Assembly (NCBI GenBank): GCA_934613415.1 | Contig: CAKTSY010000002.1 | Span: forward strand, 180,001 to 212,000 | Source of the DNA: an uncultured Opitutales bacterium | Lineage (GTDB): Bacteria > Verrucomicrobiota > Verrucomicrobiia > Opitutales > Intestinicryptomonadaceae | DNA length: 32,000 nt | Direction: 5' to 3' | Shown: positions 1 through 32,000 of the stretch, in pieces | How the letters are laid out: each line of letters opens with the position of its first letter | Numbering within the stretch: position 1 is the stretch's first letter | The notes under the pieces: generated by a model | The model's database searches: none | Told to the model about the DNA's origin: nothing | What the model saw: the letters and a program-made list of their open reading frames with translations, nothing else | Made by a program: the position numbers and the translations under genes

Positions 1-1716
1 TCTTTCGGCGCACTCGTTGGCCTCGCGCACAACGTCGTCGCTAGATACTTCCTCTTTAGATAAAATTTCGTAGACAAGGTTTTTTTCATCTTCGCTTTCG
101 AGAACTGAGTCGAACGAAGACACCGAAAACTCTATGCCTTCTTTCGTGCACGCCAAATATTTGGCGAGAACAGTCCCCGCCAAAGAAGACGTGTCTACCC
201 ATTCGTCGGAAATTATTTCCGCCAAACGGTTTCCCACTTTCTCATTATGTAAGCATATAAATAAAGTGTCATATTCGGCGTTTGTCAATATTCCTCGTTG
301 TTTTTTATTTACAACAATATTCGGAATTTCGCCGCCGTGTTGGGCAAACCTGCTTTTCTTTGCCATATATTCGCCAAAATCGCGCATAGCCCCCGTGTAG
401 TCGGCACCTATTGCCGAGGCTGCCATTTGTATATAGTCGCTACGCACAACATTTGAAGGCGAGGCACTTACAATTTCAAATATAGAGTTTAGCGCGTTTA
501 TTTTGCCCTGCGGCGAAGACGAATCGAAGTCGGCTTTAAAAAGCTTTTCGCATACAAAACTTACCGCGTTTTCGGCGCGGTCTATAACGCTTTGCATTTC
601 GCTAGCCCCGTATTTTTGTATGAAAGAATCTGGGTCTTCCTTGCTGTCTGAGCCGTCTTTGGCTCGCAAAACCGCAGCCATAGGCTCTATGCCTGCCGCC
701 AGACAAATGGGCAAAACCCTTAATATTGCGGCTTGACCGGCTCTATCGGAATCTAGCAGCAGCACAACTTTGCCCACATGGTTTTTTATAAGCGCAAAAT
801 GCCCTTCGCCTAGGGCTGTGCCTTGCCCTGCAACCGTGTTTTCGAAGCCCGAAATGCTCATTCTTACGGCGTCTAGTTGGCCTTCTACAATAATAAAATA
901 GCCTTTTTCTACCGCCTTTGCTCGCGCGTTGTATAGGTTAAATAAAATGTTCTTTTTCGAGAATACGGGGGTTTCGGGCGTATTAATATATTTGCCCTCC
1001 TCGTAGTCCATATCGGTGGGGGTTTTTTCGGTCTTGCGCGCGGAAAAGCCTATTATTTGCCCGTTTTTGTCGGTAATGGGAATTGTCAAACGCCCCCTAA
1101 AGCGCGGCAACATTCCAGCCAGCGACGACCCGTGCTTGTTCGAAAAAAACAGCCCGCACTTTTCGTAGGCTTCGTTGGAATAGCCCTTTTTTAGAAGGCT
1201 ATTTTTAAAGTTGTCCCAATTTAGCGGGGCAAAGCCAATTCTGAATTTTTTTGCCGTCTCCAAATCAAATCGGCGTTCGTTTGTCCAATAATCGCGTATG
1301 TAGCTATTGTTTTCTGCAAAGAAATTTTCCTGAAAATAGGCGCAGGCAAGCTCGTTTATTTCCCATATCTGCTTTTTAAGCGAGCGCGTTGCAGCAGCCG
1401 ATTCGCCGCCGCGCGGTTTTTCGTATTCAAGAGTTATGTTGAACTTGTCGGCAATAAATTCTACCGCTTCGGGGAACGACAGGTTTTCCTTTGTCTGCAC
1501 AAACTTAAAGATGTCGCCGCCTTGGCTTGTGCTAAAGCAATAGTAAAGGTTTTTTGCGGTATCTACATAAAACGAAGGCGTTTTTTCGTTGCTAAAGGGG
1601 CTTAGCCCAACATAGCGGCCGCCGCGCTTTTTCAAGTTTACATAGTTCGACACAAGAGAATAGATGTCTACTTTGTCTCTTACTTCGTCTATGCTCGACT
1701 GTTTTATTATTGCCAT
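1..1716 (-). CDS. dnaG: DNA primase DnaG (N-terminal ~572 aa; C-terminus runs off the left window edge)
   Basis: Not in the supplied ORF track because it has no in-window stop. My translation of the minus strand from the ATG at 1716 reads MAIIKQSSIDEVRDKVDIYSLVSNYVNLKKRGGRYVGLSPFSNEKTPSFYVDTAKNLYYCFSTSQGGDIFKF. This is the primase zinc-ribbon block (PFxNEKTPSF ... CF..GGD). A Toprim block follows (IIVEGQLDAVRM ... VVLLLDSDRAGQAA). The track lists no minus-strand ORF fragments in 1-1746, which fits one long open frame. Confidence 0.9.
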   Translation of the reverse strand, partial: MAIIKQSSIDEVRDKVDIYSLVSNYVNLKKRGGRYVGLSPFSNEKTPSFYVDTAKNLYYCFSTSQGGDIFKFVQTKENLSFPEAVEFIADKFNITLEYEKPRGGESAAATRSLKKQIWEINELACAYFQENFFAENNSYIRDYWTNERRFDLETAKKFRIGFAPLNWDNFKNSLLKKGYSNEAYEKCGLFFSNKHGSSLAGMLPRFRGRLTIPITDKNGQIIGFSARKTEKTPTDMDYEEGKYINTPETPVFSKKNILFNLYNARAKAVEKGYFIIVEGQLDAVRMSISGFENTVAGQGTALGEGHFALIKNHVGKVVLLLDSDRAGQAAILRVLPICLAAGIEPMAAVLRAKDGSDSKEDPDSFIQKYGASEMQSVIDRAENAVSFVCEKLFKADFDSSSPQGKINALNSIFEIVSASPSNVVRSDYIQMAASAIGADYTGAMRDFGEYMAKKSRFAQHGGEIPNIVVNKKQRGILTNAEYDTLFICLHNEKVGNRLAEIISDEWVDTSSLAGTVLAKYLACTKEGIEFSVSSFDSVLESEDEKNLVYEILSKEEVSSDDVVREANECAER

Positions 1717-1746
1717 TAAATGCCGAAATTGCGCGCTTATGTAAGT

Positions 1747-3324
1747 TTAATCCGTTAAAGCCGAGCCTATCTGCGAGGGTTTAAATGTCGGGAAGGTTCC
1801 ATCTAAAAGATTTTTAAGTTCTTGTTGCGCCGCAGAATATAGCGGGTGCAGCCTTTGGGCGTTGTCCAAAAACTTTTCGTAAAAATACTTTGCCTCCCTT
1901 GCATTTTGCATAATCGCGTAGGTTCTTGCCAAACCGAGCATAATTTCGCTGCAATAGGGGAACTTTTCGTGCGCCAAGTAAAGCTTGTTTAAAAATACTT
2001 CGTTAGACTCTATAAAAGAGCCCGTTTTTAAATATAGCAGTGTGGCGTTTAGGTTTTCGGGTTCAAATTCGTAGGCCTGTTTTGCGCATAAATACGCGTC
2101 GGAAAACTTGCCGTTTGCGCAGTAGGCGCGCGCAAGCAATGCCCATGCCTGCGGGTTTTGTCCGTTTTTGCCCACAATTTTCAACGCCAGCTTTTCGGCG
2201 TCTTTTGTTTTGTTTTGGGTCAGCAACTCTTTGCACAAATCGGTGTCTTTTTCGTATTGCGAAAGAACGGGGGCCGCTATGTCGGTAAATTCGGCGGTTT
2301 CTATCTTTGTTTCGGGCAGCTCTTTGTTTGCTTGGGCTTCTTGCGCCTTTTTTTGCTCGAGTTCCTTTTTAAGAGCCAATTCCTTTTGCTTTTGCTCTTG
2401 CGCCGCTTTTTGGGCGGCAAGCTCGGCCTCTTTTGCCTTTTGTATGCGCAAAGTTTCGGCTTTTTGGCGTTCCTCTTCTGCCTTTTGAGCCGCAATTACC
2501 GCGTCTTTTGCCGCCTTAAGCTTTGCGTTATATTCGTTTAGCTGTTTTTGCAAATCGGGGTAGTTTTTCGCCAAAATGTCGGGGTCTATGGCGTTTAGGT
2601 CTTTAACTGTATTTTCCAAATTTTTAGTATCTTGCTCAATTAGATAAATGTCTATAAGACCAACAAGTATTCTGGTTTTAACTTCTTTATTCGAATTGTC
2701 GCAAACCTTTAAAGCGGCGTTAAACCACAGCTTTGCCTGAACCGTATTTTTGCCTTTTAGGAAAAGCTCGCCTATGTCGGCGGCTTCGGAAGTGTTCGGG
2801 TGGCGCGACGAATGCTTTACAAACTCCATATACGCCGCCAAGGCCGAGTCGTACATTCCCTTTTGGTCTAGCAACTTGGCAATAGATTTATAAACGGGGG
2901 CGTCTTTGGGAAAGGCTTTTATATATTTTTCGTAGGCGGCCAAAGCTGAGTCATACGACTTGCAAAGCTCGTACGAGCGCGCCGCATTAAGCAAAAGCGA
3001 CTGGTTTGCGTTTTTAAACGAAGCCGCCTTTTCGAAGTATATTGCGGCGCTGGAATATTGGGCGTCTTGTGAATAGGCGTAGGCAAGGGCTTCGCACAAA
3101 ATTTCGTTTTCGCCGTAGTCGTTTGTCGCCTTTTCCAAAAGCTCTATCGCCTGCTGATTCTTTTCGTCGAACATCAGCACTTGCGAGTTTTTTACGGCCT
3201 CTTGTATGCGCTGGTTTTTTATGCGCTGCTTTTCCTCGGGGCTGTCGAAAAACCACGCCGAGTTTGCAAAAATTGCCGCCGATAAAAATATAAAAGAAAT
3301 CGTTTTAAAAATTTTGCCTGCCAT
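1747..3324 (-). CDS. Secreted TPR-repeat protein with a central K/A/E/Q-rich coiled-coil segment
   Basis: 525-aa ORF with an N-terminal hydrophobic signal-like segment (FIFLSAAIFANSAW). It has repeated A/Y/L-patterned TPR-like helices (e.g. AIELLEKATNDYGENEILCEALAYAYSQ, ALAAYEKYIKAFPKDAPVYKSIAKLL). A charged low-complexity stretch follows (AAQKAEEERQKAETLRIQKAKEAELAAQKAAQEQKQKELALKKELEQKKAQEAQ). Confidence 0.8.
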   Translation of the reverse strand: MAGKIFKTISFIFLSAAIFANSAWFFDSPEEKQRIKNQRIQEAVKNSQVLMFDEKNQQAIELLEKATNDYGENEILCEALAYAYSQDAQYSSAAIYFEKAASFKNANQSLLLNAARSYELCKSYDSALAAYEKYIKAFPKDAPVYKSIAKLLDQKGMYDSALAAYMEFVKHSSRHPNTSEAADIGELFLKGKNTVQAKLWFNAALKVCDNSNKEVKTRILVGLIDIYLIEQDTKNLENTVKDLNAIDPDILAKNYPDLQKQLNEYNAKLKAAKDAVIAAQKAEEERQKAETLRIQKAKEAELAAQKAAQEQKQKELALKKELEQKKAQEAQANKELPETKIETAEFTDIAAPVLSQYEKDTDLCKELLTQNKTKDAEKLALKIVGKNGQNPQAWALLARAYCANGKFSDAYLCAKQAYEFEPENLNATLLYLKTGSFIESNEVFLNKLYLAHEKFPYCSEIMLGLARTYAIMQNAREAKYFYEKFLDNAQRLHPLYSAAQQELKNLLDGTFPTFKPSQIGSALTD

Positions 3325-3425
3325 ATCCCGAAAAAGTTTTGTCTTAAAAAAAGTCTTTACATGCGCTGTGCCCGAAACATTCTATAGCTAAAAACATTTA
3401 GGGTAGGGTGCGTAGTTCCTCCATT

Positions 3426-4529
3426 ATGAATTCGCAAACATTTTCAATATATTTTTTGTTCTTGCAATTGTTTTTTGCCATATTGTGCCCCGTTTTTGCC
3501 CAAAACGGCGAAAACGGCAAAAAATTAAGCGAAAAAGCCCCAGTTGTTCCCGAAAATTTTGTTGCCTATAACAGGGCATTTCGGGAAACCCTGTTCGAGT
3601 ATTCAATGCAAAACTTTTCGGATTCGGAATACGAAAGCGCAGTTAACGCCGTATTTGCCGCAACCGAAAGCGCGCTGAACAAAAAGATTAGACCCGCAAA
3701 ATTCGGCAAAGTTGCACTTAAAATCTATACAAATTCGGGCGGGGGGCTTGCCACGCCCCAGGCTTTGGTAGACGCCGTAATAAAAGAGCTTAATTTAAGG
3801 GGCTATGCCAATAAAAACATAGCCATTGTTGATATGCGCCGCCACTATCTTAGGCAGGCGGGCTATTTGCCAAAGATTGGCGAAGTTGCTTCGGGCAAAC
3901 CTGACAACTACAAGGGCTGCCCCGTATACGACTTGGCAAGCCGCAAATATTACGACAAAAACTGGTTTTACGACAACCAAATGCCCGCAAAAGTATTGCG
4001 TTTTGCCGACGAAACCGAGCCTTTCGGGGTGTCGGAACAAACGCGCCGCAAAAGCTTTTTGCCCGTTCCCCTCTTTTTGAATGTGGATTTTTGGATAAAT
4101 TTGCCCGTTATAACCGATATGGATTCTATTGGCGTTTCGGCAGCTCTTGCTAATGCGTCTATATGGAATATGTCGAACAGCGAAAGGTTTTTTGAAGCAA
4201 CCGCAAACGCGCCCGTTGCCGTTGCCGAAGTTATGGCAATTCCCGAGCTAAACGAAAGCTTGCTGCTTAATATTTTAAGCTTTCAATATGGGCAAGTTGT
4301 AGGCGGGGCGGTGTTTAACAATGCCTATACCGCCTCCGACAGGCTTTTAATTGCAAGCCAAAACCCCTGCGTAGTAGACGCCGTAGCTTGGGAGTTTTTG
4401 TGCACAAACAGGGCAAAAAAAGGCTTCCCCGTTTCTACCGAAAAGCCCGTAATGTTCGAATATTGTAGGCAGCTGGAAATAGGCGAAAGCGATTTTTCGA
4501 AAATAAAATTTGTTCCATTAACTAAGTAG
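3426..4529 (+). CDS. Hypothetical secreted protein (possibly DUF362-like)
   Basis: The track ORF starts at a GTG at 3408. The ATG at 3426 gives a cleaner signal peptide (MNSQTFSIYFLFLQLFFAILCPVFAQ). I recognise no catalytic motif, and the DUF362 resemblance (VALKIYTNSGGGLATP...AIVDM) is only an impression. The stop lies 2 nt before the next gene, so the two are probably co-transcribed. Confidence 0.6.
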   Translation: MNSQTFSIYFLFLQLFFAILCPVFAQNGENGKKLSEKAPVVPENFVAYNRAFRETLFEYSMQNFSDSEYESAVNAVFAATESALNKKIRPAKFGKVALKIYTNSGGGLATPQALVDAVIKELNLRGYANKNIAIVDMRRHYLRQAGYLPKIGEVASGKPDNYKGCPVYDLASRKYYDKNWFYDNQMPAKVLRFADETEPFGVSEQTRRKSFLPVPLFLNVDFWINLPVITDMDSIGVSAALANASIWNMSNSERFFEATANAPVAVAEVMAIPELNESLLLNILSFQYGQVVGGAVFNNAYTASDRLLIASQNPCVVDAVAWEFLCTNRAKKGFPVSTEKPVMFEYCRQLEIGESDFSKIKFVPLTK

Positions 4530-4531
4530 AT

Positions 4532-5128
4532 ATGAGTAAGTTAGATGAAAATATTGCAGCCCAAAGCGACGACTTTTTCGCCGTTGTAGACGCCAACGAC
4601 AACGTTGTAGACCGCCAACGCCGAAGCTTTGTGCACAAAAACGGTTTAATGCACAGGGCAGTTCACGCCATTGTTATAGGCAACAACGGAAAAATTTTGG
4701 CGCAGATGCGCTCGAAATATAAAGACAGAGCACCCCTTTGCTATACGACATCGTCGTCGGGGCATGTAGACTACGGCGAAACCTACGAAGCCGCCCTTGT
4801 CAGGGAAACAAAAGAGGAATTGGGCATAGATACCGAATTAGCCGACTATATCTACATAGGCAAGCTAGACGCCTGCAAGCAAACCGATATGGAATTTGTT
4901 AAAGTATACGTTTTAAGGCACAACGGCCCTTTTGTTTTCCCTCCTGCCGAAATAGATTCGCTAGACTGGTACACAAAAGCCGAAATAGAGCGTTTAATGC
5001 AGACAAATCCCGAAAAATTTTCGGGGGCGTTCGTTTATGTATACAAATATTTTGCACAAATTTGCAAAAAGAATTCAAACTTGCGCTTAAAGCTTGAAGA
5101 TTTTTTAAATATGGGGCAAATTTCTTAG
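4532..5128 (+). CDS. NUDIX hydrolase
   Basis: A Nudix box is readable: GHVDYGETYEAALVRETKEELGI (Gx5Ex7REUxEExGU pattern). Confidence 0.85.
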   Translation: MSKLDENIAAQSDDFFAVVDANDNVVDRQRRSFVHKNGLMHRAVHAIVIGNNGKILAQMRSKYKDRAPLCYTTSSSGHVDYGETYEAALVRETKEELGIDTELADYIYIGKLDACKQTDMEFVKVYVLRHNGPFVFPPAEIDSLDWYTKAEIERLMQTNPEKFSGAFVYVYKYFAQICKKNSNLRLKLEDFLNMGQIS

Positions 5129-5140
5129 AACAATATCATT

Positions 5141-6454
5141 ATGTCGAAAGTAAGAGTAAGATTTGCACCTAGCCCGACGGGCTTTTTCCATATCGGCAGC
5201 GCGAGAACCGCGCTCTTTAACTGGCTTTATGCAAGACACACGGGGGGCGACTTTATCCTCCGCATAGAAGACACCGACAAGGCCAGAAGTACCGAAGAAT
5301 ACCTTAACGTTATTATAGACAGCCTTAGCTGGCTTGGGCTAGATTGGGACGAAGGCCCGAAAAAGGGCGGCAATTTTGGCCCTTATTTTCAAAGCCAAAG
5401 GGGCGATATTTATCTGAAGTATTTGGACATTTTGCGCAAAAACGGCCGCGCCTACGACAAAGACGGGGCTGTTTTCTTTAAAGTTTCGGGCGAAAAGCAG
5501 GTTTTGCACGATGCCGTTTACGGCGACGTTGAACGCCTTGAAGAAAAAGATTTCCCCATTTTCCGTTCCGACGGCTCGCCCGTATTCCATTTCGTTAACG
5601 TTGTAGACGATATCGAAATGCAGATAACCCACGTTATAAGAGGGCAAGACCACCTTACAAACACAAACAAGCACTTGGAAATTTTCAAGGCTTTCGACGC
5701 CCCGATTCCCCAATATGCCCACATTCCGCTAATTCTTAAAAGCGAAGGCCAAGGCAAAATGAGCAAACGCGACAAGGGCGCGCTTATTTCCGAATATATG
5801 GAAAGAAACTTTTTGCCAGAGGCAGTTGTAAACTTCTTGTCGCTTTTGGGTTGGAACCCGAAAAACGGCAGGGAAATTATGTCGGTAAACGAAATTGTTG
5901 AACACTTCGATTTCGACGGCATTGTAAAAAGCAACGCGCGTTTCGACGAGCGCAAAATGGCGTATTTTAACCAAGAGCACATAAGGGCTTTGGACATCGA
6001 CACATTCGAAAAACTTGCAAAAAAATCGCTTGCCGAAAAGAGCGCAGTTCCCGAAGGCGACGAATCCTACATTAAGGGCGTTTTAAAGCTCGTTCAGCCG
6101 AAACTTGCAAATTTAGAAGACATAAGCTCGATAATTTCGTATTTCTTTACCGACGATTTCGAATTTTCGGAAACGGCAAAGCAAAAGATTTTCAAGAAGG
6201 GCGACCCTCTTGCAAGACTGCGCGAAGCGCGCGAGTTTCTTGCCCAAACCGACAAGTTCGACGCCGACAGCCTGCACGCGCTTTTCGAAGAGCAGGCGGC
6301 AAAAAACAACGTGAAATTTACCGAATATTTCCCGATTTTGCGCTTTGCAGTTTCGGGGCTTTCGGGCGGGCCCGACCTTATGCCAATGGTTGAACTTTTG
6401 GGCAAAGAAAGAGTATTAAAGCGCATAGACAAAGCTCTCGAAAAACTTTCATAA
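5141..6454 (+). CDS. gltX: Glutamate--tRNA ligase
   Basis: Class I aaRS motifs are present: RFAPSPTGFFHIGSARTALFNW (HIGH) and GKMSKRD (KMSKS). The overall GluRS-like sequence includes RIEDTD and VIRGQDHLTNT. At 437 aa it is somewhat short for a GluRS. Confidence 0.92.
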   Translation: MSKVRVRFAPSPTGFFHIGSARTALFNWLYARHTGGDFILRIEDTDKARSTEEYLNVIIDSLSWLGLDWDEGPKKGGNFGPYFQSQRGDIYLKYLDILRKNGRAYDKDGAVFFKVSGEKQVLHDAVYGDVERLEEKDFPIFRSDGSPVFHFVNVVDDIEMQITHVIRGQDHLTNTNKHLEIFKAFDAPIPQYAHIPLILKSEGQGKMSKRDKGALISEYMERNFLPEAVVNFLSLLGWNPKNGREIMSVNEIVEHFDFDGIVKSNARFDERKMAYFNQEHIRALDIDTFEKLAKKSLAEKSAVPEGDESYIKGVLKLVQPKLANLEDISSIISYFFTDDFEFSETAKQKIFKKGDPLARLREAREFLAQTDKFDADSLHALFEEQAAKNNVKFTEYFPILRFAVSGLSGGPDLMPMVELLGKERVLKRIDKALEKLS

Positions 6455-6485
6455 ATCTTAAAACAACAAAATCTGAATAAAACAT

Positions 6486-8405
6486 ATGAGCGACGCCATT
6501 AAACACGAATGCGGAATAGCACTTATAAGGCTTTTAAAGCCCCTTAGCTACTATCAGGAAAAGTACGGAACGGCTCTTTACGGTTTTAACAAGCTGTTTT
6601 TGCTTATGGAAAAGCAGCACAACAGAGGTCAAGACGGCGCGGGTATTGGCGCGGTTAAGTTCGACGTAAAACCCGGCAAGCCCTACTTGTTTAGGGAACG
6701 CTCCGTAGACCCGAGCGCGCTGAAAGACATTTTTGCCCATCAGACAAAGCACCTTAGCAAGATGATAAAAAGCGGCTTGGTAGACCCCCAAGACCCCGAC
6801 TCTTTAAAGGAAAATTTCGACTACGCAGCCGAATTGCTTTTGGGGCATTTAAGATACGGAACAAGCGGCCGCTACGAAAAGGCGACCTGCCACCCCTTCT
6901 GCCGCAAAAGCACATGGCCTGCGCGCAATGTAATGCTGGCTGGCAACTTTTCGATAACAAACCCCGAAGAGCTAAACCAGCGTTTGGTAGAACGCGGCGT
7001 GCACCCCATTGTAAACACCGACACTCAAACCATTTTAGAGGAAATTTGTTTCCACCTAGACATAGAGCACGGCGAAATCTATAGAGAACTTAGGAACAAG
7101 GGCATTAAAGGCCCCGAAGTTTTAAGAATGATGGACGACCGCCTAAGCCCTGTAAGGGTTGTGCGCGAAGCCGCCAAATATTGGGACGGCGGCTATGTTT
7201 TGGCCGGCCTTATCGGCAACGGCGACTGCTTTGTTTTAAGAGACCCCAACGGCATACGTCCCTGCTGGTATTTTAAGAACGACGAAATTTTGGCGGTTGC
7301 CTCCGAAAGAGTTGCGCTTATGACAATCTTCGACGCCGAAGAAAAGGACATAACCGAATTGCAGCCCGCAAATATGCTTACCGTTAAAAAGAACGGCGAG
7401 TTTAACCTTTCGGAATTTACCCAGCCAAAAGAAAAGAAGGCGTGCTCGTTCGAAAGAATATATTTTTCGCGCGGTAACGACCCGCAAATTTACAAGGAAA
7501 GGCAGGCAATGGGCGAGGCTTTGTGCAAGCCCATTATGGATTGCGCAAACTGGGATTTTAAGCACACCGTTTTCAGCTACATTCCCAACACCGCCGAAAT
7601 TGCCTACTACGGTATGATGAGCGGTATGCGCAAAATACGCCGCGCGCAGGTAAAAGAAGAACTCCTTAAAAAGATAAATTCGGGCGAAAAAATCACTTCG
7701 GAAGATTTAGACAGGCTTGTTCTAGACAACTGGCCCAGAGGCGAAAAGATTGCCCATAAAGACATAAAGCTTAGAACCTTTATCAGCAAAGAAAAAGACA
7801 GAATGCAGCTAGCTTCGCACGTTTACGACATTACCTACGGCGTTGTAACCCCCGAAGACACCCTTGTTTGCCTAGACGACTCTATCGTTCGCGGTACAAC
7901 TTTGCAAAGGCAAATTTTAAGGATTTTAAGCCGCACAAACCCGAAGAAAATCGTTATTGCGGCAACAGCTCCGCAAATCAGATACCCCGACTGCTACGGC
8001 ATAGATATGAGCGAGCTTAGCAAGTTCATAGCCTTTCAGGCGGCGGTAAAACTTACAAAAGAACGCGGCAAAGGCTCGCTTATCGACGAAGTTTACGCCC
8101 TTTGCAAGGCGCAGGAAAACAAGCCCGCGGCCGAAGTAAAGAACTATGTAGATATGATTTACAACCAATTTACCACCGACGAAATTACCGCAAAAATTTC
8201 CGAATTGGTATATCCTGTAAACATTCCGTGGAAGGGCGAAGTTCAGCTTGTTTTCCAAAGCATAGAAGACTTGCATAAGTCTGTTCCCACTTCGTTGGGC
8301 GATTGGTATTTTACCGGTCAATACCCGACCCCCGGCGGCTACAAAGTGCTAAACCGCTCGTTTATAAACTTCTACGAGAAAAAAGAAGGCAGGGCATTCT
8401 TTTAA
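6486..8405 (+). CDS. purF: Amidophosphoribosyltransferase, long form (class II glutamine amidotransferase + PRTase)
   Basis: An N-terminal nucleophile context is present (HECGIALI). An Ntn-amidotransferase block follows (HNRGQDGAGIG, HLRYGTSG). The PRPP-binding loop reads LVCLDDSIVRGTT. Confidence 0.88.
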   Translation: MSDAIKHECGIALIRLLKPLSYYQEKYGTALYGFNKLFLLMEKQHNRGQDGAGIGAVKFDVKPGKPYLFRERSVDPSALKDIFAHQTKHLSKMIKSGLVDPQDPDSLKENFDYAAELLLGHLRYGTSGRYEKATCHPFCRKSTWPARNVMLAGNFSITNPEELNQRLVERGVHPIVNTDTQTILEEICFHLDIEHGEIYRELRNKGIKGPEVLRMMDDRLSPVRVVREAAKYWDGGYVLAGLIGNGDCFVLRDPNGIRPCWYFKNDEILAVASERVALMTIFDAEEKDITELQPANMLTVKKNGEFNLSEFTQPKEKKACSFERIYFSRGNDPQIYKERQAMGEALCKPIMDCANWDFKHTVFSYIPNTAEIAYYGMMSGMRKIRRAQVKEELLKKINSGEKITSEDLDRLVLDNWPRGEKIAHKDIKLRTFISKEKDRMQLASHVYDITYGVVTPEDTLVCLDDSIVRGTTLQRQILRILSRTNPKKIVIAATAPQIRYPDCYGIDMSELSKFIAFQAAVKLTKERGKGSLIDEVYALCKAQENKPAAEVKNYVDMIYNQFTTDEITAKISELVYPVNIPWKGEVQLVFQSIEDLHKSVPTSLGDWYFTGQYPTPGGYKVLNRSFINFYEKKEGRAFF

Positions 8406-8412
8406 TTGATAG

Positions 8413-9561
8413 ATGTTTAAGGCTTTTTTAATTGCGTTTTTGTTGGGCTTGCCGCTTGCTTTCGGCAATGCAAAACCCAATGCAAATCTAAAAAGCCCTT
8501 CGGTTTTGGAGAATACCCCAACGCAACAACTATACGACGCCCAAACAGCGTCGTTTATAGTTATATCAGACGCAACTATGGCAATAAACTACGTTTTGCC
8601 CATAGTGCGCGTTGCCGAAAATGCGGCGTACGAACTTTTCGGGTTTGGCGGCGATGCGGCATTGCCTAAAATTGTTTTGCAAATTGTTTCGCAGAACAAC
8701 GACAAGTTCGATTCGGGGGTGTCTGCTTCGTATAAAAGCGAAATACTGCTTAGCGCAAAGTTTAACGAAAAACTTTTGCTGGAAGATTTTTGCTCGCTCA
8801 TATCGAATGCCGTTTTGTATAGGGCGGCGCAAAGCTTTGGCTACGAGCCAAACAAAATTCCCCTTTGGCTTAAATTGGGCTTTGCAGAATATGTATATCA
8901 AAAAGCGTCTATAGGCGAGTTGGCGCAGCTTGTGCGTTATGCGCTTGAAAACAAAAAAATGCAGCCTAAAGAGCTTTTTGCGTTAAAAGAAGCCGACAAG
9001 TTCGACGCCGAAAACGCAAAGTGCAGTGCCTATTGGACACTTCTTACCATTCGCGACTTTTTAGACGACAAAGCCCTTGCAAAAAAGACAATGCTTTATG
9101 CTCTAAGCGGCAAAGACCCCGAAAATACCTTGCTTGCCTTTGAAAAGAACACAACAAAGGCAAATTTTAAAAAGCTGTGGCTTTGCGTATACAACCACGA
9201 AATCTATTCCAGAAAGGGCGGGGTTATGACTTTCGGCGAGTCGGCAGAATTTATCAAAAAAATGTGCTTTGTTTGCCCCGATTTCGAAAATGCGGGCTTT
9301 GCCGACAAGGCGGTGCTGCTAAACTGCGAAGACCCTAAAATGCAGGCAATGCTTAAACAGCGCATAACAGAAATAAAAATGGCGTTATCGTCTATAAACG
9401 GGGCCTATTTTAACACGCTGCTTTCGCTTGGCGAAATGTTCGAAGCCGCCCTAGATTCCGATTCCGAAAAATTTGAAGAGTCGCGCCGTGAATTTATAGA
9501 AAACTATAAGTACTCAAAGGTTGTGGAAAACGCCGCAAAAAAGCTTATGCAGGCAAAATAG
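8413..9561 (+). CDS. Hypothetical secreted protein
   Basis: 382-aa ORF with a signal peptide (MFKAFLIAFLLGLPLAFGNA). It runs in the same direction as purF, 7 nt downstream. I recognise no family. Confidence 0.6.
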   Translation: MFKAFLIAFLLGLPLAFGNAKPNANLKSPSVLENTPTQQLYDAQTASFIVISDATMAINYVLPIVRVAENAAYELFGFGGDAALPKIVLQIVSQNNDKFDSGVSASYKSEILLSAKFNEKLLLEDFCSLISNAVLYRAAQSFGYEPNKIPLWLKLGFAEYVYQKASIGELAQLVRYALENKKMQPKELFALKEADKFDAENAKCSAYWTLLTIRDFLDDKALAKKTMLYALSGKDPENTLLAFEKNTTKANFKKLWLCVYNHEIYSRKGGVMTFGESAEFIKKMCFVCPDFENAGFADKAVLLNCEDPKMQAMLKQRITEIKMALSSINGAYFNTLLSLGEMFEAALDSDSEKFEESRREFIENYKYSKVVENAAKKLMQAK

Positions 9562-9631
9562 CCTGCTTAACATACGTTATAAAAAGCCCTTGATAGTGCG
9601 CAACTAAAGTGTATAATTTGCGCCTTTAACT

Positions 9632-10552
9632 ATGACAAAAGAACGCATAAAAGGGCACATTTGCGTATTAACTGCAAATACAATTTTCGGGGTATTTATT
9701 CCCGTTTCAAAATATCTTATGGGCGGGCACATTTCGCCTATGACACTTACAATGTTCAGGGTGTTGGGGGCTGCCATGCTTTTTTGGACGGCGTCGCTTT
9801 TTGTTGAAAAGCAAAAAACCGACATAAAAACGCTGGCTTGGTTTTTCTTTTTTGCGCTTACGGGCGTTGTGCTAAATCAGGGGCTTTTTATTTTTGCATT
9901 GGGGCATACTTCGCCCATAGACGCCTCTGTAATATTAACTGCAACTCCGTTTGCGGCTTTGTTTATTTCGGCATTTTATTTAAAAGACCCCGTAACGGCG
10001 CGCAAGCTTTTGGGCATTGGCATTGGCGCAATAGGCGCGGTTTGGCTTATCACTACGGCGGCAGGCAAGGCTTCGGGCAACTCAAGCTCGGTTTTTGGCG
10101 ATTTAACCGTGCTATTTACTACAATGTGCGCTGCAACCTATTTTGTAACGTCTAAGCCCTATGCGAAAATATATTCGCCCATTACAATGATGAAATGGAT
10201 GTTCACATTTTCGGCAATTATGTTTGCTCCGTTTTTTATTGCCTATTGCCCGCAAGATGCCGAAAAGATTGCAAAGCTTGCCATTTGCGACTGGGCGGGC
10301 GTTTTGTATGTTGTAGTGGCAGCCACCTTTATTTCGTATCTGCTGCTGCCCATGGGCATTAAAAGAATGAGGCCTGCAACGGTTGCAATGTATATTTATG
10401 TGCAGCCAATAGTATCGTCGGTTGTGGCGGTAGTGGTAGGGCAGGATACGTTTTCGTGGGGCAAGCTTTTTGCGTCGGTTTTGGTATTTTTGGGCGTATA
10501 TATAGTTACAACTTCGCCGCAGACAAAAATTGTAGAACAAAACAAACAATAG
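9632..10552 (+). CDS. EamA/DMT-superfamily transporter
   Basis: 306 aa with about 10 hydrophobic segments in two similar halves. This is typical EamA-repeat architecture. Confidence 0.8.
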   Translation: MTKERIKGHICVLTANTIFGVFIPVSKYLMGGHISPMTLTMFRVLGAAMLFWTASLFVEKQKTDIKTLAWFFFFALTGVVLNQGLFIFALGHTSPIDASVILTATPFAALFISAFYLKDPVTARKLLGIGIGAIGAVWLITTAAGKASGNSSSVFGDLTVLFTTMCAATYFVTSKPYAKIYSPITMMKWMFTFSAIMFAPFFIAYCPQDAEKIAKLAICDWAGVLYVVVAATFISYLLLPMGIKRMRPATVAMYIYVQPIVSSVVAVVVGQDTFSWGKLFASVLVFLGVYIVTTSPQTKIVEQNKQ

Positions 10553-10591
10553 GGTGTCTTTTATATTTTACCGATATAAACAAAAACTTAT

Positions 10592-10978
10592 ATGAAAAAA
10601 TTTACCGCAATATTTTCGATTTTTGTTGCCTGCTTGCTGTTTTTGCCGGCGTGTGCCGGCAGCGCGCAACTGCAGCTAGACAACAACATAAGCTTTGCCA
10701 AATGCAAAAAGGGCGACACTGTAAAAATTACATTAGACGGCAATCCATCTACGGGCTACCAGTGGGATTTCGAAAATGAAGCCCCCTACATTGTAGAGCT
10801 TGAAAGCGAAAATTACGTTTCGCAAAACAACAACCTTATGGGGGCTCCCGCAAGGCAGGTCTTTGTATTTTCGGCAAGGAAAGCCGGTAAAAGCACAATT
10901 ACATTTAAGTATCGCCGCCCGTGGGAAAAGGCGCAAAAGCCGCTTTCGGAAATTGTATATACAATTATTGTAGAGTAG
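10592..10978 (+). CDS. Chagasin-family (I42) cysteine-peptidase inhibitor lipoprotein
   Basis: Lipobox-type signal (LLFLPACAGS). The chagasin signature loop GNPSTGYQWDF (NPTTGY.W motif) is present. The small beta-rich 128-aa size also fits. Confidence 0.75.
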   Translation: MKKFTAIFSIFVACLLFLPACAGSAQLQLDNNISFAKCKKGDTVKITLDGNPSTGYQWDFENEAPYIVELESENYVSQNNNLMGAPARQVFVFSARKAGKSTITFKYRRPWEKAQKPLSEIVYTIIVE

Positions 10979-10984
10979 CTTGTG

Positions 10985-11455
10985 TTATTCGCCGTCTATT
11001 TCTTCGGCAATTTTGCCGCTTAAAATTTGCTCTTTTGCAATTTCGGCTGCGTTTTGCACAATTGCCAAACACGGCCTTGTTTTGTAGTATTGGGCGTCTC
11101 TGCTTTGCGGGGTTGGCGACAAATTTTCGCCTTCTTTTAGCTTTAAAAGCTCCGCGCAAATAATAGAGCCGTTTTTCTCTTTAAAAATTTCGGCAAGCTT
11201 TTGGGTTATTTGGTATATGCACTTTTTATTTTCGGGCGTGTCGTTTTTAGAAAACTTTAGGCCTGCCAGCATTGCCAATGCCGAAAACGCTCCGCACACA
11301 TTGCGCATACGCCCTACGCCTGCGCCAAGTGCAATAGACAGCTTTTTTGCCGTTTCTTCGTCTATATTAAGTTGCTGGGCAAAAGGCACAAAAACCGATT
11401 GCGCGCAATTTAACCCGTCAGTAAACAAGCTTGCCGAATCTTTCATATAAAACAA
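10985..11455 (-). CDS. C_GCAxxG_C_C family protein
   Basis: The ordered family cysteines are visible: GLNCAQSV, VCGAFSA (GCAxxG-like), IICAELL, TRPC. The gene is convergent with the inhibitor gene. Confidence 0.75.
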   Translation of the reverse strand: MFYMKDSASLFTDGLNCAQSVFVPFAQQLNIDEETAKKLSIALGAGVGRMRNVCGAFSALAMLAGLKFSKNDTPENKKCIYQITQKLAEIFKEKNGSIICAELLKLKEGENLSPTPQSRDAQYYKTRPCLAIVQNAAEIAKEQILSGKIAEEIDGE

Positions 11456-11538
11456 AGCCTATAAAAAATTTTTCAAAAATAAACAAAAAAAGCTTGCAAT
11501 AAAAAAAGTAGGGGGTATGTTTGTTGTCTTTAATTGAT

Positions 11539-11610
11539 GGATCATTAGCTCAATGGTAGAGCAGTTGCCTTTTAAGCAATTGGTTCCGAGTTCGAGTCTC
11601 GGATGATCCA
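11539..11610 (+). tRNA. tRNA-Lys (anticodon TTT)
   Basis: Hand-folded cloverleaf. Acceptor GGATCAT/ATGATCC, D arm GCTC-AATGGTA-GAGC, anticodon arm GTTGC-CTTTTAA-GCAAT, T arm CCGAG-TTCGAGT-CTCGG. No CCA is encoded. Confidence 0.85.
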
Positions 11611-11630
11611 CATTTTTTTACATAGCGCGG

Positions 11631-11707
11631 GCGCCCATAGCTTAATTGGATTGAGCTTCTGACTACGGATCAGACGGTTGCAGGTTCGACTCCTGCTGGG
11701 CGCGCCA
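11631..11707 (+). tRNA. tRNA-Arg (anticodon ACG)
   Basis: Hand-folded cloverleaf. Acceptor GCGCCCA/TGGGCGC, anticodon arm TCTGA-CTACGGA-TCAGA, T arm GCAGG-TTCGACT-CCTGC. CCA is encoded. Confidence 0.9.
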
Positions 11708-11765
11708 CGCTTTTTTTATGTCTAAATGTCGGTTGGCTTCGTTTTGGCGTTGTTTGCAGTGCCGC

Positions 11766-12380
11766 CTAGTGATGTTTGTTTTTGCGGCAGGCGTCTAAAT
11801 ATTCTTCGGCCTGGCCGGTTTTAACATCTTTGCACTTTAAAACCAAAAATACGGTTGTTGCGGCAATTTTTAGGTCGTTTAAAAAGCTTACGTTTTTTGC
11901 ATATTCAACGTCTAAAGCAAGTTTTTCGTCCCACGAAAGGTTGTTGCGGCCGCTTGTTTGGGCGAGGCCCGTAATGCCGCCTTTTACCGTGTGCCTAAGG
12001 TGTTCGGTGTTTGTGTAGTACGGCAAATAGCGCGGCAAAAGCGGGCGCGGGCCCACAAAAGACATATCGCCCTTTAAAACGTTAAAAAGCTGCAAAAGTT
12101 CGTCTAGGCTGCTCTTGCGCAAAAATTTGCCCAAAGCGGTAATTCGCTGTGCGTCGTTGGGCGCGTTTTCGCCTTCGGGCGGCGTGTTTAGCATTGTTCT
12201 AAATTTATATAGGTAAAAGGGCTTTTCGCCTTTGCCTATGCGCTTTTGCTTAAACACAACGGGCCTTCCCATAAAAAGCAAAATGGCGCAGGCAATAATA
12301 AGCATAACAGGGCAAAGCAGCACCGTTAAAAACAATGCTCCGCAAAAGTCTAGCACGCGCTTAATATATGGGTTGTACAT
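11766..12380 (-). CDS. Polyprenyl-phosphate sugar phosphotransferase (small bacterial sugar transferase, PglC/WbaP C-terminal type)
   Basis: One N-terminal membrane helix, then family blocks VFKQKRIGKGEKPFYLYKFRTM and GDMSFVGPRPLLP. Confidence 0.85.
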   Translation of the reverse strand: MYNPYIKRVLDFCGALFLTVLLCPVMLIIACAILLFMGRPVVFKQKRIGKGEKPFYLYKFRTMLNTPPEGENAPNDAQRITALGKFLRKSSLDELLQLFNVLKGDMSFVGPRPLLPRYLPYYTNTEHLRHTVKGGITGLAQTSGRNNLSWDEKLALDVEYAKNVSFLNDLKIAATTVFLVLKCKDVKTGQAEEYLDACRKNKHH

Positions 12381-12443
12381 TTTTTATATGCAACCTAAAA
12401 AGCGCGGGCGTGTCAACCGCATAAGGGCAAACTCTTTTGCACT

Positions 12444-13982
12444 TTACGCGCCAAGCATTTGCTTTAGGTCGCTTTTCGGGTTGCCTGTTGGCTTTACCGC
12501 AAAGTTGTCTACCAAAACTTTAAGTATTTCGGGCGACAAAAACGCGGGCAAGCTAGGCCCTAAATATATGTTTCTTATTCCCAAGCTAAGCAGCGTAAGC
12601 AAAACGCAAACCGCCTTTTGTTCGTACCACGAAAGCACAAAGGAAAGTGGCAGGTCGTTTACCGTGCACTTAAAAGCCTTTGCAAGGGCGCTTGCCACAA
12701 CAATTGCGCTATAAGCGTCGTTGCACTGCCCCATATCCAAAAGGCGCGGAATGCCGTTTATGTCGCCAAAATCAATGTCGTTAAAGCGGTATTTGCCGCA
12801 TGCCAATGTCAATATAATGCAGTTTTTAGGCACGCTTTCGGCAAATTCGGTGTAGTAGTTGCGCCCAGTTTTTGCGCCGTCGCAACCGCCAACTAAAAAT
12901 ATGTGTTTAATGTCGCCGTCTTTTATGGCTTTACATATAAGCTCGGCATTTTTTAAAACGTTTTTGTGCCCAAAGCCGGTTGTTAGCACAGTGCCGCCGT
13001 TAATGCCTTTAATTGTAGTGTTGTGCTCGTAGCCTTTAAGCTGCAATGCTTTTTCTATAACAGGGCCAAAATCTTTGTCGCTGCCAATATGTCTGCACTC
13101 GGGAAATTCTACAACCGACGTTGTAAACGCCCTGTCTTTATACGAATCTTTTACGGGCATAATGCAATTTGTAGTCCACAAAATTGCGGCGGGAACATTG
13201 TGGAATTCCTTTTGCTGATTTTGCCAGGCCGTGCCGAAATTGCCCTTTAGGTGTTTGTATTTTTTTAGTTTGGGGTATGCGTGGCACGGCAGCATTTCGC
13301 CGTGGGTGTATATATTTACGCCCTTGTTTTCGCTTTGCTTTAGCAAAAGCTCCAAATCGTGCAAATCGTGGCCGCTTACAATTATAAAAGGTCCTTTTTC
13401 TATGGTGGTATTAACTTTTGTGGGAATGGGGTCTTCGTAGGTTTTTGTGTTGGCTACGTCTAAAAGTTCCATACATTTTAGGTTTACTTCGCCGGTCTTT
13501 AGCACGCATTTTAAAAGGGCGTTTTTGTCGCTTTCGCAGGCAACGATTTTTAGCGCTTCGTAAAAAAATGCGTCTACCAATTCGTCTTTATAGCCTAAAA
13601 CCCGCGCGTGGTGCGCATAGGCTGCCATTCCCTTTAGCCCGAAAAGAATAAGCGATTTTAAACTTCTTTCGTCTTCGCCGGCATTCCAAATATGGCTTAA
13701 ATTAAATGGGGCGTTAGGGGCAATTTTTGCCAGAACTTTTTCCAAAAAGTCTTTTATGGATTTTTCCGAAAAATTTACATTTGTTATGCTGGCGAATAGG
13801 GCTTCTATAATCAGGACTGTGTTTTGCTCGCTTGGCTTTGCCGTTTTTGCAAGCGCAATTATTGCGCCAATAAGCGAGTCTTGCAAATTTGCAACTTCGG
13901 GGCTTTTGCCGCATACACCTCTAATTTTGCAGCCTTTGCCGAAAGCAGTTTGCTCGCACTGAAAACAAAACATTTTATCCAT
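12444..13982 (-). CDS. hcp: Hybrid cluster protein (hydroxylamine reductase)
   Basis: The N-terminal cysteine cluster MFCFQCEQTAFGKGCKIRGVCGK is present. Downstream Hcp blocks follow (VSGHDLHDLELLL, IYTHGEMLP, LVGGCDG, MGQCNDAYS). The true start may be the second ATG at 13973. Confidence 0.92.
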   Translation of the reverse strand: MDKMFCFQCEQTAFGKGCKIRGVCGKSPEVANLQDSLIGAIIALAKTAKPSEQNTVLIIEALFASITNVNFSEKSIKDFLEKVLAKIAPNAPFNLSHIWNAGEDERSLKSLILFGLKGMAAYAHHARVLGYKDELVDAFFYEALKIVACESDKNALLKCVLKTGEVNLKCMELLDVANTKTYEDPIPTKVNTTIEKGPFIIVSGHDLHDLELLLKQSENKGVNIYTHGEMLPCHAYPKLKKYKHLKGNFGTAWQNQQKEFHNVPAAILWTTNCIMPVKDSYKDRAFTTSVVEFPECRHIGSDKDFGPVIEKALQLKGYEHNTTIKGINGGTVLTTGFGHKNVLKNAELICKAIKDGDIKHIFLVGGCDGAKTGRNYYTEFAESVPKNCIILTLACGKYRFNDIDFGDINGIPRLLDMGQCNDAYSAIVVASALAKAFKCTVNDLPLSFVLSWYEQKAVCVLLTLLSLGIRNIYLGPSLPAFLSPEILKVLVDNFAVKPTGNPKSDLKQMLGA

Positions 13983-14370
13983 AACAATTCCTTTGTTTGT
14001 AAAGTTGTAAAAAAATCGGGCAAAACGCCGCGCATAAATTTTAAATCGGCAAAACGCAAAAAAGCTTTAAAACACAGTCATTTTTGTTTTGTTAAGGGGC
14101 ATGATGTAAAGTTTTTTATCGTTTCTCGCCGAAAGAGAGTAGAAATATGAATAGGTTTAGCTTTTATTTTTGATGGATGTATTATGAAAAAGTTTTGTTT
14201 TGTTATAAATAACGTTTGTTATTGTTGTATCGTTGATTGATGATATTTTATTGTTTAAATATGCTTTAAAACTTGACATTATAAAAACTACAATAATCAT
14301 TTAATAGTTGTGCAATTTTATAAATTGATAAAATGTAAAACAGTGTTAACAATAAAAGAAAGTTATTAAA

Positions 14371-14760
14371 ATGATAAATAAAAATAGAGCAGTATGGATA
14401 GGTATAATTGCAGTGTTGATGCTTATCTCTCGTGCCTTTGCATTGGATGGGTGTCCGCAGAGCAATCATTTCCTTGGGCGTGGGCATACTATAAAAAACG
14501 GAGAATGTACTAAATCAAATTCGTGGTATAGAAAAATTTTTATACTGTATTTTACCCACGCAAGATGTGATGTAAATCCTTCAAAAGGGGTGCATTGTTC
14601 GTTAATTCCTCAAAAATTCACAAGAGAAACGGTCGAATACTATGGAGGGAATGGATGTAGTGGTAGTAGTAGTGTTGTTTCATCCTCGGAAGTATACATT
14701 TATGTGCTTAATATAGGGCCATGCAATTATACAACTAAAGACGAAGACAAAGGAGCATAA
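14371..14760 (+). CDS. Hypothetical small secreted cysteine-containing protein
   Basis: 129-aa ORF in a markedly AT-rich stretch. It has a signal peptide (VWIGIIAVLMLISRAFA) and six Cys in the mature part. The stop lies 2 nt before the next start. I recognise no family. Confidence 0.5.
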   Translation: MINKNRAVWIGIIAVLMLISRAFALDGCPQSNHFLGRGHTIKNGECTKSNSWYRKIFILYFTHARCDVNPSKGVHCSLIPQKFTRETVEYYGGNGCSGSSSVVSSSEVYIYVLNIGPCNYTTKDEDKGA

Positions 14761-14762
14761 GT

Positions 14763-15683
14763 ATGAAAACTAAAGGATTTTTAGCGGCGTGTTTGTGTGT
14801 TTTTGCTTTTGCCGTTTGTGCGTTGGCAGATATTGGCAAACTTTCTTTAATAGAGAAAATTGCAAATGCAAACTCTGGTTTGTTCGAATCGAAAGGCTTT
14901 CTTGTAAACGAATGTGTGCAGTATACACCAGAGCACTTGAGTTTGCTGAAGAAGAATCCGGATTTTAACGGGCAGTTATTAAAGCGTACCTACAAAATAT
15001 TCAAGAAAGGCGACAACATATTTTTTGAAGAGACAAGAAAAAACGCAAAATCTATAAACACGAGAACTGCGTATATGTCTAAAACCGATATTGCCGTAAT
15101 AGATTCAATAAACGACATTATTTTGATAGACGATATAAAAAATGCCGGCGAATATGGCTCGTATGTTCCAAACCCGCATTTATACAGTGTGTTTTACATA
15201 CTAAAAGATGCCTTGCTTGGAGCGAAGGAGAAATTCGATTTTAAAAGCTCTGAAACCGAATATATTTTTTCGTGGGAAAGCAATGGGCAAAAGAATATGC
15301 TTTTTGTAGACAAAAAAGAATTGAGGGTTGTTAAATTCGAAACATACAACGCAAACGGCGTTTTAACTTGCGAAAACAAAATAGATTATGCTTTAGATAA
15401 AATAACTCAAAAAATAAAATATATAAAAAGCGAAAAAGATTTTGTTGTTTTTAATATAGAGTTGTTTGCCCAAGACGATGCCGAATTTAATCTGCAGCCC
15501 GAAAATTTCGGATACAAATTTGTGTACGACAAACGTTCGGGGCAGTTGCGCGCATATATTGCAGTAGACAATTTGCCCACAAAAATTTTTATAGACGACC
15601 TGTTTGAAAACAAAGACGACGTTTATAGATACAACAAGGAAATGACGCGCTTTGCCCCAGTAATGCGCGAAGGCAAAAAATAG
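14763..15683 (+). CDS. Hypothetical secreted protein
   Basis: 306-aa ORF with a signal peptide (FLAACLCVFAFAVCALA). A GGAG lies upstream of the ATG, and a perfect palindromic terminator follows the gene. I recognise no family. Confidence 0.6.
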   Translation: MKTKGFLAACLCVFAFAVCALADIGKLSLIEKIANANSGLFESKGFLVNECVQYTPEHLSLLKKNPDFNGQLLKRTYKIFKKGDNIFFEETRKNAKSINTRTAYMSKTDIAVIDSINDIILIDDIKNAGEYGSYVPNPHLYSVFYILKDALLGAKEKFDFKSSETEYIFSWESNGQKNMLFVDKKELRVVKFETYNANGVLTCENKIDYALDKITQKIKYIKSEKDFVVFNIELFAQDDAEFNLQPENFGYKFVYDKRSGQLRAYIAVDNLPTKIFIDDLFENKDDVYRYNKEMTRFAPVMREGKK

Positions 15684-15727
15684 ATACCGTTTCTATCCAG
15701 ACAAATAGATAGTGCCGTGTAATTTCT

Positions 15728-15767
15728 GCAAAAAAGAGATTTTGTTTAAACAAAATCTCTTTTTTGC
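15728..15767 (+). terminator. Rho-independent terminator after the 14763-15683 gene
   Basis: Perfect palindrome GCAAAAAAGAGATTTTGTTT/AAACAAAATCTCTTTTTTGC with a T-run on the 3' side. Confidence 0.7.
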
Positions 15768-15842
15768 TAGCCGCTTTGCGCCTATCTTAAAACAACCCAA
15801 TTATAAAAACGAAACCCCAGATTCCGTACAAATTTTAAACAC

Positions 15843-15878
15843 AAAAAAAGGAGCTTTTGAAAACCAAAAGCTCCTTTT
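15843..15878 (-). terminator. Rho-independent terminator downstream of tRNA-Asn
   Basis: 10-bp stem GGAGCTTTTG/CAAAAGCTCC with a 5-nt loop. The A-run on the plus strand gives a U-run on the minus-strand transcript. Confidence 0.7.
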
Positions 15879-15888
15879 AATTTAAAAA

Positions 15889-15963
<75 letters not shown>

Positions 15964-16092
15964 TCACTTTTAAAGCTACACGTTATGCTACATCGTTTTG
16001 CTTTTGTCAATATTTTTTTAAAAATTTTTTGTTTTAATATGTTTTTCGGGAAAATCTCGCCCAATTTGTGGTTGAAAAGTCTGCCAATTTAA

Positions 16093-16644
16093 ATGATATT
16101 TGCCAATGTTATGACTATAGAAGAAACTCTCGAAAAATATCTCGGCAAAAAACCTGTAATAGACGAAACCGCCTATGTTAGCAAGCACGCCGTTTTGATA
16201 GGCGATATAACAATAGGCAAAAACGCCAGCGTTTGGCCTGGCTGCGTGCTTAGGGCCGACATAAACTCTATAGAGCTTGGCGAAAATTCCAACCTGCAAG
16301 ACGGCGTTATGGTTCACTTGGCAAACGATGCCGGCGTAAAAATCGGCAAAAACGTAACGGTTGGCCACGGCGCAATTTTGCATGCATGCGAAGTTAAAGA
16401 CGGCTGCCTTATTGGCATGGGGGCCATTGTGCTCGACAAAGCCGTTATAGGCGAAGGCTCTATTGTGGGCGCAGGCGCATTGGTTACAAAAAACACAATA
16501 GTTCCGCCGCATTCCATGGTGTTGGGCACGCCCGCAAAGGTTGTAAAAACTTTAGACGATGCAGTTTCCGCCTCGCTTACCGATTGGTCGAAAAAATACG
16601 TTATTTTGGCGCAGGCAAACAAAAAGGCCGAGCAAGCCCAATAG
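16093..16644 (+). CDS. Gamma-carbonic-anhydrase-family / left-handed beta-helix (hexapeptide repeat) protein
   Basis: Hexapeptide repeats run throughout (IGDITIGKNASV, IGKNVTVGHGAILH, IGMGAIVL, IGEGSIVGAGALV). A YrdA/PaaY-like His pattern is present (DGVMVHL ... VGHGAILHAC). The start may be the ATG at 16111. Confidence 0.85.
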   Translation: MIFANVMTIEETLEKYLGKKPVIDETAYVSKHAVLIGDITIGKNASVWPGCVLRADINSIELGENSNLQDGVMVHLANDAGVKIGKNVTVGHGAILHACEVKDGCLIGMGAIVLDKAVIGEGSIVGAGALVTKNTIVPPHSMVLGTPAKVVKTLDDAVSASLTDWSKKYVILAQANKKAEQAQ

Positions 16645-16841
16645 ATTGGCAAACAAAAAACCGCAACAAAGGGTGTCTTAAAAAAGGCGCCCTTTTATTT
16701 TTACCAAGGCCGAAAATCCGTGCCTGTTTTATTTTCTCGCATTCTGGCAAAATATGGGCAATACTGGCGACTAATTATATAAATTCGAGTTGCGCTCTCC
16801 AATAGGGCGCGGCCTACAAAACATCAAACAAAAGAAACTAA

Positions 16842-18404
16842 ATGGCTATATCTAAAAAATTGATGGACGAATTGAATAGCCGCAGAGATGCGGCATTGAA
16901 CGCAGGCGGTGCCGAAAAATTGCAGGCGCGCCGCAACAAGGGTCTGCTTACGGCACGCGACAGGCTTGAAAAACTTTTCGATGAAGGTTCCTTTTTGGAA
17001 TTTGGAATGCACGTTAAACACGCCTGCCACAATTTCGGACAGGAAAAGAAGCGCATACCAACCGACGGTGTAGTTACCGGCGTAGGCCTTATAAAGGGAC
17101 GCCAAGTTGCCGCCTTTTGCCAAGATTTTACCGTTTTTGGCGGTTCGCTAGGCTCGCAGCACGCAAAAAAGATTGTAGACTTAATGAAATTTGCGGGCAA
17201 AAACGGCCTGCCTATTATAGGTATGAACGATTCGGGCGGCGCAAGAATTCAAGAGGGCGTAGAATCTTTGGGTGGCTACGGGCAAATTTTTTACCAAAAT
17301 GTGGCGTGTTCTGGCGTTGTTCCGCAAATTGCCATTATTGCGGGCCCCTGCGCCGGGGGTGCAGCCTACAGCCCCGCCCTTACCGACTTTATTATAATGA
17401 CACGCAAAAACGCCGATTTGTTTATATGCGGCCCGCAGGTAATTAAGGCCGCCACTGGCGAAGAAGCCCCGCTAGAAATGTTTGCTACGGCCGACGCGCA
17501 CGCAATGTATTCGGGCAACATACATCTTGTTGCCGAAGACGATGCGCACGCTATAGAGCTTGCCGAAAAGCTGTTGTCGTTTTTGCCTTCTAACAATATG
17601 CAGGAACCCCCGCACGATTTCTCCGTTGCGGTCGAAAAAACCTACGACGAAGCCATAAACAACATTATGCCCGAAAATTCTTCGATGGCATACAATGTTA
17701 AAGACATCATAAACAGGCTTGTAGACAAGGGCGACTTTTTTGAAATTCAGGAAAGCTTTGCAAAAAATATGGTTGTGGGCTTTGCAAGAATTCAGGGTGT
17801 TGTTGTCGGCATAATCGCAAACCAGCCAATGTATAAAGCGGGCTGTGTAGATATAGACGCCTCCGACAAATGCGCAAGGTTTGTGCGTACCTGCAACTCG
17901 TTTAACATACCTTTGGTAACTTTGGTAGACGTTCCCGGCTTTATGCCTGGGCTTGCCCAAGAGCGTGGCGGCATAATTAGGCACGGGGCAAAAGTGCTTT
18001 CGGCATATGCCTCGGCAACGGTGCCAAAAATTACGGTTATAATGCGCAAGGCATATGGGGGGGCCTACATTGCAATGTGCTGCTCCGACTTGGGGGCAGA
18101 TATGGTGTTTGCGTGGCCTACGGCCGAAATCGCGGTTATGGGCGCAAAAGGGGCGGTAAATGTGCTGTATGGCAAAGAGCTTAAGGCAATAGAAAACTCC
18201 GCCGAAAGGGAAAACGCCGCGGCAAAACACCGCGCCGAATATAGCGAAAAGTTCGAAAGCCCCTATCAGGCGGCCGAAAAGGGAATGATAACCGACGTTA
18301 TAGATCCCGCCGAAACAAGGGGCGTTTTGGCTATGGCGTTAAGGGCAACTATCACCAAGCGCGAAACTACAATGCCTAAAAAAGACACAAATATTCCCCT
18401 ATAA
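16842..18404 (+). CDS. Acyl-CoA carboxyltransferase (methylmalonyl-CoA decarboxylase alpha / transcarboxylase 12S / propionyl-CoA carboxylase beta family)
   Basis: 520 aa with typical family sequence: RDRLEKLFDEGSFLEFG, FTVFGGSLG, MNDSGGARIQEG, IAGPCAGGAAYSPALTDF, PLVTLVDVPGFMPG, AYGGAY. Confidence 0.92.
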   Translation: MAISKKLMDELNSRRDAALNAGGAEKLQARRNKGLLTARDRLEKLFDEGSFLEFGMHVKHACHNFGQEKKRIPTDGVVTGVGLIKGRQVAAFCQDFTVFGGSLGSQHAKKIVDLMKFAGKNGLPIIGMNDSGGARIQEGVESLGGYGQIFYQNVACSGVVPQIAIIAGPCAGGAAYSPALTDFIIMTRKNADLFICGPQVIKAATGEEAPLEMFATADAHAMYSGNIHLVAEDDAHAIELAEKLLSFLPSNNMQEPPHDFSVAVEKTYDEAINNIMPENSSMAYNVKDIINRLVDKGDFFEIQESFAKNMVVGFARIQGVVVGIIANQPMYKAGCVDIDASDKCARFVRTCNSFNIPLVTLVDVPGFMPGLAQERGGIIRHGAKVLSAYASATVPKITVIMRKAYGGAYIAMCCSDLGADMVFAWPTAEIAVMGAKGAVNVLYGKELKAIENSAERENAAAKHRAEYSEKFESPYQAAEKGMITDVIDPAETRGVLAMALRATITKRETTMPKKDTNIPL

Positions 18405-18422
18405 TTCTTACATATTTTTACT

Positions 18423-18689
18423 ATGGGTTTTATATCTAAACTATTTTCGCGTTTTGCAAATACTGCTCCCAAAAAGGAGGAGACAAATTTGCACTCGAAC
18501 GACGAAGGCGAACTAAGCGAAGAACTTGTTTCGCTAATAACGGCGGCCGCGCTTTCGGCATTGAAAGACGACCCCGATTTTAAACTTATCCCCGACTTAA
18601 AATACAACGCTCCCGATATGGCATATGCGCAGTCGGGGCGCGCGCAAATTTTTGCGTCGAGAAATTTTACACCCTACCACCGCTATTAA
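18423..18689 (+). CDS. Small hypothetical subunit-like protein of the carboxyltransferase cluster
   Basis: 88-aa ORF packed between the carboxyltransferase and the biotin carrier. It contains an EELVSLITAAALSAL segment, reminiscent of the small gamma/delta/epsilon subunits of biotin-dependent decarboxylases and carboxylases. It has no clear membrane helix. Confidence 0.45.
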   Translation: MGFISKLFSRFANTAPKKEETNLHSNDEGELSEELVSLITAAALSALKDDPDFKLIPDLKYNAPDMAYAQSGRAQIFASRNFTPYHRY

Positions 18690-18698
18690 CGCACGGAA

Positions 18699-19100
18699 AT
18701 GAAATCTTTAAGAATAACAATTAACGGCAAGTCTTTTGATGTAGATGTTGAAGTTTTGCCCGACAAAACCCCTAAAATTGCCCGCATAAAACCCGTTGTA
18801 GCGCAAGCTGCAAAAGCAGTGTCGGCAACGCCTGCTGCAACGCAGCCGGCTCCAGCCAAAGTGGCAAAGCCCGTTGCAAAGGCAGGCGCAAACGATGTTG
18901 CGTGTCCATTGTCGGCAACAATTATTGCAATAAACGTAAAAGTGGGCCAATCCGTAAAGAAGGGCGACCAACTTATAACGCTAGAGGCAATGAAAATGAA
19001 TACATTTGTATATTCTCCCAAAGACGGCGTTATTAAAGCAATTTTGGTGCAAGAGCGCGACAACGTGCCAGAAGGCGCGCCGCTATTGTCTTTTGAATAG
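18699..19100 (+). CDS. Biotin carboxyl carrier / biotinyl-lipoyl domain protein
   Basis: An A/P/K-rich linker is followed by the biotinylation motif LITLEAMKMNTFV (E-A-M-K-M). Confidence 0.88.
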   Translation: MKSLRITINGKSFDVDVEVLPDKTPKIARIKPVVAQAAKAVSATPAATQPAPAKVAKPVAKAGANDVACPLSATIIAINVKVGQSVKKGDQLITLEAMKMNTFVYSPKDGVIKAILVQERDNVPEGAPLLSFE

Positions 19101-19109
19101 AACAAAATT

Positions 19110-19146
19110 GCCCCGATATATAAATGTTTGTCGGGGCGTTTTTTTT
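19110..19146 (+). terminator. Rho-independent terminator after the biotin carrier gene
   Basis: Stem GCCCCGA/TCGGGGC followed by an 8-nt T-run. Confidence 0.7.
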
Positions 19147-19197
19147 CGCAGTCGTTTTTTTAATTAACAGCAAATCTTAATTCGAACAATTTATTTT

Positions 19198-20613
19198 ATG
19201 AAGATTACAAAGTATATTTTGGTTTTGCTTTTGGCTTTTGGCTTTGGTTTGTGCCAGGCGCAAACGGTTTTGGCCGAAAAAGAGGAGGCAAAGGTTGAAA
19301 CCCGGGCTAGGGCGGTTGAAATTGCCCAAGACGCGAAAGACGTAAAAAAAGACATTGCAAAAGCTGCAGCCAAGCAACAGATTAAAGCCCCCCAAAAAGA
19401 GCTTACGCCCGAAGAAATTGAACATCTTAAAATACAAAACAAAATAGACCAAAACGCCATAGAAAGCGCGCAAACCGTAAGGAAATATCTTGTGCGTTTT
19501 ATGCATTGGCTCGACAAAGTTTCGCCCAAAACGGCGGCCGTTATGCGCGCCGAATATTTCGGGGTAAAGGGCATACAATATGTGTCGGCAATTGTGGTTT
19601 TGCTTTTAACTTTTGTAATAATAAAATATGTGTTCGGCTTTGTGTTTAAAAGACTTTCGACTTTGTCGGCAAAAAGTAAAGACCCCGATACAAACTCGTT
19701 TGCAACTTCGTTTTTTTCGCAAATTCACAAGCCGTTCGACTTGTTTGCCGCGGTAATGGGTGTATATTTTGCGGCGGCGTTCGTGCTGCGAAGCGAAGCG
19801 TACATAAAAATTTCGACACGCGCCGTTGGCATAATCTTTTGGTGCTCGATATTCTGGATTTTAATAATAATCTCCGACGCTGCGTTTATGGCGGCAACGC
19901 GCAAACTTAAAAACAGGGCGTCGGTTTCCACTGCAAACTTGATGGACTTTGTGCGCAGGCTTGTAAAGGCCGCCATTATAATTTTGGCGACGCTTTCGGT
20001 GCTTACAAATTGCGGAATGAATGTAAACACGCTTATAGCGTCTTTGGGTATTGGCGGTATGGCTTTGGCGTTTGCCTCGCAGGATACCATTGCAAACTTT
20101 TTCGGCTCGGTTTCCATTATAATAGACCGCCCCTTTATTGCGGGCGACTGGGTAAAAACTTCTTCCTGCGAAGGCACGGTAGAAAAAATCGGCTTTCGCT
20201 CTACCCGCATTAGGACATTTTCGAAAACAATAATGTCTATCCCGAATTCTATTTTGGCGAAAGACACAATAGAAAACTTTTCGAAAATGCCCGTAAGGAA
20301 GGCTTCGTATAACATAGGCATTACCTACGACGCCACCGCCGAAGACATAGAGGCCTTGCTGCCGATTTTACGGGACAGAATTGTTAAAATAGAGGGTGTT
20401 TCGCAGCGCGACGGCGTTGCCGCCGAATTTATAAACTTTGGCGATTCTTCGTTGGACATTGCCATAACTTATTATTCGAAGAAAACCGACAAGGCAAACT
20501 ATACGGCAACCATACGCAGGGTAAACCTGGAAATTATGCGCATATTGCGCGAACAAAAGCTTTCTATGGCATTCCCGTCTACTTCGGTTTATATCGAATC
20601 GCAACCCAAATAA
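19198..20613 (+). CDS. Mechanosensitive ion channel (MscS family) with N-terminal signal and coiled-coil extension
   Basis: Signal-like N-terminus, several TM helices and the MscS pore/beta-domain block LAFASQDTIANFFGSVSIIIDRPFIAGDWV. Confidence 0.85.
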   Translation: MKITKYILVLLLAFGFGLCQAQTVLAEKEEAKVETRARAVEIAQDAKDVKKDIAKAAAKQQIKAPQKELTPEEIEHLKIQNKIDQNAIESAQTVRKYLVRFMHWLDKVSPKTAAVMRAEYFGVKGIQYVSAIVVLLLTFVIIKYVFGFVFKRLSTLSAKSKDPDTNSFATSFFSQIHKPFDLFAAVMGVYFAAAFVLRSEAYIKISTRAVGIIFWCSIFWILIIISDAAFMAATRKLKNRASVSTANLMDFVRRLVKAAIIILATLSVLTNCGMNVNTLIASLGIGGMALAFASQDTIANFFGSVSIIIDRPFIAGDWVKTSSCEGTVEKIGFRSTRIRTFSKTIMSIPNSILAKDTIENFSKMPVRKASYNIGITYDATAEDIEALLPILRDRIVKIEGVSQRDGVAAEFINFGDSSLDIAITYYSKKTDKANYTATIRRVNLEIMRILREQKLSMAFPSTSVYIESQPK

Positions 20614-20633
20614 TCCGTCAAAAGTTGGGCAAA

Positions 20634-20668
20634 AACCTTCGGGAATTTTTCCCCCGAAGGTTTTTTAT
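20634..20668 (+). terminator. Rho-independent terminator after the MscS gene
   Basis: Stem AACCTTCGGG/CCCGAAGGTT followed by a T-run. Confidence 0.7.
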
Positions 20669-21011
20669 TTTTATCTGGAATAGTTTTTACTTGCAGCGTC
20701 TATAATCAAAAGGGGGTTGGATTTTTATTATTAGCGAAGAATAAACATCTTAGTAAAATTAGATTTGACCGTAGTATTTAAAATACGACGGGTAAAAAAC
20801 AAAAACAGTGTGGGGGTAGGGGGTTGCCCAACCATATTTTTTTGAAAAGGCAAATTTGCTTTTTGCGATGTTTAAGATTTTGCCGGTTCTAAAAAATAAA
20901 GCGTATGAAATTAAGAAAGCGTTAAGCGCATAAAAAACAAAAAAGATATTTTTTGAAAAATGCTTGACAAATTTGGTTCAAAATAAGAAAGTAGCCAACT
21001 TTAACAACCAA

Positions 21012-21083
<72 letters not shown>

Positions 21084-21086
21084 CAT

Positions 21087-21163
21087 GGGGGTATAGCTCA
21101 GTTGGTTAGAGCACTTGCATGACACGCAAGGGGTCGCAGATTCGAGTTCCGCTACTCCCACCA
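21087..21163 (+). tRNA. tRNA-Val (anticodon GAC)
   Basis: Hand-folded cloverleaf. Acceptor GGGGGTA/TACTCCC, D arm GCTC-AGTTGGTTA-GAGC, perfect anticodon arm CTTGC-ATGACAC-GCAAG. CCA is encoded. The T stem (GCAGA/TCCGC) has one mismatch. Confidence 0.85.
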
Positions 21164-21181
21164 TTTTCAAATTTCGCACCG

Positions 21182-21210
21182 CTTCTAAACGCCCGTTTAG
21201 AAGTTTTTTT
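21182..21210 (+). terminator. Rho-independent terminator after the tRNA-Met/tRNA-Val pair
   Basis: 9-bp stem CTTCTAAAC/GTTTAGAAG with loop GCCC, followed by a 7-nt T-run. Confidence 0.75.
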
Positions 21211-21751
21211 GTTCTAGCCCCTCCGTACATAACGCAGTGCCAACCCTAACACGCCTTTTTGCGCAATATCCGTCTTTCTGTACAAATTGTAACGCTACAG
21301 GCGTATCTGGCTATCGTCTGCACACCCAAAGTCTTTAGTTGTTGTGCAGGTTTGTTGTAGGTTAGCCATTATTATTGCCGCAATATACAAAATTTAAGAA
21401 AGCAACAGTTTTAGCTTGGCGTGTCTAAAACAAAAGAGTCTTTAGATGAACCGTGTCTCTGGTAGCCCAAGAGGAAAATCCACTCGCCCCAGCACGACTT
21501 CACCCGAAGACTTTTAGACAGTCTTACATAAAAACTTTTCGGTCAAGAAAATTTATGCATATATTTTAGAAAAAACAAATAACTGCGTTTCTTTGAAAGA
21601 TATAGCGCAAGAAGCTGTTATAACATAATCTACAACTTTAAAAGTGTTTTTATCCGTCTATTAAAAAAGGTTGCATATTTGTATTTTGTAGCTAATGTTG
21701 CTGCAACAAAGTTTAACCGAGAGATATAAAAATTGTATAGGAGAAATAGGT

Positions 21752-22249
21752 ATGCAAAAAATGTATCTTGCAATTCTTGTACTTGTGCTTTGGCTTACAG
21801 GGTGCGGCAGTTTAGAAAAACCCGTTGTTAAAGAAAGGCAAACAGCCATTACAATAGAACAAATATATGATGCGTTTTTAGGAGGCTTGCAAAGCGTGCA
21901 GTTTCCCGATTCAAACAAGCTTGAACGTCGCATTGTTGGTGGCGTTTACAAAAATGGGCAAATAACGCAAATGCTGGTTGCCGATTTTAATTCACTGCCA
22001 ATTTCCCTATACGAAGCCACAAATAAATCTATTACAATTTCGAAAACAAAAGACGCCAAGCGCGAGTTTTTAACCTGCGCGCGTTCACAACCCGGCAATA
22101 CAGAAGTTGTTGGCATTATTTACAACGATGCAATAGAAAACTCTCTTAGTTCAAGAATTCTAAGCTGCGCGCACTACCCAGACGGCTCTACAATGTTTTT
22201 AGCCGTGGTACTCTCATTCGACATAAAAAATTCGACGAACAAAAAATAA
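21752..22249 (+). CDS. Small hypothetical lipoprotein
   Basis: The track ORF begins at 21695. The internal ATG at 21752 is preceded by AGGAGA and yields a classical lipoprotein signal MQKMYLAILVLVLWLTGCGS (lipobox LTGC). I recognise no family. Confidence 0.6.
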   Translation: MQKMYLAILVLVLWLTGCGSLEKPVVKERQTAITIEQIYDAFLGGLQSVQFPDSNKLERRIVGGVYKNGQITQMLVADFNSLPISLYEATNKSITISKTKDAKREFLTCARSQPGNTEVVGIIYNDAIENSLSSRILSCAHYPDGSTMFLAVVLSFDIKNSTNKK

Positions 22250-22504
22250 AAAATATGCAGTAGGTGGTATTTCTTCTTTTTTTCCGGCAAACGCATAAAA
22301 GGCAATAAAAAAAGCAAAAAACATTAAAAAATACATGGAAATTTTTAAATGGTTATTGGCTGAATTGTTGAAATTTAAAAAGGTTTTCTTGCCTATGATA
22401 AGAGAGTTTTCAAAGAAATAGGTTTTAGTTTATGTATATTTCTTTTACGAAGTTTGCGAATTTTGCTGAAGAGAATTTTACAATATAGATAGCACAAAAC
22501 GGAT

Positions 22505-23578
22505 ATGAATAAAGAATTTTTAATAAACAAATTGAAAGAATATTCGAAGCTTGAAACAAAAAATAAGCAGAAATTTAATGCCGAAGCTTTGGAACGTAAA
22601 TCCGCGATAGCCTTTTACCAAAACTATACAAGAGAGAAAATTCTGAGCCTTGACGCAGACGGCCTTTATGAGTTTTTTGCACCATTGTGGGCGTTGAAAA
22701 TGTGGGGAAATAGGCATACTAAAATAGATGCTCTAGTTGCAGACAATGAATTGGATAACTTAAAGGCTTTGCTTGCAGAATTGCTATACGGGAAAGATAA
22801 ATTAGAAAACCGTTGGGATTTTTTTAGGGAAAAAGTGAAAGGCGTTGGCCCTGCGATTATGAGCGAATTGCTATGCAAAATATATCCAAACGACAACATT
22901 ATATGGAACAGAAAAACGCACAATGCCTTTTTGCAGCTTGGAATAAATGATGTTCCAAAATACGAAAGCCGCTTAGATGGTAAGAAATACATTGCCTTTT
23001 GCAACGCAGCCAAACAAATATTAAAAGAGTCTACAAAAACAAGCATAAGCGATATGCTGCATCTCGATTATTTTATGTGGGAGATGTTTGACGACAATTT
23101 TTCGCAACAAAATGCGTCTATTTTGATAAAAAGAAGTTCTAAACTAGCAAGAACCGCAACAAAACCAGACTTTGACCACAACGATATTCGCGATAAGATA
23201 AGCGAAGTTGGCGCATTTTTGGGATTTAAGGCCAGCATAGAAAGAAAAGTTGCCGATGGCGCGATAGTTGACGCATTATGGGAAGCAACCATTGGCAATA
23301 TGGGGCGCGTAATTTATGTTTTTGAAGTTCAAACATCAGGTTCTATAGATAGTTTGATTCTAAATCTGATAAAAGCACATAGCAATAAAGCGGTGCAAGG
23401 TATCGTGGCTGTTAGCGACGCCATACAACTAGAAAAGATAAAAAAGGAAGTATCTAGTACTCCACTAAAAGACCATCTAAAATATTTAGACTATACAGAG
23501 CTCCTAAAAATCCACGAAGCCCTCCAATACGCAACCGAAAAAATAAACCAACTCGGCCTTGTTCCAGCTGGTTTTTAA
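22505..23578 (+). CDS. Hypothetical protein: HhH-like N-terminal domain + PD-(D/E)xK-like C-terminal domain (candidate nuclease)
   Basis: 357-aa ORF. The N-terminal half has a helix-hairpin-helix-like motif KVKGVGPAIMSELL (aa ~110-123). The C-terminal part has the ordered residues H225, E234, D256 and E274-V-Q276 (IVDALWEA ... VIYVFEVQTSG), a pattern resembling restriction-endonuclease-fold cores. The function is inferred; only the ORF itself is solid. Confidence 0.6.
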   Translation: MNKEFLINKLKEYSKLETKNKQKFNAEALERKSAIAFYQNYTREKILSLDADGLYEFFAPLWALKMWGNRHTKIDALVADNELDNLKALLAELLYGKDKLENRWDFFREKVKGVGPAIMSELLCKIYPNDNIIWNRKTHNAFLQLGINDVPKYESRLDGKKYIAFCNAAKQILKESTKTSISDMLHLDYFMWEMFDDNFSQQNASILIKRSSKLARTATKPDFDHNDIRDKISEVGAFLGFKASIERKVADGAIVDALWEATIGNMGRVIYVFEVQTSGSIDSLILNLIKAHSNKAVQGIVAVSDAIQLEKIKKEVSSTPLKDHLKYLDYTELLKIHEALQYATEKINQLGLVPAGF

Positions 23579-23581
23579 TTT

Positions 23582-26500
23582 TTACGAGTTTTCGCGATCT
23601 TCCATATCGTTATTGTCTGTCCACATTTCGCATTGGGCAATAACGGTATTTAGAGCTTCTTCCTGCCCTTCGGGCGGGTATTTATATTTTTTCAAAAGGC
23701 GTTTTACAAGAAGTCGCATACGGGCTCTTGCGTTTTGTCTTCTTTGCCAATCTATAGTTTTATTTTTCCGCAAAGCGTCTGTTAATTCCTTTGTGATAGC
23801 AACAAGTTCTTCGTTAGAATAAACATCTTTTACGGCTTGCGGCTTAGCTAAGGCATCGTAAAAAGCGACTTCTTCAGTTGATAGCCCCAAGGCATTCCCG
23901 TTTTCTTTTGCGCTTACAATTTCCTTTGCCATCTTTAATAGTTCCTCGATTACTTCCTCGTTTGAAAGCAATCCGTTAAGATAGGCATTCATTGTTCGTT
24001 GCAACAGTTCGGAAAATTTTTGAGACTTAACAACATTCGTTCTTTGATAAACCGAAACTTGTTCTGCTATCAATTTTTTCAACAATTCTACGGCAATGTT
24101 TTTTTGCTTTAATTTTGCAACCTCAGCTAAAAATTTAGGATCGAAAATCGAAAACTCTTCTTTTACATCTGAGAACAAATTTACAACACCTTCGCTTTTT
24201 ATGCTTTGGCGCAATAGTTCATTTATGCGTTTGTTGATTTCTTTTAAAGAAATGTAATGCGGTTTCGATGAAATGCGGGTCAACAATGTTCTCACTGCTT
24301 CAAAAAAGGCTGCCTCTAAACGGTCTTCTGGTTTTACAATGCTTCGACAAAGCGACAACGCCTGCCTTAGCAACATTGCTTCTTTTAAATAGTGCTCCTT
24401 CCTTTCAGGTTCTTGCGGATCCGAAAGAAAATTTACGCCATCCATTATTAACTGTGCTCGGTCGTAGTCAGATGCCGTTTTGAAATTGCTGTAATCAAAG
24501 CCGTGGAACAATTCCCTACAAACCGTTAATTTTTCAATGAAACGTGGCAGGGCTGCACTGCCTATATCCATATCGCCATATTTTTGCTTGTCGCGGTTTG
24601 TATAATCATTCATTGCCTGTTTTAAAGCCGAAGCAATACCGACATAGTCCACAATCAAACCGCCTTCTTTGTCTTGGAATACGCGATTTACGCGGGCGAT
24701 GGCCTGCATAAGATTGTGCCCAGCCATTGGTTTGTATACATACATTGTCGCAAGCGACGGCACATCAAACCCAGTAAGCCACATATCAACAACAATCGCA
24801 ATTTTTAAAAGCGAATTGTTGTCTTTAAACTTTCTGCCGAGTTCGTCTTTATATGCTTTGTTCCCGACAATAGGTTTCCAATCTTCTGGGTCGTTGTTTG
24901 CCGATGTCATAACAACGGCCAGCTTTTCAGTCCAGTTCGGTCGTATCGAGAGAATTTTGCGATATATCTTCATCGCAATTTCTCTTGAATAGGCAACAAT
25001 CATAGCCTTACCCGTAAGCAGCTTTTCGCGGTTTTCTTCGTAGTGCGAAACAATGTCGTTGCATAAGGCGTCTATGGTCTGTTCCGCGCCCAAAATACTT
25101 TCCATCTTGCTAAGCTCTTTTTTGCTTTTCTCGATGGAATAGGCTTCGGCAATTTCCGCCATTTTGTCGTATTCTTGGTCGATTTTGTCCATTACGGACT
25201 TGTCGAGCTTTAAGTGCACAACTCGGCTTTCGTAATATACCGGGCGCGTTGCGCCGTCTTCGACGGCCTGCGTCATGTCGTAAATATCTATATAATCGCC
25301 AAAAACTTCGCGCGTGTTCTTGTCTTTTGATGAAATAGGAGTTCCTGTAAATCCTATATATGTTGCATGGGGAAGACTTTTGCGTATTAAAATTTCTGTG
25401 CTTATTTTTACCGTTCCTGTTTTGGGGTCTATGCGTTCTATTTCATAGTGCCCGCGGTGGGCTTCGTCTGCCATAACAATGATATTTTTGCGTAGCGATA
25501 GCGGCTCAGCCGTTTCCGTGAACTTTTGCATTGTGGTAAAAATGATACCGTTTGCTTCGCGCCCAGCCAACAAATCAATTAGGTTTTCTCGGCTTTCCGC
25601 TTGAATGGGAATTTGCCTTAGGAAATCAGCACATCTCGAAAACTGCCCAAACAACTGGTTGTCTAAGTCGTTTCTGTCGGTTATTACAACAATGGTTGAA
25701 TTTTTTAAAGTTTGTTGTAGCAAGTTGGCATAAAAAACCATCGAGAACGATTTGCCGCTACCTTGCGTATGCCAAAATACGCCCGCCTTACCGTCGGAAT
25801 TTGTCGCCTTTATTGTAGATTCTATTGCCTTGTTTACCGCGAAATATTGGTGATACGCCGCAAATATTTTTACCTTTTCTTGCTTTTCATTAAAACAGCA
25901 GCAAATAAAATTTTTTATAATATCCAAAAATCTGTGCTTTTCGAATATCCCCATGAAAAAGGTGTTGTAGTCGGCAAATTTTGTGGTTTCGTAAGAGCCG
26001 TCCGAGGTCTTCCATTCCATGAAGCGATCTTCGCCGGCCGTTATTGTGCCTGCTTTTGTTTGCGCCATATCGCTCATCACGCAAAAGGCGTTGTATACAA
26101 ACAGCGATGGAATTTCCTGCATGTAGTTTCGCAGCTGTCTAAATGCCGCCGAAGCGTCCGTTTCTTCCCTTGATGGCGATTTCAACTCTACCACAACAAG
26201 TGGTATGCCGTTTACAAAAACAATAATGTCCGCTCTTTTTTCGGAACGTTCAACTATTGTCCATTGATTGGCTACAATAAAACTGTTCCTGTCTATGTTT
26301 GCGTAATCAACAAGATTTACTTTGTCGTATTTTTGTTCGCCATTAAGTATGTAGGCAACGTCAATTCCGTTTTGTAGATAGTCGGTAAAAATAGAGTTTT
26401 TCAAAATCAACTCTTGATTGTCTATATTTCGGATTTTATAAATGGCTTCGTCTATAGCTTCTGTCGGCAAATCAGGATTGATGGAACTAAGACAAGTTCT

Positions 26501-26626
26501 CAGCTCTTCGCCATACAAAGGGTCGGTATAATCTCTATCAATATCCGGACCATATACATGTTCATATCCCAATTTTTCAAAAAGTTGGATAATTGCATTT
26601 TCGTAATTTTCTTCTTTGTATGACAT
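23582..26626 (-). CDS. hsdR: Type I restriction enzyme, R (endonuclease/translocase) subunit
   Basis: 1014 aa. N-terminal PD-(D/E)xK nuclease block ADIIVFVNGIPLVVVELKSP. SF2 helicase motif I HTQGSGKS and motif II MADEAHRG (DEAH). The long helical C-terminal region is typical of HsdR. Confidence 0.95.
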   Translation of the reverse strand: MSYKEENYENAIIQLFEKLGYEHVYGPDIDRDYTDPLYGEELRTCLSSINPDLPTEAIDEAIYKIRNIDNQELILKNSIFTDYLQNGIDVAYILNGEQKYDKVNLVDYANIDRNSFIVANQWTIVERSEKRADIIVFVNGIPLVVVELKSPSREETDASAAFRQLRNYMQEIPSLFVYNAFCVMSDMAQTKAGTITAGEDRFMEWKTSDGSYETTKFADYNTFFMGIFEKHRFLDIIKNFICCCFNEKQEKVKIFAAYHQYFAVNKAIESTIKATNSDGKAGVFWHTQGSGKSFSMVFYANLLQQTLKNSTIVVITDRNDLDNQLFGQFSRCADFLRQIPIQAESRENLIDLLAGREANGIIFTTMQKFTETAEPLSLRKNIIVMADEAHRGHYEIERIDPKTGTVKISTEILIRKSLPHATYIGFTGTPISSKDKNTREVFGDYIDIYDMTQAVEDGATRPVYYESRVVHLKLDKSVMDKIDQEYDKMAEIAEAYSIEKSKKELSKMESILGAEQTIDALCNDIVSHYEENREKLLTGKAMIVAYSREIAMKIYRKILSIRPNWTEKLAVVMTSANNDPEDWKPIVGNKAYKDELGRKFKDNNSLLKIAIVVDMWLTGFDVPSLATMYVYKPMAGHNLMQAIARVNRVFQDKEGGLIVDYVGIASALKQAMNDYTNRDKQKYGDMDIGSAALPRFIEKLTVCRELFHGFDYSNFKTASDYDRAQLIMDGVNFLSDPQEPERKEHYLKEAMLLRQALSLCRSIVKPEDRLEAAFFEAVRTLLTRISSKPHYISLKEINKRINELLRQSIKSEGVVNLFSDVKEEFSIFDPKFLAEVAKLKQKNIAVELLKKLIAEQVSVYQRTNVVKSQKFSELLQRTMNAYLNGLLSNEEVIEELLKMAKEIVSAKENGNALGLSTEEVAFYDALAKPQAVKDVYSNEELVAITKELTDALRKNKTIDWQRRQNARARMRLLVKRLLKKYKYPPEGQEEALNTVIAQCEMWTDNNDMEDRENS

Positions 26627-26854
26627 GGCTTTACTCAGTAAATTTTTTTTCTAAGGCGTTTTGTAATATCAAAAATGAAAACAGAAAAGACAAACTTTAT
26701 CGATAAAATCTTTAAACATAGTTAACATTGATTCATGTAAATTGCAGTTTATACATTAAATAAAATCATCTAGTGCGCCAATTTTGATTAGATAACAATA
26801 TTTAATATACAAATGTATACATAATTTATATCCAAAACATATATCACAAAATTT
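26627..26854 (-). promoter_or_regulatory. AT-rich 228-nt spacer upstream of hsdR (probable independent hsdR promoter/operator region)
   Basis: No ORF, and very AT-rich. It separates the stop of the ATPase-Toprim gene from the hsdR start. It contains the 10-bp palindrome ATGTATACAT at 26813-26822. I can assign no confident -35/-10 pair. Confidence 0.3.
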
Positions 26855-28324
26855 TCATTTATTCAATTCTTCTATTATAAAATTCTTTATTTCAAGTAAT
26901 ATATTAGGGTTGAGTTTGATAAGTGACTTACAGCAATAATCTAGAATTCGAGTCTCACCCTCTTGACTTTCTTGTCCCATTGCATAAAAAATATTGTGAC
27001 AATCTGTTTCGCTTTTACCCTTTTCTATTAACCGCTGTGTTTCTATTTTATCAACAAGTAAAAATTCGGATAAAACTTGATAGCCATTTTCATTACTCAA
27101 CTCATTTATTATCCATCTTTCCGGAGGTACATTCCCCGGCAACTTCTTAAAGGGAACATCACCATTCTTTAATTTATAATTTTCAAAAGATTTATAAATC
27201 TCACTGTCACTAACATCTCCATCCCATATTACAACGAATTTTCTTCTATCACCATTTTTTTTATGATAAGTAACAGCTTTTAGTAATTCAGTCTTTGAAC
27301 CAATTTGCGCACAAATGACTCTCCCTTTTTCTTTCCCCAAAGCTGTTTTTATTAGTTCTGCAGCGACGATATCTTCACAATAAATTACCATCTCTTCGGT
27401 CTTTTTTATTGATATACGCGAAATCGCATAATTAGTCGTTGGATTATTTATCAATGTTATGTTATCCCCAGTCCGTTCAATAACAATCCTTGCCTCTCTG
27501 GGGAGAGCATCCAAAAAATCGCGAGAATGAGATGTAATAAAAATTTGCAATTGTTTTTTATTTGCTATGGTCTGAATTATTTCTGCCAAAATTGACAAAG
27601 CTTCAGGATGTAATCCCATTTCAATTTCATCTATAACAATAAGAGATTGCTGTTCCGCGTCTTGCAATATAGACAAGAGATAACAAATAATTCTTTCTCC
27701 GATCCCCATATTGTAACAAGAATATTGGCAATCCCCTATCTTACATTTCGAGAAGACATCTTGATAATTATCAACCTCGGAATATACACGTTTCATTATT
27801 CTTGTCGCATATCCCAAATATTCATCATTTAACTTAACAAAATCTTTGTCTTGTAATAGATCCGCTTGATTGTATCTCTTTTCATTGGCAGGTAGTGTCC
27901 TTGAAACTGGCAATAAAATGACTTTTTTATTCGGACGCCTATCATAATGCATCCATTTTTTGGGACCTTTGTGAACGGAAATATTCTTAGTTGGAATTTT
28001 TCCTTTATAGAACCAAGTTAAATCTATTCCTTCGTTTGATTGATCATATCTTGTTTTCTTAAAAAAATCGGAAAAAACTTTTCTATATTTTTTATCTTTA
28101 TTGTGAAAGGCCAATGCTGCTAATTGTAAAAATGTGGTTTTACCTGATCCATTTTTCCCACAAAAGACAGTTATTGGATACCTAAATTCGACGTTACAAT
28201 TTTTTAATCCTCTTATCGGAGCTCCATCATTAATTGAAATTCCTGTCAAGAATGGAATATCAGAATTAGAATTCCATAACTTCTTCAAGTCCTTTTCTAT
28301 ACAATTTAAATGATTGCCTGGCAT
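26855..28324 (-). CDS. ABC-type ATPase fused to a Toprim-like domain (OLD-family / PARIS AriA-AriB-like / RloA-RloB-like restriction-linked protein)
   Basis: 489 aa. Walker A FCGKNGSGKTT (aa 54-64), signature-like NMGIGER, Walker B SLIVIDEIEMGLHP (D232, E233), H-loop ITSHS. The C-terminal part has MVIYCEDIVAAELIK (E317), IGSK and FVVIWDGDV (D368, D370), which is an E...G.K...DxD Toprim pattern. AGGAG lies 8 nt upstream of the ATG, 50 nt downstream of hsdS. Confidence 0.8.
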   Translation of the reverse strand: MPGNHLNCIEKDLKKLWNSNSDIPFLTGISINDGAPIRGLKNCNVEFRYPITVFCGKNGSGKTTFLQLAALAFHNKDKKYRKVFSDFFKKTRYDQSNEGIDLTWFYKGKIPTKNISVHKGPKKWMHYDRRPNKKVILLPVSRTLPANEKRYNQADLLQDKDFVKLNDEYLGYATRIMKRVYSEVDNYQDVFSKCKIGDCQYSCYNMGIGERIICYLLSILQDAEQQSLIVIDEIEMGLHPEALSILAEIIQTIANKKQLQIFITSHSRDFLDALPREARIVIERTGDNITLINNPTTNYAISRISIKKTEEMVIYCEDIVAAELIKTALGKEKGRVICAQIGSKTELLKAVTYHKKNGDRRKFVVIWDGDVSDSEIYKSFENYKLKNGDVPFKKLPGNVPPERWIINELSNENGYQVLSEFLLVDKIETQRLIEKGKSETDCHNIFYAMGQESQEGETRILDYCCKSLIKLNPNILLEIKNFIIEELNK

Positions 28325-28374
28325 AATATACTCCTATTATTTCCTTAAGATGACAATATTGGCTAAACAATAAC

Positions 28375-29508
28375 TTATAATTCGATTTTCAAAACATCAA
28401 TCTCACCCGACATCAGCTTCGGAAGCAGCGTATCGCGAAGCTGCGACAATTTCAAAATCTCTAGTTTGTTTTCTGCTATTTTATTGTTTGCAGAGTTAAA
28501 AAAGTCGATAGGTGTAAATTTATCTAAATTTCGTGGTGCAAAAAATGAAAAATCTTCCAGATTTCCTTTTGTAATGAATTTTATTACAGAACCTCTTGCA
28601 CCAGAAGTTATCTTCTCCAAATTGTATTTAACCACATAATACAACCAATTTGTAAAAGTAGGATCGTGTGGGACAAGAACGTATGTTCTTTGATACGCTT
28701 CAAATTTTCCACTGTAGAACTTCACATTGAAATCCCCGTTGCCTGCAACAAGTATTGCATTTGCATCAAATGAAAATTCATCAGTCCATGCCGTATCTTG
28801 TGCGCAACTGAAAAAAGGATATTTCCCTTTTGAAGATGAAACATTTGCATTCTTTTTCCCAGTTATTACGGGTAGAAATTCTCCAAGTTTATATGCCTTC
28901 CAATCTGCAGGCATTTTGCCGTCGAACGGATCAAAATCAACAAACCAAGATTTGAAAATAGCCTGTGCTTGAGCTTCTAAATTTTGATTTATCTTCTCAT
29001 TAAGTTCAATCTTGTTGTCTAGCGAGCCTAAAACCGCAGAAATTTTCTTCTGTGTTTTCAGATCTGGTAAAAGAACTTCTATCCTTGAAAATGTCTCTCT
29101 TGTGATTGTGTCAAACACAGATCCATAAGAGTTTTTCTTTAGTATAGAAACAGAATGCTTTAGCAAGTAATAGATATAGTCATTAATTGCCAACTCATTC
29201 GCTCTTATGCCATAACAAGATTGGTTGAAAGCCATCGGTTTGGATAATTGAGCCAAAGCTCCAACAGTTCCACGTGCCGACAAAATGATATCATTTTCTC
29301 CTAACAAACGAGAACTACAATTATTTAATCCCTCTTGGGTTATTGTTTTTTCTGTTTTTGAAACGTAACGGTTATCGTTATTGAAATCTACAACAGACAA
29401 CCACGGAATTTCACCGCCCCAATACTCTTTTTTTGAGGTTTTTGGGGTTCCCCCTCCAATAATCTCAATACATTCAGAAATAGAGATTTTTTTACAATTC
29501 ATATCCAA
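28375..29508 (-). CDS. hsdS: Type I restriction-modification specificity subunit
   Basis: 377 aa with two target-recognition halves. These are separated by the conserved central helix (LEAQAQAIFKSWFVDFDPF) and end in the conserved C-terminal helix (LSQLRDTLLPKLMSGEIDV). The gene overlaps hsdM by 17 nt. Confidence 0.92.
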   Translation of the reverse strand: MDMNCKKISISECIEIIGGGTPKTSKKEYWGGEIPWLSVVDFNNDNRYVSKTEKTITQEGLNNCSSRLLGENDIILSARGTVGALAQLSKPMAFNQSCYGIRANELAINDYIYYLLKHSVSILKKNSYGSVFDTITRETFSRIEVLLPDLKTQKKISAVLGSLDNKIELNEKINQNLEAQAQAIFKSWFVDFDPFDGKMPADWKAYKLGEFLPVITGKKNANVSSSKGKYPFFSCAQDTAWTDEFSFDANAILVAGNGDFNVKFYSGKFEAYQRTYVLVPHDPTFTNWLYYVVKYNLEKITSGARGSVIKFITKGNLEDFSFFAPRNLDKFTPIDFFNSANNKIAENKLEILKLSQLRDTLLPKLMSGEIDVLKIEL

Positions 29509-31072
29509 TACCTTTCAGTTGCTTGCGGATTTCTGCTTCGAGGGTGTGTGATTGTTCGAAGAGGTCGGAAAGTTCAGATGTCAGGCGTTTCATTTTGTCG
29601 TCGAAAGGTTCGCCGTCGTCTTCTTTTTCTTCTATGCCAACATATCGACCAGGGGTGAGTATATAGCCTTGCTTGGCGATTTCTTCGGTGGAGACTACTG
29701 CACAAAAGCCTTTTTTATTTTCGAGTGTTCCGTTTTCGTATTTGTCGTAGGTATCGCCAAGTTTTGTTATGTCGGCATCGGTCAGCTCTCGCAATTTACG
29801 CGATTTCATTGTTCCCATGTTTCGGGCGTCTATGAACAAGGTTTTGCCTTTTTGATTCTTATTCTTGCTTAAAAACCAAAGCGAAACGGGAATTTGCGTT
29901 GTATAGAACAGTTGGGGCGGCATTGCAATTATACAAGAAACGAGATCTGCCTCTATTATATTCTTTCTGATTTCGCCTTCGCCGCTTGTTTGGGAAGAAA
30001 GCGAACCGTTTGCAAGAACCATTCCGATTTTCCCGAAAGACGGCTCCATATGAAAAATCATATGCTGTAGCCATGCAAAGTTTGCGTTGCCTTCTGGCGG
30101 AATGCCAAAACACCAGCGTTTGTCGTTTTTCAACTTATCTCCGCCCCAATCCGACATATTAAACGGCGGATTCGCCATAATGTAGTCGAATTTTTCGGTC
30201 GGGAAACGGTCGTTCATGAAGGTGTCTGCGTTATAATCGCCGAGGTTTGCCTCTATGCCGCGAATTGCCAAATTCATCTGCGCCATCTTCCAAGTAGTCG
30301 GGTTCGATTCCTGACCGAAAACCGAAATATTATTTATGTTTCCTTTGTGGTCTTCAACAAACCTTGCAGACTGAACAAACATTCCGCCAGAACCGCAAGC
30401 AGGGTCGTAAACCCTAATACCGCGAGTTCCGCGCCTTGCGCTGCTTAGCGGTTTTAAGATTTCGACAATCGTTTTCACCACGCACGGAGGTGTATAGAAT
30501 TCCCCTGCCTTTTTTCCCTCGTTTTCGGCAAACTGAGCCAAACAATATTCGTAGGCACGCCCCAAAATATCGCGGGAATCACCATGGACACTCATTTTAA
30601 CATTGGTAAAGAGGTCTATAACTTCGCCAAGCCTGCGTTTGTCAAGTTCTGGGCGAGCAAATCCCTTTGGAAGAATATTTTTTAGGCGCGGATTTTCCTT
30701 TTCGATTAGTTCCATCGCCTTATCGATAACCTTCCCAATTTCGGAGGTATGGGCTGCATACGAAATAGCTTCCCAACGCGCCTGCTGGGGTACAAAGAAG
30801 ATTCCTTCGGCATCGTAGGCATCTCTGTCTTCTTCAAAGCCTTCGCCTTCGTTTTTTAGTTCGTTATATTTTTCTTCAAATTTGTCCGAAATGTATTTTA
30901 GAAAAATCAGCCCCAAAACAATATTTTTGTATTCCGAAGCGTCCATATTGCCGCGAAGCTTGTCGGCCGCGCTCCAGATTTCCTTTTCAAAACCTACATT
31001 AGCTGTATTTATGTCGTCCATATTATTTTTACAATCCAGTCTTAAAATAGGCAAAAAATCAGAATTCATCAA
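29492..31072 (-). CDS. hsdM: Type I restriction-modification N6-adenine DNA methyltransferase subunit
   Basis: HsdM N-terminal block FEKEIWSAADKLRGNMD. AdoMet motif I VYDPACGSGGMF and catalytic motif IV IMANPPFN. The real start may be the internal ATG at 31021 (MDDINTANVGFEKEIW). Confidence 0.95.
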   Translation of the reverse strand: MMNSDFLPILRLDCKNNMDDINTANVGFEKEIWSAADKLRGNMDASEYKNIVLGLIFLKYISDKFEEKYNELKNEGEGFEEDRDAYDAEGIFFVPQQARWEAISYAAHTSEIGKVIDKAMELIEKENPRLKNILPKGFARPELDKRRLGEVIDLFTNVKMSVHGDSRDILGRAYEYCLAQFAENEGKKAGEFYTPPCVVKTIVEILKPLSSARRGTRGIRVYDPACGSGGMFVQSARFVEDHKGNINNISVFGQESNPTTWKMAQMNLAIRGIEANLGDYNADTFMNDRFPTEKFDYIMANPPFNMSDWGGDKLKNDKRWCFGIPPEGNANFAWLQHMIFHMEPSFGKIGMVLANGSLSSQTSGEGEIRKNIIEADLVSCIIAMPPQLFYTTQIPVSLWFLSKNKNQKGKTLFIDARNMGTMKSRKLRELTDADITKLGDTYDKYENGTLENKKGFCAVVSTEEIAKQGYILTPGRYVGIEEKEDDGEPFDDKMKRLTSELSDLFEQSHTLEAEIRKQLKGIGYEL

Positions 31073-31443
31073 GTCCTATTTACGGAACTAGAATGGAAGA
31101 AGTAGAAACAAATCTAGATGAGGCCTATTTAAACGAGTTTTTACGCATTTTATCTAAAATATCGTATTACTCTTGTTTTCCATTTGAAGCGTGGAAAATT
31201 CTATAATCATTAACTTACTAGCTTAAAACTTGATATAAATCTTGTGTGAGCAAAACATGAGTCGTTTCCCAATAATATCTTATTGTATAAATGCCCGAAA
31301 ATGTGCTGCTTTATTGGGGGTTGTTTGTCTGCCATAGTGTGGTTTAAGAAATATATAACTAGACAAAAATCACTAATATATGCCAATATTCTAATTATGA
31401 TTGACTTTATAGCTAAGCTATGGTCTCATTACAGCTTTATCCG

Positions 31444-31481
31444 GCCCCTGTAGTTCAACGGATAGAACGGGCGTTTCCTAA
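31444..31481 (+). pseudogene. Truncated tRNA gene: 5' half (positions 1-38) of a tRNA-Arg(CCT)-like gene
   Basis: GCCCCTG-TA-GTTC-AACGGATA-GAAC-G-GGCGT-TTCCTAA. This gives an acceptor 5' strand, a perfect D arm, the 5' anticodon stem strand and a canonical 7-nt loop (T33, anticodon CCT, A37). The next bases (TTTTG...) do not complement the stem. I found no T arm or acceptor 3' strand downstream in the window. Confidence 0.6.
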
Positions 31482-31570
31482 TTTTGAATATATTCTATCC
31501 ATATTTATTTTTTTCTTTCGTTTTGTATTTTATTTGGTTTTAGCAAGTTGCAAGACCTGAAGCGTAAAAA

Positions 31571-31590
31571 TTCTTGCGTATTCTTGCGTA
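31571..31590. repeat. Perfect tandem direct repeat TTCTTGCGTA x2, with further GCGTA copies nearby
   Basis: TTCTTGCGTA at 31571-31580 and 31581-31590. Related copies are AGCGTA at 31561-31566 and TTTTGCGTA at 31627-31635. Confidence 0.8.
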
Positions 31591-31698
31591 TTTTTAAGGC
31601 ATTAAACACTATCAAAAACACCGTATTTTTGCGTAATTTTACAGAAAAATCCTTACCAAATTCTGACCATTTATTTTGACAGTATTTTAGGCGAATGT

Positions 31699-32000
31699 TC
31701 ATTCCGCATTCCTCCCATAATTACGCTTCCAATAGCTTAATGCACTTTCAATGGAACTGTATAATTTGCCACCTTCGCGATTAGCCGAAGTGTCGTCAAG
31801 AATGCGTAATATAACCTCATCATGCCCTAAATTTTCTACTACCTTTTGCAGCGCTGGAATCTTCAAAAACTCGTCAATTAAAGACATCACCCATCTGCGC
31901 TTGCGAACGGAAAGTTTTGAAAATTCAAACTTGGCACAACGCTCACCTCCAAACATCTGAACCCAAATTTTGCAGGAAATCTTCTGATGATTGTTGTATT
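31699..32000 (-). CDS. Hypothetical protein (frame stays open to the right window edge; start uncertain)
   Basis: The track gives an 85-aa ORF at 31699-31956. My translation shows the same frame has no stop up to position 32000, so the protein may start outside the window. A short version starting MSLIDEFLK at 31888 is also possible. I recognise no family, and I could not see the catalytic signature of a tyrosine recombinase. Confidence 0.35.
   Translation of the reverse strand, partial: YNNHQKISCKIWVQMFGGERCAKFEFSKLSVRKRRWVMSLIDEFLKIPALQKVVENLGHDEVILRILDDTSANREGGKLYSSIESALSYWKRNYGRNAE

Follow-up and report, generated by a model that had tools for sequence, protein, structure and literature searches.

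A putative HEC-04/IbfA-family ABC-ATPase/Toprim-like fusion protein encoded between hsdS and hsdR in a type I restriction–modification operon of an Opitutales MAG

The window, i.e., the whole analyzed stretch of 32,000 nt from an Opitutales MAG, contained a type I restriction–modification (R-M) operon with the gene order hsdM (31072–29492), hsdS (29508–28375), a gene designated here as X (28324–26855), and hsdR (26626–23582). All of these genes were located on the minus strand, an orientation absent from the original prediction, in which the order hsdM–hsdS–X–hsdR had been given correctly; all three Hsd subunits were found by Pfam with full sets of domains. The hsdM gene (29492..31072, minus strand), encoding the methyltransferase subunit, matched N6_Mtase (1e-107) and HsdM_N (2e-28) and had an NPPF motif in its translation; its real start is probably an internal ATG rather than the listed TTG. 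The end of hsdM was overlapped by 17 nt by hsdS (28375..29508, minus strand), encoding the specificity subunit, which carries two target-recognition domains (Methylase_S, 1e-40, two stretches), and the product of this gene was only 31–44% identical to HsdS proteins from related operons. The hsdR gene (23582..26626, minus strand), encoding the restriction/translocase subunit, matched HSDR_N, SWI2_SNF2/ResIII, T1R_D3-like and T1RH-like_C, with a DEAH box and a D...ELK nuclease motif visible in its translation, and is apparently intact. As originally predicted, the spacer between hsdS and X was exactly 50 nt (28325..28374, minus strand) and contained an AGGAG motif, which, read directly from the sequence, was at 28331–28335, 6 nt before the ATG of X. 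In a terminator scan of the operon, minus-strand terminator-like sites were absent from this spacer, and X is probably co-transcribed with hsdMS. The spacer between X and hsdR (26627..26854, minus strand) was 228 nt long with a GC content of 22% (0.224), whereas in relatives the corresponding junction ranged from a 4-nt overlap to a gap of 92 nt. This spacer may contain a promoter of hsdR; no remnant of a decayed gene, e.g., DUF3800, and no Rfam match were found in it (tRNAs were the sole Rfam matches), and the promoter scan of the operon was at chance level (26 promoter-like sites versus 26 expected).

The X gene (26855..28324, minus strand, ATG start) encodes a protein of 489 aa, which was assigned to HEC-04 by PADLOC, matched phrog_3940 (1e-55), and is predicted to be an ABC-ATPase/Toprim-like fusion of the HEC-04/IbfA family. 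The AlphaFold2 model of the full-length protein had a pLDDT of 90.9. The ABC-type ATPase domain (residues 1–295; 27440..28324, minus strand) matched Pfam AAA_15 (5e-23) and AAA_21 (9e-20) and contained Walker A GKNGSGKT (residues 56–63; 28136–28159, with K62 at 28139–28141), the signature-like loop GIGER (207–211), Walker B LIVIDEIE (228–235; 27620–27643) and then the H-loop TSHS (264–267), which includes H266. The C-terminal part contained VIYCED ending in E317-D318, IGSK (341–344) and VIWDGD ending in D368-G369-D370. In the family alignment of 40 sequences (24–67% identity), the invariant residues were G56, N58, G61, K62, G209, E210, E233, E235, H239, H266 and S267 of the ATPase part and E317, D318, G342, D368, G369, D370, P401 and E402 of the C-terminal part, an invariance that exceeds chance by far. 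Thus, all motifs quoted in the original prediction were at their places and invariant across the family, the numbering of the residues proposed for mutation (K62, E317, D368/D370) was correct, and the description of X as a partner-less protein in which a compact ABC-type ATPase is joined in one chain to a C-terminal E...G...DxD domain was confirmed. One database search with X yielded 56 homologs, and a search of a second database gave 144 cluster representatives at E ≤ 1e-30; an NCBIfam search gave no match above the cut-offs, and a scan of metagenome contigs gave only five weak loci. Profile matches of the ATPase in the PDB included the ATPases of PtuA, TsOLD, AriA and Rad50, with SMC also among the ABC-type matches. 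The ATPase domain was the best-conserved part of X in its clade (70–75% identity).

The Toprim-like alpha/beta core of X comprised residues 312–400 (27125..27391, minus strand; E317 at 27374–27376 and D368-G-D370 at 27215–27223). In the models, strands 312–316, 336–340 and 362–367 were followed by E317, G342 and D368-G-D370, respectively. The Toprim domain, as defined by Aravind in 1998, is reportedly an alpha/beta core in which strand 1 is followed by a conserved E and strand 3 by DxD. X had the same layout, its E and DxD being placed directly behind strands 1 and 3 and its G behind strand 2, all invariant. The invariant P401-E402 opens a C-terminal helical bundle (residues 401–489; 26858..27124, minus strand) of six helices with pLDDT > 90 in the model, which diverged fastest within the embedded clade described below (37% identity). 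The PADLOC model of the retron I-B ATPase-Toprim protein matched the isolated C-terminal domain in 4 of 26 family members (best 7.6e-6) and covered the entire C-terminus of one bridging member, L025. At the same time, Pfam gave no match in the C-terminal domains of X, the 26 family members, HEC-04, IbfA, L021, L024 and L025; a PDB sequence search with the profile of the C-terminal alignment gave no relevant match, and phmmer of L025 against the PDB matched ATPases only. The isolated C-terminal model had a best E of 0.045 in a Foldseek search of the PDB, with PARIS AriB (8ux9_A, E 0.25) ranked 13, and no match below 1e-3 in BFVD, where DnaG TOPRIM matches were sub-threshold only. Comparison of the C-terminal alignment by hhalign was not significant for P2 Old (probability 0.3%), for a small alignment of DUF4276 (1.6%) or for a protein with DUF4435 (19%), although the motifs were in register. 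The original reading of this region as a Toprim core held for the invariant E...G...DxD pattern, but nothing significant was obtained with Pfam, PDB profiles or the isolated-domain Foldseek search. The assignment of the C-terminal domain as Toprim-like rests on the motif and strand layout, the PADLOC cross-matches and the published work on HEC-04. It should be noted that the Toprim domain of the HEC-04/IbfA family is invisible to Pfam and to a Foldseek search with the domain alone, so that a Pfam-based annotation reports only an AAA family ATPase.

The PADLOC HEC-04 model matched X with E 3.1e-45, residues 36–453 being aligned to positions 34–454 of 494, and it also matched the isolated C-terminal domain of X (5.5e-6) and of 22 of the 26 family members. 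HEC-04 (Hma-embedded candidate 04; PADLOC PDLC04149) was described as a single-protein ABC-ATPase/TOPRIM defence that blocks T4, T5 and other coliphages, protects the R-M-free host E. coli MG1655 deltaRM, loses activity as K62A or E319A/D375A/D377A, and is apparently toxic under IPTG induction (Payne, Hughes, Fineran & Jackson, bioRxiv 10.1101/2024.01.29.577857). Its tested protein from E. coli (WP_044502283.1) was 26% identical to X over residues 37–400 (E 4e-25), and K62, E317, D368 and D370 of X were aligned with the mutated K62, E319, D375 and D377. [quoted passage not shown] The second characterized relative, IbfA of IncI plasmids (R64, pUA1135), interferes with phages and causes an abortive-infection-like phenotype, and, according to the same paper, the tested HEC-04 was effective against T4 and T5 and failed against T7 (PMC12111858). 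IbfA was 27% identical to X, colinear over residues 26–466 with the same two-domain layout and conserved E, G, DGD and PE motifs; in the tree it clustered with the tested HEC-04, apart from X, and its gene is plasmid-borne beside a ProQ/FinO gene, outside an R-M operon, unlike X. From these sequence comparisons, X is assigned to the HEC-04/IbfA anti-phage family. The suggestion that X represents a poorly described system variant was therefore not sustained, since PADLOC assigns it to HEC-04 nearly end to end, and the mutants and phage challenge that had been proposed have already been published for a homolog (K62A, E/DxD mutants). Because the key residues have been mutation-tested in this homolog, X belongs to a known defence family.

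Taken with the likeness to its relatives, although the identity to both tested ones was only 26–27%, X is probably an anti-phage nuclease of the HEC-04/IbfA family and of OLD-like lineage that acts autonomously as a single polypeptide, serving as a second defence layer beside restriction and most likely working without the Hsd proteins. By analogy with these relatives, a nucleotide-dependent switch or sensor would be provided by the N-terminal ABC ATPase (Walker A K62, Walker B E233, H-loop H266) and a metal-dependent nuclease by the C-terminal Toprim-like domain (E317, D368, D370 and probably E402); the latter would respond to a phage cue by cutting nucleic acid, either tRNA or DNA, and the cleavage would lead to growth arrest or abortive infection. 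Among related enzymes, tRNA is cut by P2 Old and AriB and DNA by other OLD enzymes. A non-immune function, in which X would modulate the type I enzyme as an accessory subunit or stabilize the operon as a selfish addiction module, would agree with the tight operon linkage, the apparent toxicity of induced HEC-04 and the speculation of the IbfA authors on roles beyond defence (PMC12111858). It is nevertheless very improbable, as both tested relatives are defence factors, other relatives are found in defence islands, in prophage hotspots and on plasmids, the residues of the nuclease and the ATPase do not vary across the family, and an antitoxin-like partner is not present.

Phylogenetic analysis by neighbor-joining placed X in a clade with a bootstrap of 100/100, in which seven of the eight members with known context occupied the hsdS–X–hsdR slot; the exception (P0019/L056) had no hsd genes nearby. 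The HsdR proteins of these operons were only 39–97% identical, and their hsdM–hsdS slot carried differing cargo. Two further lineages (P0023 and L021/L024/L025) were located after hsdS in R-M systems with ~31–37% HsdR identity, so that at least three lineages have members embedded directly after hsdS; the junctions of the embedded relatives were 3–20 nt or overlapping. Most other relatives did not adjoin R-M genes, being free-standing, helicase-paired, or prophage- or plasmid-borne: free-standing ones adjoined housekeeping genes, others were located in defence islands and P2-like prophages, and 744 plasmids carried relatives. Thus, the survey of gene neighborhoods suggested in the original prediction revealed near fixation in the hsd slot for the clade of X, but not for the majority of the relatives. 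How many HEC-04 genes are embedded in type I R-M systems is not tallied in the supplements of Payne et al.

Comparative analysis of the operons revealed a discordance between X and its flanking genes. Between the window and L001, the identity was 89% for HsdM and 81% for HsdR, but 59% for X, and between L035 and L037 it was 99% for HsdM and 97% for HsdR, but 78% for X and 73% for HsdS. The DNA identity profile had a dip spanning hsdS and X. The GC content of X was 32% versus 41–44% for hsdM and hsdR, and the cluster at 90% identity contained 3 sequences for X versus 192 for HsdR. Within the clade, the fast-diverging parts of X were the C-terminal bundle and an insert at residues 134–200. Judging from these comparisons, X is a cassette of low GC content that diverges quickly and has been exchanged between conserved arms formed by hsdM and hsdR. 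It belongs to the variable middle part of the operon and would be inherited and exchanged together with hsdS by recombination in these arms, giving the cell a second defence layer alongside restriction.

In the prr locus of E. coli, PrrC, which has an N-terminal ABC-type NTPase, is encoded between hsdS and hsdR, and the original claim that X lies in the same slot as prrC (hsdM–hsdS–gene–hsdR) was correct. This position underlies the reading of X as a PrrC-like guardian, latent on the HsdM/S/R complex and freed when the enzyme is put out of action by an anti-restriction protein (Ocr, ArdA or Stp type), upon which it would cut tRNA or DNA. The retention of the slot in the clade despite the divergence of HsdR and the variable hsdM–hsdS cargo is consistent with such a role, as are the two other lineages located after hsdS, the short or overlapping junctions, which suggest co-translation with hsdR, and the published reports that anti-restriction proteins trigger PARIS, PrrC and Gabija, which are related ABC-ATPase defences; recurrent embedding after hsdS with tight junctions would also fit functional coupling to the R-M enzyme. 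However, the tested HEC-04 was active in an R-M-free host and IbfA from a plasmid, the tested HEC-04 gene is located in a P2-like prophage hotspot, most relatives are free-standing, and one clade member lacks nearby hsd genes. Moreover, the exchange of X between hsd backbones, with an identity discordant with that of HsdM and HsdR, argues against a finely co-adapted interface with these subunits. Embedding in type I R-M systems is common among many unrelated defence genes, and, according to the literature on embedded defence genes, 96.7% of them share the orientation of the flanking system; for this reason, the slot position alone is weak evidence. The guardian role is a conjecture and is considered unlikely. 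The idea of a backup defence for embedded ABC-ATPase systems was raised by Payne et al. (bioRxiv 10.1101/2024.01.29.577857). A wider form of the guardian reading is slightly more doubtful still, namely that the hsd-embedded clade is a Toprim-based analogue of PrrC, held inactive by the co-expressed type I enzyme and firing when an anti-restriction factor cripples it, with its rapid diversification alongside hsdS tracking phage counter-measures; if so, ABC-ATPase guard modules in general would use the slot after hsdS as their docking site.

X could also be an autonomous sensor of the PARIS type, the ATPase or the C-terminal bundle of which would bind phage anti-restriction DNA mimics, and its placement would then reflect selection for a matched defence pair without contact with Hsd proteins. 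The ATPase of X matched AriA models (1e-19) and AriA structures (1e-12); a PARIS-like AAA_15+DUF4435 pair was found in the other slot of a related hsd operon, suggesting that such systems are selected in the hsd context, and the fastest divergence was in the bundle and the insert at 134–200, as for an arms-race surface. Against this, all matches to AriB and DUF4435 were below significance, the majority of relatives are located away from R-M systems, and phage T7, against which the tested HEC-04 fails while protecting against T4 and T5, is the classic carrier of Ocr. Direct sensing of this kind is thus improbable, and an autonomous nuclease of the HEC-04/IbfA family is the preferred reading of X.

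Because PADLOC would label X as HEC-04 automatically, the protein itself is no discovery. The new part is its context: a strongly supported clade almost fixed between hsdS and hsdR in type I R-M operons, the arrival of at least two other lineages in the same slot, and an exchangeable, fast-evolving cassette beside hsdS. With this clade, it could be tested concretely and at low cost whether ABC-ATPase nucleases of the embedded kind depend on coupling to the host R-M system, like PrrC, or are passengers, and L035 and L037, with nearly identical HsdM and HsdR and X proteins only 78% identical, are a natural pair for this question.

Comparison with other known systems was based on sequence models and structures. 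In the Pfam check suggested for X, AAA_15 and AAA_21 matched, but DUF4435, RloB and OLD-like_TOPRIM did not; in the Foldseek check, the best match of the full-length model was an OLD structure, but the isolated C-terminal domain had no significant match. The RloA/RloB system of Campylobacter hsd loci was rejected, with no Pfam RloB match in X and 26 C-terminal domains and X being a single gene. Gabija, in which the Class 2 OLD protein GajA is paired with the UvrD/PcrA/Rep-like helicase GajB, was rejected likewise: no helicase adjoins X except HsdR, and the GajA models matched only the ATPase segment 220–293; an upstream UvrD-PD-(D/E)XK gene was present in the distant relatives L003–L005. PARIS shares with X the combination of an ABC ATPase and a Toprim-type effector, but AriA and AriB are two proteins in a large complex, whereas X is one fused chain; the AriA/AriAB models matched residues ~204–275 only, DUF4435 was unmatched, and PARIS was rejected. 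PrrC has a C-terminal anticodon-nuclease domain and is kept latent via EcoprrI, whereas X ends in a Toprim-like alpha/beta core and a helical bundle; PrrC was absent among the best 25 PADLOC models and was also rejected. The closest overall resemblance in the Foldseek search of the PDB with the full-length model was to the Class 1 OLD protein 6p74 (E 1e-11), with PtuA and GajA next in rank. Class 1 OLD proteins (P2 Old; Thermus scotoductus OLD, 6p74) have, like X, an ABC ATPase followed by Toprim in one chain encoded by a single gene. However, the TM-score between 6p74 and the model of X was only 0.35; X (489 residues) is ~40 residues shorter than TsOLD (528) and ~100 shorter than P2 Old (586), and with hhalign the ATPase relation to P2 Old was detectable, but the Toprim relation was not. 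A canonical OLD was rejected for X, as Pfam PF20469 did not match it and matched 1 of 26 members at E 0.073. According to the literature, Class 1 OLD proteins have a helical dimerization domain inserted in the ABC ATPase and are encoded by single genes without conserved neighbors. A long insert of this type was not evident in the model of X, where short helices (148–156 and 167–177) and strands lie between Walker A and the signature loop, and, unlike Class 1 OLD, the clade of X keeps hsdS and hsdR as its neighbors.

Analysis of ORF coordinates and Pfam domains bore out the predicted gene order hsdM-hsdS-X-hsdR, which was located on the minus strand of the window. Housekeeping proteins matching, exactly or at 90% identity or more, ones assigned to an uncultured Opitutales (Verrucomicrobiota) place the window in such a genome. 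The hsdM (31072-29492), hsdS (29508-28375) and hsdR (26626-23582) genes each contained a complete set of Pfam domains, and the NPPF motif of HsdM as well as the DEAH and D...ELK motifs of HsdR were legible in translation. Gene X (26855-28324, minus strand), in which an ABC ATPase is fused to a C-terminal Toprim-like domain, is a real ORF of 489 aa that starts, as had been predicted, 50 nt past hsdS with an AGGAG 6 nt ahead of its ATG; the Walker A, signature-like loop, Walker B, H-loop and E/G/DxD motifs were all found at the positions claimed for them. Gene X is probably co-transcribed with the restriction–modification (R-M) operon. The original prediction did not mention the 228-nt spacer between X and hsdR (26627-26854, 22% GC), in which neither a gene remnant nor an Rfam match was found. 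In relatives, the gap on the hsdR side was at most 92 nt and could be an overlap of 4 nt; the 228-nt spacer was specific to the window genome and may provide hsdR with a promoter of its own.

Pfam recognized only the ATPase of X (AAA_15 and AAA_21, spanning residues 38-270), with no match for residues 290-489. The suggestion that X is a poorly described system variant was not sustained, since X matched the single-protein defence system HEC-04, which has already been described, and the PADLOC model covered X nearly end to end (E-value = 3e-45; Payne et al., bioRxiv 2024). Thus, X is a member of this known family. HEC-04 cloned in E. coli MG1655 deltaRM reduced plaquing of several coliphages, its activity was abolished by K62A and also by E319A/D375A/D377A, and the induced gene was apparently toxic (Payne et al., bioRxiv 2024). 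The tested protein sequence, taken from the supplement of that work, was aligned to X (identity = 26%, residues 37-400, E-value = 4e-25); residues K62, E317, D368 and D370 of X corresponded to K62, E319, D375 and D377, respectively, and therefore the mutations proposed for X have already been introduced into a homolog. The ibfA gene of IncI plasmids, a long-known phage-interference factor for which an abortive-infection-like phenotype has lately been shown (PMC12111858), encodes a protein colinear with X (identity = 27%). X was also matched by phrog_3940, a full-length PHROGs family of unknown function (E-value = 1e-55). An exhaustive HMMER search of 1.84 billion cluster representatives retrieved 144 with an E-value of 1e-30 or lower and 688 when the cut-off was relaxed to 1e-10; the family is real yet fairly rare.

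Support for the predicted Toprim core came from the layout of its strands and motifs and from PADLOC matches; the isolated domain drew no significant match in other profile and fold searches. The AlphaFold2 model of X, built from a 40-sequence alignment (pLDDT 90.9, pTM 0.80), had as its best PDB match 6p74, a full-length Class 1 OLD nuclease from Thermus scotoductus (E-value = 1e-11, 569 aligned columns), followed by PtuA and GajA, with TM-scores of only about 0.35. Residues 296-489 modelled alone (pLDDT 94.6) formed four strands with helices in between and then a bundle of six helices, and the invariant E317, G342 and D368-G-D370 stood directly after strands 1, 2 and 3, respectively, which is the canonical Toprim arrangement. 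Foldseek of this isolated domain yielded nothing significant against the PDB (AriB at rank 13, E-value = 0.25) or BFVD (DnaG TOPRIM domains below threshold only); Pfam and PDB profile searches with the C-terminal domains of the family gave no significant match, nor did hhalign against P2 Old, DUF4276 and DUF4435, with the motifs nonetheless in register. The PADLOC model of retron type I-B ATPase-Toprim (OLD) effectors recognized the isolated C-terminal domains of 4 of the 26 members searched (best E-value = 7.6e-6) and aligned through the entire C-terminus of the L025 member. Structural superposition and mutagenesis of TOPRIM residues have been published for HEC-04 (Payne et al., bioRxiv 2024). 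The C-terminal domain of X is very probably a Toprim, an assignment that draws on the strand and motif layout, the retron I-B matches and these published data.

In a tree of 60-odd family members labelled by neighbourhood, members at least 41% identical to X formed one clade (NJ bootstrap 100/100). Homologs lay inside hsd operons in this clade and in two further lineages, and the remainder of the family differed. Seven of the eight clade members with known context were placed straight after hsdS (gaps of 3-50 nt) and straight before hsdR (gaps of 3-92 nt in the relatives), with a DUF3800 gene intervening in one of the seven. The cargo of the hsdM-hsdS slot varied among the same operons and included RhuM/Fic, a PARIS-like AAA_15+DUF4435 pair, PIN_12 and HEPN/MNT-like pairs. 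Also located after hsdS were P0023, which is 36% identical to X and whose stop overlaps the hsdR start, and the basal group L021/L024/L025, whose genes matched PADLOC HEC-04 at 1e-30 to 1e-35; the L025 gene overlapped hsdR by 4 nt, and the HsdR of L024 and L025 was about 31% identical to that of the window. Elsewhere in the family, 19 genome loci had no hsd genes in flanks of up to 10 kb (tblastn with the window Hsd proteins, E-value 1e-5), some of them adjoining housekeeping genes such as RNR, AlaRS and GyrB; other relatives adjoined TIR, Schlafen-helicase or AAA_15+DUF4276 genes, and in four viral contigs an X-like gene lay within a few kb of a P2-type gpA. The gene of the tested HEC-04 protein, now named 'ATP-dependent nuclease' in RefSeq, was found in a P2-like prophage of E. 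coli strain 789 (NZ_CP010315.1; L059, 9001-10473) between gpA (replication endonuclease) and the portal gene; this is the classic hotspot that old and tin occupy in phage P2. Dedication of the X clade to the hsdS-hsdR slot and the repeated arrival of other lineages there are modestly new points.

This recurrence at the position of prrC, together with the tight coupling of X-type genes to hsdR, speaks for a PrrC-like guardian held latent by the type I R-M enzyme and freed by a phage anti-restriction protein. Such a guardian role is nevertheless unlikely: the relatives that have been tested act autonomously, the gene stands on its own in many relatives, hsd genes are lacking at the locus of clade member L056, X has been swapped between hsd backbones, and defence genes of unrelated kinds are commonly embedded too.

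The divergence of X was only loosely in step with that of the enzyme (r = 0.86 with HsdR), with clear conflicts. The window and the related operon L001 shared 89% identity in HsdM and 81% in HsdR, with only 59% in X, while the window X was nearer (66%) to those of L035 and L037, though their HsdM and HsdR were 65-67% identical to the window's; between L035 and L037, identity was 99% for HsdM, 97% for HsdR, 78% for X and 73% for HsdS. DNA identity between the window and L001 was high in hsdM, collapsed at its 3' end and across hsdS, was 54-70% in X and 36-38% in the X-hsdR spacer, and recovered in hsdR. The GC content of X was 32% (GC3 0.26), compared with 44% in hsdM, 41% in hsdR and 44% in the remainder of the window; clusters at 90% contained 192 member sequences for HsdR and 3 for X. 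Within the clade, the ATPase core was the most conserved (70-75% identity), and the Toprim periphery (44%) and C-terminal bundle (37%) changed fastest. Therefore, X, like hsdS, belongs to a variable, exchangeable middle flanked by the conserved arms hsdM and hsdR, and this cassette-like evolution is a modestly new point. Because DNA similarity to L001, the closest related operon, ends at both operon ends, the hsd operon is considered a mobile unit in varied genomic contexts.

A tRNA-Met/tRNA-Val pair (21012-21163, plus strand) flanks the lower-GC segment 21200-31200 that holds the operon, and no integrase was visible within the window. A 357-aa ORF (22505-23578, plus strand) in the low-GC island is convergent with hsdR, the 3' ends being 4 nt apart; it had no match in Pfam, PADLOC, NCBIfam or PHROGs and could be an unrecognized defence gene or island cargo. 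In L035 (3684-6732) and L036, RhuM/Fic and a PARIS-like AAA_15+DUF4435 pair lie between hsdM and hsdS and a homolog of X occupies the hsdS-hsdR slot, placing two ABC-ATPase/Toprim-type systems in one R-M operon. In L039 (6089-7984) and L050 (2139-4105), the gene calls join HsdS to an NTP_transf_2 nucleotidyltransferase domain, with an NTase_sub_bind gene upstream; this looks like a HEPN/MNT-like toxin–antitoxin pair that sits at the start of hsdS or is fused to it. A 425-aa protein between the HEC-04-like gene and hsdR of L024 (9545-10822) weakly matched PDC-S20, PifA and QatA in PADLOC. Free-standing relatives in L052 (1709-10885) and L045 (9792-11672) occur in islands with one to three more AAA_15 ATPase genes; in islands of this type a DUF4276 gene (HEC-01-like) comes after some of these, with ATP-grasp genes interleaved, and the L045-L047 contigs contain topoisomerase VI genes.

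In the best-supported reading, X would be an OLD-like Toprim nuclease, autonomous and regulated by ATP, that blocks or aborts phage infection and adds a second line of defence to the R-M operon carrying it. Backup defence by embedded systems has already been raised (Payne et al., bioRxiv 2024). Related enzymes include tRNA-cleaving ones (P2 Old, AriB) and other OLD enzymes that act on DNA, by nicking or degrading it. Of the known systems compared, canonical OLD was rejected for X (the Pfam OLD Toprim model did not match, and the neighbours are conserved), as were Gabija (GajB is absent), PARIS (X is a fusion and has no DUF4435), PrrC (a different effector domain) and RloA/RloB; X lacks defining features of each. 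In three loci encoding distant X-like proteins (about 30% identity; L003 1482-6051, L004 7249-11575 and L005 7246-11593), a gene for a UvrD-helicase/PD-(D/E)XK nuclease of 920-1013 aa overlaps the start of the X-like gene; this layout suggests a Gabija-like system of two genes, except that the helicase gene comes first and its product is a helicase–nuclease fusion.
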